Assembly (NCBI GenBank): GCA_016190445.1
Contig: JACPQL010000041.1
Location: 215-64,214, forward strand
Reading direction: 5' to 3'
Origin: Chloroflexota bacterium
Lineage (GTDB): Bacteria > Chloroflexota > Dehalococcoidia > Lucifugimonadales > JACPQL01
Length of the DNA: 64,000 bases
Below the pieces are notes generated by a model. That model ran no database searches and was not told the origin of the DNA. It saw only the letters and a list, made by a program, of their open reading frames with translations. Positions 1-64,000 of this stretch are shown here, in pieces (position 1 is the stretch's first letter; every line of letters starts with the position of its first letter). The position numbers and the translations under genes are program-made.

Positions 1-1
1 A

Positions 2-2989
2 GTTTGGCACCGTGTCCAGCCCAGGAGCGAAGGCGTTGAAGCCGGCACTGTCGCTGGCATCAAACGACCCGGTGTCCACATCGGAGGTCACCGCAAAGTA
101 GGTGAAGTCCGGGTTGGCCAAGTCCAGGGTTGGGGCACCAAAAAGGTTGGCCAGCAGGTTCAGGTCGTCCACAAGGAAGGGCAGTGTCTGCCAGGAAGCG
201 TTCCGCTCGTCGCTGATCAGGAACTCCGGTACACCGGCGCCGGTGGTCAGCTCAAAGAGCGCGGTGATCATCCTGCCGTCGAAGGTGCCCGTCAGGAAGA
301 GCCCCAGGTCTGCGGCCACGACCACATAGTCTGGGGTCCCGTCCTTGTCCACGTCCAGGAACACCTCGGTCACCATGGGGTTGGCGGCGCTGCGGTTGCC
401 GTGCACCGCCACGGCGAACTCCACGACCCGGCCTATGGGCGTGTCAAAGGCGTGGGCGCCAGTGTGGCTGATGTCGAACCAGTCGTCAGGGCGATTGGGA
501 AGGCCAACAGCCTCGGCGATCAGGTCCTCATTCGGGTCCGAGACCCCGAGCTGGTACACGTCCACAGGTGTGCTTTGCATGCCTGAGTTTCGGAACTCTA
601 GCTGTCCCGCTCTGGAACTCCCTTCAGCGTGGGCCCGGGCGATGGGGACAACGTGGAAGGGCACGCGCAGGACGTCCCCCCCGGCGAACAGTTCGGAAAG
701 GGTGAGGAAGCCGTCGTACTCCTCAAAGGCCGCCTCCGGTGCCAGGTTACGGAAGCTGGCCACGATGCTGAAGTCGAAGGTCCGGGACTGGCCGGCAGCC
801 AGACTGATGATGGAGGGATGGTTGAACCGCAGGCTGCCCTCGTCGTCAGCGGCGAACAGCAGCCCGGCACTCAGTTGGAACGTCTTGCGCTCCTGGGACT
901 TGTTGGCCACCGTGAGCCTGCGGCTGAGGACCTTGAGTCCCGCCCTGTCCTCCTGTGCCACCCCGAAGGAGAGGGAGGCGGGGGTGACCACAGACTCGGT
1001 GGCCGCAGCTACGTCAACACGCACACGCCCGGCGCCCATGAGTGAAACGGGGTAGGGCTCGCCGCCGGGCGAGTTGTTGGTGGCGGTGTTCATCAGAAGG
1101 GCCTTGATCTCCTCCACGCTCCAGTCGGGGTGGAGCTGCCGGAGGAGGGCTGCGGCTCCTGTCACGTGGGGCGCAGCCATGGAGGTACCGGAAAAGGATA
1201 CGGCGCCCGTACCGGTGCCCACCGCTGCGGCCATCACGTCTCCACCGGGGGCCGAGACGTCCGGCTTCAGGGCCGAGTCGAGGCCGCGGGGACCTTGCGA
1301 TGTGAAGGCTTGTAGCCGGTCGGGAATAGAGTGGGCGCCGGCCGGGTCAAGGGTGAAGGTGGTCCCCGCCAGCAGGGCGTCCAGGACAGCCAGCCCGTCC
1401 GAATTGCCGACCATTACCGCCGGGATGGAGGCAATGGGGTCACCGCCCATGCTGAAGGGGGCTCCTCCCGGCACGTTGTTGGAGACCACGGCGGCGATGG
1501 CACCCGCTTCCTCAACGTTTTGCACCTTCTCGTCGAAGCGGCACACGCCTCGCTGGACCAACGCCGTCTTGCCCAGGAGGGAGCCGGGCGCGAAGGGGTT
1601 GGGGCCACCAGCACCACCCACATCGCACGCCAGGCCCGCGAAAACGGCAGGGCCGCTCACAGGCCCCACTGTGGCCAGTGGCGGAGTGAAAGAGGCCTCA
1701 ATGGACTCGTAGTCGCCGTCGGCCCCGGCGGAGGCAAGCACCTGGAGGGGCTGGACTGCGATGCCGGGGTCATTGGAAGCTGCCACGCTGATGGCGCCGC
1801 TGGCGCTGGCTGGCGACCCAGTGATGTAGGGGATGGCGCCGTCATTGCCTGCGGAGGCGACCACGATCACCCCCAGCTCGGCGGCGGCATTGGAGGCCAC
1901 GGTCAGAGGGTCGAAATCAGTGCCAAAGGGTGAGCCCAGAGACATGTTGATGACGTCGGCTTTGTCGGAGATGTCCCCGTCCTGGTTAGGGTCTAGAGCG
2001 AACTCGATGCCGGCAACCACGTCGGCATCGGTGGCGCTGCCCAGCCCGAAGACCTTGACGGCCAGCAGCTTTGCTGCGGGGGCAACGCCATGAGGCACGC
2101 TCCCAGCGGCCATGCCGGCGGCTATGGAGGCGACGTGGGTCCCGTGTGCCGCCTGGTCAAGGGGGTCTGGATCGGGCTGTGGAACGTTGGTGCAGGCGGG
2201 CGGAGGCCCCGGCGCCACACATGCGGGATCATAGAAGTCGCCCACCAGGTCTGTGCCGCCAACGACCTTGGCTGTCGGGAAGCTACCCGGTTCAATGACC
2301 GCTGGGTCGTTGGCGGCGTAGTCTGCGGGGTTGCCGCTTCCGCCCAGCGCCGCATGGGTGTAGTCAATACCCGTGTCTATGATGGCGAGGGTGATGCCGG
2401 TGCCGTCGGCGCCCAGATCAGCAAAGGTCTTGTCCCCCAGGACGAACGGCACGCTCTTGTCCAGGTCCAGCGAGACCTTTCTGATTGGGAGGACAGCCTC
2501 AACTTCCGGCAGGGACGCAATCTCCTTCAGCTTGGTAGCGTCCACTCGGGCCGCGACGCCGTTGAAAGTGATCCCGTACGTACGGGTCACTCGGGCGCCG
2601 CGGCTTTCCAGCTTGCCCTTGAGGGTCTCGTACTCCAGCTTCAGGCCCCGGACATGGCCCTTTTGCTCGGACCCTCGTAGCTCGGGCAGGCCCGTGCTGC
2701 GCCTCTGGGACTGCTCGTGCGCCAGGGAGTTGCCTTTCAGTTGGATGATGACCTCGATAGTCCCTTTGGCGGTAGCCGTTGCCGGGCGCTGGAGTTGGGT
2801 GGGCTGGAATCCTTCCGGCAGCGTCACTCGCTCCAGGCTGCGTTGAGTGCCGGTCCCGCCGGCTGCACCAGCGGGCATACCGCCGAGAAGCAGAGCCGCC
2901 AGCGTTGCGATGGTCAACGCTAGCGGCGCAATAGGACCCAGAGCAACACGTGACAGGAGCCGCCTTGGCCTCCCCTCCCAACGCCTCAT
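2..2989 (-). CDS. Secreted S8 (subtilisin-like) serine peptidase with PA domain; 3' end lies outside the window
   Basis: Read manually; absent from the ORF track because there is no stop in the window. ATG at 2989 with GGAGG upstream, a signal-like N-terminus, and in-frame catalytic motifs IIDTGIDYTH (~2355-2385), HGTHVASIAAG (~2115-2150) and SGTSMAAPHVTGAAALL (~1140-1192). Confidence 0.9.
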   Translation of the reverse strand, partial: MRRWEGRPRRLLSRVALGPIAPLALTIATLAALLLGGMPAGAAGGTGTQRSLERVTLPEGFQPTQLQRPATATAKGTIEVIIQLKGNSLAHEQSQRRSTGLPELRGSEQKGHVRGLKLEYETLKGKLESRGARVTRTYGITFNGVAARVDATKLKEIASLPEVEAVLPIRKVSLDLDKSVPFVLGDKTFADLGADGTGITLAIIDTGIDYTHAALGGSGNPADYAANDPAVIEPGSFPTAKVVGGTDLVGDFYDPACVAPGPPPACTNVPQPDPDPLDQAAHGTHVASIAAGMAAGSVPHGVAPAAKLLAVKVFGLGSATDADVVAGIEFALDPNQDGDISDKADVINMSLGSPFGTDFDPLTVASNAAAELGVIVVASAGNDGAIPYITGSPASASGAISVAASNDPGIAVQPLQVLASAGADGDYESIEASFTPPLATVGPVSGPAVFAGLACDVGGAGGPNPFAPGSLLGKTALVQRGVCRFDEKVQNVEEAGAIAAVVSNNVPGGAPFSMGGDPIASIPAVMVGNSDGLAVLDALLAGTTFTLDPAGAHSIPDRLQAFTSQGPRGLDSALKPDVSAPGGDVMAAAVGTGTGAVSFSGTSMAAPHVTGAAALLRQLHPDWSVEEIKALLMNTATNNSPGGEPYPVSLMGAGRVRVDVAAATESVVTPASLSFGVAQEDRAGLKVLSRRLTVANKSQERKTFQLSAGLLFAADDEGSLRFNHPSIISLAAGQSRTFDFSIVASFRNLAPEAAFEEYDGFLTLSELFAGGDVLRVPFHVVPIARAHAEGSSRAGQLEFRNSGMQSTPVDVYQLGVSDPNEDLIAEAVGLPNRPDDWFDISHTGAHAFDTPIGRVVEFAVAVHGNRSAANPMVTEVFLDVDKDGTPDYVVVAADLGLFLTGTFDGRMITALFELTTGAGVPEFLISDERNASWQTLPFLVDDLNLLANLFGAPTLDLANPDFTYFAVTSDVDTGSFDASDSAGFNAFAPGLDTVPN

Positions 2990-3144
2990 GGAACACCTCC
3001 CTCCCACCCTTTGTACTAACCCAGGCCTGTGACACACTCTTTAAAACATAAATACGCGCCCGCTGCATTGTTGGATGCATCCCTCCACGGCGGTCTGGGG
3101 ACTGGGGACCGTCTGCGAGCATAGAGGGAAGTATGGAATAGATA

Positions 3145-3176
3145 AGAAGGCCCGTGGCATCTGCCACGGGCCTTCT
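3145..3176 (-). terminator. GC-rich hairpin downstream of the multicopper oxidase
   Basis: Perfect 15-bp inverted repeat AGAAGGCCCGTGGCA/TGCCACGGGCCTTCT, followed on the minus strand by T-rich sequence. Confidence 0.7.
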
Positions 3177-3198
3177 GTTGGAGGCGGCAGGGCGTCGT

Positions 3199-4365
3199 CT
3201 AGCTTTGCACCGTGAACATGGCCATCATGCCGGCGTCAATGTGGTCGTTGACGTGGCAGTGGAAGAACCACGTGCCCGGGTTGTCAGGGACCATGTCGGC
3301 GACCTTCATGCTCATGGGGAGCAGCTCTGTAACATCCGTGCGCATGCCATTCTGCACGAGTGTCTGGCCGTGCCAGTGCGGCGTGTGCAGGTCTACCTCC
3401 GTCCCCATGCCCATCATGTACCAGCGCACCCGCTCGCCCTTGCGCATGGTCAGTCCGGGCAGGTTGCCGTAGACGTAGCCGTTGATGCCGTGCATTAGAT
3501 TGCTCTCGTTGAACTCGTCATCCGCCTTCAGTTCCTCCGCTTCACTGGGGTCCATGCCCAGGAATGTCTCGATGTTGTTGTCTATGTAGAGTGAGCGGTT
3601 CTCATCAAACACCGAGTACACTGCCACGAACTCCCTGTCCACGCCCTTGGGTGAGCCATCCTTGCGGGCTTTCCCCTTGGCGGTGATGATCATGGGCCCA
3701 ATGAGTCCAGCGTTGGTGTCGCCCGCCTCGTCAACGTGGGAGTGGTACGACCACATGACAGAGCTGGGGTCCATGGGGCCGGGGCCTGCTCGCTCGGGGA
3801 CTTGCCAAAGGTAAGTGTGTGTCTCGCCTGGCGCCACCGCGTCATCCGCCCTGTCGGCTCCAGAAGTCCCGTCGTTATAGGGAGCGCCCTCCGAGTCCTT
3901 ATTGTAGAAAACGCCGTGGGGGTGGACGCTCGCCGGGAAAGAGGTGTTGTTCTTGAAGTGCACCGCGATCGTATCGCCCACCTCGGCCCGCAGAACAGGC
4001 CCCAACAGGCCCAGGTGCTCCCACTCCGGGGCCCGCGGCTTCAGCGTGCTGAACGTGTCATCCGTGTACTCGCGGTAGACGGCCTTCACATACGTGCTTC
4101 CTATGCGGTCCGGCCCGCCTTCCAGGAACACGGCCGCTGCCTCATCAAAGGACGGGTCCACCAGATTGCCGCCGGGCGCATAGTCCCACTCCACCTCATC
4201 GGCGGCTATGTAGTAATGGCGCGTTTCTTGAGCGCTCGTTAGCCCGATGCTCAACAGCACGCCCATGGCGGCGGCCACAAATGCCAGACCAAGGACCAGC
4301 CGCCAGAAAAGGCCCCTCGACTGTAGCTTGGAAATACGGTCCACCACCTCAACCTCCTGTACCAT
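3199..4365 (-). CDS. Two-domain multicopper oxidase, ceruloplasmin/hephaestin-like, exported
   Basis: Motifs VHPHGV, YHSHV, LHTPHWHG and HCHVNDHIDAGM; N-terminal hydrophobic signal or TM segment. Confidence 0.9.
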   Translation of the reverse strand: MVQEVEVVDRISKLQSRGLFWRLVLGLAFVAAAMGVLLSIGLTSAQETRHYYIAADEVEWDYAPGGNLVDPSFDEAAAVFLEGGPDRIGSTYVKAVYREYTDDTFSTLKPRAPEWEHLGLLGPVLRAEVGDTIAVHFKNNTSFPASVHPHGVFYNKDSEGAPYNDGTSGADRADDAVAPGETHTYLWQVPERAGPGPMDPSSVMWSYHSHVDEAGDTNAGLIGPMIITAKGKARKDGSPKGVDREFVAVYSVFDENRSLYIDNNIETFLGMDPSEAEELKADDEFNESNLMHGINGYVYGNLPGLTMRKGERVRWYMMGMGTEVDLHTPHWHGQTLVQNGMRTDVTELLPMSMKVADMVPDNPGTWFFHCHVNDHIDAGMMAMFTVQS

Positions 4366-4667
4366 CAGACTTGTCTAACAGAGTAGTGGTAAAAACCAGC
4401 AAGTAACAGGTTTCACAATCTAGTACTGTTGACTAGAATCTGGAGCTCTGTACCAGAACAGCGTTAGCGATGTTCGGGCTCAAGCTTTGGCACTGCCGCG
4501 ACAGGCCGTGAAGGAGAGAACGGCAGCGGATCGCGGATGGGGTTCAGGGCTAAATCAATCGGGAGGCGACAATGATAGTGTGCACTCCGGCCCTTTTCCG
4601 CCGTTCGCGCGTTGTACCTGGCCGACGTTCCTGCTACACTGCTGCCAGCTTTCACAGGAGAAGTGCC

Positions 4668-5459
4668 ATGCGCTTTGCCAGGCTCCGAGTCCGTGGCAGG
4701 GAACATTATGGGCTCATAGAGGGGGAGCAGGCCCGGCTCATCCGCGGGAGCCCCTTCGGACGGTGGGAGGCGACCACCCAGGTCCATAGTCTGGACTCAG
4801 TCCAGTTCCGCCCTCCGACGCAGCCACTCCAGGCCCTTGGAATCGGGGGCAACTATGCCGACCACATCGCCCAGGCCGAGGCCACCAGCGGGAAGGCCCA
4901 TGCGGGACGAGGGATTCAACCCTGGGTAAAGGGCGCGGCCTCCCTGATCGGCCACGGGGCGCCTATAGTCATTACCCGCGAAGCTCAGGAGGTGCATTAC
5001 GAGGCGGAGCTAGTCATTGTCATTGGACGAAGGTGCCGAAGGGCGAGCAAAGCGGAGGCGCGCGACTGTATCCTGGGATATACCTGCGGGAACGACGTCT
5101 CAGAGAAGGCCTCCTGGGAGAAGGACCTCTCTTTCTGGCGGGCCAAAGGGATTCCCTCCTGGGGTCCGGTCGGGCCATGGGTGGCAACCGACGTGGACCC
5201 CACCAAAGGCCTTGACCTCATTGTCCGGGTCAATGGCCAGGAGCACCACCGCACCAACACTAAGTTCATGTTCCACGACGTCTATGACATCGTGAGTTAC
5301 ATGAGCCAGTACACGTGGCTTTTCCCTGGAGATGTCATATTCACTGGCGCCGCCGGGGTGAGCCGGGCGCTGAAGCCGGGGGACGTGGTGGAGGTGGAGA
5401 TCGAGGGCATTGGCACCCTCAGCAACCCGGTAGTGTCGGAGGGGTTGGGGGAAGGATGA
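4668..5459 (+). CDS. Fumarylacetoacetate hydrolase family protein
   Basis: GGNYADH, HYEAELVIVIG, GYTCGNDVS and PGDVIFTG motifs; ATG 4668 follows AGGAG. Confidence 0.9.
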   Translation: MRFARLRVRGREHYGLIEGEQARLIRGSPFGRWEATTQVHSLDSVQFRPPTQPLQALGIGGNYADHIAQAEATSGKAHAGRGIQPWVKGAASLIGHGAPIVITREAQEVHYEAELVIVIGRRCRRASKAEARDCILGYTCGNDVSEKASWEKDLSFWRAKGIPSWGPVGPWVATDVDPTKGLDLIVRVNGQEHHRTNTKFMFHDVYDIVSYMSQYTWLFPGDVIFTGAAGVSRALKPGDVVEVEIEGIGTLSNPVVSEGLGEG

Positions 5460-5495
5460 CATCGCGGGTGGTGGACGCCACCGCGAATGGGACGC

Positions 5496-5870
5496 TAGTG
5501 TGGTGCCCCTGAAGTTCGTTGCCAAAGTCATTGCGAGGCCCGGTGGTCCGAGGTCCTCACCACAGGCTCCGGAGGGCCGTGGCAATCCGGCGGCGGGGTC
5601 CACCCCTCCAGATTGGCGTGAAAATAGGTCTTGGGGGAGGGGCTGTCATGCTGAGGAGTGGGTTGAACTCATCTGCCTTCAACATTCTTCTGCCGACGAA
5701 GTCCCGACTCCGTCGAGGACTCGCGACAGAGTCGGAGCATCTATGGGGTTTTTCATCTCCCGGTGGCGCCCCAAAGGGGCATGGCCGATTGCTTCGTCGT
5801 CCCGATGGCATCGGGGCACCACAGGGGATGAATGACAATTTATGAGCGTATTTCGGAGACAGGACATTGG
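5496..5870. repeat. Composite palindromic repeat / MITE-like module
   Basis: Left end CTAGTGTGGTGCCC is related to the inverted end at ~16500-16529; contains GTCATTGCGAGG and TGTCATGCTGAGGAG arms; the 52-bp core 5691-5742 is identical to 24064-24115. Confidence 0.75.
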
Positions 5871-5931
5871 GGTGGACGAGGGGGAGAGGCGAGTCTGGCG
5901 GATAGACCAAATCAAGGGGAAGGAGGACCCC

Positions 5932-6648
5932 ATGGACCGGGGCATTTGGGCTACGTGGTACGACCTGGCAGGACCCGGCAAAGAGGAGTACATCTCCTGG
6001 CTTCATGAGGTGCATATTCCCCAAACGCTCTCGCGTCCAGGGTACCTGTGGGCGGCCCACGTCGAGAACATCGTGACGGAAGAACGACAACGGGCAACCA
6101 GAAGCTATTACCACTATACGGATGACCCGTCCGTTCCCATGGGTAACGGCTACATCATGCTCTGTGGGGCGGTCTCGCCGCACGTCTTCGTTGACCCCAG
6201 TCCAGCCGAGCTGGAGGCGAGAATGACGGCTGAGGCCCGAGAGATGCTCGGCAGGCGCATCGCGGCCCGCTCTTGTATCTTCGTCGAGGTGGCCCGGGTG
6301 GACGGCCCAGAGGTGAGCCAGCGCGGCCCGGGAATTACGCCCGGCCCCGCATTTGAGCTGGGGAGCTTCAACATCAATGCCCTGGAGAACGAAGAGGAGG
6401 TGTCCACCTGGTACGCCAGGTCCCGGCTGCCGAGAATGACCAAGATGCCCGGATGCATCGGGGTGCGCAAACTCGTCTCAATAGCGGGATGGGCCAAGCA
6501 CGGCATACTCTACGAGTTTGTCTCGCTCGAAGCGATCGAAAAGTATTTCACCAGGGACCCGTCCGAGTGGTCACAGCAGGTGATAAAGAATCTCGTCCAC
6601 GCGCCGGGTTCGCCCAGCATCGGGAAGCGGCTCTGGCCTCCGGCATGA
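5932..6648 (+). CDS. Hypothetical protein, probable tandem dimeric alpha-beta barrel (DUF4286/EthD-like)
   Basis: Two similar halves (YISWLHEVHIP...RPG and VSTWYARSRLP...MPG); AGGAGG precedes ATG 5932. Confidence 0.65.
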   Translation: MDRGIWATWYDLAGPGKEEYISWLHEVHIPQTLSRPGYLWAAHVENIVTEERQRATRSYYHYTDDPSVPMGNGYIMLCGAVSPHVFVDPSPAELEARMTAEAREMLGRRIAARSCIFVEVARVDGPEVSQRGPGITPGPAFELGSFNINALENEEEVSTWYARSRLPRMTKMPGCIGVRKLVSIAGWAKHGILYEFVSLEAIEKYFTRDPSEWSQQVIKNLVHAPGSPSIGKRLWPPA

Positions 6649-6718
6649 GGCTATTGGGGTTGCTGCTAGAACAACAGCGCCGCCGTGGTGCACCCGACCG
6701 GCAAGGGAAGGAGGTCTC

Positions 6719-7636
6719 TTGGCCACGCGCTTAGGGTTCATCGGTATCGGGAAAATGGGGAGCGCCATGGGCACCAACCTGCTCAAGGCTGGTTTCTCCC
6801 TGACCGTCCACGACATCCGTGAGGAGGCCACCAGGCCTCTGCTGGAACTGGGGGCGCGCCTGGCGGACTCGCCCCGGGCCGTATCCCAGGCCAGCGAGGT
6901 GGTCATGACCTGTCTGCCCGGCCCCCGCGAGGTGGAGCCGGTGGCCCTGGGGGAAGATGGGATCATCCACGGCTTGGCCCGCGACGGCGTCTACATTGAC
7001 CTGAGCAGCAACTCACCCTCCCTCATCCGCCACATCCACCAGCGGTTCCAAGAGCGCGGTTGCCGCGTCCTGGACGCCACGGTGGCGGGGCGAGCGCCGC
7101 TGGCCTGGGAGCGAGAGCTGATGGTGATGGTGGGTGGTGACCCGGGGGTGTTCCAGCGTTGCCGACCCATCCTGGAGGCCATCGGCAACCGCATCGTCTA
7201 CTGCGGCCCTGTGGGCAACGGGATGATCTGCAAGCTGATGCACAACTGCATCAACGCCATTTTCCGCCAGGCTGTCGCGGAATGCTTCACGCTGGGAGTG
7301 AAGGCGGGGGTGGATGCCCAGACCCTGTGGGAGGTGGTGAGGAACGGCATCACCTGCGCCGGCTCGGAGATCAACCGGACCATGCGCAACACCTGGCTCA
7401 AGGGGGACTTTGACACTCACACAGGAAGCCTGAGCATTAGCTATAAGGATACCCTGCTGGCCACGGAACTGGGAAGGGAGTACCAGGTGCCCATGATGCT
7501 GGCCTCATCGGCACTGCAACAGCTCATGGCGGCCGTGAACCGCGGGTGGGTAGAGAAAGACAGCACCATCGTGACGCTCTTGCAAGAGGAGCGGGCTGGG
7601 GTGCAGGTGCGCATATCGGAGCCATCCGGGACATAG
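6719..7636 (+). CDS. NAD(P)-dependent oxidoreductase, 3-hydroxyisobutyrate/tartronate semialdehyde reductase family
   Basis: GFIGIGKMG Rossmann motif, VMVGGD, G(N)GMICKLMHN; TTG start after AGGAGG. Confidence 0.9.
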   Translation: MATRLGFIGIGKMGSAMGTNLLKAGFSLTVHDIREEATRPLLELGARLADSPRAVSQASEVVMTCLPGPREVEPVALGEDGIIHGLARDGVYIDLSSNSPSLIRHIHQRFQERGCRVLDATVAGRAPLAWERELMVMVGGDPGVFQRCRPILEAIGNRIVYCGPVGNGMICKLMHNCINAIFRQAVAECFTLGVKAGVDAQTLWEVVRNGITCAGSEINRTMRNTWLKGDFDTHTGSLSISYKDTLLATELGREYQVPMMLASSALQQLMAAVNRGWVEKDSTIVTLLQEERAGVQVRISEPSGT

Positions 7637-7752
7637 CAGGTTGCTGAAAAAGGGATGTCCAGAGGGGCAAAGCCCCGGAGCCTGCCCTGAGCGAAGCCGA
7701 AGGGGTGGGGGTCTGGGGGGATGGTCGAAGGAGTTTTTCATCACCCTGCTAG
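7633..7752. mobile_element. MITE-like element with terminal inverted repeats
   Basis: (A)TAG-CAGGTTGCTGAAAAA ... TTTTTCATCACCCTG-CTAG (13/15 match); its right end recurs as a near-exact inverted copy at 63886 onward. Confidence 0.7.
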
Positions 7753-7824
7753 TGCCCTGTGACTGAAATTCGTTTACACTGTGATGCTCTGAGGGGGATG
7801 TCACACTGTGCGCCAGCAATCCCC

Positions 7825-7850
7825 GTCATTCCGGCTTTCGCCGGAATGAC
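7825..7850. repeat. Short palindrome GTCATTCCGGCTTTCGCCGGAATGAC
   Basis: Perfect 11-bp stem; related sequence at ~58274 (GTCATTCCGGTCTTCGCCGGAAT) and ~10672-10698. Confidence 0.7.
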
Positions 7851-8009
7851 GAAGGCAGAGCGCGTGCCGGTAGTTATGAGGTATCCTCAGCAGGTGTGTA
7901 AATAACATGAAAGGCGAGATATTTACACACTTCTTGACGAAACCTCGTGGTTATTGGTGCTCGCCCAAATAGGCAATGTACTTCAGAAACAGGACGCTAA
8001 GGAGACACA

Positions 8010-9413
8010 TTGCCACCACGGGTTGTCACGGTAGACATTGACAGCACGACTGTAAGGATGCTCCAGTTGCAGGGCAACCGGGTGGAGCGATGGGCCTCCG
8101 CGCCCCTGGACGAGGGCATGGTGGAGAATGGGACTATCCTCAATCCCAGCCTTCTGGGGGAGCGGATCAGGCAACTGAGGAGGACCAGCGACATCACGGG
8201 CACGGAGGTGGTGGCCAGCGTCAACGGGCTGTTCTCCGTGGCCAGGACCCTGAACGTCCCGCACGTGTCCCAACAGGAGCTATTGCAGAAGCTGCCCGAG
8301 TACGCTCCGGAGACCGGGGGTAGACAGGACCTCCGGCTGCTCTGGCAGACGCTCCACGCCGATACTACAAGCCACCATGTGCTGGCCATGTGGGCCAATG
8401 ACGGGCAGGTGTCCTCCCAGTTGGGCGCCCTGCGGGCCGCGGGGCTGGCGCCCACTGTCCTGGAGTTCAAGACCATGGCACTGTACCGGACGGTGGACCG
8501 GAAGCAGGCCATCATCGTCAATATGGAGCCCACCAGCCTGGACCTGGTGCTGGTGGTGGGTGGCCTTCCCCAGGTCATGCGGACCGTCGGTCTGCCGCAG
8601 GCGTCTTCACCGGATGAGCTGGCCAACCTGGTGGCCCAGGCCATCGAGCACACTGTGGCCTATCATAACGCCCGTCAGACCGAAGAGTTGCCTCCGGTCC
8701 GAATACCCCTCTTCCTGGTGGGGCCGATGGCCGACTCGCCCTCTGTGCGCCAGCAGGTACAGGAGCGGGTGGAGTACCCGCTGGAGAGCTTCGCTCCCGA
8801 CCTGGAGTTCCCGGCGCACCTGCCCGCGGGCCAGTACGCCGTCAATCTTGGGCTGGCCATGAGGTACGTGGCGCGGCCTCGGGAGGAGGGTGGGGAAGAC
8901 CGACCCCCCGTGCACATCAACCTGGTGCCGCGAGTGGTCTCTCCCTGGCAGATCACCCCTCAGCGGGCAGGCATGTTGGCGGCAATGGTCGCGGGGCTGG
9001 TGGTGGCCTTCTTCCTGTTCCAGCTCAACTCCGGCGCCGCCGAGGAGGTAGCCACCCTGCGACGTAGCGCTGGTGACGTCCGGCGGCAGATCAGCCTGCG
9101 GCAGGCGGAGATTACCCGCATGACCCAGCTTGAGGCCGGTATCAGGGACTTCCAGGCGCTCACTGCGCCCCGTGGGAGGGTCACAGAGGCGGTGGAGTAC
9201 ATCCAGAGCACGCTCATCCGCGGGGTCCGCCTGAACTCGGTCTCAGTGAAGGGCAATGTGGCGGAGTTCAGTGCCAGCGCGGAGAGGGTGGAGCAGGCCA
9301 TGGCCTACGTGGAGGCGCTTCGTGCCACCGGCCGCTTCGGGAAAGTTCCCTACTCGACTCCCTCCACGGAGATACACACGACGCTTGATCTGGGCGCGCC
9401 ACAAAGCAAGTAG
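8010..9413 (+). CDS. Fused type IV pilus alignment protein: PilM (actin-like) + TM + PilN-like domain
   Basis: N-terminal VTVDIDSTTVRML, YAVNLGLAMR (PilM C-terminus), then HINLVP (PilN INLLP motif), a TM helix, a coiled coil and VRLNSVSVKGNVAEFSASA. Confidence 0.8.
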   Translation: MPPRVVTVDIDSTTVRMLQLQGNRVERWASAPLDEGMVENGTILNPSLLGERIRQLRRTSDITGTEVVASVNGLFSVARTLNVPHVSQQELLQKLPEYAPETGGRQDLRLLWQTLHADTTSHHVLAMWANDGQVSSQLGALRAAGLAPTVLEFKTMALYRTVDRKQAIIVNMEPTSLDLVLVVGGLPQVMRTVGLPQASSPDELANLVAQAIEHTVAYHNARQTEELPPVRIPLFLVGPMADSPSVRQQVQERVEYPLESFAPDLEFPAHLPAGQYAVNLGLAMRYVARPREEGGEDRPPVHINLVPRVVSPWQITPQRAGMLAAMVAGLVVAFFLFQLNSGAAEEVATLRRSAGDVRRQISLRQAEITRMTQLEAGIRDFQALTAPRGRVTEAVEYIQSTLIRGVRLNSVSVKGNVAEFSASAERVEQAMAYVEALRATGRFGKVPYSTPSTEIHTTLDLGAPQSK

Positions 9414-9772
9414 CCCTGTGCCTTGTCTCTGAAATGCGCCCATTACAGAGCCTTGAACGGTGAGCTAAACATATGCGCTGTCATTCTGAGGAGTCCTTCC
9501 GGGGAAGGACGACGAAGAATCTGGGGCGAGGCTGTCCCCAATCCCGCCAGATTCTTCGCTTCGCTCAGAATGACACCCATCAATCCCGGCTGACCGCTGG
9601 AAACGTTTACATGGCTATGCATGACTCAGTAATTGTCTTTGCAAGCCCCCCGATGGCATCGGGCACCACAGAGGATGATAGCGACTAATTGTACCCCTTC
9701 CCCCTCCAGGGGGAGGGTTGGGATGGGGGTGGACCCCCACCTCAATCCTTCCCCGCGGACGGGGGAGGAAGT
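9414..9772. repeat. Stack of nested palindromic repeats between pilMN and the pilin
   Basis: TGTCATTCTGAG...CTCAGAATGACA palindrome (~9479-9574) inside IS-end-like flanks, followed by a CCCCCTCCAGGGGGAGGGTTGGGATGGGGGT-type palindrome. Confidence 0.7.
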
Positions 9773-9823
9773 GGTCAGCCCTGCCATGTTCATGACAATG
9801 ACACCCCCAGGAGCAAAAACAGA

Positions 9824-9847
9824 AGGGCCCCGACTTGTCGGGGCCCT
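9824..9847 (-). terminator. Probable rho-independent terminator of the pilin gene
   Basis: Stem AGGGCCCCGAC/GTCGGGGCCCT with an A-run on its + strand 5' side (U-tract on the minus strand). Confidence 0.7.
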
Positions 9848-9880
9848 CCCTGCCGGCCAGAGGCTGCCTGCGCTACAGCA

Positions 9881-10378
9881 CTACGGGTTCTGTTGCGTGC
9901 CGGCAGTATTGTACTGGATCACCGTGCCGTTGGCATCCACCGTGTAGCAGTACGTGGTGCTCGCCGACGATAGATAGTTCACAATCGTCGTGGACGAGGA
10001 GGTATCTCCTGTGATGTCGTGGCCGTACAGAAGGTACCCTAGCTTGTCAGGCGACACCCACGTCCCGCCCAGTTGCGTCTGCTTTGATGCCAAGGAGGAT
10101 GTGCTGTCTGGGAAAGCACCCATGTTCTGGGTGCCGGTGGTGCAGGGGGCAGTGTTGGCCGACACCGGGACTGGGATACTTGAGAGGATGTTGTCCACCA
10201 TCATGGCGGCGGTGGCGTTCCTCACGTTCTCGTACTCGGTGTTCATGGCCTCGGTGCCTGCCCGGCCCAAGACGCGGCCCAGGTTGGGGATGATGACCGC
10301 GGCAAGGATGCCCAGAATGGCCACCACGATGAGCAGCTCAATCAGGGTGAACCCCTGCTCCCCTCTCTTTCTTAACAT
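9881..10378 (-). CDS. Type IV prepilin (probable major pilin)
   Basis: MLRKRGEQG^FTLIELLIVVAILGILAAVIIP class III signal; two Cys; strong AGGAGGT SD before ATG 10378; own terminator. Confidence 0.92.
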   Translation of the reverse strand: MLRKRGEQGFTLIELLIVVAILGILAAVIIPNLGRVLGRAGTEAMNTEYENVRNATAAMMVDNILSSIPVPVSANTAPCTTGTQNMGAFPDSTSSLASKQTQLGGTWVSPDKLGYLLYGHDITGDTSSSTTIVNYLSSASTTYCYTVDANGTVIQYNTAGTQQNP

Positions 10379-10449
10379 AGTAGTCCCACCTCCTAAACGA
10401 GACTTGTGCCCGTAGCCTCCCACTGTAGGGTGACGTGTGGGGGCTTGCA

Positions 10450-10488
10450 TCACCCAAACGGGTGATTCTCCCTCACCCGACTGGGTGA
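10450..10488. promoter_or_regulatory. Tandem palindromic operator-like sites TCACCC-N4-GGGTGA upstream of the pilin
   Basis: Perfect copies at 10450-10465 and 10473-10488; imperfect copy at 10418-10433. Confidence 0.6.
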
Positions 10489-10527
10489 TTCGGACGGATT
10501 GCGGGCCGCGCCGCCTTCGGGTGGCAC

Positions 10528-10628
10528 CTAGTGTGGTGTCTCGTATATGACCTTACAACGGGCGACCTCACGATGCGCTGGCGGCGAAGCCGATTGATTG
10601 TCAATCTGTTTGAGAGACACTACACTAG
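10528..10628. mobile_element. 101-bp MITE-like element bounded by CTAG
   Basis: CTAGTGTGGTGTCTC ... GAGACACTACACTAG (14/15 inverted match); no coding capacity. Confidence 0.75.
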
Positions 10629-10662
10629 TAGGGTGGGTGTAGCGCAGCGGAACCCACCCTAC
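10628..10662. repeat. GTAG-type REP palindrome
   Basis: GTAGGGTGGGTGTAGCGCAGCGGAACCCACCCTAC; near-identical inverted copy at ~47157-47187. Confidence 0.7.
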
Positions 10663-10708
10663 GGCTTTCCTGGATACCGGCGGAAGCCGGTATGACATTG
10701 ACAGGATA

Positions 10709-11941
10709 CTACCGCCGGTCCAGGTACACCTGGCCGTCCTTCATCACCAGCCGGACGCTCTTCCCGCGCTCCAGGGTGCTGATGTCCTTCAGCGGGTCGC
10801 CCTCCACCAGTACAAGGTCAGCCTTCTTCCCCGGCGCCACGGTCCCGATGTCGGCCTCCAGGCCAAGGCACTGGGCCGCATGGCCGGTGGCCGCCACTAT
10901 CGCCTGGGCCGGGGTCATGCCACTGCCGACAAGGCAGGTCAGCTCCTGGGCGTTGTTGCCGTGCACCCATCCCCCCGCGTCGGTGCCCGCCACCACCTTC
11001 ACTCCCGCCCGCAGGGCCAGGCGCAGGCTCTCCACATGGTGGCGCCTCAGGTCTGCGGCACGCTCCCTGCCATGGGGCGTCCCCCTCTCGCCGTGATAGA
11101 TATAGACGCTGAACGTGGGGACGAAGAATATGCTCTTCCTTGCCATCATGTCCAGGAGGTCGGGGTCCTCGTCCATGTATGACCCGTGCTCGATGGAGTC
11201 CACCCCTGCCTCTATGGCCGCTCGAAGCCCAGGCCCACCCAGGGCATGGCACATCGCTCTTCTTCCCAGGCCGTGGGCCTCGTCCACCAGCGCCTCGATC
11301 TCCTCACGGCTGATAAGCATGTCTTTTGGGCCGAACCCGCGCCTGGAGGCGGCCCCCCCGGTGACGGCGAACTTGATGACGTCGGCGCCGGCCCGGACCA
11401 TCTCGCGCACCTTGAGGCGCATGCCCTCCGGCCCGTTGGCCACACCTGAAGGCAGGCTAGGGTCCGGGGGCACTGGGCTGCCGTGGCCGGAAGGGCTTAC
11501 AGTGTCCCCGATCCCACCTGTAGGCGAGATGATGCTCAGCGAGACGTGGAGCCGGGGCCCGGGGACCAGTCCCTCCTGCACCGCCTGCTTGAACCCGGCA
11601 TCCAACCCGCCGGCATCCCGGACCGCTGTGTAGCCCGTCTCCAGGGTCTGCCCCAGGACGGCGGCGATTCGCATATGCCGCAGGCTGCGTGGCTCAGTCA
11701 CGCCCCACCGGCTGGCAAACTCGTACCCGAAGAAGGCCAGATGGTCGTGGCAGTCTATGAGGCCGGGGAGAAGGGTCATGCCCGAGGCATCTATCACCTC
11801 GGCGCCGGGAGGCCACGACTCGCCAGGGCTGGCGGCGGGCCCGGCCGCCTGGACACGGTCGCCTGCAACCACGACGATAGCGTTCTGGACGGGGGGACGG
11901 CCTGTGCCGTCTACCAGAGTAGCGCCCTTGAACACCTTCAT
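10709..11941 (-). CDS. Amidohydrolase family protein (metal-dependent, prolidase-like)
   Basis: LPGLIDCHDH, GADVIKF, MCHA, SIEHG, AGTDAG and GKKADLVLV motifs. Confidence 0.9.
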   Translation of the reverse strand: MKVFKGATLVDGTGRPPVQNAIVVVAGDRVQAAGPAASPGESWPPGAEVIDASGMTLLPGLIDCHDHLAFFGYEFASRWGVTEPRSLRHMRIAAVLGQTLETGYTAVRDAGGLDAGFKQAVQEGLVPGPRLHVSLSIISPTGGIGDTVSPSGHGSPVPPDPSLPSGVANGPEGMRLKVREMVRAGADVIKFAVTGGAASRRGFGPKDMLISREEIEALVDEAHGLGRRAMCHALGGPGLRAAIEAGVDSIEHGSYMDEDPDLLDMMARKSIFFVPTFSVYIYHGERGTPHGRERAADLRRHHVESLRLALRAGVKVVAGTDAGGWVHGNNAQELTCLVGSGMTPAQAIVAATGHAAQCLGLEADIGTVAPGKKADLVLVEGDPLKDISTLERGKSVRLVMKDGQVYLDRR

Positions 11942-12092
11942 GGGCTCAGCCTCCCTGCGGTCTGAGGACGGAGGGACACCCGCACCCGCTTTTCAGAGTA
12001 ACTGCTCAAGCTCTCCAGACCGGAGGCTAGCCTCATGCCGTTTTCCGGAAACCAGCAATGACACCCGCTTACAGAAAAGGGTGTCATAGTCA

Positions 12093-12241
12093 ACCGCTCG
12101 TGGTGAGCCTGTCGAACCACGAGCCCTTGCTTCTTTCCTGCTCACCCTTCGACAGGCTCAGGGTGAGCGGGCACATCCCCCCGTGCATGGTGAGCCTGTC
12201 GAACCACGAGCCCGCCCTTCGGCTGCGCTCAGGGCAAGCGG
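12093..12241. repeat. Tandem REP-like palindromes (GTGAGCCTGTCGAACCAC / CCCTTCGACAGGCTCAGG family)
   Basis: Two arm pairs here; further copies at ~42364-42396, ~46962-47050 and a degenerate one at ~62470-62497. Confidence 0.8.
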
Positions 12242-12324
12242 CAGAAGACCCCGGAATCTGCCGCCGAGCAAGTTTGTTCCCCGCATGTACGACTCAGGAC
12301 GCTGGGCGGTCCCGAAGCAGACCC

Positions 12325-12993
12325 CTATCGCTCCGGGGGACGGTGGATCCCCACCGATACGGCGTAAGCGGCTGCCTGGCTGCGGTTGGCCAGGTGGAGC
12401 TTGTCCATGATGTTGCGGAGGTGGGTCTTGACCGTGTTTTCGGTGATCACCAGGGTGGTGGCGATCTCGCTATTGGTGGCCCCCCGGGCTATCAGTTGCA
12501 GCACCTCCATCTCACGGGGGCTCACGCCCTCAATGCGCGTTTCAGTCTGGCCCTCAACTACATGAGGCTGGTGGGTGAGGTCGGTGAGCAGCTTGGTGGC
12601 CATGGCGGGGGAGACGATTACGCCCCCCTCAGCGATGTGCCGGACGGCCCGCACCAGCTCCTCGGAGCCTGAGTTCTTCAGGATGTAGCCGCGGGCGCCG
12701 TAACGGATGGCGGCAAAGAGGTCAGCCTCGCTCTCCGAGACGGTGAACACCAGCACCTGGACGCTGGGCAGCTCGGTACGGATGACGGACGTGGCCTCCA
12801 GACCTCCCATGCCGGGCATCTGGAGGTCCATGATGACCACGTTGGGGAGAAGGGCACGCACCTTCTCCACAGCCTCCACTCCATTGGTGGCCTGGCCCAC
12901 CACCTCCAGGCCCTCCTCATCGGAGAGCATCTCCACCACTCCCCTGCGCAGGAGGCCGTGGTCATCCGCCACCAGGACCTTTACGCGCTCCAC
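12325..12993 (-). CDS. NarL/LuxR-family response regulator
   Basis: VLVADDH, VIMDLQMPGMGG, and HTH SPREMEVLQLIARGATNSEIA...TVKTH; GTG start overlaps the kinase stop. Confidence 0.93.
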   Translation of the reverse strand: MERVKVLVADDHGLLRRGVVEMLSDEEGLEVVGQATNGVEAVEKVRALLPNVVIMDLQMPGMGGLEATSVIRTELPSVQVLVFTVSESEADLFAAIRYGARGYILKNSGSEELVRAVRHIAEGGVIVSPAMATKLLTDLTHQPHVVEGQTETRIEGVSPREMEVLQLIARGATNSEIATTLVITENTVKTHLRNIMDKLHLANRSQAAAYAVSVGIHRPPER

Positions 12994-14231
12994 AGCACAC
13001 CCCCGGCCCTTTCCCTGGGCACAAACACACGCACCTCCGTGCCTTCCCCAGGGGTAGAGTGAATAGAAAGAGTGCCGCCCAGACCCTCTGCCCGCTCCTT
13101 CATGATGGAGAGGCCATGGTGGCCAGTGTCCCCATTCGCGGACTGAGACGATGGTATGAACCCCCGGCCATCGTCCTTGATCCTCAGCTCGGCCCCGCCG
13201 GGGACGCCTATCCATGTGACACACACATTTGTGGCCTGGGCATGCTTGCGGATATTGGAGAGGGCCTCCTGGGCGACGCGCAGGACTTGAAGCTCAGCGA
13301 CAGGAGAGAGCCGCGGGGTAGGCTCTTGGGTCTCCAGCCGGGCCTGAATGTTGTTTCCTGCCTGGAAGTGGTGCAGGTACTCTTCCAGGGCCTCCTTTAG
13401 GGAGAGGGTGCCGACCTCGACGCTCAACTGGTCCAGGGACTCGCGGACGGACTTGTACGTCTCGCTCACCGCCTGGCGCACCTCCACCATCCCCTTAGTG
13501 GCCTGCGGTACCAGGCCCTGGGCAACCAGCTTGCTCACTGTGTCCGCCTTCATGGAGAGGTAGCTCAGGGCCTGGGCAACCCCGTCGTGGATCTCCCGCC
13601 GCATGCGTCTTCGCTCTTCGACGATGGCGCCCCGTTGAATACGCTGGCTGATGTTCAAGTTGGTGCGGTAGACGGAGGTGGCGACCAGGAAGCTGGCGAT
13701 GATGTAGAAGATGAGCCACAGGAGATAGTTGCCCTCCATGATCCAGACGAACTGGTCTGTCCACCGATTGGCAATCCCGTGGGCCACAACCAGAGCCGTG
13801 GAGCAGAACCCCGCAGCCAGGAGGGCGAGTCTCTCCTCGAAAAGAAGGGCCGCTGTGATCACGGGTATGAAAGAGTAGAGAAGAAAACCGCTGGTGAGGC
13901 CGCCTGTTAGAAGCAAGGCTATCAGTGCCACCACCAGGTCGCCGCCCAGGACTACGTAGGTAATCAGGTCCCTCTGCCACCAGCGCAGCGGGCCCAGGCC
14001 TTTCACCAGGGTGTAGACCCCCATCGTTGCCAGCAGAAGGTACGTTTGAAGTCCAAGCTCGGTGGCTTCGCCGGGCAGGGCCTGGATGAGGACTACCGCC
14101 AGGGAGTACGCAAAAAAGCGGTACAGTGACAGAAAAAGATAAATGTCCCTTTCGTACTTCGTCCTCATGGTCGGCTTTACATTAGACTCGACCTGAATGC
14201 ATGTCAAGGTGTCCACGATGGCCACTCCCAT
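12981..14231 (-). CDS. Membrane sensor histidine kinase, HisKA_3 (NarX/DesK-like); start may be 14168
   Basis: About 5-6 TM helices, EERRRMRREIHDGVAQ, QEALSNIRKHA, DDGRGF, HGLSIMKERA. Confidence 0.92.
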   Translation of the reverse strand: MGVAIVDTLTCIQVESNVKPTMRTKYERDIYLFLSLYRFFAYSLAVVLIQALPGEATELGLQTYLLLATMGVYTLVKGLGPLRWWQRDLITYVVLGGDLVVALIALLLTGGLTSGFLLYSFIPVITAALLFEERLALLAAGFCSTALVVAHGIANRWTDQFVWIMEGNYLLWLIFYIIASFLVATSVYRTNLNISQRIQRGAIVEERRRMRREIHDGVAQALSYLSMKADTVSKLVAQGLVPQATKGMVEVRQAVSETYKSVRESLDQLSVEVGTLSLKEALEEYLHHFQAGNNIQARLETQEPTPRLSPVAELQVLRVAQEALSNIRKHAQATNVCVTWIGVPGGAELRIKDDGRGFIPSSQSANGDTGHHGLSIMKERAEGLGGTLSIHSTPGEGTEVRVFVPRERAGGVLWSA

Positions 14232-14279
14232 AACCGGCGAGCATGTTCTTTTGCACCGGAATGGCTTGTAGTAGCATCG

Positions 14280-15359
14280 CTAGCTGAACTTGAAGATACG
14301 CACGGCCACCACCGAGGTCACCACAATCCAGGCGCCCAGGAGACCCAACTCCATGGGGAACTCCCACAGGGGCATGGCGTCCAGGGCCACCCCCCGCATG
14401 GCATCCAGCATGGGCGTGAGGGGCAGATACGTCACCACTGTGGCCAGAAAGCGCGGCAGGTTCTCCGTGGGGAAGAAGACCCCAGAGAAGAACATCATAG
14501 GCACTGTCACCGCGTTGCCCAGCCCGCTGGCGGCGTTGACGTTCTTGGCGATGGTGCCCACGATGAAGCCAAGGTTCAGGAAGATGATGTTGCCCAGCAG
14601 GACCAGCAGGGCAATGTACAGGTAGTTGCCGTAGATCGTGCCGCCAAAGAGGAATACCCCCGCCGCCAGGATGATGGCCGCCTGGGCCAGGGAGAGGGCC
14701 AGGTGGGCCAGTATTACGGCAGCAAAGAAGGTGCGCACCCGCAGCGGCGTGGCCAGGATGCGTTTCAGTATCTTCTGCTCGCGGTACACGGCCATCACCG
14801 AGGCCAGGCCGATGACGGAGTATGTCATGACCCCCATGCCCACGAAGCCTGGCAGAAGGAAGTCAAAGTAGCTCAGGTGGCGGGCCGAAACCCCTCTGGC
14901 GTCCAGCTTCAGAAGCGGGTCAACCTTCACCAACTCCATGTTGGCCTTGTCCAGAAAGCGCTGCACCACACCGATGACCACCGCCGAGGTGGGAGTACCC
15001 TCGTCATAGATGAAGTTGACGGCGACGGGAGAGTTGGCCGCCACCGACCTGGCGAGCCCCTCAGGCAGGATGAGCAGGTACCGGAGGGTTCCCTCTCTCA
15101 GTTCATCACGGGCCTTCTCCTCGTCCGGGTGCTCATACACATTAAACGTCTCGATCTGACTCAGGCTGCGTACCAACTCGCGGGAGAGGTCATCCTGGGA
15201 GCGGTCAATGATTGCGATGGTGGTGGTGGGTGGCTCATCCAGTCTGAACAGGCCGAAGACCACCACGAAGATGAGAGGGAAGAACAGTGCCCAGAAGAGG
15301 GCCTGTCGGTTGCGGAATATCATCTTCAGGTTGGCCAGCACCAGTGTTCCCAGCAGCAT
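14280..15359 (-). CDS. ABC-2 type exporter permease
   Basis: N-terminal TM, extracellular domain, YFDFLLPG, REQKILKRILATP, FFSGVFFP. Confidence 0.9.
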   Translation of the reverse strand: MLLGTLVLANLKMIFRNRQALFWALFFPLIFVVVFGLFRLDEPPTTTIAIIDRSQDDLSRELVRSLSQIETFNVYEHPDEEKARDELREGTLRYLLILPEGLARSVAANSPVAVNFIYDEGTPTSAVVIGVVQRFLDKANMELVKVDPLLKLDARGVSARHLSYFDFLLPGFVGMGVMTYSVIGLASVMAVYREQKILKRILATPLRVRTFFAAVILAHLALSLAQAAIILAAGVFLFGGTIYGNYLYIALLVLLGNIIFLNLGFIVGTIAKNVNAASGLGNAVTVPMMFFSGVFFPTENLPRFLATVVTYLPLTPMLDAMRGVALDAMPLWEFPMELGLLGAWIVVTSVVAVRIFKFS

Positions 15360-15377
15360 CAGCGTGCCCTCCCCTGG

Positions 15378-16298
15378 CTACTCCCTCAATGCCCGGCCGG
15401 TGAGGGAGAGAAAAACGTCCTCCAGGTTGGCAGGCACAACCTCCAGGTGGGCCAGTCGCACCCCGGCTTGGCTGGCCCAGCCGAGCAGCGCAGGTAGCGT
15501 CCGGGCGGCGTCTGATGAGCGTAGAAGGAAGGTGCCATCCTCCTGGTGACGCACTCCCACCACACAGTCCAGCGCCTCAAGCCTGCCATCGTGGGCCTTA
15601 CCATCAACAAGTGCCTTGATCTCATAGGGCGCGGGCAGGGCGCGAATGAGGTTGGTGGGCGTGTCCAGGGCCACCACCTTGCCCCGGTCCATTATGGCGA
15701 CCCGGTTGCAGAGGAACTGGGCCTCCTCCATGTAGTGAGTGGTCAACACCACAGTGCGCCCCTCCTGGTGGATGCTCTGGATGAACTCCCACAGGTGGCG
15801 CCGCGCCTGGGGGTCCAGGCCGGTGGTGGGCTCGTCCAGAAAGACCACCTCCGGAGCATTGACCAAGGTGGCGGCTATGGTGAAGCGCTGTTTCTGACCG
15901 CCAGACAGCTTTCCCACGGTGGTATTGGCCTTCTCCTTCAGGTCCACCTTGGTCAGCAGTTCGTCGGCGCTCACATACTTCCCATAGAAGCGGCCAAAAA
16001 GCTGGAGGATCTCTTTCAGTGTCAGGTAATCGAAATAGGCCGATGCCTGAAGCTGGACGCCGATGCGCTCCTTGACTCTATCGGGCTCTCGCTGGGTGTC
16101 CATGCCAAGGACCAGGGTCCTGCCGGCAGAGGGCTTCAGCAGGCCCTCAATGCACTCCATGATTGTGGTCTTCCCGGCACCGTTGGGCCCCAGGATGCCA
16201 AAGACCTCTCCCTTGCGAACGGAAAAAGAGACGCCGTCCACTGCGGTGACGGCGCCGAAGTGTTTGCCCAACGCTTCGACTACAATGACCTCTTCCAT
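15378..16298 (-). CDS. ABC transporter ATP-binding protein
   Basis: GPNGAGKTT, LSGGQKQR, FLDEPTTGLD, LTTHYMEEA. Confidence 0.95.
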   Translation of the reverse strand: MEEVIVVEALGKHFGAVTAVDGVSFSVRKGEVFGILGPNGAGKTTIMECIEGLLKPSAGRTLVLGMDTQREPDRVKERIGVQLQASAYFDYLTLKEILQLFGRFYGKYVSADELLTKVDLKEKANTTVGKLSGGQKQRFTIAATLVNAPEVVFLDEPTTGLDPQARRHLWEFIQSIHQEGRTVVLTTHYMEEAQFLCNRVAIMDRGKVVALDTPTNLIRALPAPYEIKALVDGKAHDGRLEALDCVVGVRHQEDGTFLLRSSDAARTLPALLGWASQAGVRLAHLEVVPANLEDVFLSLTGRALRE

Positions 16299-16325
16299 GG
16301 CGTCAGCGGTCTCCGTTCCCCTCTC

Positions 16326-16529
16326 CAGTCCTGAAATGCGCGTACGAGATTGTCATTGCGAGGAGTCCCGACTTGTCGGGGCAACGAAGTCCCAATTCCT
16401 CCGATTCCATCGAGAGTCCCCGACGGGGTCGGGACATCGGGAGAGGGAGGCCCCCGCCGCCAGATTGCCACGCCCCGATTGCATCGGGGCTCGCAACGAC
16501 ATTGTGGCAAACTTCGGGCACCACACTAG
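16326..16529. repeat. Palindromic repeat module with CTAG end
   Basis: TGTCATTGCGAG ... CTCGCAACGACA arms, internal CCCGACTTGTCGGG, and right end GGGCACCACACTAG matching 5496 onward in inverted orientation. Confidence 0.7.
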
Positions 16530-16705
16530 CGGCCCCGTGTCAACAATACGCCCATGGCGGGAACGGCCACTATGATGGCCAGCCCGATGGCTATGGTGCC
16601 TATCCGGCCCACGGAGGTGAACAGCAACCCCAGCCCGCCCATCATCACCCCCACAGCCAGCAGCACCGCCACGGGAAGAAGAATGGGTAGCAGCACCCGC
16701 TCCAT
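16526..16705 (-). CDS. Small two-TM membrane protein (59 aa), divergent from the cox operon
   Basis: Read manually: MERVLLPILLPVAVLLAVGVMMGGLGLLFTSVGRIGTIAIGLAIIVAVPAMGVLLTRGR; AGGAGG SD and a TATAAT upstream (~16775); below the ORF-track length cutoff. Confidence 0.7.
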   Translation of the reverse strand: MERVLLPILLPVAVLLAVGVMMGGLGLLFTSVGRIGTIAIGLAIIVAVPAMGVLLTRGR

Positions 16706-16952
16706 TGGCCAGTCCTCCTGGGACTCCCATCACCGGACCGTCACGTTGGCCCAGGGCGTAGCACCCGGTCGGGATTATACCAGAACCAAGCGCTGGCGCG
16801 CCTCCACTGTCACCGGCTATGATGCGGATTCACCACGTCTTGATTTTATTGCGTCGTCTTTGTATGGTGTTCGTGAAGCATGGCACTCAACGGCCTTGAT
16901 TCCCACTCTATCCTCGGATACACTCGTCTCCGGTCACCCGGTGGAGGGCGGC

Positions 16953-17963
16953 ATGCGCGTTAGCCTGGCCCAGTTCCTGGCCGCCGTCGCTGCCCTGGTG
17001 GTCCTCATCGGCCTAGTTCTGGCTGCTTGCACCCCTTCACACCCTCAGTCCACCTTTGATGCCTCGGGCCCGGTGGCGGGGATGGAGCGGAACGTCTTCT
17101 ACTGGATCTTCTGGGCGGCGGTCTTCGTCTTCGTAACTGTGGGCGGCGTCCTGGTGTACACCTTTGTGCGCTTCCGCAATGGAGAGGGCATCCCTCGTCA
17201 GGTGCACGGTAACCGTCGCCTGGAGATAGCCTGGACCTTGGCTCCGGCGGTGGTCTTGGCCGTGGTAGCGGTGCCCATGCTCCTCACTCTGTTTCGGGTC
17301 TCCAGTCCGCCGGCTGGTGAGGTGGCGGTGAACGTCAAGGTTGTAGCCCACCAGTGGTGGTGGGAGGTCCAGTACCCCGACCTGGACATCGTCACGGCCA
17401 ACGAGCTGCACATCCCGGTGGGCCGGGTGGTGGATGTGACCCTCACGTCCAACGACGTCATCCACAGCTTCTGGGTGCCCAAGCTGGGCGGGAAGATAGA
17501 CGTCATACCTACGCGGACCACCAGCATTTGGCTCAAGGCCGACAAGTCGGGGACCTACTTTGGACAGTGCGCGGAGTTCTGCGGCATATCCCACGGCAAC
17601 ATGCGCTTTCGGGTGATAGCCAAGCCCCAGGCAGAGTTCGACGCCTGGGCAGAGGCCCAGCGGGGGCCCGCGGCCCAGGTCACCGGAGAGGCGGAGAGGG
17701 GTGCGCAGTTGTTCGTCGCCAAGGGGTGCCTGGCCTGCCACACCATCCGGGGCACTTTGGCCATGGGCAAGATTGGGCCCGACCTGACGCACGTAGGAGG
17801 CCGAACCACCATAGCTGCTGGTCTGCTGGATAACACGCCAGAGGACCTGGCCAGGTGGCTGCGGGACCCCCCGGAGGTGAAGCCGGGGGCCAACATGCCC
17901 AACCTGAAGCTGAGTGGTGAGGAGGTCTCCGCCCTGGTGGCCTACCTTCAAGCGCTGAAGTAG
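16953..17963 (+). CDS. coxB: Cytochrome c oxidase subunit II with fused cytochrome c (caa3-type), lipoprotein
   Basis: Lipobox LAAC, HQWWW, DVIHSFWVP, CuA motif CAEFCGISHGNM, C-terminal CLACH heme motif. Confidence 0.95.
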   Translation: MRVSLAQFLAAVAALVVLIGLVLAACTPSHPQSTFDASGPVAGMERNVFYWIFWAAVFVFVTVGGVLVYTFVRFRNGEGIPRQVHGNRRLEIAWTLAPAVVLAVVAVPMLLTLFRVSSPPAGEVAVNVKVVAHQWWWEVQYPDLDIVTANELHIPVGRVVDVTLTSNDVIHSFWVPKLGGKIDVIPTRTTSIWLKADKSGTYFGQCAEFCGISHGNMRFRVIAKPQAEFDAWAEAQRGPAAQVTGEAERGAQLFVAKGCLACHTIRGTLAMGKIGPDLTHVGGRTTIAAGLLDNTPEDLARWLRDPPEVKPGANMPNLKLSGEEVSALVAYLQALK

Positions 17964-18050
17964 AGAGATGTGCTTAGCAGCCAGGACGCAGGCGTGTGGG
18001 CGATATAAAATTGTATTGATACGCTTCGCAGGCGGCGGAGGCGATCAGTC

Positions 18051-19931
18051 ATGGCGACCATAGTGCAAGCGCTGAGGCGTCCCACCAGCTACACCGGGTG
18101 GTGGAGCTGGGTCACCACCGTGGACCACAAGCGTATAGGCATCCTCTATGGTGCTACCGCCATCATCTTTCTCCTCTTGGGTGGCCTTGAGGCCCTGATT
18201 ATGCGCATCCAGTTGGCCCGGCCAGACCAGACGGTGGTAAGCCCAGAGGTGTTCAACCAGTTGTTCACCATGCACGGGACCACCATGATCTTCCTGGCCA
18301 TCATGCCTCTCAACGCGGCCCTCTTCAACTTCCTGGTGCCCCTGATGATAGGAGCCGGGGACGTGGCCTTCCCGCGCCTGAACGCCTTTAGCTACTGGGC
18401 GTTCCTGGGTGGTGGAATCATCCTGAACCTGAGCTGGCTCCTGGGTGGGGCTCCCAACGCCGGTTGGTTTGGCTATGCCAACCTTACAGGGACGGCCTTC
18501 AACCCCGGTCACGGCATAGACTGGTGGGTGCTGGGGCTCCAGGTGCTGGGCATCGCCTCCTTGGCCTCCGCGTTCAACTTTATCGTCACCATCATCAACA
18601 TGCGGGCGCCAGGGATGACCCTGATGCGTATGCCCGTCTTTGCGTGGATGACGCTGGTCACCTCCTTCATCATGATCTTCGCCTTTCCTGTGATCACAGT
18701 GGCGCTGGTCGAGCTGATGTTCGACCGCTTCTTGGGCACCAACTTCTTCGTCCCCTCGGCGGGAGGGGACCCCCTGCTGTGGCAGCACCTCTTCTGGATT
18801 TTCGGTCATCCGGAGGTGTACATCCTGGTCCTGCCCCCCATGGGCATCATCTCCGAGGTCCTGCCAACCTTCTCGCGCAAGCCCCTCTTCGGCTACCCCG
18901 TGGTGGTGTTTTCTGGCATAGCAATTGGCTTCATGGGCTTTGGCGTGTGGAGCCACCACATGTTCACCGTAGGCCTGGGCCCGGTGGCCAACAGCGTGTT
19001 CGCCATCACCACCATGGCCATCGCCATACCTACGGGCGTCAAGATATTCAACTGGATAGCCACCATGTGGGGCGGCTCCCTGAACACGAAAACGGCTCTG
19101 CTCTTTGCCGTAGGGTTCATCTTCACCTTCATGATGGGAGGCATCAGCGGGGTGATGCACTCCATGGCCTCCTCGGACTACCAGCAGCAGGACACCTACT
19201 TTGTGGTGGCCCACATTCACTACGTCCTCTTCGGCGGCTCCCTGCTCGCCCTATTCGCGGGGGCCTATTACTGGTTCCCCAAGATCACCGGGCGCCTTCT
19301 CCACGAGGGGCTGGGCAGGCTCCACTTCTGGCTGACCATCGTGGCCCTCAACGTCACCTTCTTCCCCATGCACTTCCTGGGGCTGGATGGGATGCCCCGG
19401 CGCATCTACACCTACGATCCCTCCATGGGCTGGGACCTGTGGAACATGGTCGCCACTATCGGGGCGTTCATGCTGGCCGTCTCCGTTCTCGTGTTCGTCT
19501 TCAACCTGGTCACCAGCCTCCGCAGGGGAGAGCGGGCGGGGAACGACCCGTGGGATGGTCGCACTCTGGAGTGGACCGTGCCCTCTCCTCCGCCGGCGCA
19601 CAACTTCGACACTATCCCTGTGGTGCGCAGCCGCGATGCCTTCTGGGAAGAGAAGCACCGGCGGGCGATTGCCCCCGTGGCCGGCGGTTCCGGTCGGATG
19701 GACCCTGGTGAGGAGGGCGGCTACCGGCCTGGACATGACCCACGACATTCCACCATCCATATGCCATCGCCGTCCTATTTGCCGGTGGTGGTGGCCCTGG
19801 GCATCGTCCTGGCCGCCTACGGGCTGGTCTATCACCTGGCCCTCGCCGCCGTGGGCGGTGCCATCGCTGTGGCGGGCCTTTACGGTTGGTACATGGAGCC
19901 GGCCTCGGAGCCCGAGGACACCGGGCAGTAG
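18051..19931 (+). CDS. ctaD: Cytochrome c oxidase subunit I (A1-type) with C-terminal extra helices
   Basis: TVDHKRIG, FTMHGTTM, GHPEVYI, WSHHMF, VAHIHY, GMPRR. Confidence 0.97.
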   Translation: MATIVQALRRPTSYTGWWSWVTTVDHKRIGILYGATAIIFLLLGGLEALIMRIQLARPDQTVVSPEVFNQLFTMHGTTMIFLAIMPLNAALFNFLVPLMIGAGDVAFPRLNAFSYWAFLGGGIILNLSWLLGGAPNAGWFGYANLTGTAFNPGHGIDWWVLGLQVLGIASLASAFNFIVTIINMRAPGMTLMRMPVFAWMTLVTSFIMIFAFPVITVALVELMFDRFLGTNFFVPSAGGDPLLWQHLFWIFGHPEVYILVLPPMGIISEVLPTFSRKPLFGYPVVVFSGIAIGFMGFGVWSHHMFTVGLGPVANSVFAITTMAIAIPTGVKIFNWIATMWGGSLNTKTALLFAVGFIFTFMMGGISGVMHSMASSDYQQQDTYFVVAHIHYVLFGGSLLALFAGAYYWFPKITGRLLHEGLGRLHFWLTIVALNVTFFPMHFLGLDGMPRRIYTYDPSMGWDLWNMVATIGAFMLAVSVLVFVFNLVTSLRRGERAGNDPWDGRTLEWTVPSPPPAHNFDTIPVVRSRDAFWEEKHRRAIAPVAGGSGRMDPGEEGGYRPGHDPRHSTIHMPSPSYLPVVVALGIVLAAYGLVYHLALAAVGGAIAVAGLYGWYMEPASEPEDTGQ

Positions 19932-19951
19932 CTAGAGGGAGGAAAGGCGCT

Positions 19952-20569
19952 TTGCAACAAACATGGGTCGGTGGCCACCAGGTGCCGCACCCAGAGACCG
20001 CCACCGGTCTGGACCACAGGAAGGTCCTGATGTGGGTATTTCTGGGCTCCGAGTGCATGTTCTTCGGGAGCCTTATTGCCACCTACCTGGTGTACGCAGG
20101 GCGTAGCGTGGTGGGTCCCTTTCCCAAGGAGATACTCGACATACCTGTCACGTCGGTCAGCACCTTTGTCCTGCTAACGAGCAGTTTGATGATGGTGCTG
20201 GCCCTGGCGGCCATAAGCCGCGGCGACGTCAGAGGCTTCAGGGTGTGGCTGCTGGCCACGGCCCTGATGGGCGCGACCTTCCTGGGGTTCCAGGTCTTTG
20301 AGTTCAACCACTTTGTCCATCAGGGGCTCACTCCCCGCACCAATCTATTTGGCACCACCTTCTTCACCCTGACGGGTTTCCACGGCGCCCACGTGACAGT
20401 AGGAGTTGTCTGGCTGCTCTCCCTGGTGGGGCTCTCCTTCCGCAAGGGCCACGTGACCCAGGAGAACAGCCTCAAGGTAGAGTTGGCCGGGCTGTACTGG
20501 CACTTCGTGGACATAGTCTGGATTGTCATCTTCACCCTGGTCTATCTCATTGGGGTGACGACTGGGTAG
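19952..20569 (+). CDS. ctaE: Cytochrome c oxidase subunit III
   Basis: WVFLGSECMFF, TGFHGAHV, YWHFVDIVW; TTG start after GGAGG. Confidence 0.92.
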   Translation: MQQTWVGGHQVPHPETATGLDHRKVLMWVFLGSECMFFGSLIATYLVYAGRSVVGPFPKEILDIPVTSVSTFVLLTSSLMMVLALAAISRGDVRGFRVWLLATALMGATFLGFQVFEFNHFVHQGLTPRTNLFGTTFFTLTGFHGAHVTVGVVWLLSLVGLSFRKGHVTQENSLKVELAGLYWHFVDIVWIVIFTLVYLIGVTTG

Positions 20570-20574
20570 AGTTC

Positions 20575-20901
20575 ATGGACAGGGAGAGGTCACCCATACG
20601 CGGAGCGGTGAAGCCCCGGGAGAGGGCCCATCCGACGCCCCTCACCTATGTGAAGGTCGGCACGACGCTGGCCGTGGTGACGGTGGTGGAGGTGGGCGTG
20701 TTCTATTTACACGCAATGCGGCCGGTCATCATCCCCGTCTTCATCGTGCTATCGGCGGTCAAGTTCGTCCTGGTTGCCATGTTCTACATGCACCTGAAGT
20801 TTGATAGCCGCCTCTTCTCCGGTCTCTTTGTGGGCGGCCTCATGCTGGCGACGGCCATCATTCTGGCGCTGCTGGCCCTCTTCGCCGTTTTTACCGGGTG
20901 A
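20575..20901 (+). CDS. Cytochrome c oxidase subunit IV family protein
   Basis: Three TM helices, KFVLVAMFYMHLKFD. Confidence 0.85.
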   Translation: MDRERSPIRGAVKPRERAHPTPLTYVKVGTTLAVVTVVEVGVFYLHAMRPVIIPVFIVLSAVKFVLVAMFYMHLKFDSRLFSGLFVGGLMLATAIILALLALFAVFTG

Positions 20902-20928
20902 GAGCGCATCGCAAGTGGGGGTGGGCTG

Positions 20929-21765
20929 GTGGGTATTTGGCTGACAGGGTGGCACTGGCACGCAGACCAGGTCACCGGGATAGGGCTCCTATTGGCGGCA
21001 TACCTCTGGGGAGTCGGGCCCCTGCGCCGCCGATACAGATGGGCGAAGAGGGTGGAGATCAGGCGAGTCGCCGCCTTCCTCAGCGCGCTCGTCGTTCTCT
21101 TCGTGGCTATCGCCTCGCCCATCCACGTGGTGGCGGAGCAGCTTTTCAGCTTCCACATGCTCCAGCACGTGCTGCTGGTCCTGGGCGTGGCCCCTCTGCT
21201 ACTGGTGGGAACTCCGGGGTGGCTGCTCCGCCCGCTGCTCCGCTTTGGCCCCCTTCTGCACGTGGCACGTCTTGTCACCCATCCCGTGGTGGCCTTCGGC
21301 CTCTTCAGCGCTGTATTTGCTCTTTGGCACGTACCTGCCCTTTATGACCTCGCCACGGCGGTCGAGGCGGTCCACATCTGGGAGCACATGGCCTTTCTGG
21401 TCACAGGGGTGATGGTCTGGTGGCCCATCATGGGCCCCTTGCCCGAGCTGCACCGGCTCTCCGATCCCGGACAGATGCTTTACCTGGTCATTCTTTCCGT
21501 CTCCCAGACCCCTCTCTTCGCCTTCATAACCTTCTCGGGGCACGTGCTCTACCCCTGGTATGCCGGCGGGCCCCGGCTGTGGGGCCTCTCCGCCCTGGCT
21601 GACCAGCAGCTAAGCGGAGTCATCATGAAGGTCCCGTTCCTGGTAGCCTTTGTGACACTCCTGGCTGTGGTATTCTTCCGGTGGTTCAGCCGTGAGGAGG
21701 AGGCTGCCAAAGAGGATGGGAGGGAACAGCCCGGGCCTGTGGGGAACACCACTTCTGCACGTTGA
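20929..21765 (+). CDS. ctaG: caa3-type oxidase assembly factor CtaG
   Basis: FSFHMLQHVLL, WHVPALY, HIWEH, DQQLSGVIM. Confidence 0.9.
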   Translation: MGIWLTGWHWHADQVTGIGLLLAAYLWGVGPLRRRYRWAKRVEIRRVAAFLSALVVLFVAIASPIHVVAEQLFSFHMLQHVLLVLGVAPLLLVGTPGWLLRPLLRFGPLLHVARLVTHPVVAFGLFSAVFALWHVPALYDLATAVEAVHIWEHMAFLVTGVMVWWPIMGPLPELHRLSDPGQMLYLVILSVSQTPLFAFITFSGHVLYPWYAGGPRLWGLSALADQQLSGVIMKVPFLVAFVTLLAVVFFRWFSREEEAAKEDGREQPGPVGNTTSAR

Positions 21766-21822
21766 TTCCAACCAGGATCAGCCTGCGGCCGTCTGGACGT
21801 TCACTCTGGTACGAGGTCCGAC

Positions 21823-23589
21823 TTGCTGAAGCGACTGTATGTGCCCACGGCCTGGGCCGTTCTGGCCAGCGCGCTCCTGGCCATCATTGTAGGCGGCGTG
21901 GTGCGGGTAACCGGCTCGGGCCTGGGCTGCCCCGACTGGCCGCTGTGCCACGGGCGCATCATACCCCCCGCCGACCTGGGCGCATGGCTGGAGTACTCTC
22001 ACCGCGTGGCTGCCGCCGCCACCGGTGTCCTCACGGTCCTTCTGGCCATGGCTGCCTTTAGTCGGTACCGCTGGGGGGACAAAATCCTCTACCTGGTCCT
22101 GGCGGCGCCGGCGCTGCTTCTCCTCCAGGTGGCCCTGGGGGCGCTCAACGTTCTCTGGGAACTGCCGCCGCCGGTGGGCCTGGTCCATACCGGTGTGGCC
22201 ATGGCCTTTGTGGGTTTGCTGGCTGTAGTGGCGGTGAGCACCGCCGGGCCGGTGAAGTGGCAGGCGGCCATTGCCCAGGGTCCGCGGGCCACTACCTACC
22301 GCTGGGTGATGGTGGGCTTGGGGCTGGCCACCTTCCTGCTCATCCTCTCCGGCGCCTACGCCACCCGCACCAACGCCTCTCTTGCCTGCCTGGGTTACCC
22401 CCTTTGCGGAAGGGTTGCCCAAATGGGAGAACCCCAGTGGGTCAGCATGATTCACCGGGGGATGACCGCTCTGGTGGCCCTTGTGATGTTGGGTGCGGTG
22501 GGGGTGGCTTGGGCCCTGCGCCGGCGGGTTGTCTTGACCCTCACTGTGCTTCTGGCCGGACTGCTGGCGGTGCAGACGGGGTTGGGAGCGACTAACGTGC
22601 TTCTGCTTCTTCCCGCCTGGTCCCGAGGTGCCCACCTGGCGGTGGCGGCCCTGTTCTTTGCTGCGGTGATGCTTCTTCTGGGAGTGCTGTGGCGCGGAGC
22701 TTCGGGTGAAAAGGCATTCCCTGGCCTGAGGCGACTGGTGAGGAGCCACGTTGGCCTTACCAAGCCCAGGATCATAGTGCTGCTGCTCATTACCACCCTG
22801 GCGGGTATGCTGGCCGCGGCGGGTGCAGCGGTGCCCTGGGATGTGACGCTGGCCACCCTGGCCGGTGGCTTCCTTTGCGCTGGCGGCGCAGGGACCATCA
22901 ACTCTTACCTGGACAGGGAGCGGGACCTGGTGATGGCGCGCACCAGCCGCCGACCCCTCCCAGCGGGAGAGGTGAGCCCCAGGGTGGCGCTGGTCTTCGG
23001 CATAGCCATATCACTCCTCTCCGTCCCCTTGTTCCTGTACGTCAACACCCTGACCGCCATCCTGGCCGCCATCGCCTGGCTGTACTACGTATTCCTGTAC
23101 AGTATGTACCTGAAGGGGCGCACCACTCAGAACATTGTCATCGGGGGGGCTGCGGGGGCCTTCCCACCACTCATAGGGTGGGTGGCGGTCAGAGGCGTGC
23201 TGGACCTTTCAGGCGTGTTCCTGTTCCTCATTGTGTTCTTGTGGACACCGCCCCACGCCTGGGCGCTGGCGATGCTGGCCAAGGACGACTACCGGAAGGT
23301 CAAGATTCCGATGCTGCCGGTGGTGCGGGGAGAGGCGGAGACGAGCCGCCAGATCCTTCTCTACGGCGTTGCCCTTCTGGTGGTGACGCTGGCCCCTGCG
23401 GTGCTGGGCCTCTTCGGGGCCCTCTACCTCGCGGTGGCTGTTCTGCTGGGAGGTTTCTTGCTGGCCCTGGCTCTCAGGCTGTACCGCTCGCCCGACCGCG
23501 TGTGGGCATCCCGCCTGTACCGGTACTCCACGGTCTACCTGGGGTTGCTGTTCCTGGCCCTGGTCTTGGACCGCACCCTGATGAGCTAG
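21823..23589 (+). CDS. ctaB: Fused heme A synthase (CtaA) - heme O synthase (CtaB)
   Basis: N-half GSGLGCPDWPLC, EYSHR, IHR; C-half LTKPRII, DRERDLVMARTSRRPLP, WTPPH, DDYRKVKIPMLP. Confidence 0.92.
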   Translation: MLKRLYVPTAWAVLASALLAIIVGGVVRVTGSGLGCPDWPLCHGRIIPPADLGAWLEYSHRVAAAATGVLTVLLAMAAFSRYRWGDKILYLVLAAPALLLLQVALGALNVLWELPPPVGLVHTGVAMAFVGLLAVVAVSTAGPVKWQAAIAQGPRATTYRWVMVGLGLATFLLILSGAYATRTNASLACLGYPLCGRVAQMGEPQWVSMIHRGMTALVALVMLGAVGVAWALRRRVVLTLTVLLAGLLAVQTGLGATNVLLLLPAWSRGAHLAVAALFFAAVMLLLGVLWRGASGEKAFPGLRRLVRSHVGLTKPRIIVLLLITTLAGMLAAAGAAVPWDVTLATLAGGFLCAGGAGTINSYLDRERDLVMARTSRRPLPAGEVSPRVALVFGIAISLLSVPLFLYVNTLTAILAAIAWLYYVFLYSMYLKGRTTQNIVIGGAAGAFPPLIGWVAVRGVLDLSGVFLFLIVFLWTPPHAWALAMLAKDDYRKVKIPMLPVVRGEAETSRQILLYGVALLVVTLAPAVLGLFGALYLAVAVLLGGFLLALALRLYRSPDRVWASRLYRYSTVYLGLLFLALVLDRTLMS

Positions 23590-23591
23590 GA

Positions 23592-23957
23592 ACCCTCACC
23601 CCCTGTATCCCCCGCTCCCTTACCAAGGGAGCGGGGGCAGGAAGTAAGGAAGCTGGGGGATACCCCCAGACCCCCAGGCAAGGGGGCTCCGCCCCCTTAC
23701 CAATCCCCCTGAACTATGCAGTGAAACTCTGAGATACTACACTAGGGGGTGTTCGGGAAAACCCTCACCCCCTGTATCCCCCGCTCCCTTACCAAGGGAG
23801 CGGGGGCAGGAATTAAGGAAGCTGGGGGATACCCCCAGACCCCCAGGCAAGGGGGCTCCGCCCCCTTACCAATCCCCCGGAACTATGCAGTGAAACTCTG
23901 AGATACCACACTAGGGGGTGTTCGGGAAAACCCTCACCCCCTGTATCCCCCGCTCCC
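23592..23957. repeat. Tandem direct repeat, 169-bp unit, two full copies plus a partial third
   Basis: Units start at 23592, 23761 and 23930; the two full copies differ at only a few positions; internal hairpins CCCCCGCTCCCTTACCAAGGGAGCGGGGG and CTGGGGGATACCCCCAG. Confidence 0.92.
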
Positions 23958-24017
23958 GCACACGGGCTTTGCCCCAAAACTGTCACTACTGTGAGAATAG
24001 GCCTGGCGGGCCTGGGA

Positions 24018-24190
24018 TGTCATGCTGAGGAGGTGGTTGGACTCCTTCGCCTGGAACACCGATTGCCGACGAAGTCCCGACTCCGTCGAGGACTCGCGAC
24101 AGAGTCGGAGCATCTGGGGCGGCGGCATTTTCACTCTTCGTGGTGGCCATCACAAAGGGGGCACGGACGATTCTGACGAGTCCGGATGAC
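24018..24190. repeat. Palindromic repeat, same family as 5644-5742
   Basis: TGTCATGCTGAGGAG start; 52 bp identical to 5691-5742. Confidence 0.8.
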
Positions 24191-24305
24191 ATCGGAATGG
24201 GGCGGCTGGGATAAGAACAGGGCAACCCCACCGCCCCAGACCCTTCGGGTGACATGTGAAGCGGAAAAGGCCTGTAGACGGCCTCAGCCAAGTGCCGGCG
24301 GGACG

Positions 24306-24908
24306 CTAAGAGGGGCGGCTTCTGAGGGACCTGCCAGGTGAGGCCGCCAGGGTAGAGGGCAGCCGGTGCAGGAGTTCCTTGAGCCGGCCAATGCCTGGCA
24401 GGGGGGGCATGGGGCCTATGTGGCGCACCTTGAGCCGGATGAAGACAGGGCCCCGAACACTCAGTACCTCGTCCAGGGTGGTGGCAAGCTCCTCCAGGTT
24501 GTCGAAATCGTACACAGCGGGGTAGCCGGCGGCCTTAGCCATGGCGGCCAGGTTGGCCTTCTCTCCCCCGGGAACTGGAATGTCCCCGATGCTGGTGTAG
24601 GCGCCGTCGTCAAAGACGAAGTGGGCCAGGTTGGTGGGCGCCTTGTTGGCGATGGTGACCAGTGTGCCCAGGTTCATCAACAGGGAGCCGTCGCCGTCCA
24701 GCACCAGCACCTGACGGTCGGGGGCGGCCAGGGCCAGCCCCAGGCCCAGGGAGGAGGCCTTGCCCATGCACCCTGTCAGGGGCACGTCCAACTCTGGCCG
24801 CTCGCTGATGGTCGTCCATAGCCGGAGGGCGCTCATTGTGGCCACCACCAGCGCCTCGCCGCGTCTCTGGCTGATGGCCCGCGCCGCGTCCTGCGAGTTG
24901 ATGACCAT
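24306..24908 (-). CDS. ThDP-binding decarboxylase beta subunit (ComE/phosphonopyruvate decarboxylase-like), diverged copy 3
   Basis: GCMGKASSLGLG, LDGDGSLLMNLG, GPVFIRLKV. Confidence 0.88.
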   Translation of the reverse strand: MVINSQDAARAISQRRGEALVVATMSALRLWTTISERPELDVPLTGCMGKASSLGLGLALAAPDRQVLVLDGDGSLLMNLGTLVTIANKAPTNLAHFVFDDGAYTSIGDIPVPGGEKANLAAMAKAAGYPAVYDFDNLEELATTLDEVLSVRGPVFIRLKVRHIGPMPPLPGIGRLKELLHRLPSTLAASPGRSLRSRPS

Positions 24909-24918
24909 TCTCGCCCCC

Positions 24919-25494
24919 TTACTGGCGCAGGGCCTTCCACACCCTGGGATATGCCTCGGGAGTGCGGGCAAAGGCAGGCCGCTGACCGATGGGCCTGGTC
25001 TCGATCTCTGGCACCGTCTTCAGGCAGACGAAGACCGGGCCGTTGCCTGAGAATATCTCCGGGGCGGTGGTGGCGAACTCCTCCAGGTTGTCGAACTCGT
25101 ACGCCGCCTTGAACCCGCACTCCCGGGCCATCCCGGTGAAGCTGGCGAAATCGTGTCCCGGCACAGGCTGGCCCCCGGTAATGCAGTAGGCCCCGTTGGC
25201 CATCACGAAGTACACCAGGTTCTTGGGGGCCTTGTTGGCCATGGAAACGAGGGTCCCCAGGTTCATCACCAGGCTCCCGTCGCCGTCGAAAACGATAACC
25301 TTGCGCTCTGGGCGTGCCAGGGCGATGCCCAGGGCCATGGAGGAGCCCTTGCCCATGGCGCCTGTCAGAGCGAGGTCCAGGTCCGGCTTATCAGTTATGG
25401 TTGGCCAGTGGCGGCCAGAGGTCATAGCGGGAATGACCACCGCGTCGCCCCGGTACCGGGAGACAATCTCAAGGGCAGCGTGCAGATCAATCAT
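24919..25494 (-). CDS. ThDP-binding decarboxylase beta subunit, copy 2
   Basis: GAMGKGSSMALG, FDGDGSLVMNLG, ANGAYCITGGQP. Confidence 0.9.
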   Translation of the reverse strand: MIDLHAALEIVSRYRGDAVVIPAMTSGRHWPTITDKPDLDLALTGAMGKGSSMALGIALARPERKVIVFDGDGSLVMNLGTLVSMANKAPKNLVYFVMANGAYCITGGQPVPGHDFASFTGMARECGFKAAYEFDNLEEFATTAPEIFSGNGPVFVCLKTVPEIETRPIGQRPAFARTPEAYPRVWKALRQ

Positions 25495-25540
25495 GGGTCG
25501 TGCTCCTTTCCAGGCATCGTTATCGGGGCCGCGCCGTCAG

Positions 25541-26116
25541 CTAGCTGCGGAGCGCCTTCCACACCCTGGGCCAAGCCTCGGGAGTGCGTATCTGCCCTGT
25601 ACGCTGGCCGATGGGCCGCGTCTCAGCTTCAGGCGCCACCTTCAGGCAGACGAACACCGGGCCCTCCCGTGAGAAGACCTCTCGGGCGCTGGTGGCCAGC
25701 TCCTCCAGATTGTCGAACTCGTATACCGCCTTGTACCCGCACTCCCTGGCCATTCCGGCAAAGCTGGCGAAGTCGTGCCCTGGCACGGGCTGGCCCCCGG
25801 TGGTGGCGTACATGCCGTTCTGCACCACGCAGTGGACCAGGTTCTTGGGTGCCTTGTTGGCTACGCTGATGAGGGAGCCGAGGTTCATCACCAAGGCGCC
25901 GTCCCCGTCCAGCAGTATCACCTTGCGGCCCGGCTGGCCCAGGGCTATCCCCAGGGCAAGGGAGGAACCCTTGCTCATGGCCCCTGTGAGAGGGAGGTCC
26001 AGGTTCTTGTTGTTGGTGAGGACATTCCAGTGACGGCTGGCGGTGGAGCAGGCGACCACCACAGCGTCACGCCGGTGTTGGAGTACTACCCGCAATGCAT
26101 CGTCCATATCAATCAC
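25541..26116 (-). CDS. ThDP-binding decarboxylase beta subunit, copy 1
   Basis: GAMSKGSSLALG, LDGDGALVMNLG, QNGMYATTGGQP. Confidence 0.9.
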   Translation of the reverse strand: MIDMDDALRVVLQHRRDAVVVACSTASRHWNVLTNNKNLDLPLTGAMSKGSSLALGIALGQPGRKVILLDGDGALVMNLGSLISVANKAPKNLVHCVVQNGMYATTGGQPVPGHDFASFAGMARECGYKAVYEFDNLEELATSAREVFSREGPVFVCLKVAPEAETRPIGQRTGQIRTPEAWPRVWKALRS

Positions 26117-26118
26117 GG

Positions 26119-26622
26119 CTAGTCATACTCCTTCCCCACCAGTACCGCCACTGCGCGGTGGGTGCGCTCCGCCTCCTCAAAGGCGTTGGAGATGAGGGAG
26201 ACGTCCCGGTTGGACTCGATCACGTAGTGGTTGATATGCCACGCAGTGAGGATAGGCTCCAGGTAGCGGGCAGCGGAGTCGGTGGTGACACGATGGCCTG
26301 TCCAGCCTCGGTAGCCTATCATCATGACCAGAGGGAGGTCCAAGTCCAGGACCAGGCCTCGCACAGAGTCTCCGGACTCCATCAGGCCCGTGTTCTGGAT
26401 CAGCACGACCGGCTTTTTGCCCCCGAGCATCAGGCCCGCCGCCACGGCCATGCTCTCACCCTCACGGCAGACGGATACCAGGTCGAAGCTCTTGTCCGCC
26501 ATCATGGCCTGGTACATGAAGTTGCTCTCACTATCGGGCAGCCAGACCACATGGGTCACCCCGTTCTTCTTCCACTGGGCTATGATATCTGCTGGGTTGA
26601 GCCGCTGGGTTCGAGTTGTCAT
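26119..26622 (-). CDS. ThDP decarboxylase alpha (pyrimidine-binding) subunit, ComD-like
   Basis: WLPDS, CREGESMAVAAG (catalytic Glu region), IQNTG, MIGYRG. Confidence 0.88.
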   Translation of the reverse strand: MTTRTQRLNPADIIAQWKKNGVTHVVWLPDSESNFMYQAMMADKSFDLVSVCREGESMAVAAGLMLGGKKPVVLIQNTGLMESGDSVRGLVLDLDLPLVMMIGYRGWTGHRVTTDSAARYLEPILTAWHINHYVIESNRDVSLISNAFEEAERTHRAVAVLVGKEYD

Positions 26623-26838
26623 CGTTGTAGTCCTCCTGGGGTGGATTTAGCCTGAAAGCGCTCTCCTGAACAGGGCAAGGCGCATTGTAACGGTGCCACC
26701 CCCGGTTGGCAAGGGTGTGTACCCGTCGGGCCTATGCAGGTTGTCTGCCAATGGGAAAAGTGCTACAATCCCGCCGTTTGTGGGCACGCGGCCCGCGTGC
26801 CCATGCGCTATTGGGCTGTCGAAAGGAGCTGGCAAGCT

Positions 26839-27915
26839 GTGGGTAGGATCAATGTAGCCATTATCGGCGTGGGGAACTGCGCTTCCTCGTTGGTGCAGGG
26901 CATCCAGAAGTACAGAGAAGCTCCTGAGGATGGCTTCATCCCAGGGCTGATGCACACGGTGCTGGGGGGCTATCACATTGGGGACATCCAGTTTGTGGCA
27001 GCCTTCGATGTGGACAAGAACAAGGTGGGCAAGGACCTCTCGGAGGCCGTCTTTACCCGCCCTAACAACACCATCCAGTTCGCCGAGGTGCCGGAGGTGG
27101 GGGTGAAGGTGGAGCGGGGCATGACCCACGACGGCCTGGGCAAGTACCTGTCCCAGGTCATCGAGAAGGCGCCTGGCCCCACGGCGGATGTGGCCGGCAT
27201 TCTTCGGGAGCGCAAGGTGGATGTGGTGGTGAACTACCTCCCCGTGGGCAGCGAGGAGGCCACCAAGTGGTATGTGGAGCAGGTGCTGAGCGCCGGATGC
27301 GCCCTGGTCAACTGCATCCCCGTCTTTATCGGCCGGGAGGCCTACTGGCAAAAGCGGTTCCGGGACCGCGGTCTTCCTATCATTGGTGATGACATCAAGT
27401 CCCAGGTGGGCGCCACCATAACCCACCGCGTGCTCACCAGGCTGTTCCAGGACCGGGCAGTAAAGCTGGAGCGGACCTACCAGCTCAACTTTGGTGGCAA
27501 CACGGACTTCCTGAATATGCTGGAGCGCGAGCGTCTCCAGTCCAAGAAGGAGTCCAAGACCAACGCGGTGATCTCTCAACTCGATCACGACATCGGGCCG
27601 GACAACATTCACATCGGCCCCAGCGACTACGTCCCCTGGCTCAGTGACAGGAAGTGGTGCTACATTCGTATGGAGGGGCGTACCTTCGGCGATGTGCCCC
27701 TGAACCTGGAGGCAAAGCTGGAGGTGTGGGACTCGCCCAACTCAGCGGGCGTGGTGGTGGACGCCATCCGCTGCTGCAAGTTAGCGCTGGACCGGGGGAC
27801 AAGCGGTACCCTGGTGGGTCCTGCCGCCTACTTCATGAAGTCTCCGCCCATCCAGTACACCGACCAGGTGGCCCAATCCATGGTGGAGGCCTTTATACGG
27901 GGAGAGGAAGGGTAG
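26839..27915 (+). CDS. ino1: myo-inositol-1(3)-phosphate synthase
   Basis: [44 protein letters not shown]; GTG start after AAGGAG. Confidence 0.95.
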
Positions 27916-27934
27916 GGGGCTGCGGCACATACCC

Positions 27935-29122
27935 ATGACTGACACTCGGGAGCAGCCTGGCAACGGCCACGCCGGCGCCAGCGGGCTGAAAGTGGCACTG
28001 GTATCCCCATACGACTATGCCTACCCAGGGGGCGTGTCTGCTCACGTCTCGAACCTGGCCACCCAGCTCATCAGGATGGGGCACACCGTTAGGGTCTTGG
28101 CCCCAAGCTCCAGGCCCCCCAACTCCGATGACGGCGACTTCATCGCCTTGGGCCGGCCTGTGCCGGTGCCCAGCGGGGGGTCCGTCGCTCGCATCTCCCT
28201 CTCCTTCTGGCTGGAGCCCCGGGTGAAGGCGCTGTTGCGCCGGGAGGGGTTCGATATCATACATCTGCACGAACCCCTGGCGCCGGTGCTGCCTCTGACC
28301 ATCTTGCACTGCTCCCAGACCGCAAATGTGGGCACCTTCCACGCCTTCCATGGCAGCAACCGGATGTACCGCTTCACCCACCGTGTCCTGAGGCGATGGT
28401 ACCGCAAGCTGGACGGGCGCATCGCGGTCTCGCGGCCGGCCATGGAGTTCGTGAGCCGGTTCTTCCCCGGCGACTATCAGATCATACCCAATGGCATAGA
28501 TGTGTCCCGCTTTGCTGGTGACGCACCGCCCCGAAGGGAGTTCTGCGACGGCAAGACCAACATTCTTTTCGTGGGGAGAATGGAGAAACGCAAGGGTCTC
28601 AAGTACCTGCTGGGGGCGTTCAGCATCCTCAAGTGGCAGTTCCCTGACCTGCGGCTGCTGGTGGTAGGGCCCGGCAACCTGAACGCCGAGTGCCAGCGCA
28701 TCATCAGCGAGCGGAACATTCGTGACGTGGTCATTGTAGGCGGGATCCCCTTCGCTGAGCTGCCCCGCTACTACCGTTCGGCGGACATCTTCTGCTCCCC
28801 GGCGGTAGGCAAGGAGAGCTTCGGCATTGTTCTGCTGGAGGCCATGGCGGCGGGCAAGCCCATCGTGGCCTCGCAGATTGAAGGGTATGCCACCGTAATG
28901 GCCCACGGCCAGCAGGGGTACCTGGTGCCGCCGCGCAAGGAGGAGGCCTTGGCCGAGGCCCTGGCCTCACTGGTAAAGCAGCCGGACCTGCGTATGGAGA
29001 TGGGCGCCCGTGGCCGCGCCAGTGCCGAGGAGTACCGGTGGGATCGGGTGGCCGCCAGGGTGGCTGATTTCTACTACCGAGTCCTGGACCGCCGGCAGGC
29101 TACGGCGGGGTCGGGCCTCTAG
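27935..29122 (+). CDS. GT4 glycosyltransferase, PimA-like (phosphatidylinositol mannosyltransferase)
   Basis: VSPYDYAYPGGV, HLHEP, GRMEKRKG, ESFGIVLLEAMAAG. Confidence 0.8.
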   Translation: MTDTREQPGNGHAGASGLKVALVSPYDYAYPGGVSAHVSNLATQLIRMGHTVRVLAPSSRPPNSDDGDFIALGRPVPVPSGGSVARISLSFWLEPRVKALLRREGFDIIHLHEPLAPVLPLTILHCSQTANVGTFHAFHGSNRMYRFTHRVLRRWYRKLDGRIAVSRPAMEFVSRFFPGDYQIIPNGIDVSRFAGDAPPRREFCDGKTNILFVGRMEKRKGLKYLLGAFSILKWQFPDLRLLVVGPGNLNAECQRIISERNIRDVVIVGGIPFAELPRYYRSADIFCSPAVGKESFGIVLLEAMAAGKPIVASQIEGYATVMAHGQQGYLVPPRKEEALAEALASLVKQPDLRMEMGARGRASAEEYRWDRVAARVADFYYRVLDRRQATAGSGL

Positions 29123-29129
29123 CCAGGCC

Positions 29130-29714
29130 ATGGCCCACCACCGCGCACGCATCCTTCTTACCCGCTATTTCAGCGGACCGGTAGCTCGCCTGCTGCTGGC
29201 CCTGCATGTGGGCCCCAACGCTGTCACTCTGCTGGGGCTGGCGCTGAGCGGCGCAGCCGCCTATCTCCTTGCCAATGGCCATCTGCTGGCGGGTGGTGCC
29301 GTTACCCTGGCAGGCGGCGCCCTGGATGCAGTGGACGGCACTCTGGCCCGCCTGGGAGGCCGTGCCTCCTCCTTTGGTGCCTTTCTGGACTCGGCCACAG
29401 ACCGCCTTTCGGAAGCGGCGGTGCTTCTGGGCCTGCTGCTCTGGTATGCCAAGGAGACCTCGGCGACAGGGGTGGTCCTGGTCTACCTGGCGCTGGTGTT
29501 GTCCTTCATGGTGAGCTATACCCGGGCGCGCGCCGAGGGGCTCGGCCTGCGGGCAGACGTCGGCGTCATGGACCGCGCCCTTCGCCTGTTGGTGATCGCA
29601 CTGGGGCTGATGCTGGGCTTTCCAGAGGTGGCCCTGGGCATCGTAGCGGCGCTGTCTGCTTTGACTGCGGCCCAGCGGGCTGTCCACGTGTGGCGAGGCA
29701 CCCGCGGCGGGTGA
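29130..29714 (+). CDS. CDP-alcohol phosphatidyltransferase (phosphatidylinositol-phosphate synthase-like)
   Basis: PNAVT, DAVDGTLAR...GAFLDSATDR, SYTRARAE. Confidence 0.9.
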   Translation: MAHHRARILLTRYFSGPVARLLLALHVGPNAVTLLGLALSGAAAYLLANGHLLAGGAVTLAGGALDAVDGTLARLGGRASSFGAFLDSATDRLSEAAVLLGLLLWYAKETSATGVVLVYLALVLSFMVSYTRARAEGLGLRADVGVMDRALRLLVIALGLMLGFPEVALGIVAALSALTAAQRAVHVWRGTRGG

Positions 29715-29736
29715 GGAGCGGCCCTCTGCGCCCGCT

Positions 29737-31047
29737 TTATCTGTCCTCAGTGTCCTTGGGTGCCAAGATCTCTTCTTCACTAGCTGGCGGTGAAGCTACC
29801 CGGCTGACCCTGACCCGTTTGATCCGGCGGCCTATGGTGTTGATCACCTGTAGGCGCAGGCCGTCAGATACCACCTCATCGCCCGGGCTGGGGATTCTGC
29901 CCAACTCGTGGTAAACGAACCCTCCCACGGTGTCGAATCCCTCGCCGGAGATGCCGGTGGCGAAGGTGGCGTTCAGGTCGTCCAGACTCGTCCGCGCATC
30001 CATCACCGCCTCGCAGTGGCTGACCAGCTCCACGTCCGGCTCCGCCACTTCGAACTCGTCGGCCAGCTCCCCGACTATCTCCTCGAGGAGGTCCTCAATG
30101 GTCACCAGCCCGGCGGTGCCTCCGTACTCATCCACCACCACGGCAATGTGAACCCGATGCTCTCGCATGTCCTGGAGAAGCTGGTCCGCCCGTTTGGACT
30201 CGGGAATAAAGTAGGGAGGCCGAGCCAGCTCCCGCAGGCTCGGCCCGGGACTGTTCCCAGTGGTAACGGCTCGGACCAGGTCCCGGGCATGCACAATGCC
30301 AACCACGCTGTCAATTGTCCCCTCATAGATTGGGATGCGGCTGTGACCACCCTCCTGCATCATGGCGACCACCGACTCCACCGAGCTATCAGCGTCGGCC
30401 GCCATGATGTCCACGCGGGGCACCATGATCTCCCTGACGGTGGTTTTCTCCAGCCCCAAGATGGCCCGTATCATGCGGCGCTCCGCCTGATCCAGGGGCT
30501 CCTCGGTGACCACCACGGGCAGCGCCTCGTCTTCGGGGGCGCCGCTGGCATCGAGGGCAGGCGGCGCCACGGGCCTGATCACTAGGTGAGCCAGACGCCG
30601 CCCAAGCCCCACCAGCCTGGACAGCCATGCGAACGGCCACAGCAGCACCAGGGCCAGCAGTGCCAGGCGGGAAAGGGCGGCCAGAGAGGCCAGGCGCTCC
30701 TCAACGCTCCGGGCCACGCCGCGGAGCAGGGCCAGGAATGCCCACACCCCCACGGCAGCCAGGGCCACTACAACCCAACGGGACGCCGCCGAAGCCAGGG
30801 CCACCGCTGAGACGGTGGTGGCCACCGCCGATGCCATGCGGAGGACCGCGGCGGTGTCGGAGTAGACGCCGAGACGGGGTCTCAGATACCTCAATGCCTG
30901 ACCGCCAAACCCATCGGTCGGCTTGGGGTCTAGGAATGGCTCTCGCCGCAACAGGTTCAGCCCCGCCTCCAGGAATGCTGTCAAGAGGAACAGAAGGAGG
31001 GCAAGGAAGAGTACTACTGCGGCAGGCGTACTATCGCTCTCTAACAA
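29737..31047 (-). CDS. CNNM/CBS/CorC-HlyC family membrane protein
   Basis: VREIMVPRVD, HSRIPIY, VVDEYGGTAGLVTIEDLLEEIVGE. Confidence 0.9.
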   Translation of the reverse strand: MLESDSTPAAVVLFLALLLFLLTAFLEAGLNLLRREPFLDPKPTDGFGGQALRYLRPRLGVYSDTAAVLRMASAVATTVSAVALASAASRWVVVALAAVGVWAFLALLRGVARSVEERLASLAALSRLALLALVLLWPFAWLSRLVGLGRRLAHLVIRPVAPPALDASGAPEDEALPVVVTEEPLDQAERRMIRAILGLEKTTVREIMVPRVDIMAADADSSVESVVAMMQEGGHSRIPIYEGTIDSVVGIVHARDLVRAVTTGNSPGPSLRELARPPYFIPESKRADQLLQDMREHRVHIAVVVDEYGGTAGLVTIEDLLEEIVGELADEFEVAEPDVELVSHCEAVMDARTSLDDLNATFATGISGEGFDTVGGFVYHELGRIPSPGDEVVSDGLRLQVINTIGRRIKRVRVSRVASPPASEEEILAPKDTEDR

Positions 31048-31091
31048 CTTTTCTCACCCCCGCGCGTCACAAGAGCGTGGGGTCTGCCTCC

Positions 31092-32447
31092 TCAAGGAGG
31101 AGCAGGCACACGGCGCACTCTCCGCGCCGGGACGCCCACGACCAGGTAACCGGGGGGAACGTCTTTCGTCACCACGGAGCCGGCACCGGTCCTGGCCCGC
31201 GCCCCCACCCTGACCGGCGCCACCAGCAGGGAGTCGCTGCCGATGAACGCCCCCTCTTCGATGATGGTCTGGTGCTTGGCAACGCCGTCGTAGTTGCAGG
31301 TGATGGTACCGGCGCCGATGTTGACCCCTGGCCCCACGGTAGCATCCCCAATATAGCTGAAGTGGCCCATGTGGGTGCCCCGGCCCAGGCGGCTGTTCTT
31401 CACCTCGGCGTAGTTGCCCAGGTGGACCCCTGACTCCAGGTAGGCGCCGGGCCGCAGATGGCTGTAGGGGCCCACGTGCACCCCATCCTCCAGGACAGCC
31501 TCCTCCAGAGTGGAGGCGTCCACCTGGCACCCCCTCCCCACCACGCTGTCCCGGATGGTGGCGTTGGGCCCGATGCGGCACTCCTCGCCGATGCGGCTGC
31601 TGCCGGAGACGGCCGTATTGGGCAGGATGACGGTATCCTGGCCCAACTGTACCTCGGCACCGATGTACGTGGTCTCAGGGTCAAGCATGGTCACGCCGTC
31701 CCGCATCCACCTCTGGCGCAGCCGGCGCTGCATCGCCTGCTCCGCCACCGCAAGCTGGGCGCGGTCGTTCACTCCCATGACCTCCAGGGGCTCCTCCGGC
31801 TCCACCGTCTCTATCCTGGCGCCTTCCTGGCGCGCCAGGGCCACGAGGTCGGTCAGGTATACCTCACCGTTGTTGCGTGTCTCAAGGCGAGGCAAGTGGG
31901 CCCAGAGCCAGGGAGCGAAGAAACAGTAGATTGCTGAGTTGATCTCTGAGATGCTCCTGACCTCCTCCCCGGCCTCTGCCTCCTCCACAATGGCCACCAC
32001 CCGGCCGCTGGCGTCGCGCAGGATGCGCCCCATGCCATCCGTGGGGCACCGGGATGACGTGACCAGGGTTATGGTGGCACCCGACGCCGAATGGCGCTCC
32101 AGAAGGGCGCGCAGAGTGGCTGAGGAGATGAGGGGACAATCAGCGCCCATGGCCAGCACGGCGTCTGTGCTGGTACCCAGCGCGGGCGCTGCCTGGGCCA
32201 TGGCATCGCCGGTGCCCCGGGGTCGGGGCTGCTCCACCAGCTCCACCGCATCCCCCAGGGCCGCCTTCAGAGCGGTGGCGTGAGGCGGGACCACCAACAG
32301 AAGCCGGGCAGGACCGGTCTCTCGCACCGCGTCCACCACATGGCGGACCATCTCTTTGCCCGCCACCTGATGGAGTACCTTGGGGAGCCGCGACTTCATG
32401 CGGACTCCTCGCCCCGCCGCAAGCACCACTGCTGACCACGCACTCAT
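31092..32447 (-). CDS. glmU: Bifunctional UDP-GlcNAc pyrophosphorylase / GlcN-1-P acetyltransferase
   Basis: LAAGRGVRMKSRLPKVLH, hexapeptide repeats, HFSYIGDA, CNYDG. Confidence 0.95.
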   Translation of the reverse strand: MSAWSAVVLAAGRGVRMKSRLPKVLHQVAGKEMVRHVVDAVRETGPARLLLVVPPHATALKAALGDAVELVEQPRPRGTGDAMAQAAPALGTSTDAVLAMGADCPLISSATLRALLERHSASGATITLVTSSRCPTDGMGRILRDASGRVVAIVEEAEAGEEVRSISEINSAIYCFFAPWLWAHLPRLETRNNGEVYLTDLVALARQEGARIETVEPEEPLEVMGVNDRAQLAVAEQAMQRRLRQRWMRDGVTMLDPETTYIGAEVQLGQDTVILPNTAVSGSSRIGEECRIGPNATIRDSVVGRGCQVDASTLEEAVLEDGVHVGPYSHLRPGAYLESGVHLGNYAEVKNSRLGRGTHMGHFSYIGDATVGPGVNIGAGTITCNYDGVAKHQTIIEEGAFIGSDSLLVAPVRVGARARTGAGSVVTKDVPPGYLVVGVPARRVRRVPAPP

Positions 32448-32562
32448 GTCTGCTCCAGAAGAGAGGCAACCGCTTCGCCTGGCGGCCACAGCGGCCTGCG
32501 CACTGTGCAAAGCGTCAGGTCGCCAACTGTTGGCTTCGTAGCCACGTAACCAGCCAATATGC

Positions 32563-32642
32563 ATGATACGGAAGGCAAAACCTGGCTGTCAACCGAAAAT
32601 GGCGCCCCGCCCTGGGTGGCAAGGCGATGCCCATGCTATAAT
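32563..32642. promoter_or_regulatory. Divergent sigma70-type promoters for glmU and the tRNA-Ser genes
   Basis: Minus strand TTGACA (32587-32592), N18, TATCAT (32563-32568); plus strand extended -10 TGCTATAAT (~32634-32642). Confidence 0.6.
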
Positions 32643-32652
32643 CGGAGGTTGC

Positions 32653-32742
32653 GGAGAGGTGGCCGAGAGGCTGATGGCGCCGCTCTCGAAAAGCGGTACC
32701 GGGGCAACCCGGTCGTGGGTTCAAATCCCACCCTCTCCGCCA
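32653..32742 (+). tRNA. tRNA-Ser(CGA)
   Basis: GGAGAGG acceptor, anticodon arm CCGCT-CT CGA AA-AGCGG, long variable arm, GGTTCAAATCC, encoded CCA. Confidence 0.95.
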
Positions 32743-32922
32743 CCAGGGCTTGCCCCGACATGTCGGGGGACCCGCGCTTCGCCTGCGCAACTTTCAGAAA
32801 GGTGTCGGTGCTCACAGCAGGAGGCGCGGACGAAGGAGCGCAGCGCCAGGTCCCATGTGGCTGTCACGGGCCTCCTCTGATAGAGGGCCCGGTGAGCGTG
32901 GGTCTGGGCGAGCCCAGACGCT

Positions 32923-33011
32923 GGAGAGGTGCTGGAGTGGCCTAACAGGCGCGCCTGGAGAGCGCGTAGGGGCTTTGCCCCTCGCGGGTTCGAATCCCGC
33001 CCTCTCCGCCA
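32923..33011 (+). tRNA. tRNA-Ser(GGA)
   Basis: Anticodon arm CGCGC-CT GGA GA-GCGCG, long variable arm, GGTTCGAATCC, CCA. Confidence 0.95.
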
Positions 33012-33162
33012 GCAGGGCTCGGCCCTGCACCCGGGCTGGGCGGAGGCGGACTTCGGGGAACACGCCGATGCCAACGGCGGGATGCGCCGGCTGCTTGGTT
33101 CCAGGACCCAGGCGACTCAACACTCTTTTCCCGCGCCCAGCGCGGTGCTACACTCCCACTCT

Positions 33163-34278
33163 ATGTCAGACCTTTCATACTGGGTGGCCTTCGCCCGAAT
33201 CCCCAGCGTGGGGCGGGTGCGGTTCGGCCTTCTGGAGCAGAAGTTCGGCTCCCTGGAGGCCGCGTGGCAGGCGTCTGCCCGGGAGCTGGAGAGCGCCGGG
33301 CTGGACCGCCACGCCATCTCTGCCATTACCTGGGGCCGCTCCCACATCTCGCCACAAGAAGAGATAGAACGGATGGAGCGCGCTGGGGTGCGGGCCATCA
33401 CCTGGCGCGACGAGGGCTATCCCCCGCTCCTGCGCGAGATATACGACCTGCCGCCGGTGCTCTTCATCAAGGGGGGGCTGCTGCCGGAGGACCGGCGCTC
33501 TGTGGCCGTGGTGGGCACGCGCAACGCCACCGCCTATGGCCGGGAGGCAGCTACCTACCTGGCCGGGGACCTGGCCAGGAACGGCGTGACCATAGTCAGC
33601 GGACTGGCCCGTGGCATTGACGCGGTGGCGCACCGGGCCGCACTGGAGGCGGGCGGGCGCACCATCGCCGTGGTGGCCTCCGGTCTGGACATGGTCTACC
33701 CCCCTGAACACACGGGCCTGGCCCAGCAGGTAGCCGAGCAGGGGGCCCTGGTGAGTGAGTACCCCCTGGGGACGCGGCCCGAGGCCAGGCACTTTCCCCG
33801 TCGCAACCGCCTGCTCAGCGGCATGACCCTGGGCACGCTGGTGATAGAGGCCCCGGAGAAGAGCGGGGCCCTGTGGACGGTGCGCCACGCCCTGGAGCAG
33901 AACCGGGAGGTCTTCTGTGTCCCCGGCAGCGTCTTCTCCCCCGCCAGCCGGGCCACCAACTTGCTGATCCAGGAGGGGGCCAAGCTGGTGCTGGACTTCA
34001 AAGATGTCCTGGAGGAGCTGAACCTGAGCGCGGTGACGCAGCAGATGGAGCTGCCAGGCCTGCTGGTGCCTGAGGGGGACACTGAGGCGAAGGTGTTGCA
34101 GTGCCTGGGGTACGAGCCCATTCACATAGACGATGTGGGGCGCCGCTCCGGGCTTCCCATAGCCGCGGTGAGCAGCACCCTGGCCATGATGGAGATCAAG
34201 GGACTGGTGCGCTCGGTGGGCGCCATGAATTTTGTTCGCACCCGGGAGGCTGCTGCCGGGTATGCGGCTGTGGAGTGA
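33163..34278 (+). CDS. dprA: DNA-processing protein DprA
   Basis: YPPLLREIYDLPP, AVVGTR, VSGLARGID, FPRRNR, C-terminal winged helix. Confidence 0.95.
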   Translation: MSDLSYWVAFARIPSVGRVRFGLLEQKFGSLEAAWQASARELESAGLDRHAISAITWGRSHISPQEEIERMERAGVRAITWRDEGYPPLLREIYDLPPVLFIKGGLLPEDRRSVAVVGTRNATAYGREAATYLAGDLARNGVTIVSGLARGIDAVAHRAALEAGGRTIAVVASGLDMVYPPEHTGLAQQVAEQGALVSEYPLGTRPEARHFPRRNRLLSGMTLGTLVIEAPEKSGALWTVRHALEQNREVFCVPGSVFSPASRATNLLIQEGAKLVLDFKDVLEELNLSAVTQQMELPGLLVPEGDTEAKVLQCLGYEPIHIDDVGRRSGLPIAAVSSTLAMMEIKGLVRSVGAMNFVRTREAAAGYAAVE

Positions 34279-36425
34279 TGTCAACCATGCCTCGTGGAGA
34301 AAAACGCCTGGTCGTAGTGGAGTCCCCAGCCAAAGCGCGGACCGTAGGGCGCTTTCTAGGGGGCAACTATCTTGTAAAAGCCTCCTTGGGCCACGTCCGT
34401 GACCTCCCCAAGGGGAAGCTGGGGGTGGAGATCACCGATGGGTTCACGCCCGAGTACGCAGTCCTCAAAGAAAAGCAGTCCGTCATATCGGACCTGAAGA
34501 AGAGTTCGCGGGAGGTGGCCTCTGTGTACCTGGCCACCGACCCGGACCGGGAGGGTGAGGCCATCTCCTGGCACCTGAAAGAGGCAGTGGGATGGAAGAC
34601 CCTGCCGGTGCACCGGGTGGTCTTCCACGAGATCACCCAGGGCGCTATCCAGGAGGCGTTCCGCAACCCCAGAGACATAGATATGCGGCTGGTGAACGCC
34701 CAGCAGGCGCGGCGGATCCTGGACCGGCTGGTGGGCTACCAGCTCAGCCCCTTGCTGTGGCGGAAGGTACAGCGGGGCCTCTCGGCGGGCAGGGTACAGT
34801 CGGTGGCGGTGCGCCTGGTGGTGGACCGGGAGCGGGCCATAAGAGAGTTCGTTCCCGTGGAGTACTGGAGCATCGAGGCCACGCTGGCCAAGCACGGCCA
34901 GCAGCCGCCGCAGCCATTCGTCGCCGCTCTCTACTCCATTCGGGGCCAGAAGGGCAAGCTGCGCATCTCGGACGACTCCCAAGCGTCCACCATCGTCGCC
35001 GACCTGGAGGGGGCCTCGTACAGGGTACAGGAGGTCTCCCACAAGGAGGTGCGCCGCCGCCCCGCTCCGCCCTTCATCACCAGCACCCTCCAGCAGGAGG
35101 CGTGGCGCAAGCTGCGCATGCCCGCTCGCAGGACCATGGCCATTGCCCAGCAGCTCTACGAGGGGCTGCCCCTGGGGGCGGAGGGCGATGTCGGCCTTAT
35201 CACCTACATGCGCACCGACTCCACCCACGTGGCCGCGTCGGCCCTGCGGGAGACGCAGGCCTACATCCGGCAGAGGTTCGGCGAGCCCTATACTCCAAAG
35301 ATACCCCGCCAGTACACCAAGAAGGTCAAAGGCGCCCAGGAGGCCCACGAGGCCATCAGGCCCACCGCCATAGCCAGGGAGCCCTCGGCGGTGCGCCCCC
35401 ACCTGTCGCTGGAGCAGTACCGGCTGTACGAGCTGGTCTGGAGCCGCATGGTGGCCAGCCAGATGTCCGACGCCGTTCTCGACGCAACCCAGGTGGACGT
35501 GGACGTGCCGGGGCGCTCGGGCACGATCTACCTGTTCCGCGCCAGCGGCTCGGTCCTCCGCTTCCCCGGCTTCCTGGCCCTGTACCGCGAAGGGCGGGAT
35601 GAGGACAAAGAAGAGGAGGACGGCGCTCCTCTTCCAGAGCTGGCAAAGAGTGACGCCCTGGACTGCCTGGGGCTGAAGCCAGAGCAGCACTTCACCCAGC
35701 CGCCGTCGCGCTACACCGAGGCGACGCTGATCAAGGCGCTGGAGGAGAGGGGCATCGGCAGGCCAAGCACCTACGCCCCCATCCTGGCGACCATCGTGGA
35801 GCGCAGCTACATCATCCGGGAGCGAGGCCGCCTGGCGCCAACAGCCCTGGGGGAGGTGGTCAGCGACCAGCTTTCCGCCCACTTCCCAGAGATCATGGAC
35901 CCCGACTTCACCGCCCAGATGGAGGAGCACCTGGACGAGATCGCTCGCGGGGAGCGCCAGTGGGTGCCGGTGCTCAAGGAGTTCTACGGGCCCTTCTCCC
36001 AGGCCCTGGCCCTGGCCCAGGAGCAGATGCCCCGGGTGCGGGTGGAGGAGCCCACCGACGAGGTGTGCGAGCAGTGCGGGCGCCCGATGGTGGTGAAGAC
36101 GGGGCGCTTCGGCAGGTTCCTCTCGTGCAGCGGCTTCCCGGAGTGCCGGAACAGCCGGCCCCTGCTCCAGAAGACGGGGGTGGCGTGCCCTCGCTGCGGC
36201 GGCGACCTGGTGCAGCGCCGGGGGAAAAAGGGAAAGGGCCGGACCTTCTACGGCTGTTCCAACTACCCCACCTGCGACTTTGCCGTGGGCCAGCGGCCCC
36301 TGCTCGACCCATGCCCTCAGTGCGGTGGGCTGCTGGTGGCCTTGGGGCGCGGCGCCGCCCGCTGCACCCAGTGCGCCTTCCGCGGCCCCGTGCCGGAGCG
36401 GGAAGCGGTGGAGACGGGGGCATAG
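34278..36425 (+). CDS. topA: DNA topoisomerase I
   Basis: VVESPAKA, DPDREGEAI, SAGRVQS, ITYMRTDS, AHEAIRP, three C4 zinc ribbons. Confidence 0.97.
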   Translation: MSTMPRGEKRLVVVESPAKARTVGRFLGGNYLVKASLGHVRDLPKGKLGVEITDGFTPEYAVLKEKQSVISDLKKSSREVASVYLATDPDREGEAISWHLKEAVGWKTLPVHRVVFHEITQGAIQEAFRNPRDIDMRLVNAQQARRILDRLVGYQLSPLLWRKVQRGLSAGRVQSVAVRLVVDRERAIREFVPVEYWSIEATLAKHGQQPPQPFVAALYSIRGQKGKLRISDDSQASTIVADLEGASYRVQEVSHKEVRRRPAPPFITSTLQQEAWRKLRMPARRTMAIAQQLYEGLPLGAEGDVGLITYMRTDSTHVAASALRETQAYIRQRFGEPYTPKIPRQYTKKVKGAQEAHEAIRPTAIAREPSAVRPHLSLEQYRLYELVWSRMVASQMSDAVLDATQVDVDVPGRSGTIYLFRASGSVLRFPGFLALYREGRDEDKEEEDGAPLPELAKSDALDCLGLKPEQHFTQPPSRYTEATLIKALEERGIGRPSTYAPILATIVERSYIIRERGRLAPTALGEVVSDQLSAHFPEIMDPDFTAQMEEHLDEIARGERQWVPVLKEFYGPFSQALALAQEQMPRVRVEEPTDEVCEQCGRPMVVKTGRFGRFLSCSGFPECRNSRPLLQKTGVACPRCGGDLVQRRGKKGKGRTFYGCSNYPTCDFAVGQRPLLDPCPQCGGLLVALGRGAARCTQCAFRGPVPEREAVETGA

Positions 36426-36565
36426 GCGGTCGCCCGAAGGTTGCACGGACCCGTACAGGTGAAAGGAGGCGCCCAAGTGTGCGGAGGCAGGGCGTCGCCT
36501 CATGTATAATGAGCACACGAGGTCGTGAATGAAGCCTAGGCGAGGCCCCCGAAAGGTCGTGAAGC

Positions 36566-36976
36566 GTGACTCAGCAAAAGCCGAACCGCGAACAGAGACG
36601 GCATCCTAGCCGCGCTGCTGAGCAATTGCCATCACAGATACAGGTCAGCTACATCAACCGCACCGTCTCCCCTGTGCTCCACGCCGACGGCGTGTTCGGT
36701 GGTCTGACACCACATGGGTTGCTCTATATGGCGTTTTTTTCCGAGCATGCTAAGATTCCCGATAGTGCACAATTGGCCGTGGATAAGGTGGCCCGGAAAA
36801 TCAGGCCGGTGCCCCAACCCGATACAGAGTGGGTACGGGAGGTGGGGACGGAAATCATCATGGGTTTGGATCTCGCCCGCTCCTTCCGGAAATGGCTAGA
36901 TGACAAGATCAAGCTGATTGAGCAGAATGAGCCAGCCAATACCTTCACTGTAGTCGAAGAGCAACAGCCGTCATGA
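36566..36976 (+). CDS. Hypothetical protein (cassette gene 1)
   Basis: ORF with HADGVFGGLTPHG core; TGTATAAT upstream (~36503); overlaps the next gene by 4 nt. Confidence 0.7.
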   Translation: MTQQKPNREQRRHPSRAAEQLPSQIQVSYINRTVSPVLHADGVFGGLTPHGLLYMAFFSEHAKIPDSAQLAVDKVARKIRPVPQPDTEWVREVGTEIIMGLDLARSFRKWLDDKIKLIEQNEPANTFTVVEEQQPS

Positions 36977-37419
36977 CAACAATCACGCTTCCACCGCAGC
37001 CTAACGAGACTAGAACACGATATAGCAGCTTGTTGCCCATAAGCACAGCCTCCGCTGTAAGTGACGCCTTTCGTGGCTCTGTCATATCCCCAACTGCAAG
37101 TGTAGTCACGCGCCAAAGAGCCGATCCGCTTCGCGAGCAGTTCCGAGCCTTGGCCGATTGGTGGCATGACGCGACTGATGCCTTGTCATCTCCGGATGAA
37201 AAGGCAGAACATGTAGCTTATCAACGCATTGTCGCCGCAGGTCGCCCAGTGCTACGCTACATCCTCGAAGACTTGCGTGATCGTGGCGGCCATTGGTTCA
37301 TGGCGCTTGAGGAAATCACGCATATGGAGCCTCCAATTCCGGACGGCGTGACTCCCAGTCTTCGGGCAGAGAGGGACGCGTGGCTTTCATGGGGAAAGGC
37401 TACGGGCGTTCTTGACTAG
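36973..37419 (+). CDS. Hypothetical alpha-helical protein (cassette gene 2)
   Basis: FRALADWW...HVAYQRIV...HWFMALEEIT...WLSWGK; overlaps both neighbours. Confidence 0.7.
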   Translation: MTTITLPPQPNETRTRYSSLLPISTASAVSDAFRGSVISPTASVVTRQRADPLREQFRALADWWHDATDALSSPDEKAEHVAYQRIVAAGRPVLRYILEDLRDRGGHWFMALEEITHMEPPIPDGVTPSLRAERDAWLSWGKATGVLD

Positions 37420-37891
37420 CCATCGGCTGAATCTCGGAATCTCCGATATGCAAGCACGTCAGCACTGGCCGAGTCTCACGCCAGATAGCTTCGTTGAAAC
37501 CAGCCCCGTGGATCCCTTCTACAATTGCGCGGCGCATGCCGCCGACGATAACGATAAACCGTGGTGGCCTTCTCGCGCCCGCCGGTACTATTGGCCCCCG
37601 GATGTGCCGAGGACCGCACATCTCGCTTCCTTTGAGGCTGCCTATGTCACAAAAGGTTATGAGAGATGTGCCACCCCAGACCTGGAAGAAGGCGTCGAGA
37701 AGATTGCCGTCTATGCTCTTGATGGCGTGCCCAAACATGTTGCTAGGCAACTCGCCAGCGGTCGATGGACAAGTAAGCTCGGCGACCTGAAGGACATTGA
37801 CCATGCTACACTGGACGACCTAGCAGGGCCTTTCTACGGGCATCCCATCCTCTTTATGAGGAGGCCGCGTGCCCAAGAGGATGCCGGATAA
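37412..37891 (+). CDS. Hypothetical protein with Cys...His motifs, DUF7689-like (cassette gene 3)
   Basis: YNCAAHA, WWP, YYWP, KIAVYA...KHVARQ...WTSKLG. Family assignment is from recall, not a search. Confidence 0.65.
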   Translation: MTSHRLNLGISDMQARQHWPSLTPDSFVETSPVDPFYNCAAHAADDNDKPWWPSRARRYYWPPDVPRTAHLASFEAAYVTKGYERCATPDLEEGVEKIAVYALDGVPKHVARQLASGRWTSKLGDLKDIDHATLDDLAGPFYGHPILFMRRPRAQEDAG

Positions 37892-38042
37892 GCAACCGGA
37901 ACACGTTAAGCTAGTTCCAGAAGAAAAGTTCAAAGAGGCGTTGAAGCAAGTGCTCTGCACCTCGAAAGTAGAATCTGGCGCTCAATTAGCCAACTTCCAG
38001 GCTTCGAACAAAGTACGCCGCGAGAAAAAACGCAAACTATAG
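37881..38042 (+). CDS. Small basic protein, 53 aa (cassette gene 4)
   Basis: Read manually: MPDKQPEHVKLVPEEKFKEALKQVLCTSKVESGAQLANFQASNKVRREKKRKL; overlaps the stop of gene 3. Confidence 0.5.
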   Translation: MPDKQPEHVKLVPEEKFKEALKQVLCTSKVESGAQLANFQASNKVRREKKRKL

Positions 38043-38056
38043 CCCTGACCCGATGC

Positions 38057-38077
38057 TGCGTCAACAATATTATTGCC
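38057..38077. mobile_element. Possible right end of an IS1595-like element
   Basis: TGCGTCAACAATATTATTGCC at the point where GC content rises again; resembles IS1595-family ends as I recall them; no partner end found. Confidence 0.35.
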
Positions 38078-38193
38078 CTGCGAAGACCAAGCGACTGCGG
38101 GGTGGCTTGCCGGGCGACCCTGAGGGTAGTCGGCATTCCTGCGGATGCGTCCTGCGCCACGCCGTCCCTCTGCTATAATCAGCCGTAGCACCC

Positions 38194-39231
38194 ATGGAAA
38201 AGCTGTTTGGCGAGTACAAGTCCCACCTGCTGGGGAGCCGTGGGCTCTCCCCTGCCACGGTGCGTAACTACCTGGACGACCTGCATCCCTTCAGGGAGTA
38301 CCTGGCCAGGGAGGGCCTGGAGCCGGAGGCGGGCGTGGAGGCACTGCACGCTTTCCTGCTCCAGGACGGAGAGGCGGGTGTGCCCATCCGGTACCGGCGC
38401 CTGGTGCGCGACTACCTGGCCTGGCTCATGCAGGGGAGGCCCGTTCAGGAGGGCACTCGGGCCAGGCGGCGCGGCCACGCCCGGGACAGTGTCATCCGGA
38501 TGCTGGTTGCCCTTCGGAGCTTCATGACCTACTGTATCCAGCTAGGCCTGCTGCCGGACGCGCCTATATGGAAGAGGCGCTCCTCCGCCATGCGCGCACT
38601 GATGCCCAAGCGGGAGCGCCGCCTTCCGGACGTCCTCACGCGCAGGGAGGCCGCCGATCTCATGGACGCCGCCGATGGTGGCGGTGCCGTCGAGCGGCCG
38701 CCCGGCCTGCCGGAGCGAGATGCCGCCCTTCTGGAGCTGCTATACTCCAGCGGCCTCCGGGTGAGCGAGGCCTCGGGGCTGGACATTGAAAGCCTGAGCC
38801 TGTCGGCGCGGGAGGTGCGGGTGCGTGGCAAGGGGAACAAGGAGCGCATGGTGCGGGTGGGCAGGCCCGCAGCCGCTGCCATGGAGCGCTACCTGGAGAA
38901 GGGACGTCCCTTTCTGATCTGCCCCGCATCGGGCGGAGCACTCTTCCTGAACCGGTCAGGGGGACGCCTTTCGCCGCGGAGCATCCAGAAGCTGGTGAGG
39001 CGGTACGCCCTGGCTTCGGGGCTGCGACCCGGCGTGCACCCCCACACGTTGCGTCACAGCTTCGCCACTCACCTGCTGGAGGGTGGGGCAGACCTGCGAG
39101 TCGTCCAGGAGTTGCTGGGCCACAGCAGTCCCCGTACCACGCAGGTGTACACCCACGTTACCCCCGCTGAGGCGCGACGTGTCTATCTACAGGCACACCC
39201 CAGGGCGAGGGTGGGGGGGGGTGGCACATGA
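38194..39231 (+). CDS. xerC: Tyrosine recombinase XerC/XerD family
   Basis: RDAALLELLYSSGLRVSE, GKGNKER, HPHTLRHSFATH, LLGHSS...TQVY; position after dprA-topA. Confidence 0.88.
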   Translation: MEKLFGEYKSHLLGSRGLSPATVRNYLDDLHPFREYLAREGLEPEAGVEALHAFLLQDGEAGVPIRYRRLVRDYLAWLMQGRPVQEGTRARRRGHARDSVIRMLVALRSFMTYCIQLGLLPDAPIWKRRSSAMRALMPKRERRLPDVLTRREAADLMDAADGGGAVERPPGLPERDAALLELLYSSGLRVSEASGLDIESLSLSAREVRVRGKGNKERMVRVGRPAAAAMERYLEKGRPFLICPASGGALFLNRSGGRLSPRSIQKLVRRYALASGLRPGVHPHTLRHSFATHLLEGGADLRVVQELLGHSSPRTTQVYTHVTPAEARRVYLQAHPRARVGGGGT

Positions 39232-39674
39232 GGGTCCTGGTGGTGAATGGGCCCAACCTGAACCTACAGGGGAGCCGCCAGCCCGAGGTGTATGGGACCA
39301 TGACCCTGGGCGACATCGAGGCCGCCGTCTCCCGGCGGGCCCAAGAGCTGGGGGTGGAGGTAGCTTTCTTCCAGTCCAACACCGAGGGGGCCATCGTTGA
39401 CTTCCTTCAGGCAGAGGCACCCCAGGTCCAGGGGGTCATCATCAACCCCGGCGCCCTGACCCACTACGGGCTCTCTCTGCGGGACGCTCTGGCCGCCCTC
39501 CCAGTGCCGGTGGTGGAGGTGCACCTTTCCAACATCTATGCCCGCGAGGAGTTCCGGCGCCAGTCGGTGATGGCGCCGGTGGTGCGGGGCCAGCTCTCCG
39601 GGCTGGGCTGGTGGGGGTACGTGGGCGCCCTGGAGTACCTGGCATCGGTTGTTGGGAAGGAGGGAGCAAGGTGA
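39228..39674 (+). CDS. aroQ: Type II 3-dehydroquinate dehydratase
   Basis: NGPNLN, QSNTEG, INPGALTH, EVHLSNIYAREEFR. Confidence 0.96.
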   Translation: MRVLVVNGPNLNLQGSRQPEVYGTMTLGDIEAAVSRRAQELGVEVAFFQSNTEGAIVDFLQAEAPQVQGVIINPGALTHYGLSLRDALAALPVPVVEVHLSNIYAREEFRRQSVMAPVVRGQLSGLGWWGYVGALEYLASVVGKEGAR

Positions 39675-40753
39675 ACGCAGCAGGCCCCCTTGACCGCCTT
39701 CGTGGACTTTTGAAGCAACAGGAGCTGGACGCCCTCTTTGTATCTACGCCCGAGAACCGCCGCTATCTCTCGGGGTTCGATGGCTCCGCGGGCTGTCTGA
39801 TCATCACCCAGAGCGACGCCATTCTGGCCACGGACTTCCGCTACGTGGAGCAGGCGGGCCGGCAGGCGCCGGACTACCGGGTGGTGAGGACCGGGGTGGA
39901 GAGCAAGTGGTTCCCCACGCTCCTTTCGGAGCTGGGGGTGCGACGGGTGGGCTTTGAGGCCCAGGACCTGACCGTGGCCCAGTATAACCAGCTCACCGAG
40001 TCCCTGGGCAAGGGCAACGGGGTCAGCCTGGTGCCCACCCAGGGCATGGCGGAGCGGCTCCGGGCCGTCAAGACTCCCGAGGAGCGGGGGCTCATCCAGC
40101 GGGCCATTGACGCCGCCGACACAGCTTTCAGCCGGGTGGTCTCCACGATGCGCCCCGGCATCACCGAGCAAGAACTGGCCTGGGAGCTGGAGAAGGCGAT
40201 GCGCGAGTTGGGCGCGGAGAAGATGTCCTTCGATATCATCGTGGCTGCTGGCCCCAACGGAGCACTCCCCCACCATCACCCCTCGGAGCGGGTGATACGG
40301 ACAGGTGAGCCGGTAGTCATTGACATGGGTGCCCGCTACCAGGGGTACTGTAGCGACATGACCCGCACCGTGGTGCTGGGCGACGGGGGCGAGACCTTCC
40401 GCAGGGTGTTCGACACGGTGCTGGCCGCGCAGGAGACGGCCATAGCTGCGGTGGAGGCGGGCATGACGGGGGAGCAGGCCGATTCCCTGGCGAGGCGCGT
40501 CATTCAGGAGGCGGGCTACGGCGACAACTTCGGCCACGGCCTGGGCCACGGGGTGGGCCTGGCAGTCCACGAGTTCCCCCGGCTGGGCTTGCGCTCTGCC
40601 GATGTGCTGGAAGAGGGCATGGTGTTCACCATTGAGCCGGGGGTCTACCTGAGCGGATGGGGCGGCGTGAGGATAGAGGACATGGTGGTGCTGGAGGGCG
40701 GGCGGGCCGGGGTGCTCACCAGGGCGCCCAAAAAGGAGAAAGCAGGAGAGTGA
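39671..40753 (+). CDS. Xaa-Pro aminopeptidase (M24)
   Basis: TDFRY, YCSDMTRT, HGLGHGVGLAVHE, TIEPGVY, GVRIED. Confidence 0.93.
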   Translation: MNAAGPLDRLRGLLKQQELDALFVSTPENRRYLSGFDGSAGCLIITQSDAILATDFRYVEQAGRQAPDYRVVRTGVESKWFPTLLSELGVRRVGFEAQDLTVAQYNQLTESLGKGNGVSLVPTQGMAERLRAVKTPEERGLIQRAIDAADTAFSRVVSTMRPGITEQELAWELEKAMRELGAEKMSFDIIVAAGPNGALPHHHPSERVIRTGEPVVIDMGARYQGYCSDMTRTVVLGDGGETFRRVFDTVLAAQETAIAAVEAGMTGEQADSLARRVIQEAGYGDNFGHGLGHGVGLAVHEFPRLGLRSADVLEEGMVFTIEPGVYLSGWGGVRIEDMVVLEGGRAGVLTRAPKKEKAGE

Positions 40754-40756
40754 AGC

Positions 40757-41323
40757 ATGGTCCTTGGGTTCAGCGACCTGAAAAACGGAATGACCATCGA
40801 ACTGGACGGCGAGCCCTATAAGGTGGAGGAGTTCACCCACACCAAGATGCAGCAGCGGGCTCCAACCGTACGTATCCGGCTGCGCAATCTCCGCACCGGC
40901 AAGATGGTGGAGCGCTCCTTCTCGGGGTACAAGCTCCAGTTGACTCCGGCACAGGTGGAGACCCGCGCCGCCCAGTATCTTTACAACGACGGCGAACATT
41001 ACCACTTCATGGACACGGAGAACTTCGAGCAGTACCCCCTTAGCCTGGAGCAACTCGGCGACGCGGTCAACTACCTCACGGAACAAGGGGAGGTGGAGCT
41101 GCTCTTCTTCAAGGAGGCCCCTATTGCCCTGGAGCTTCCCACCACCGTGGACCTGGCTGTGGTGGAGACGGCACCCGGCTTCAAAGGGGACACCGCATCG
41201 GGCAGCACCAAGCCTGCCAAGGTGGAGACGGGCATAATGGTCCAGGTCCCCTTCTTTGTAAACACGGGGGAGAAGATCAGAGTGGACACCCGCACCGGCC
41301 AGTACGTGGAGCGCGTGGGTTAG
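40757..41323 (+). CDS. efp: Translation elongation factor P
   Basis: YLYNDG, PGFKGDT, VPFFVNTGEKIRVDTRTGQYVER; aroQ-pepP-efp synteny. Confidence 0.95.
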   Translation: MVLGFSDLKNGMTIELDGEPYKVEEFTHTKMQQRAPTVRIRLRNLRTGKMVERSFSGYKLQLTPAQVETRAAQYLYNDGEHYHFMDTENFEQYPLSLEQLGDAVNYLTEQGEVELLFFKEAPIALELPTTVDLAVVETAPGFKGDTASGSTKPAKVETGIMVQVPFFVNTGEKIRVDTRTGQYVERVG

Positions 41324-41335
41324 AAGGGGCTCCCT

Positions 41336-41617
41336 ATGGACGAGAAGGTTCTCACCCGGCACCCCGAAGGGAAGCGGGGCAGAAGCATAAGCAGGGCCAA
41401 GTACGAGGCCGTGCGACAGGCCATCCTGGACTCCCTTGCGCCCCGAGGGGAGCTAACTCACACTGCACTGACGGAGGCTGTGGTGGAGAGGCTGAAGGGC
41501 AAGTTCACCGGCTCCATCCCCTGGTACATGGAGACGGTGAAGCTGGACCTGGAGGCGAAAGGGATCATCCAGCGGGTGCCCAACACCAGGCCCCAGCATG
41601 TCCGGCTGGTCAAGTAA
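41336..41617 (+). CDS. Small conserved protein (DUF6958-like)
   Basis: KYEAVRQAIL...GSIPWYMETVKLDLEAKG; family name from recall. Confidence 0.7.
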   Translation: MDEKVLTRHPEGKRGRSISRAKYEAVRQAILDSLAPRGELTHTALTEAVVERLKGKFTGSIPWYMETVKLDLEAKGIIQRVPNTRPQHVRLVK

Positions 41618-41671
41618 GCCTGCCGATTCTACAGCCGCGGGGCCCTACCTTACACCCTGGAAGGAGCGGCC

Positions 41672-42334
41672 ATGACTATTGATGTACACGAGGTGGTGGT
41701 GCTGCGCCCGCTCCAGTGGCATGAGTACGAGGCTGCGACCATCCAGCACGTCATCCCGTACCTGGCCCGCCACGGGGCCCAGGTGCTGGGGCTCTGGTAC
41801 ACCGTCGTCGGACAGGTGGATGAGGCGGTGATGATCACTCGCTATCGGGACTTGGCCCACTGGGAGCAGACGCACCAGGGGGGCGAGGGCAATCCGGCGG
41901 AGCGCCGCGCCTTCCAGGAGGCGCTGGCGCATCGCTCAGGGCTTTGCCTGGAGGAGACGGCCAAGCTCATGGTGCCCAGCACGGTGGCCCAGGGGGTGAA
42001 GTTGGACATGGAGGGGCGCAAGGTTTTCGCCAACCGCACCCAGCACCTGGTCCCGGGAGGGTGGGTGGAGTACGAGCGGATCACCGCCACGGAGATGTGG
42101 CCTCGTCTTATCCCCAGGGGCGCGGAGCCGGTGGGGCTGTGGCGCACCCTGGTGGGGCGGGCCAACGAGGCCAACCTGCTGACCCAGTACAAGGACATGG
42201 CGGCCTGGGAGAGCACCCACCCGGCCCACGGTGCCGGCGAAGGGGACAACGTAGACCCGTCCCGGCAGCGTCGCAAGGGACTTTTCCGTGGGGAGCACCT
42301 GCGGCTTATGCTGGCCAGCCGCTACAGGCCGTAG
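41672..42334 (+). CDS. Tandem NIPSNAP-like domain protein
   Basis: Two repeats of G(A)xxxGLWxTxVG...Y(R/K)DxAxWE. Confidence 0.75.
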   Translation: MTIDVHEVVVLRPLQWHEYEAATIQHVIPYLARHGAQVLGLWYTVVGQVDEAVMITRYRDLAHWEQTHQGGEGNPAERRAFQEALAHRSGLCLEETAKLMVPSTVAQGVKLDMEGRKVFANRTQHLVPGGWVEYERITATEMWPRLIPRGAEPVGLWRTLVGRANEANLLTQYKDMAAWESTHPAHGAGEGDNVDPSRQRRKGLFRGEHLRLMLASRYRP

Positions 42335-42408
42335 AAGCTACGTGGCTCTGTTGACACATCGTGCCGCTCGTCCTGAGCCTGTCGAAGGGCGAGCGGCAAA
42401 ACGGGTGC

Positions 42409-42786
42409 TCAGCCTGTCCGCTTGAACCGCATCGCTGACCAGTCGTCATCAATAGCCACCAGGGAGACCCCCGTGAGGCCATACCTGGCCATGAGCGCGT
42501 TGCCTGTGTCGCGGTTAATGTCCGCCTTGTACTTCTTGAAAGTGCCCTTGGGGTATGCGACCCAGAACACTGCGTTATCCTCCAGGAAAGACGACGCGAT
42601 GTTGGCAATCTCCTCAGCCTCCCCCAGTGACTTGGCGAAGGCAATGGCCCACTCGTACTTGCCCTTGGGAGAGGTGTCCACCGGCACGCCGAGGTCATTC
42701 ATGACCTGGGGGAACTCAGTGGGGGCCTGGTAGACGAGGGACGGCGACTGGCCCTTATGCATCAGCTTCTTGAGCACAGGATTCAT
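42409..42786 (-). CDS. Conserved hypothetical protein (DUF3052-like)
   Basis: WVAYPKG...DINRD...VAIDDDWSAMRF. Confidence 0.75.
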   Translation of the reverse strand: MNPVLKKLMHKGQSPSLVYQAPTEFPQVMNDLGVPVDTSPKGKYEWAIAFAKSLGEAEEIANIASSFLEDNAVFWVAYPKGTFKKYKADINRDTGNALMARYGLTGVSLVAIDDDWSAMRFKRTG

Positions 42787-42834
42787 GGCACTCGCTTTGT
42801 TCACAACTGGTGGGCCGTCGGGGACCCGAACCAT

Positions 42835-42863
42835 AAGAGCGCGGACTGAAGGTCCGCGCTCTT
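42835..42863 (-). terminator. Hairpin downstream of pnp
   Basis: 12-bp stem AAGAGCGCGGAC/GTCCGCGCTCTT. Confidence 0.6.
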
Positions 42864-42885
42864 TCTGGCTGGGCTAGCTGGAGAC

Positions 42886-45162
42886 CTAGCGGGGGCCGGG
42901 CCTGGGGCCAGGGCCGCCGGTAGGCGGTGCGCCGGGGCGCCCGCGCTCCCCGCGGTAAGAGCCGTTGGGCCTCCCACCCCTGGGTGGGCCCCCCTCCCCA
43001 AACCCATGCCTGGGCGGGCCACCCGGCCCCATGCGCTCCCGCGGGGGCTCTCGGCGCTCCTCTCGGTGGGCTGGCGTGGACTCCCCCAAGAGAACGGCCC
43101 GGCGGGAGAGATTGATGCGGCCCATCCGGTCTATCTCGACCACCTTCACCTCAAGCTCGTCTCCCACCTTCACCACGTCCTCCACGCTGGTGACGCGCTC
43201 CTCCGCCAGCTCGCTGATATGGACCAGCCCCTCCTTGCCGGGAAGGATCTCCACGAAGGCGCCGAAGTTCATCAGGCGGGTCACCTTCCCCTTGTAGGTC
43301 TGGCCCACCTCAACCTCGCGGGTGAGGGTCTCGATGATGCTGATGGCCCGCTGCGAGGCCTCCCCGTTCACCGAACCTATGGTGATGGTGCCGTCATCGG
43401 CCACGTCAATGGTGACGCCCGTCTCCTCGATGATGCTCCGGATGGTCTTGCCCCCCGGGCCTATGACCGCGCCTATCTTGTCCACCGGCACGGTGATCCG
43501 CACCATCCTGGGGGCGTAGGGGCTGAGGGTGGAGCGGGTCTGGGGCATGGTGTCGGTCATACGGGACAGGATGTGCAGCCTCCCGGCTTGGGCCTGTGCC
43601 AGGGCCTGGCGCATCACATCCAGAGTGATGCCCTTCATCTTGATGTCCATCTGGAGGGCTGTTATGCCCGCCGCGGTGCCCGCCACTTTGAAGTCCATAT
43701 CGCCCAGGAAGTCTTCGATGCCCTGGATGTCGCTCAGGACAACGAACCTGCCATGGTCGCCCATGACCAAGCCCATGGCCACTCCAGCTACAGGACGCTT
43801 GATGGGGGTGCCCGCGTCCATCAGCGCCAGGGTGCTCCCGCAGACGCTTGCCATGGAGGTGCTGCCGTTGGAGCTAAGCACCTCGGAGACGATGCGTATG
43901 GTGTAGGGGAACTCCTCTTCTCCGGGGATCACTGGTGCCAGTGCGCGCTCCGCCAGGGCACCGTGGCCAACCTCTCGCCTGCCGGGAGAGCCCAGGCGGC
44001 GCACCTCCCCCACGGAGAAGGGGGGGAAGTTGTAGTGGTGCATGAAACGTTTGGTGTCCTCCGGACTCAGGGTGTCCAGCCTCTGTTCCTCGCGCATGGA
44101 GCCCAGGGTGACGATGCTGAGCACCTGAGTCTGGCCGCGAGTGAACAGGCCCGAGCCATGGGTCCGGGGCAGTATGCCTACCTGGCAGGAGATGGGCCGG
44201 ATGTCCCTGGGACCGCGCCCGTCGGGGCGGCGGCCCTGGTCCAGAATCTTGGTGCGGACAACTCGCTTGAGGAGGGCATCGAAAGCCTCGGCCACCTGGG
44301 CCTTCCCATCGGTGTCGCCCAGCTTCTGGACCAACTCCTCTTCAATAGCTCTGAGTTCGGCGTTGCGCTCTCCTTTGGCCTCTCCACGGTCTATGAGCGC
44401 TGCCAGGCGGTCTCTGGCGATGCCAGAGACCCGCTCTTCCAGTGTAGGCTCCACGCCCTTGGGAGCAGTGAACGCCATCTTGGGCTTGCCGATCTCGGCT
44501 GCCATCCGGTTCTGGAGGTCAATAAGCACCTGGTTGATCTCCTGCCCGCGGCGTATGGCCTCCAGGACCACCTCCTCGGGCACCTCCTTTGCGCCTGCCT
44601 CCACCATGACCACGGCATCGCGGGTGCCGGCCACCACCAGCTCCAGCGCACCCTGCTGGATCTGGGCAAAAGTGGGGTTCACCACAAACTGGTTGTCCAG
44701 GTAGCCCATGCGCGTGGCGGCCACCGGCCCACCAAAGGGGACCTCCGAGATGGAGAGGGCGGTGGAGGCGCCTATTATGCCCAGGACGTCCGGGGGGTTC
44801 TCTTTGTCCACCGAAAGTATGGTGATGATGACCTGAACGTCGTTGCGAAGCCCCTTGGGGAACAGGGGCCGAAGGGGCCGGTCCGTCAGGCGCGCTGCCA
44901 GGGTCGCCTCCTGTGAGGGGCGGCCCTCCCTGCGGAAGAAGCTGCCGGGGATTTTGCCCGCAGCGTATAGCCTTTCCTCGTAGTCCACGGTGAGGGGGAA
45001 AAAGTCTGCCCCCTCGCGGGGCTGGGGGGAGATGCAGGCGGTGGCCAGGACCACGCAGTCGCCATAGCGGAGCGTTACTGCCCCTCCAGCCTGTTCAGCC
45101 AACTCACCAGTCTCAATGACCAGTCTCTTCCCCGCCACCTCTACCTCGTAGTTCCGTGCCAT
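42886..45162 (-). CDS. pnp: Polyribonucleotide nucleotidyltransferase
   Basis: [39 protein letters not shown] and S1 domains. Confidence 0.97.
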
Positions 45163-45231
45163 AAAAGCGAATACCTCCTAAAGTCCCCGGTGCAAGCTGC
45201 CCAGAAAAGGGTAAGCACCCTAACAGGGTGC

Positions 45232-45513
45232 TTACCGGCGCAGTCCTAGCCGTGTGATCAGCGACCTGTACCGCCCCACGTCCTCCTGACCCAGATACCT
45301 TAGCAACCGCCGTCGCTGTCCCACAAGCCTCAGCAGGCCATGCTGAGAATGCTTGTCTTTGGGATGAGTCCGCAAGTGCTCCGTGATCTGGTTGATGCGC
45401 CCTGTGAGGAGCGCCACCTGCACCTCCACAGAGCCAGAATCGCCTTCCTTGGTCTGAAATTCCTTTATTGTCTGCTGCTTCCTGCTATCTGTTACCACGG
45501 GGTCTAATTCCAT
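45232..45513 (-). CDS. rpsO: 30S ribosomal protein S15
   Basis: [34 protein letters not shown]; rpsO-pnp synteny. Confidence 0.95.
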
Positions 45514-45691
45514 CCGTCTCTCCGAAATCCATTCATCGCATATGATAACATGCTCCTCACTCTGGCACAACGGGATGGCATCCGCCGGAAGGATATTGTG
45601 ATGTCTTGCACAATCCTCCTCCGGTTGCCTTGACGGTGCAGTGGCGGGATGCTATAGTCCGTCCAATTATCGGGGGGGAGGGTGGGCCGCA

Positions 45692-46834
45692 ATGGGGGCA
45701 CCTCAGATCAAGCAACTCCGCAGGGCCTACGGGTTTGACGAGGTAGCCATAGTCCCCGGGGACATCACCGTCAACCCGGAGCAGGCCGCCACCGAGCTGT
45801 CCATTGGCGATCACGTCTTCGCCATCCCGGTGCTCGCATCGGCCATGGATGCAGTGGTGGGCCCTGCTTTCGCCGTGGCGCTCCACGGCCACGGCGGCCT
45901 GGCGGTGATGAACATGGAGGGCGTCCAGGCCCGCTACGAGGACCCCGAGGCTGTGCTCCAGGAACTCGCCTCTGCTCCCCAAGAGAAGGCCACCGCCGCG
46001 CTCCAGAAGGTCTACTCCGCACCCTTGCGGGAAGAGCTGGTGGCCAAGCGGGTGGCCGAGGTGAAGAAGCAGGGCGCCACCTGTGCCGTGTCCTTCACTC
46101 CGGCCATGACCAAACGCCTGGCCCCTGCGGCTGTAGAAGCAGGCGCAGACATTGTGGTGGTGCAGTCCACGGTGACCACCGCCAGGCACATCTCCAAGAG
46201 CTACCGGGGTCTCGTCTTCGCTGAGCTTGTCGAGATGGTGAAAGTGCCTGTGGTGGTGGGCAACTGCGTCACCACCGGCGCTGCCCTGGAGCTGATGGAC
46301 ACGGGCATTCACGGCCTGCTGGTGGGGGTGGGGCCCGGCGCCGCCTGCACCACCCGCGAGGTGGTGGGGGTGGGGGTGCCTCAGGTTACCGCCACCGTAG
46401 ACTGCGCCGCTGCCCGCGACGAGCACTATCGGCGCACTGGCAGGTACGTGCCTGTGATCACCGACGGGGGCATCCGCACCGGCGGCGACCTCTGCAAGGC
46501 GATGGTGGCTGGCGCCGATGGTGTGATGCTGGGGACGCCCTTTGCCCAGACCAAGGAAGCGCCGGGCCGGGGGTTCAACTGGGGGATGGCCACCCCACAT
46601 CCAGAGCTGCCCCGGGGGACCCGCATCAAGGTGGGGACCAGCGGCACTCTACAGCAGCTCCTCTTCGGGCCCACCTCTCGCACCGACGGCACCCAGAACT
46701 TGATCGGGGCTCTGAGGGTGTGCATGGGCATGTGCGGCGCCCTCTCCATCGGCGAGCTGCACAAAGCCGAGATGGTGATAGCCCCTGCCATCCGCACCGA
46801 GGGCAAGATATTCCAGATGCTGGGGCAGTCCTGA
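45692..46834 (+). CDS. GuaB3-family IMP dehydrogenase-related protein
   Basis: [44 protein letters not shown]. Confidence 0.9.
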
Positions 46835-46926
46835 GCAGGGCGCGCCCTGGCGCGTCGGGGCACCTCCTCCGCTCCACCCGCGTAGCCTCTCCCCCTAAGC
46901 CAGTGTAGGGACGAGTGTGCCTTGCG

Positions 46927-47232
46927 CTAGTACCTGGCTGCAAAAAGCGCGTCATCGTCTTCCGCTCGTGGTGAGCCTGTCGAACCATACGAGCGGAGGA
47001 AAGTTCCCGCTCATGTCCCCGACGAAGTCGGGGCTCAGGATGAGCGGGAACTTAGGGTACGCCCTCGTGTGCGCTGATTTGCGAAAGCAGGCCCGCGCGT
47101 GTGGTTACACAGCAGGGTGGGTGGAAACCCACCTTCCGGCTGGGATATGTTTTGATGGTGGGTTTCGCTGCGCTACACCCACCCTACAAACTGTCCCCTT
47201 CTCACCGGGAAGGGGACTCCAAGGGATGAGGG
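46927..47232. repeat. Cluster of REP-like palindromes between convergent genes
   Basis: CTAG end, GTGAGCCTGTCGAACCA, CCCCGACGAAGTCGGGG, GGGTGGGTGGAAACCCACCC and a GTAG-type REP. Confidence 0.75.
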
Positions 47233-47233
47233 T

Positions 47234-47575
47234 CTACACATCCAGGCTCACGGTTATGGCGGCATTGGACATTACGGTGGCGTCACTCCCGTCCTCGGAA
47301 GGTACCTCCAGGCCGCCGCGGACGACCTGGATGCTCTTCTGGCCGACGGAGAACATCGCCAGCACCTGCCCTCCGTCCACAGCCCCGGGGTTAGGCGAGC
47401 CGATCAGGACGTGAACGTGCACTCGGCTCCAGTCTCCGCCCCCGAAGCTGCGGACGAAGGGAAGGCTGTTGTGCCACAGGGCATTTTCCACAGCCCGCCG
47501 GGCTGCCTTGGTGTAGTCCCTGTCATGCAAGTCAACGCCGGTCCCCATCTCCAGCAGGCACTTCTTCAGGGCCAT
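47234..47575 (-). CDS. Lin0512 family protein
   Basis: EMGTGVDLH, DYTKAARRAVENAL, GGL, NAAITV. Confidence 0.85.
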   Translation of the reverse strand: MALKKCLLEMGTGVDLHDRDYTKAARRAVENALWHNSLPFVRSFGGGDWSRVHVHVLIGSPNPGAVDGGQVLAMFSVGQKSIQVVRGGLEVPSEDGSDATVMSNAAITVSLDV

Positions 47576-47709
47576 GCTCTCCCTCCTCGCACGGATTAGC
47601 CACGCAGAGCGCCTCTCGTTCGCCGTCACCGTACCACAGAGGGGCCGCCGGCGGCCAGTGCTTGAACAGGGACAGCCGGTAGGGTAGTATCGCCATGCGA
47701 GTAAGTGCT

Positions 47710-48621
47710 ATGCCAAAAGACCTTCTCTCCATCGCCGACCTGTCCTACGAGGAGTTCGACCGCCTTCTGACACGGGGCCGCCAGCTCAAGGCCGGAGCCC
47801 AGTGCCAGGCCCTCCGGGGCAAGACGGTGGCCATGCTCTTCGAGAAACCGTCCCTGCGGACCAGGGTCAGCTTCGACATCGCGGTCCATCATCTGGGCGG
47901 ACACCCCCTCTACCTGGGAAAAGATGAAGTGGGCCTGGGACAGCGAGAGCCGGTGGCGGACGTGGCCCGGGTGCTGGAGCGGTACGTCCAGGGCGTTGTG
48001 GCCCGCGTCTTCAGCCACGCCTCGCTGGAGGAGCTGGCACGCGCCGCCTCGGTGCCGGTGATCAATGCCCTCTCTGACCGGGAGCACCCCTGCCAGGCAC
48101 TCGCGGACCTGATGACGGTGCAGGAGAGACGAGGGAAGCTGGGGGGGCTCACCTTCGCCTATGTTGGTGATGGCAACAACGTGGCCCACAGCTTGGCCCT
48201 GGGCTGCGCCCTGGCTGGCGCCAGCTTTGTCATAGCATCGCCCTCAGGCTACGGGCTCCCTGGACCTTTGATGGAGCGTGCCAGCAAGCTGGCCCGGTCG
48301 CCCGGCGCCCAGGTGCACGCTTGCTCAGAGCCGGCAGAGGCAGTCCGTGGCGCCGACGTGGTGTACACTGACGTGTGGACCAGCATGGGCCAGGAGGCAG
48401 AGGCCCAGCAGCGCCGTCGGGTCTTCGCCGGGTTCCAGGTGGACGGCGTCCTGCTGGGCCGGGCCGCGCCCGGTGCGCTGTTCATGCACCCGATGCCGGC
48501 GCACTACGGGGAAGAGGTGGCCCCCGGTATGCTGGACCACCCCCAGTCCGTCGCCTACGACCAGGCAGAGAACCGCCTCCACATTCAGAAGGCTATCCTT
48601 GATCTGCTGCTAGGGCCATGA
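47710..48621 (+). CDS. argF: Ornithine carbamoyltransferase
   Basis: FEKPSLRT, HPCQALAD, GDGNNV, YTDVWTSMGQE, QAENR. Confidence 0.95.
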   Translation: MPKDLLSIADLSYEEFDRLLTRGRQLKAGAQCQALRGKTVAMLFEKPSLRTRVSFDIAVHHLGGHPLYLGKDEVGLGQREPVADVARVLERYVQGVVARVFSHASLEELARAASVPVINALSDREHPCQALADLMTVQERRGKLGGLTFAYVGDGNNVAHSLALGCALAGASFVIASPSGYGLPGPLMERASKLARSPGAQVHACSEPAEAVRGADVVYTDVWTSMGQEAEAQQRRRVFAGFQVDGVLLGRAAPGALFMHPMPAHYGEEVAPGMLDHPQSVAYDQAENRLHIQKAILDLLLGP

Positions 48622-48785
48622 AATCATCACAGAATCCCTCACCCCCTGTGTCCCCCTCTCCCTTGCCAAGGGAGAGGGGGACGAAAAGGCATCTGGGGGA
48701 CACCCCCAGACCCCCGTCAGAGGGGGCAAAGCCCCCTCTGAACTCCCCCAACCTGAGCCCTGCGGCACGTTCCAAGCACTTCACG
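48617..48785. mobile_element. MITE-like repeat at the argF/der junction
   Basis: CATGAA...TTCACG ends; internal hairpins homologous to 62957-63114 (inverted) and to the 23592 tandem unit. Confidence 0.75.
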
Positions 48786-50165
48786 GCGACCCTCCCCGCT
48801 CCGGGGGGGGCCTTGCCTGTGGTGGCCATAGTGGGGCGGCCCAACGTCGGCAAGTCCAGCCTGTTCAACCGGCTGCTGGGCCAGCGAAGGGCCATCGTGG
48901 CTGACTTGCCTGGTACCACCCGGGACCGCGTGACCGGGGAGGCCACGTGGGGTGGCCGGACGCTCACGATGGTGGATACGGGTGGCCTGGTAGTGGAGCC
49001 GGACTCCAGCCTGTGGGCCCAGGTGAAGCTTCAGGTGGAGGCCGCCATGGCGGAGGCGGATGTCATCATCTTCGTCACCGACGCCGCCCAGGGGATTATG
49101 CCGGGAGACCTGCAGATCGCTGACCTGCTGCGGCGCTCCGGCAAGCCTGTTGTGCTGGCCGCTAACAAGGTGGACAACCCTCGCAGGGACCTGCTGGCCC
49201 TGGAGCTGTACGAGCTGGGCCTGGGCGACCCCGTACCTGTGAGCGCCTATCACAACCTGGGTATTGACGACCTAGTGGCCAGCGTGCTGGCAGCTTTGCC
49301 GCGGCCCTTTATGGAGGTGGAAGCTGCGAAGGACATTCTTCACCTGGCCATTGTAGGCCGCACCAACGTGGGCAAGTCCATGCTCCTGAACGCCATTCTG
49401 GGTGAGGAGCGGGCCATAGTGAACGAGATGCCAGGTACGACCCGGGATGCCCTGGACACCCCATTCCGCTACGGCGACCAGGCGATGGTGCTGATAGACA
49501 CGGCAGGCATCAGGCGCAGGGGGCACATCCAGCCCGGGGTGGAGCAGTTCAGCGTGCTGCGGGCACTGGACGCCGTCCGACGCTGCGATGTGGCGCTCGT
49601 GGTGCTGGATGCCTCGGAGCTCGCCACAGCCCAGGACCTGCACGTCGCGGGGGTGGTGGTGGAGTCGTTCAAGGGCATGGTAGTGGTGGTCAACAAGTGG
49701 GACATGGCTCCAGAGCTGGAGCTGGATGCGGCAGAGGTGCGGCAGTCGCTCCTGGAGAGACTGAAGTTCATGCCTCACGCGCCCATCCGGTTCGCCTCGG
49801 CGCTGCGTCGGGAGGGCATCTCGGAGGTGTTGGATGCCTGCATGGACGTTTACCGGGACCGCATGCGCTGGATACCCCATGGCCACCTTCAGAAGGTGGT
49901 GATGGAGGCGGCGAGCCGCCACCTGCCCCCCAAGCAGGGGAGCCGGGTGCTTCGCATTCGGGGAGTGCGCCAGGAGGGGGTCAACCCGCCCTCCTTCACA
50001 TTTTTCATAAACAACCCGGACCTGGCCCACTTTTCCTACCAGCGGTACCTGGAGAACGCCCTGCGTCGTGCCTTCGGATTCCGCGGCTCCAGGCTGCGGA
50101 TGGAGTTCCGAGGGCGGCAGGCCAGCCGGGTGGGTGGGCAGGGGCGGGGGAAGGGTCTGACGTAA
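48618..50165 (+). CDS. der: Ribosome biogenesis GTPase Der (EngA); start uncertain (48618 or TTG ~48813)
   Basis: Two G domains (GRPNVGKS/DTGG/NKVD and GRTNVGKS/DTAG/NKWD); der-plsY-gpsA synteny. Confidence 0.93.
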   Translation: MKSSQNPSPPVSPSPLPRERGTKRHLGDTPRPPSEGAKPPLNSPNLSPAARSKHFTATLPAPGGALPVVAIVGRPNVGKSSLFNRLLGQRRAIVADLPGTTRDRVTGEATWGGRTLTMVDTGGLVVEPDSSLWAQVKLQVEAAMAEADVIIFVTDAAQGIMPGDLQIADLLRRSGKPVVLAANKVDNPRRDLLALELYELGLGDPVPVSAYHNLGIDDLVASVLAALPRPFMEVEAAKDILHLAIVGRTNVGKSMLLNAILGEERAIVNEMPGTTRDALDTPFRYGDQAMVLIDTAGIRRRGHIQPGVEQFSVLRALDAVRRCDVALVVLDASELATAQDLHVAGVVVESFKGMVVVVNKWDMAPELELDAAEVRQSLLERLKFMPHAPIRFASALRREGISEVLDACMDVYRDRMRWIPHGHLQKVVMEAASRHLPPKQGSRVLRIRGVRQEGVNPPSFTFFINNPDLAHFSYQRYLENALRRAFGFRGSRLRMEFRGRQASRVGGQGRGKGLT

Positions 50166-50166
50166 G

Positions 50167-50796
50167 ATGGCCTACTTCGTAGCAATTCTTGTCGCGTACC
50201 TGCTGGGCAGCATCCCATTCGGGGTGCTGGTGGTGCGCCTGGTCAAGAAGGTGGACGTCCGGGAGTATGGGAGCGGCGTCACAGGGGCGACCAACGTGCT
50301 GCGCACCGCGGGGCCAGGGCCGGCGGTGGTGGCGTTGGTGGGAGACCTGGGAAAAGGGGCGCTGGCCGTCCTCATCGCACGTCTCTTATCGGACGCGCCT
50401 GTGGCCCACGCTCTGGCGGGCATCGCGGTGGCGGTGGGCCACATCTGGCCCGTGTTTGCCCGGTTCCGCGGCGGGCGAGGAGTCCTCACCGGCCTGGGGG
50501 GGACTCTGGTGCTGGCGCCGTGGGCGGGGCTGGCCGCCGTGGCGGTCTTCCTGCCTGTGGTAGCCGTCAGCCGGTTCGTCTCTCTGGGCTCCATCACCGC
50601 TGCGACAACTGCCTTCGTCGTCGTCGTTGGTACCACCCTGGCAGGGAGTTACCCCATGCCATATCTGGCCTTCGCTCTAGTCGTAGGCCCTTTACTGGTG
50701 CTCAGGCACGGGCCGAACATCCAACGCTTGATCAAGGGCACCGAGCACCGCCTGGGCCAGAGGGCAAGGAGCCGGAAGCCGGAGCCTGAGGCTTAG
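50167..50796 (+). CDS. plsY: Glycerol-3-phosphate acyltransferase
   Basis: YLLGSIPFG, GSGVTGATNVLR, GHIWP...GGRGV, RHGPNIQRL. Confidence 0.95.
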   Translation: MAYFVAILVAYLLGSIPFGVLVVRLVKKVDVREYGSGVTGATNVLRTAGPGPAVVALVGDLGKGALAVLIARLLSDAPVAHALAGIAVAVGHIWPVFARFRGGRGVLTGLGGTLVLAPWAGLAAVAVFLPVVAVSRFVSLGSITAATTAFVVVVGTTLAGSYPMPYLAFALVVGPLLVLRHGPNIQRLIKGTEHRLGQRARSRKPEPEA

Positions 50797-50798
50797 CC

Positions 50799-51815
50799 GT
50801 GGCGCACGTCGCTGTCATCGGCACCACCGGCTGGGGGACCACCCTGGCCGTCATCCTGGCCCGCCGCGAGATTCCGGTGGCACTGTGGGCCAGGACAGGG
50901 GAGGAGGCGGAGCGCCTGGGACGGGACCGCCAGCACGCCCAGCGCCTGCCCGGCGTACCCTTCCCACCCACCCTTACGGTGACTGCCTCAGTCGCGGAGG
51001 CCCTGGCAAAGGCCAACCTGGTGGTGTATGCCGTGCCGTCCAACTGGCTGCGCTGGAACGTCCAAGCCACCGCAGCCCACCTGCCACGGAGATGCCTCGT
51101 CCTCGCCGCCTGCAAAGGTCTGGAACGGGACACGAGCAAGCGAATGAGCCAGGTGCTGGCAGAGGAGCTATCACCCAGGCAGCAGGGGGCCATCTGTGTG
51201 CTGTCGGGGCCCAACCTGGCCCTGGAGATAGCGGCGGGCAAGCCCGCCTCCACCGTCGTGGCTTCGGAGCGGGAGGAGACCGCCGTAAAGGCCCAGGAGA
51301 CGCTGAACTCGACCAGCTTTCGTGTATATACCAACACCGACGTCACGGGCGTGGAGCTTGGAGGGGCGCTGAAGAACATTGTGGCCATCGGCGCCGGCAT
51401 AAGCGACGGTCTGGGCTACGGGAACAACGCCAAGGCGGCCTTCATCACCAGGGGGCTGGCGGAGATCACCCGCCTGGGGGTGGCCGCGGGGGCAAACCCT
51501 CTCACCTTCGCCGGTCTGGCTGGTCTGGGGGACCTGGTGGCCACGTGCAATAGCTCCCTCAGCCGCAACAGGCATGTGGGGGAGCAGTTGGCCCGGGGCA
51601 GGAAGCTGGAGGAGGTGCTGGCCTCCATGCACCAGGTGGCGGAAGGTGTGGACACCACGGCGGCGGCCCTGGGCATGGCCCGAGGGCTGGGTGTGGAGAT
51701 GCCCATAGCCGAGGTGACCTACCGGGTGCTGTTTGAGGGCCTGGACATCCACCATGCCATCGCCGAGCTGATGGGCCGCGCTCCTCGGCCTGAGTGGTCG
51801 GGCATACGGCAGTAG
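50799..51815 (+). CDS. gpsA: NAD(P)H-dependent glycerol-3-phosphate dehydrogenase
   Basis: WGTTLA, SGPNLA, GGALKN, GDLVATC...SRN. Confidence 0.95.
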   Translation: MAHVAVIGTTGWGTTLAVILARREIPVALWARTGEEAERLGRDRQHAQRLPGVPFPPTLTVTASVAEALAKANLVVYAVPSNWLRWNVQATAAHLPRRCLVLAACKGLERDTSKRMSQVLAEELSPRQQGAICVLSGPNLALEIAAGKPASTVVASEREETAVKAQETLNSTSFRVYTNTDVTGVELGGALKNIVAIGAGISDGLGYGNNAKAAFITRGLAEITRLGVAAGANPLTFAGLAGLGDLVATCNSSLSRNRHVGEQLARGRKLEEVLASMHQVAEGVDTTAAALGMARGLGVEMPIAEVTYRVLFEGLDIHHAIAELMGRAPRPEWSGIRQ

Positions 51816-51825
51816 GCGAGGGGCC

Positions 51826-52479
51826 GTGCCAGAAGCTACCCTTGCAACCATTTTCGTGACCTCCTTCATAGTTGGCCTCTCCGGCGCCATGTCGCCGGGG
51901 CCGCTGCTGGCCTTCGATGTCAAAGAGACAACCCGCATAGGCTTCTGGGCTGGCCCAAGCGTGACCCTGGGGCATGCGGTGCTGGAGGCGGTGGCGGTGG
52001 TGCTCCTGGCCCTGGGGGCCAGCCGGTTCCTGCGGGATGGGCCTGCGGTGGCGGCCATCTCCCTTGCGGGTGGCGCCTTCCTGCTGTGGATGGGCTGGGA
52101 TATTCTGAGGGCTCCTGCCCGCGGTCTCCCGTCCAGGACAGAGGGGGCTCGCCTTTCCCCACGGCCTCAGAGGGGCACGGTGCTGGGTGGGGCGCTGGTG
52201 AGCCTCTCCAACCCGTTCTGGGCACTCTGGTGGGCCACCCTGGGCACCACCTACATCGTGTGGTCTCTGGAGCTGGGCGCGGCGGGCCTGGCCTCCTTCT
52301 ACACGGGCCACATATTCTCGGACCTGGCGTGGTATAGCCTGGTCTCGCTAGCTATAGCTTCGGGCCGACGGTTCATGGGTGGTGTGGTGTACCGGGGCGT
52401 GATGGTGACGTGCGGTCTCTCCCTGTGGGCCATAGGGGGGTTCTTTCTGTACCGGGGGATGCAGGCGCTGGTGGCCTAG
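51826..52479 (+). CDS. LysE-family translocator
   Basis: GAMSPGP, GHAVLE, SLSNPFWALWW; about six TM helices. Confidence 0.85.
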   Translation: MPEATLATIFVTSFIVGLSGAMSPGPLLAFDVKETTRIGFWAGPSVTLGHAVLEAVAVVLLALGASRFLRDGPAVAAISLAGGAFLLWMGWDILRAPARGLPSRTEGARLSPRPQRGTVLGGALVSLSNPFWALWWATLGTTYIVWSLELGAAGLASFYTGHIFSDLAWYSLVSLAIASGRRFMGGVVYRGVMVTCGLSLWAIGGFFLYRGMQALVA

Positions 52480-52480
52480 C

Positions 52481-53443
52481 TCATCTCTCTACCGGCAGCG
52501 AAGGGTCGTTGCCCCACTCCTCCCATGAGCCATCGTACAGGCGTACCTTGTCGTACCCGATGAGCCGGAGGACAAAATAGCCGTGGGCACCCCGGACCCC
52601 TGTCTGGCAATAGGTGACGACCTCCTTGTCAGGAGAAGCGCCAACTGCCAGGTACATGGCCCTCAACTCACTCTGCGACTTGAAGGTGCCTTCCTCATCA
52701 AGGGCCTGCTCCCAGGGGACGTTGACCGCCCCCGGGATATGGCCGCCCCGCTCGGAGAGCGCCGTCGCCCCCGTGTACTCTTTGGGCGCACGCACATCGA
52801 GGAGAGCAACGCCCTTGTCCTTCAGCGCCGCCAGGACATAGCTCTTGTCGGCGATATGGTCCTGGTTTGGCGCCAGGGCCAGGCTGGCCGTCTTGGTCTC
52901 AGGCACGTCTGTGCTCAGGGAGCGACCTTCCCTCTGCCACCGGGCGAAGCCGCCGTTCAGGAGGCTGACGTCCGCCTTGCCGTAGTAGTCCAGGACCCAG
53001 AAGATGCGGGCGGCCCACATTCCGCGGTCATCGTCGTAGATGACCACCCGGCTGGCATCGCCGATGCCCAAGGGCTCCAGCACCCGCTGGACCTGCTCCG
53101 ACGGGCCGACCATCCCCCGCACCGGGCCATCACTGTTCAGGGCCAGGGGGTCCAGATTAACGGCCCCCGGAATATGGCCCTGCCTGTAGCTGACCGAGGA
53201 GCGCACGTCCAGGACCACGAGGCCATCATTCCCCAGGTTCGCTGCCAGCCAGTCCGGCTCCGTCAGCAGCTCCGCCCGCGCATATGCTGGGGCCTGGCTT
53301 GCTTGCGTAGCTACCTCGCCCGCTGGAAGGGACGGGCCACCATTGCAGGCCGCGGCGAGCCCCAGCACCACAAGGAGGGATGCAAGCCACCTGGTGCTTC
53401 GCGCCAGTCCTGCGCCGGGCCAAGGTGTCATACGGCTTATCAC
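52481..53443 (-). CDS. Tandem-rhodanese sulfurtransferase with lipoprotein signal
   Basis: LGLAAAC lipobox, two GHIPGA motifs, active site YCQTGVR, YDGSWEEW. Confidence 0.88.
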   Translation of the reverse strand: MISRMTPWPGAGLARSTRWLASLLVVLGLAAACNGGPSLPAGEVATQASQAPAYARAELLTEPDWLAANLGNDGLVVLDVRSSVSYRQGHIPGAVNLDPLALNSDGPVRGMVGPSEQVQRVLEPLGIGDASRVVIYDDDRGMWAARIFWVLDYYGKADVSLLNGGFARWQREGRSLSTDVPETKTASLALAPNQDHIADKSYVLAALKDKGVALLDVRAPKEYTGATALSERGGHIPGAVNVPWEQALDEEGTFKSQSELRAMYLAVGASPDKEVVTYCQTGVRGAHGYFVLRLIGYDKVRLYDGSWEEWGNDPSLPVER

Positions 53444-54351
53444 CTGGGGGGTCCTCCTGTCACTATGGCCACCCAGTCCCCTTCAAAGAGGCGCTCTCTA
53501 GTGAGCATTCCCGCGCCCAGAAAGGCCTCCTCCACCTGGGCCGCCTGCTTCTCCAGCATGCCAGAGGCCACCAGCGTGCCCTCCGGGCGCAGCGCTGATG
53601 CCAGGGCGCCTGCCATCGCTGTCAAGGTGCGGGCGGTGATGTTTGCCAAGACCAGGTGAAAGGCGCCCGCGGGCACCCTCGGGTAGGGCAGGGTGCCCCG
53701 GTACAGCCGTACCTGGGAAGAGACGCCGTTGGCCCGCACGTTGACCCGGGCCACCCGGATGGCCACGGGGTCTATGTCCACGCCCACAACCCGGCTCGCC
53801 CCCAGCTTGGCAGCGGCGATGCTGAGGATGCCGGAGCCGCTTCCCACATCCAGCACCTCCATGCCGGGAAGAGAGAGTCGCTCCAGGGCCTCCAGGCACA
53901 TTCGGGTGGTGGGATGGTACCCCGTGCCGAAGGCCATGCCGGGGTCCAGCTCCACCACGGCATCCTCAGGGCCGGGGATGTAGGACTGCCATGAGGGTTT
54001 GACCACAATGCGCCGTCCCACGCGCATGAGGTTGAAGTGCGACTTCCACACCTGCTCCCACTCGTTCTCCTCCACCTCCCTTTCGGCGGGCTCGGGCAGC
54101 GGACAGAGGTGGGAGACCAGGGCCAGGCCCACTCGGATGTGCTCCCGGGCACTCCATAGGGTCCGGTCCATCGGCAGGTAGCCTATGCAGGTGGCGTCGC
54201 GGTACCGCGAAGGGGGCTGTGGGTCGTTCTCAGGGTCGTAGCCGTCCTCCACCACCGCGACAGCACCCTTTCCGTAGCGGCGCAACATCTCAGCGACGGG
54301 CTCCACGAACTCCGCGGGCACCCGGACGCTGAGTTCAAGCCATCTGCTCAC
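53440..54351 (-). CDS. prmA: Ribosomal protein L11 methyltransferase
   Basis: [28 protein letters not shown]. Confidence 0.95.
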
Positions 54352-55502
54352 GCCTTATCGCTACCTGTGAAGCTATCGCGAATGCGGTCGAACAGGCCCT
54401 TGTGGTCGCCGTCTTGGGAGGCGGTGGAGCGCTCCAGGGAGGTGGCCAACTCCTCCAGGAGGCGACGTTGGTGCTGGTCCAGGTGCTGCGGCGTCATCAC
54501 GCGCACCGTGATGACCTGGTCACCCCGGCCACCACCCCGAAGGCGCCGCACACCCTTGCCCTTGAGGCGGAGCACAAGCCCCGATTGGGTGCCGGCGGGG
54601 ACCCTCACCGTCTCGGTGCCGTCCACAGTAGGCACCTCAACGGTGGCCCCCAGGGCAGCCTGCGCGAAGTTGATGGGGAGGTCCAGCAGAATGTCGGCGC
54701 CGTCCCGCCGGAAGAACTCGTGCTCTCGCACGTGCAGCGTCACATACAGGTCTCCAGGAGGCCCGCCGTTCCTGCCAGCGTCTCCCTCCCCCGTGAGGCG
54801 GAGTTGGGAGCCCTCGTCCACGCCGGAGGGCATGGTTACCACCAGGCGCCTTTGGCTCCGTTGCAGACCGGCGCCCAGACACCCCTGACACGGGTTGGTG
54901 ATGCGCTGGCCACGCCCACCGCATGCCGGACATGTGACCACCTGTACAAACTGGCCAAAGATGCTCTGCTGGGCACGCCTTACCTGCCCCGCGCCGCGGC
55001 AGTTGGCGCACCGCTCGGGGGTGACGCCCTGGGCGCTGCCGCTTCCGCTACAGCGCTGGCACCGCTCTGTGCGCTCCAGGGATATCTCTTTCTCTGTTCC
55101 GAAGACCGCCTCCTCAAAGGCCAGGGTCAGGGTGGCGTGGAGGTCGGCGCCCCGCACTGGGCCGGAGCGGGCCCTGGTGCCGGAAAAGCCGCCGAAGAAG
55201 GCATCGAAGATGTCGCCGAAGCCGCCCACGGTGTCGAACCCCTCGAAGCCACGGCCAAAGTCGGTCCCTGCCTGGGTCCCCACTCCAGCATGGCCGAACA
55301 TGTCGTATCTCTGGCGCTGCTCGGTATCGGAGAGGACGTGGTAGGCCTCGTTGATCTCCTTGAACTTGTCCGTGGCGTCGGGCGACTTGTTCCGGTCGGG
55401 GTGGTAGTCCAACGCCTTGCGCCGGAACGCCCTTCTGACCTCTTCCTCAGAGGCGTTCCGTTGGACCCCCAACACGTCGTAGTAATCTCGCTTGGATGCC
55501 AT
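54348..55502 (-). CDS. dnaJ: Chaperone DnaJ
   Basis: HPD J-domain, G/F region, four CxxCxGxG repeats. Confidence 0.97.
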
Positions 55503-55621
55503 TTGCCAGACCCTATCAGCTTAGCCAGACATCAATATATATTAAGGTATCACACGATGGGGAGAATAAGACAGGGGCTGGCCGGCGGCAAGCCCCTGCA
55601 TAATGATTATAGCTCCGCATG

Positions 55622-56650
55622 TCACGGGCTGTATCCGTAGAGCCCGGCCAGCAGGCGACCCATGCACAGGGAGATGTACTGCACCCCAGCGATAGCTGTG
55701 GTGTAGTCCAGTCTGGTGGGGCCCATGACGCCCACCACGCCCATGGATTGCCCCGGAATGCCGTACTGGCACAGCACCACACTGAAAGGCCGCAGGAGGT
55801 CCCGCCCGTTCTCCTCGCCGATGAGCACGCAAACGCCGGGGTGGCCCTGCACCGCCGTCAGCAGGTTGCTTACCAGCTCCCGGTCCTCCACCACCTCCGC
55901 CACCTCTCGGGCCCGCTGGCCAGAGGCGAACTCCGGCTGGGCGAGCATGTGCCGCAGCCCCTCCACCCACACATCCCTAAAGGCGGCCCGATCCTCTGCC
56001 TCCATTAGCGAATGGGCCTCCCGCGTCACCAGGGCCTCCAGGGGCGATACCTCTTCCGCAGGCATCACAGCCATCTGGTGGCGGTCTTTCTCGGCAAAGC
56101 GGGCGCTCAGCTTGTTGGCCAAAGCGGTCAGGTCTTGCTGGGCCACGTTGTCGGGAAGACGCAGAAGCTGCTGGCGGACCCGCGCTGACTGAAGCACCAG
56201 CACAAGAAGGGCCAGGAACTCCTGAAGCCGCACCAGTTGGAGGTATTTGAGGCGCGACTGGATGGCGCTGGGGAATGTGACCATGGCCACGTTCCGGACT
56301 GCCTGGGAGAGGATAGTAGCAGCCACGCGGCTCCATGCCTCCGGCTCTCGAGACACCACCCGGAACCGGTGCTGCACCAGCCACCGCATATCGGAAGGGG
56401 GCTGGTGGTCCTGCCCCATGTGCTCCACGTAGAAGCGGTACCCCTTGTCCGAGGGCACCCCTCCTCCCGAGACGTGGCGCCGGGAGATGTACCCCTCCTC
56501 CTCCAGCTCCGCCATGTCGTTGCGGACTGTGGCCGGGCTCACCCCCAGGGCGGGATGGCGGGCGACCTGCGCCGATCCCACCGGGCTGGCGGTGTGGATG
56601 TAGTCACGCACAAGGATATTCAGGATAGCCTTTTTGCGCGTGCTCAGCAC
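55622..56650 (-). CDS. hrcA: Heat-inducible transcription repressor HrcA
   Basis: SPATVRNDMAELE, PSDKGYRFYV, IGEEN, GPTRLDY. Confidence 0.95.
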   Translation of the reverse strand: MLSTRKKAILNILVRDYIHTASPVGSAQVARHPALGVSPATVRNDMAELEEEGYISRRHVSGGGVPSDKGYRFYVEHMGQDHQPPSDMRWLVQHRFRVVSREPEAWSRVAATILSQAVRNVAMVTFPSAIQSRLKYLQLVRLQEFLALLVLVLQSARVRQQLLRLPDNVAQQDLTALANKLSARFAEKDRHQMAVMPAEEVSPLEALVTREAHSLMEAEDRAAFRDVWVEGLRHMLAQPEFASGQRAREVAEVVEDRELVSNLLTAVQGHPGVCVLIGEENGRDLLRPFSVVLCQYGIPGQSMGVVGVMGPTRLDYTTAIAGVQYISLCMGRLLAGLYGYSP

Positions 56651-56687
56651 GCCAGATGCTTCTACCACGGCAAACACCTGCCCCCTG

Positions 56688-56714
56688 CTAGCACTCTGCA
56701 AACACAAGTGCCAG
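56688..56714. promoter_or_regulatory. CIRCE operator upstream of hrcA
   Basis: CTAGCACTC-N9-AAGTGCCAG versus consensus TTAGCACTC-N9-GAGTGCTAA. Confidence 0.85.
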
Positions 56715-56725
56715 AGGATGCTTCG

Positions 56726-56754
56726 AATCTAGCACGGCGACCAGGGGGTGTCAA
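56726..56754 (-). promoter_or_regulatory. sigma70-type promoter of hrcA
   Basis: TTGACA, N17, TAGATT with a TG extension, just upstream of the CIRCE. Confidence 0.75.
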
Positions 56755-56878
56755 GCTGGCCCACCTCGCTCACATTGACCCTATGGCGTGGCCTTTGCTA
56801 TACTCCGGCAGCGGCTGACAGACCGGACTCCCAGCCGGCTCTTATCCACGAGACCAGACTTGTGCAGGAGGGCCCTTT

Positions 56879-57601
56879 ATGCGTCTCACCGCCAAGGGTG
56901 CTACCCTGGCCGACGTCCTGGTAGCGCCGCTATCCATGCCCTGGGTCCTGCGGGATGCCGTCCTGGTGGTGGGGTTCACCTTCTTTACCGCAGTTTTCGC
57001 GCAGATCGCCGTGAACCTCCCTTTCACCACCGTCCCCATAACGGGACAGACCTTCGCCGTCCTGCTAACAGGCGGGGCCTTGGGGAGCAGGCGAGGGGCC
57101 GCCAGCATGGTGCTCTACATCCTGTGGGCGCTCATCGGCATTCCCGTCTTCGCGCCATTGCCCAGCACCATTGGGGATGTCACCGTCCACTTCATCCTGC
57201 CCTGGAAGGGGACCGCAGGGCCCATATGGAACCTTACCAGCGGCGGCTACATACTTGGCTTCATCCTGGCCACCTATGTTATCGGCCGCCTGGCGGAGCG
57301 GGGATGGGATAGGGGGTGGCGGGTGAACCTGGCCATGCTGCTGGGCAACCTGGTCATTTACCTGCCGGGGCTGGCCTGGCTGGGCTACGTGATAGCATCC
57401 CATCGCCTGGATGCCCAGCTAGGGTTTCCCGTGGGCAACTACCAGGGCCTCTACGACTTCATCCCCGGACGCCACGCCGTGGACAAGGCACTGGTGGGCG
57501 GCCTCTATCCTTATCTGATGGGGGACATGATCAAGCTGTACCTGGCGTCCCTCACCCTGCCCGGCGCCTGGGCGCTGGTGCAACGTTGGCGGAGGAAGTG
57601 A
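56879..57601 (+). CDS. bioY: Biotin transporter BioY (ECF S-component)
   Basis: VPITGQTFAVLL, GIPVFA, SGGYILGF, GDMIK. Confidence 0.9.
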   Translation: MRLTAKGATLADVLVAPLSMPWVLRDAVLVVGFTFFTAVFAQIAVNLPFTTVPITGQTFAVLLTGGALGSRRGAASMVLYILWALIGIPVFAPLPSTIGDVTVHFILPWKGTAGPIWNLTSGGYILGFILATYVIGRLAERGWDRGWRVNLAMLLGNLVIYLPGLAWLGYVIASHRLDAQLGFPVGNYQGLYDFIPGRHAVDKALVGGLYPYLMGDMIKLYLASLTLPGAWALVQRWRRK

Positions 57602-57602
57602 G

Positions 57603-58241
57603 TTGGAGATCACATGGCTGGGGCATGCCTGCTTCTTGCTGCGTGGGTCCAGCGCCACCGTGCTGACGGACCCGTTCCCCGACTCGCTGGGGTTGAGCAT
57701 GGGGGCCACCACCGCCGCCGTGGTGACGGTGAGCAACAGTCACCCAAACCACTCGGCGGTGCAGGGGGTCCAGGGACGTCCCCTGGTGCTGAATGGCCCC
57801 GGCGAGTACGAGGTCTCCGGCGTCTACGTGCGGGGCGTGGGCACACCGCTCATGCCCGACGCCGACGGCACTCACCGGAACACCATGTTCATCATTGAGG
57901 TGGACGACGTGGTGCTGTGCCACGTGGGCGACCTCTCGGTGCCACTGGTGTCCCGCCAACTGGAAAAGCTGACGACCTGCGATGTGCTTTTCCTGCCGGT
58001 GGGAGGCCGCTGCACCTTGCCGATGGACCGGGTGGGGGAGATGGTGAACACTATCGAGCCTCGCCTGGTAGTCCCTATGCACTACGCTATCCCTGGGCTG
58101 ACGGTGGAGCTGGACCCGGTCGAGAAGTTCCTTCAGGAGATGGGCCACAAGGAGGCAGAGCCTCTTCCTCGCCTCACAGTCACACGCTCCAGCCTGCCCG
58201 CAGAGCGGCGCGTCGCCCTCCTGACGCCTCGTCGCTCTTAG
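57603..58241 (+). CDS. MBL-fold metallohydrolase (Lactamase_B_3-like)
   Basis: ITWLGHACF, TDPF, PGEYEV, HVGDL, VPMHY; degenerate HxHxDH (SNSHPNH). Confidence 0.85.
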   Translation: MEITWLGHACFLLRGSSATVLTDPFPDSLGLSMGATTAAVVTVSNSHPNHSAVQGVQGRPLVLNGPGEYEVSGVYVRGVGTPLMPDADGTHRNTMFIIEVDDVVLCHVGDLSVPLVSRQLEKLTTCDVLFLPVGGRCTLPMDRVGEMVNTIEPRLVVPMHYAIPGLTVELDPVEKFLQEMGHKEAEPLPRLTVTRSSLPAERRVALLTPRRS

Positions 58242-58391
58242 GCCCGCGTCGGCGATGTATCGGTAGGCCCTTGTCATTCCGGTCTTCGCCGGAATCTTTC
58301 AGGGCATCTCAACCATGGCCGTATCTGGACACCCCGACACGTCGGGGTGTGACGGGTAGTACCCCATTCCCGGGCACAGCAAACTGGGCCT

Positions 58392-58901
58392 CTAGCGCTG
58401 CGCCCGGTGCCCGGTCTTGCCCCCAGGGCGCCAGACTACGAAGACCAGCACCATCAGGGAGACGCCGGCCACCACCGCTAGCCCACCACCAACAACGCCC
58501 CACGGGAGGCCGCCGCTGCTGGCGCCGGTGGCCGAGAAGTGGAGGTCCAGCTCCTGGGTCTTGGGGCCCGACCTGCTGTCGAAGGTACCGGTCTCCAGGG
58601 CAACCCCGTTGCTCATGTGGAAGGTGACGGTCTCCCCGTAGTAGGCGGGGTCCGGCGGCGCCACCAGCAGGTTCCTGTACCGGCCACCCTCCACGGCCAC
58701 CGGGCCGCTCTCCCAGTCCTTCACCTTCCCCACCACCACAGTCCCGTCCGGGGCAGGGCCGTCTCCCAGCAAGGCGCGGCCCTCAAAGACCACCGGGTAG
58801 GTGAGAGGGACTGGTGGCGGCTCCTGCGCGCCGGCGCCCGCAACACTCAGGGCGAGGACGCACAGGAGGCCGAGCATCGCTAGTGCGAAGAGTCGTGCCA
58901 T
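58392..58901 (-). CDS. Exported hypothetical protein with C-terminal membrane anchor
   Basis: Signal peptide ending AGA^QE, a beta-rich domain (FEGRALLGDGPAPDGT), and a C-terminal TM with a basic tail. Confidence 0.75.
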   Translation of the reverse strand: MARLFALAMLGLLCVLALSVAGAGAQEPPPVPLTYPVVFEGRALLGDGPAPDGTVVVGKVKDWESGPVAVEGGRYRNLLVAPPDPAYYGETVTFHMSNGVALETGTFDSRSGPKTQELDLHFSATGASSGGLPWGVVGGGLAVVAGVSLMVLVFVVWRPGGKTGHRAQR

Positions 58902-58974
58902 GCCCGCCATTTTACAACGCTCCGCCGCTTTGAGAATAGACCTTCATCGGTCCCGCCCGGTCTTTTCATTCTTC

Positions 58975-59172
58975 TGTCATGCTGAGGAGTAGTCTCCGAT
59001 TGCGAACTCGTCTTGGTGGGATGAACTCCCCAGCCCCACCAGACCCTTCGCCTCCAGCTCAGAGCTTGTGAAGAGATTGGTTTTGAGCACCTTTTTAGGC
59101 CGTCCGCCAGATACAAAAAGAGGGTGTCTGAGGCACCTCTTTGCCAAAAACTCACAAGCTCTCAGGGTGACA
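58975..59172. repeat. Palindromic repeat interrupted by a MITE
   Basis: Arms TGTCATGCTGAG / CTCAGGGTGACA. Confidence 0.7.
59062..59161. mobile_element. 100-bp MITE with a TCA target duplication
   Basis: TCA-GAGCTTGTGA ... TCACAAGCTC-TCA; perfect 10-bp terminal inverted repeats. Confidence 0.75.
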
Positions 59173-59235
59173 ATGAAAGAACCCGATGGGTCCCGCCGGG
59201 TCTTTGGCTAGCGGCGAGGGATAGGTCAAGGAGAC

Positions 59236-59276
59236 AAAAGAGGACTCCCTCCCCAAGCGGGGAGGGAGTCCTCTTT
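59236..59276 (-). terminator. Strong rho-independent terminator of the surface-protein gene
   Basis: AAAGAGGACTCCCTCCCC/GGGGAGGGAGTCCTCTTT stem with T tails on both strands. Confidence 0.85.
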
Positions 59277-59305
59277 GTTGGTACCTAGTCTAGGCTTGGG
59301 CGCCG

Positions 59306-61912
59306 CTACGGAACGAGCGAGCCCTTCTTGTTGGCGAAGAGCCACCAGCCCTCGCCGCTCTTCACCTGGGCTGCCACGTTGGTTGGGATCACCTTTACCC
59401 ACTGGTTGGTGGCGGCGTCGTAGCGGTATGCCACCGCCCAGTCCACGCTGGCGAAGTAAGTCGTGGAGGTGATGGCCGTGCCGACGATGCCGAGCTGGAG
59501 GTCAGCCACGGGCACCAGGTTCCACCCGGCGATGACCGGGATGGAGGGCGGCACCGTGGAGAAGGCCCGTGCCGCCAGGACCGTCTGGATGGGATCGAAG
59601 TTGGTGGTCTCGATCCAGTAGGCGTGGTTGCCGTCAATGGTGGTCAGCGTGCCGCTGAGTTGGCCAGCGGCGTCACGGGTGGCCACCAGCCACGGCCCTG
59701 CCGGGTCATTGGGGTCGTAGGTCAGGGCCGTCTTGACGGCGGCGTTGGAGCCCACCACGTCGTTGATGGCCGTGCTCACCGGGTCGCCGGGGAAGGAGAC
59801 CAGGTTGAAGCCCGGCACCAGTGCTACCTTGTGGGCTGACCGCGCCACCACCTCGAACTCGAAGGTCAGGGTGGAGGCCGTCTCGTTGCCCACCGCGTCC
59901 TTCGCCGTTACCTCCACCTTGTGCTTGCCGAGCGCGAGGTTGGCGGTGGCGATCTGGAAGGAGTTGTCGTCCACCGTGCCCGCCTGGCTCAGGACATCGG
60001 CGCCGTCGAGCTTCACGGACAGGAGCGTCACCTTGTTGTGGGAGTCAATCTCTATCTTCGTCTCGCCCGACGTCACGCTGTCAACGCTGCTCGCGCCGGT
60101 GATGTTGTACTCCAGCCCCTCATTGTCGAAGTCCATGCGGACGAAGGGGCTCTGGCTCTCGGTCTTGTTGGTGCTGCCGACCTGCACCGGGTTCAGCTTG
60201 AATATGGTGGCTATGTCAACGACGCCACCATTGAACTGGTTGTCGAACTCGAACAGGATCAGCTTGGCAGGGTCCACAAAGGTGTTCACGGTTGTGCCGG
60301 AACCGGCAGTGCCCACATTGGCTCCCGCCTTGTCGGTGCCGGTCACGAACACGTTCGCCAGCCGGGGGAGATTCGGGCCATCGGCGAACTTGCGCGTCAC
60401 CTCCCACGGGCCTGCGGTGCTGGTGCCGCCGGCGGCGACGCTCGCCACTACGGGCGCCTCGACTGCGCCTATCTGTACACCAGGCTTCACTACGACGCTG
60501 CTGACCGTGGCGCTGGTGCCGGAGGTCGCCAGGGTGCTGAAGGTCACCGTGGGCGGCCCGGTCAGCTCCTCGTTGGAGGTGATGGTGAGGGTGGCCTTGG
60601 CCGTGGTCTTGCCCGAGACGACAGGCCGCGAGGAGGCCTCACCCACTATGCTGACGCTGAGCGTGGGCTTGAGCTTGTCCGAGGCCGTGATAGCTTTGAT
60701 TACCGCAGGGTTCCCGGCCTTGTCGGTGATGATGCCCACCACCGCCACCTGGGGCTTGCTGGCAGGGGCGAGGTCCGCACCTAGGGTCAGGAACACCACG
60801 TTGCGGGTCTCCTTGTTGTAGGAGGCGTCCGTGTCCGCCGCCTTCAGGTTGGGGAACACGAAGGTTGACACCGTGTTGCCTTCCACCGTGAAGGCACCGG
60901 CGAAGAGGCTGGCGCTGTCCAGCAGGTCGGCGGTCGGGCCGCACGTGCCGGCCTGGCCCGCACTCTCTCCGGTGAACTCGAGCTTGACGCTCTTCTTGTC
61001 GGTCTTCTCCTTCTTCCCGGCGGCGTCCCAGCCTATGCCGGTGGAGGCTGCCGCAACGCAAGGCTTCGTGGCGTCCACAGTTATCTTGTGCTTCTCGAAC
61101 ACAGCAGCAGTGGCGGTGTCACTGTCGCTGGTGGTCGCGTTGCCCGCCTTGTCCTTGGCAATCACCTGCCAGGTGTGGTCGCCCTCGGTCAGGAGGTCCA
61201 CCTGGAGAGTGAAGCTGAAGCCATCGGTGACGGGCAGCCACGTGGCCAGGAGCGACTTGTCCACCTGGGCCCCGCCTGAGGGCCCAACCAAGATCTGGAT
61301 GTCCACGGTGGAGCCGTTCGCGGCTTTGAGCGGCTCGTTGGTCACGCCGTTGCCGTCCACGTCGTTCTTGTCGCTGGCGATGCTGGAGGCCGTGTCGGTG
61401 ATCTGGCCGGTAAGGGCCACCGTGGTGCCCTTCTGGAGGAAGCCGGTGGCCGGGGCCATGCTGGCGACGGTGGGGCCCTTCGCGTCCACAGTCAGGGCCT
61501 TGACGTTGCCGAGGGCGCTCACGTTGAGGGTGTCGCCGTCAATAGCGGCGATAGTGATCGTGACACCCGCCCCGACGCTGAACTTGCCGCGCACCGTGTT
61601 GGCGGCGATGTTTGGCAGCGGCACGCTGACGCTGGTGCCGCTCCGGAGGTTGGTCACCGTCGCGGTCTTCGCGGCGGCGGCGATGGTGTCATCCGCCAGG
61701 TTCACCTCCACCACGTTGTAGGCGGAGGTGGCGGCGGCGACATACTGGACGTTGCCCACCCGGGTGTCCTTTTCGCTGCCGCCAGCATCCCCTACCTGCT
61801 GGACCTTCAAGCTGTAGGAGAGAAGGGCTGCCAGGACGGGCACTGCCGCCATGAGAGAGAGGACCAAAGCTAGGACTATGCCGGTTGCGATGAATCTGGT
61901 TCTGGATTTCAC
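59306..61912 (-). CDS. Large secreted Ala/Thr/Val-rich Ig-like protein, S-layer candidate
   Basis: Sec signal; repeated A(K/T)DKAGN Ig-like motifs; C-terminal GFNLV/GWNLV...GWW repeats; strongly biased codon usage; own terminator. Confidence 0.8.
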   Translation of the reverse strand: MKSRTRFIATGIVLALVLSLMAAVPVLAALLSYSLKVQQVGDAGGSEKDTRVGNVQYVAAATSAYNVVEVNLADDTIAAAAKTATVTNLRSGTSVSVPLPNIAANTVRGKFSVGAGVTITIAAIDGDTLNVSALGNVKALTVDAKGPTVASMAPATGFLQKGTTVALTGQITDTASSIASDKNDVDGNGVTNEPLKAANGSTVDIQILVGPSGGAQVDKSLLATWLPVTDGFSFTLQVDLLTEGDHTWQVIAKDKAGNATTSDSDTATAAVFEKHKITVDATKPCVAAASTGIGWDAAGKKEKTDKKSVKLEFTGESAGQAGTCGPTADLLDSASLFAGAFTVEGNTVSTFVFPNLKAADTDASYNKETRNVVFLTLGADLAPASKPQVAVVGIITDKAGNPAVIKAITASDKLKPTLSVSIVGEASSRPVVSGKTTAKATLTITSNEELTGPPTVTFSTLATSGTSATVSSVVVKPGVQIGAVEAPVVASVAAGGTSTAGPWEVTRKFADGPNLPRLANVFVTGTDKAGANVGTAGSGTTVNTFVDPAKLILFEFDNQFNGGVVDIATIFKLNPVQVGSTNKTESQSPFVRMDFDNEGLEYNITGASSVDSVTSGETKIEIDSHNKVTLLSVKLDGADVLSQAGTVDDNSFQIATANLALGKHKVEVTAKDAVGNETASTLTFEFEVVARSAHKVALVPGFNLVSFPGDPVSTAINDVVGSNAAVKTALTYDPNDPAGPWLVATRDAAGQLSGTLTTIDGNHAYWIETTNFDPIQTVLAARAFSTVPPSIPVIAGWNLVPVADLQLGIVGTAITSTTYFASVDWAVAYRYDAATNQWVKVIPTNVAAQVKSGEGWWLFANKKGSLVP

Positions 61913-62513
61913 TTCCTACCCCCTTCTTTGTGGTCCGAAGTTGCAAAGCCGCGCGGGGCCGGGAATCGTCACATACGTCCTCCTCCCTCGGGGTCCCGGC
62001 GCAGGCGATGAGTGCGGGAGGGATCAGCTCGGGAGAGATACGGAGATGAGTGCATGGCCTGTGCCTCCTTGGCTGAAACCCGCGCCAATATGTACAATAC
62101 CCACGCAGCCTTGTCAAGTGGCTGCCACACCAGCGCGTTTGCTCTCCGAGAAGAGCAAAGAACAAGGCAGGGGGCCTGCCGGCCGTTGGAACCCGCACCT
62201 CCCTGCCCAACCCGCTATATGGCAGCGTCCTGCTGCAATTCTTTGGGGACTATAGACGAAAGTCCCCTGCTTGTCAATAGCTTTGGCGGGTTCCACAGGG
62301 CCAATTCGGGACTTCTGCCAGAGTCGCGCACCATGGCCGCCCTGCTGCCTACACAAGATAACGTCGCTGGTCTCAGAACGTCAGGGGGGGCTGCCCGGAA
62401 GACCATCTGAAGACGCTTACCCCCATTCCAACCTTCCCCCTCTAGGGGGAAGGGGTGCAAATCGGCAGGCCCAGGACAGGCCTGTCGGACCATGAGCAGC
62501 AGGCCCAGCCATC

Positions 62514-62903
62514 TTACGCCCTGGGGGAGCGCCCGTGGAGCAGGCGGGCCAGCTCCCGGATAGCGGCATAGGCGTAGGGGATGTACTCGTGGGGGGGCAT
62601 CTCCAGTTGCTTGAGTTCGTCCACCTGGTCCATCCCGTCGGCGAACTCGCCCACCGGCGGGACGAGCTTGAGGGCGAGTTCGTAAAACTCGGCATCCTGG
62701 CAGAGGACCACGCAGCCGCGCTCCTTGGGGATGAACCCCTCGGGGTCCACCTCCACTGCCTGGAGGGTGGTCATGCCAGCGAAGTTGGGGAATGGGTCCA
62801 GCCGTGCCGCCAGCGCCTGAAGGATACCTTGCATCTCCTCAGCGGTGCGCTGCATGGTGGCATCGGCCAGTGTGCGCAGGGTAAGAGGGTCAGCACGCTC
62901 CAT
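62514..62903 (-). CDS. Hypothetical protein
   Basis: GGAGGTGA SD before ATG 62903; globular composition. Confidence 0.7.
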   Translation of the reverse strand: MERADPLTLRTLADATMQRTAEEMQGILQALAARLDPFPNFAGMTTLQAVEVDPEGFIPKERGCVVLCQDAEFYELALKLVPPVGEFADGMDQVDELKQLEMPPHEYIPYAYAAIRELARLLHGRSPRA

Positions 62904-62956
62904 CAAATCTGGCTCACCTCCCGGGTGCTGGGGCTTGCCTGAAAAGTCCCTTTTCA

Positions 62957-63114
62957 CATGAAGCTATCCCAAGTTTCGTGCATGGGGGAGTGCAGAGGGG
63001 GGAAACCCCCTCTGCCGGGGTCTGGGGGTGTCCCCCAGATTGCACTTTTCTCCCCCACTCCCTTACCAAGGGAGCGGGGGACACAGGGGGTGAGGGTTTT
63101 GGAACAGCTTCATG
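62957..63114. mobile_element. 158-bp MITE-like element bounded by CATG
   Basis: CATGAAGCTATCCCAA ... TTGGAACAGCTTCATG (14/16 inverted match) around G/C-rich hairpins. Confidence 0.78.
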
Positions 63115-63253
63115 GCACCTTGCCCGCACCGCCCCAGATTCTTCCTCGCTGCGCTCGTCAGAATGACAGTTTTGAGGCAAAGCCCGGGTGCTGGTTAGCG
63201 GCAGCGTCCCCAGTGTAGAGTGGCCACGTCGCGGCGTCAACGCGGCCACGTCG

Positions 63254-63283
63254 TTGACACCCCCTTTCCTCTTCCCCTATCAT
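63254..63283 (+). promoter_or_regulatory. Promoter of the tRNA cluster
   Basis: TTGACA, N18, TATCAT. Confidence 0.7.
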
Positions 63284-63331
63284 AGCCTTGCGCCGGGCAC
63301 GGGGAGGGCGTCTGGCCCCCACGTCCGGGAT

Positions 63332-63404
63332 GGCAACGTAGCTCAGTGGTTAGAGCGGGCGCTTCATAAGCGCTAGGTCACAGGTTCGAATCCTGTCGTT
63401 GCCA
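63332..63404 (+). tRNA. tRNA with CAT anticodon (elongator Met, or Ile2)
   Basis: GGCAACG/CGTTGCC acceptor, GGCGC-TT CAT AA-GCGCT; CCA not encoded. Confidence 0.9.
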
Positions 63405-63436
63405 TCATGCGAAGGTGGTTGACATCGAGTCCATCG

Positions 63437-63512
63437 GGGCGGTTAGCTCAGTGGTTAGAGCGCCTGCTTCACACGCAGGAGGTCATAGGTTCAAGTCCTG
63501 TACCGCCCACCA
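63437..63512 (+). tRNA. tRNA-Val(CAC)
   Basis: CCTGC-TT CAC AC-GCAGG; CCA encoded. Confidence 0.95.
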
Positions 63513-63518
63513 TAGTGG

Positions 63519-63604
63519 GCCGAGGTGGCGGAACGGCAGACGCGCTACGTTCAGGGCGTAGTGCCCTCACGGGCGTGCGAGTTCAAATCTCGCCCTCGGC
63601 ACCA
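63519..63604 (+). tRNA. tRNA-Leu(CAG)
   Basis: CTACG-TT CAG GG-CGTAG; long variable arm; CCA. Confidence 0.95.
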
Positions 63605-63625
63605 CCCACGCCAGCCAGCGACCCC

Positions 63626-63701
63626 GCGCTTGTAGCTCAAAGGACAGAGCGCAGCCCTGCGGAGGCTGAGGCTGCGGGTTCGAGCCCCGCCAAGCGCGCC
63701 A
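63626..63701 (+). tRNA. tRNA-Arg(GCG)
   Basis: GCGCTTG/CAAGCGC acceptor, CAGCC-CT GCG GA-GGCTG; CCA. Confidence 0.92.
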
Positions 63702-63807
63702 TTTCTTCCCGAAAACAGTGATTCAATCTGTAGGTCGTCCCGACAGGTCGGGATGCCCTACAAGGGCCAAGCGCTATTCTTGGACCTCTTCTTTAGGCTC
63801 TTGCAAC

Positions 63808-63880
63808 GGGCGAATAGCTCAGCGGTCAGAGCGCCTGTTTTACACACAGGAGGTCGCAGGTTCGAGACCTGCTTCGCCCA
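63808..63880 (+). tRNA. tRNA-Val(TAC)
   Basis: CCTGT-TT TAC AC-ACAGG; CCA not encoded. Confidence 0.93.
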
Positions 63881-63885
63881 CTCTC

Positions 63886-64000
63886 CTAGCAGGGTGATGA
63901 AAAACTCCTTCGACCATCCCCCCGACCCCCTTCCTGGCCAGGAAGGGGGTGAAAATTGTATCTGGGGGACACCCCCAGACCCCCGCCAAAAGGGCTTTGC
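63886..64000. mobile_element. MITE-like element (partial), same family as 7633-7752
   Basis: CTAGCAGGGTGATGAAAAACTCCTTCGACCATCCCCC is the reverse complement of ~7715-7752; continues past the window end. Confidence 0.75.

What the first reader, a model, noticed from the sequence alone, without database searches (positions are those of the whole stretch)
48617..48830. Mobile palindromic element inserted in frame at the der start codon, supplying the argF stop and a 55-aa extension
Seen: a 169-bp repeat, homologous to the CATG-bounded element at 62957-63114, runs from CATG (48617) to CACG (48785). Its left end forms ATGA, which is both the argF stop and an ATG in frame with der, and the frame stays open throughout. 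Removing the element plus one 4-bp copy deletes exactly 165 nt and restores ATG-GCG-ACC... = MATLPAPGGALPVVAIVGRPNVGKS, a plausible native N-terminus. Inference: insertion at CATG duplicated the start, the downstream copy decayed to ACG, and an essential GTPase now carries a repeat-derived Pro-rich peptide. This parallels Rickettsia palindromic elements in coding sequences.
Basis: partly seen in the sequence, partly recalled or inferred. Interest (0 to 1): 0.72.

Follow-up and report, generated by a model that had tools for sequence, protein, structure and literature searches.

The report
Mobile hairpin repeat reshapes Der start
A copy of a small hairpin-forming repeat, present about 120 times in this groundwater bacterium's genome, sits between two housekeeping genes, completes the first gene's stop codon and offers an in-frame start that would add about 45-55 repeat-encoded residues to the ribosome-assembly enzyme Der; this kind of event is already known, and whether the longer protein is really made is roughly a coin toss.

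Summary
The repeat, the ATGA stop/start overlap, the open 515-aa frame and the 165-nt arithmetic are real.

The element is an old copy of a ~120-copy, three-hairpin MITE. Its terminal repeats match IS5- and IS1182-family elements in relatives.

Homology stops at 48751 and the right arm is barely recognisable. The family duplicates 2-3 bp, not CATG. So 'ACG is the decayed start' is only one of three histories.

Completing a stop (22 of 190 ends) and an open frame into a gene (19 of 120 copies) are routine here.

ATG48618 is the only in-frame ATG, and the rival TTG48813 lies in a -27 kcal hairpin. But ATG48618 lacks the Shine-Dalgarno motif that 54 of 54 native overlaps carry. The long form is about 45% likely.

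Clearer cases lie elsewhere in this genome (MTAP, phosphoglucomutase, nucleoside hydrolase). This is a new member of a known kind (RPE, MIRU, REP2). The scan noted similar start-donating repeats on other genomes before.

The parts
47695..48621 (+). argF, ornithine carbamoyltransferase; its TGA stop (48619-21) uses the first two bases of the element
   Evidence: TIGR00658 and NF001986 above cut-off; normal C-terminal length against 27 relatives
48618..48620 (+). ATG formed by target AT plus the element's first G; overlaps the argF stop (ATGA); only in-frame ATG upstream of the Der G1 domain; no SD (-1.8 kcal/mol), low opening cost (9.1)
48620..48635 (+). left terminal inverted repeat, decayed, of IS5/IS1182 type
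   Evidence: 11.4 bits on the family arm matrix; matching ends on IS elements L115 and L149
48636..48749 (+). conserved MITE core with three GC hairpins (48650-82, 48692-710, 48717-41); reads PSPPVSPSPLPRERG...LGDTPRPP...NSP in the der frame
48750..48812 (+). 21 unresolved codons (NLSPAARSKHFTATLPAPGGA): decayed right arm plus native leader, or wholly native Der leader; candidate element ends at 48772 and 48782; ACG at 48783
   Evidence: codon model uninformative
48782..48821 (+). predicted -27.4 kcal/mol RNA hairpin covering the SD-like G run (48803-10), TTG48813 and GTG48819
   Evidence: z only -1.3 against shuffles
48813..50165 (+). der (EngA) ribosome-biogenesis GTPase body, 450 aa from TTG, 515 aa from ATG48618; one full-length copy in the assembly
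62957..63114 (-). intact two-arm copy of the same MITE (152 nt plus AT duplication)

Best explanation
A decayed copy of a ~120-copy three-hairpin repeat, likely a non-autonomous element once moved by an IS5/IS1182-type transposase, sits at the argF-der junction and completes the argF stop, and Der is likely made from the overlapping ATG48618 as a 515-aa protein with a predicted disordered, Pro-rich leader. Steps: (1) insertion at a 2-3-bp target at the argF stop (inferred from family ends and target duplications); (2) loss or decay of the right arm and of der's own start codon (shown: no right arm above family scores, no in-frame ATG between the element and G1; how it was lost is unresolved); (3) ribosomes ending argF would re-start at the overlapping ATG and read through the hairpins in frame (inferred); (4) about 44 (up to 55) repeat-coded residues would be tolerated as a floppy N-terminal tail (predicted). 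Ribosomes passing in frame would also melt the hairpin over TTG48813, so both forms could be made. This is a tolerated accident filtered by selection, not a new function.
For: Family, ends and target duplications. IS elements with matching ends in relatives: L115 (929 bp, IS5 family, arm scores 25.0/19.3) and L149 (1491 bp, IS1182 family, 19.6/19.6), found among 60 transposase loci. No element at this junction in 29 of 29 relatives' der loci; argF lies next to der in 28 of 29. ATG48618 is the only in-frame ATG before G1. Its opening cost is 9.1 kcal/mol, below the 25th percentile of 250 genome starts; TTG48813 costs 28.7 (99th percentile 23.7; only 1 of 34 TTG starts is higher) and GTG48819 costs 21.3. 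The local hairpin is -27.4 against at most -13.3 in 27 relatives. A TTG start would leave no leader, seen in only 4 of 114 measurable homologues; relative L002 has TTG-Leu at the same position with an upstream ATG. NTGA argF/der overlaps exist in 3 of 27 relatives, and several relatives' der starts have weak or no SD. AlphaFold gives an intact Der fold from residue 68 and no structure for residues 1-60. Longer Der N-termini exist (NF002828 matched from position 38, Cmk-Der NF007071 from 270). The same family puts repeat sequence at the N-terminus of MTAP, phosphoglucomutase, nucleoside hydrolase and a HigA-like gene in this genome.
Against: ATG48618 has no SD (-1.8 kcal/mol), whereas none of 54 native NTGA-overlap starts in this genome is weaker than -2.5 (median -7.9), and the 3 relatives with an overlap all have one (-7.7 to -8.9). 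TTG48813 has an SD of -9.9, reached by 3.1% of random 15-mers. Open frames are ordinary: the 52 long cores keep on average 1.8 of 3 forward frames open, and 12 of the 17 copies in frame upstream of a gene leave that gene's own start intact. The TTG hairpin is not significant against shuffles (z -1.3). Element-supplied ATGs elsewhere have equally high opening costs (24-28.5), so the measure is crude. Low pLDDT of the leader partly reflects lack of aligned rows. No empty allele, RNA or peptide evidence was obtained.
Confidence: 0.45

Rival explanations
1. Translation rival: the repeat is simply intergenic. Der starts at TTG48813 (MPVVAIVG...) or GTG48819 using the G-run SD, the open frame through the repeat is chance, and ATG48618 is used little.
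For: SD -9.9/-10.1 at TTG/GTG against -1.8 at the ATG; 54 of 54 native overlap starts have an SD. TTG is 34 of 459 single-candidate starts. Open frames into genes occur at 19 of 120 copies. P0009 has an equally short N-terminus.
Against: SD and TTG lie in a -27.4 kcal/mol hairpin with opening cost above the 99th percentile, and no other upstream frame ends nearby to melt it. The last 10-21 codons resemble native leaders, implying the ancestral start lay upstream of TTG.
Confidence: 0.4
2. History rival A: the element is 163 nt (48620-48782), it duplicated the AT of der's own ATG, and the downstream copy decayed to ACG; 55 residues are new. Confidence is for this history only.
For: 48782 is the best-scoring right end (4.2 bits). 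AT duplications occur in 3 of 16 two-arm copies and one copy shows AT/AC. MAT... N-termini occur in homologues P0054 and P0113.
Against: The score is below all 19 real arms. The end lies 8-10 nt further out than in any of them. The empty allele lacks the argF stop and gives a ~50-nt overlap unlike 27 relatives, unless a second substitution is assumed. The restored ATG has no SD.
Confidence: 0.3
3. History rival B: the right arm, the native spacer and der's SD-ATG were deleted after insertion, so 48750-48812 is native Der leader and only about 44 codons are repeat-derived. Confidence is for this history only.
For: HMM match ends at 48751. The six best homologues have 17-22-residue leaders, and 26 of 27 rows of the sister clade have 16-34 (quick tree of 75 of 119 rows, SH-aLRT 92). 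Copies trimmed right up to a start codon exist on contig C7.
Against: The tree placement is not firmly supported. The codon model does not mark the 21 codons as coding. The weak arm-like end at 48782 would be chance.
Confidence: 0.45
4. History rival C: all 195 nt between the near-direct repeats GGGCCATG (48613-20) and GGGCCTTG (48808-15) is a composite of repeats, and der originally began ATG CCT GTG (MPVVAIVG). Confidence is for this history only.
For: 7 of 8 bases match. A pattern drawn from the LPAPGG hairpin hits 15 places, most of them copies of a second hairpin repeat.
Against: Post hoc. The family duplicates 2-3 bp. No ungapped copy of 48789-48812 exists at up to 4 mismatches. Resemblance of 48751-85 to another repeat module is not significant (9.4% of random segments). 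Nearest homologues have long leaders.
Confidence: 0.15

Closest known systems
Rickettsia palindromic elements (RPE; Ogata et al. 2000, as summarised in PMC2229807 and PMC10969869)
   Same: ~150-bp palindromic repeat with open frames fused in frame to conserved proteins; the RPE-bearing guanylate kinase was shown to be translated and active.
   Different: RPEs lie inside ORFs at high frequency (nearly half). Here no strictly internal insertion was found among 75 two-ended copies; fusions are at extreme 5' ends (5 of 120 copies) and untested. The sequence is GC-rich with IS5/IS1182-type ends; sequence homology to RPE was not tested.
Mycobacterial interspersed repetitive units (MIRU; passage in PMC12548453)
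   Same: Repeat inserted at start codons, with expression kept by translational coupling; matches the ATGA overlap at der and the stop 4 nt before an element ATG at MTAP and phosphoglucomutase.
   Different: A MIRU ORF ends overlapping the host start (-4 nt) and leaves the protein unchanged; here the repeat's codons would become part of the protein.
Neisseria REP2 (PMC3184786 section 11)
   Same: Repeat that carries a ribosome binding site and ATG in front of genes, as the 141-nt subfamily here does.
   Different: REP2 has no terminal inverted repeats and carries a promoter; the der copy supplies no SD.
Bacterial MITEs (Correia/NEMIS, ERIC, RUP, YPAL; PMC2229807)
   Same: Under 200 bp, terminal inverted repeats shared with IS elements, short target duplication, strong hairpins, mostly intergenic, occasional ORF fusions.
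   Different: GC-rich, modular three-hairpin core carried by several different terminal-repeat shells; no description in Dehalococcoidia turned up.

Membership tests
Bacterial MITE | short, non-coding for a transposase, multicopy | tested here: met
   150-155 nt in 13 of 16 two-arm copies; 120 copies
Bacterial MITE | terminal inverted repeats | tested here: met
   met for the family and for the left end of the der copy; the right end of the der copy itself is inconclusive
Bacterial MITE | target site duplication | tested here: met
   2 or 3 bp in 10 of 16 copies; not recognisable at the der copy
Bacterial MITE | ends shared with an autonomous IS | tested here: met
   L115 (IS5, NF033580), L149 (IS1182, NF033551) and, for the 141-nt subfamily, L113 (IS5, NF033581) in relatives; in the own genome the one IS1182 matches weakly at one end only
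Bacterial MITE | filled and empty sites between strains | tested here: inconclusive
   no close relative exists in the collections (best Der 65%); element absent at the junction in 29 of 29 order-level relatives; no empty joint listed in 4 runs
RPE-like in-frame fusion | open frame continuous with a conserved protein | tested here: met
RPE-like in-frame fusion | insertion between conserved coding sequence on both sides | tested here: not met
   at der the repeat precedes all conserved residues; only the nucleoside hydrolase copy lies after native codons (3) in frame
RPE-like in-frame fusion | fusion protein shown to be translated | not testable with these tools
   no proteomic or ribosome-profiling data available to these tools
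RPE proper | sequence homology to a Rickettsia RPE family | not tested
   no comparison run; host lineage and base composition differ
MIRU-like coupling | repeat ORF ends at or near the start used by the host gene | tested here: inconclusive
   not so at der (frame is continuous); at MTAP and phosphoglucomutase the frame from the native start ends 4 nt before an element ATG with SD -10.1/-11.3
Der/EngA GTPase | two GTPase domains plus C-terminal KH-like domain, TIGR03594 above cut-off | tested here: met
   498 bits against 306.7; PF14714 on P0001; model

The most novel reading that the evidence does not exclude
An undescribed IS5/IS1182-ended hairpin MITE family of Dehalococcoidia rewrites the N-termini of single-copy housekeeping proteins in this lineage. 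Der carries 44-55 repeat-coded residues by ATGA coupling; nucleoside hydrolase carries about 86 after codon 3; MTAP and phosphoglucomutase are rescued by a built-in stop, SD and ATG re-initiation cassette that swaps their first 4-5 residues for MVE(R/G)V(S/F)(N/H)HP(A/V).
Probability: 0.35. Interest if true: 0.55.

Novelty: new member of a known kind. Interest (0 to 1): 0.3.

Why it matters
If the long form is made, it is a further natural case of a mobile repeat donating a peptide to a ribosome-assembly GTPase (essential in model bacteria; recalled), outside Rickettsia. It would show how a genome with about 120 insertions keeps operons working through translational coupling. Practically, start sites next to these repeats are easily mis-called in Dehalococcoidia genomes. 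The phenomenon is described (RPE, MIRU, REP2, ERIC/YPAL fusions), the organism is uncultured, and the leader is predicted to be an inert tail, so the gain is modest.

Tried and rejected
Empty-site search. No genome closer than order level; best Der homologue 65%; metagenome scan with Der found no relative; a junction pattern gave 5 hits, all unrelated. Public contigs showed no joint skipping the element, but only 15 of 104 joints were listed and contigs drop rare variants. No RNA holder listed (no evidence either way).

Rfam. Only sub-threshold hairpin matches.

Origin of 48750-48812. No second genomic copy, module resemblance not significant, codon model uninformative.

Mobilising enzyme in the own genome (81% complete). 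DDE_3, DUF559 and Y1_Tnp not found. Three small GIY-YIG genes are not flanked by this core as a unit. One IS1182 has poorly matching ends.

Generality of start donation. Not seen in 60 of 60 copies from five other genomes, 10 of 10 or 28 further non-self loci; in-frame cases there keep their own start. So I rejected the idea that the family is built to sit on start codons.

An early note of mine that no relative has an argF/der overlap was wrong and was corrected. The careful tree did not finish; the quick tree is used. A pattern search returned nothing.

Full report
Setting. The window lies on contig C38 of a 2.02-Mb, 81%-complete assembly. Homologues are labelled Dehalococcoidia or Chloroflexi, and the holders are groundwater metagenomes of one study. 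No genome closer than order level is held. The operon is argF-der-plsY-gpsA; argF lies beside der in 28 of 29 relatives' loci, so the junction is not a repeat-mediated misjoin.

Observation. argF ends at TGA 48619-21, and ATG48618 opens a 515-aa frame whose Der domain begins at residue 67. Public contigs join argF to the left part of the repeat in 4 of 4 runs and the right part to der in 3 of 4, without differences; none spans the whole repeat, but in run X1 three exact pieces tile it.

The element. It belongs to a family of about 120 copies (136 blastn loci; 120 at 30 bits or more) with a GC-rich three-hairpin core (z -6.67). Several terminal-repeat shells carry the same core. Two-arm copies are 150-155 nt in 13 of 16 cases and duplicate 2 or 3 bp in 10 of 16. 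Related sequence was found in 48 of 151 genomes of the order, own genome included. Among 60 transposase loci from relatives, arm matrices built here pick out both ends of L115 (929 bp, IS5 family) and L149 (1491 bp, IS1182 family), and the 141-nt subfamily matches L113 and others (IS5 family). The family is therefore a MITE of IS5/IS1182 type. The helper was not identified in this assembly.

Boundaries at der. The core is up to 90% identical to other copies and the left arm is recognisable (11.4 bits), but the profile match ends at 48751. The 19 other right arms end 23-25 nt after the core. Three reconstructions (165, 156 and 195 nt removed) all keep der in frame by construction, and all abolish the argF stop, extending argF to a TAG inside der. 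Among 27 relatives, three have a 4-nt NTGA overlap and none overlaps more. The six best homologues have 17-22 residues before the conserved motif, and the quick tree (75 of 119 rows) places this Der beside a clade with 16-34 in 26 of 27 rows (support 92). That fits the 21 codons after the core being native leader, with the right arm and old start deleted.

What is ordinary. The first one or two bases of an element complete a gene's stop at 22 of 190 located ends. 19 of 120 copies lie in a frame continuous with a gene, 17 at the 5' side, and 12 of those 17 genes keep their own start. The 52 long cores keep 1.8 of 3 forward frames open on average. The donated stop and the open frame therefore carry little weight.

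Which start. Using the genome's own 16S 3' end, ATG48618 has no SD (-1.8 kcal/mol) but is accessible (opening cost 9.1). TTG48813 and GTG48819 have SD -9.9 and -10.1 but lie in a -27.4 kcal/mol hairpin (costs 28.7 and 21.3; 99th percentile of 250 starts 23.7). ACG48783 has neither SD nor easy access. Against the ATG, none of 54 native NTGA overlaps in this genome lacks an SD. For it, several relatives' der starts have weak SDs, the contribution of the SD to coupling varies from gene to gene (PMC6728339, abstract), and coupling without an SD has been seen in vivo (PMC12548453, passage). A TTG start would give a leader-less N-terminus seen in 4 of 114 measurable homologues (the query and 5 mis-measured rows dropped from 120). 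The public call of 450 aa (P0001) comes from a contig of 6673 nt, the length of one that begins at 48700 and so lacks the ATG; it is uninformative. AlphaFold predicts an intact Der fold and no structure for residues 1-60 (few aligned rows there). I put the long form as main product at 0.45 and the TTG/GTG form at 0.4; both may be made.

Cleaner cases in the same genome. MTAP (C23:5528) and phosphoglucomutase (C23:11771) have both terminal repeats inserted after native codons 4-5. Excision restores MSEPKATVGIIGG and (TTG)STSLKPIKFGTDG, and no start codon lies between the element and the Pfam domain. The frame from the native start runs 40 and 49 codons and stops 4 nt before an element ATG with SD -10.1 and -11.3, which suggests re-initiation. 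Nucleoside hydrolase (C48:37798) has about 86 codons inserted in frame after MPK. A HigA-like gene (C37:21) looks similar but lies at a contig end. MTAP, phosphoglucomutase and the hydrolase are single-copy in the assembly; orthologues occur in 24 of 30 (MTAP) and 29 of 30 (phosphoglucomutase) relatives, with short native N-termini. This is 3 of 38 ends of the 141-nt subfamily here, but 0 of 60, 0 of 10 and 0 of 28 sampled in other genomes. It looks like survival of lucky insertions, and these genes could also be weakly expressed or dead.

Known context. In-frame fusions of repeats to proteins are reviewed for RPE, ERIC, YPAL and Correia elements (PMC2229807, parts 1-2 of 3 of the text read; PMC10969869, passages). 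REP2 supplies RBS and ATG (PMC3184786, passages and section 11). MIRUs insert at start codons and couple translation (PMC12548453, passages). PMC11893778 (Ssn nucleases) was seen as abstract and outline only. No supplements were read; lists of MITEs in supplements (for example of PMC11602168, seen only as a search listing) may include this family. Searches listed no paper on such repeats in Dehalococcoidia, but one search showed only 20 of 810 hits. Earlier notes of this scan report start-donating hairpin repeats in several other genomes; they are unchecked leads, not support.

Verdict. A real, old MITE insertion at the argF-der junction with a possible but unproven N-terminal fusion. New member of a known kind; interest 0.3.

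Noticed in passing
L037 (G000:C23:5527-6516) and L048 (G000:C23:11769-13346): MTAP and phosphoglucomutase genes interrupted at codons 4-5 by the 141-nt subfamily; the native-start frame stops 4 nt before an element SD-ATG that is in frame with the gene body.
   Followed up: yes
L047 (G000:C48:36867-38108, minus strand): Nucleoside hydrolase with about 86 repeat-coded codons in frame after MPK, both terminal repeats and a TAA duplication visible; the cleanest RPE-like case in the genome.
   Followed up: partly
G000:C7:77014 and C7:107241: Copies trimmed of one arm abut start codons (one of a SelB-like gene, label recalled from its motif) and appear to supply their SD.
   Followed up: no
L060 (G018) and L069 (G019), upstream of phosphoglucomutase: Element-like ends lie just upstream of the same gene in two other families, there with the native start kept; possible insertion hot spot.
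   Followed up: no
protein P0008: A Der homologue called with a 71-residue leader beginning with a peptide (ALRHAQGER) resembling another hairpin module of these genomes; likely a repeat at its der 5' region.
   Followed up: no
L090 (G000:C47:112172-113455): IS1182-family transposase, apparently frameshifted near its 3' end, inserted inside a different hairpin repeat.
   Followed up: partly
L092 (G000:C27:17842-21057): Small GIY-YIG nuclease gene embedded among tandem tRNA-like repeats.
   Followed up: no
window 23590-23960 (G000:C38:23805-24176): Tandem array of about 2.5 copies of the hairpin element.
   Followed up: no
G000:C41:1-162: 3' end of a transposase-like ORF (IS630-like, identification recalled) directly followed by an element copy; its end motif recurs as a further terminal-repeat shell.
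   Followed up: no
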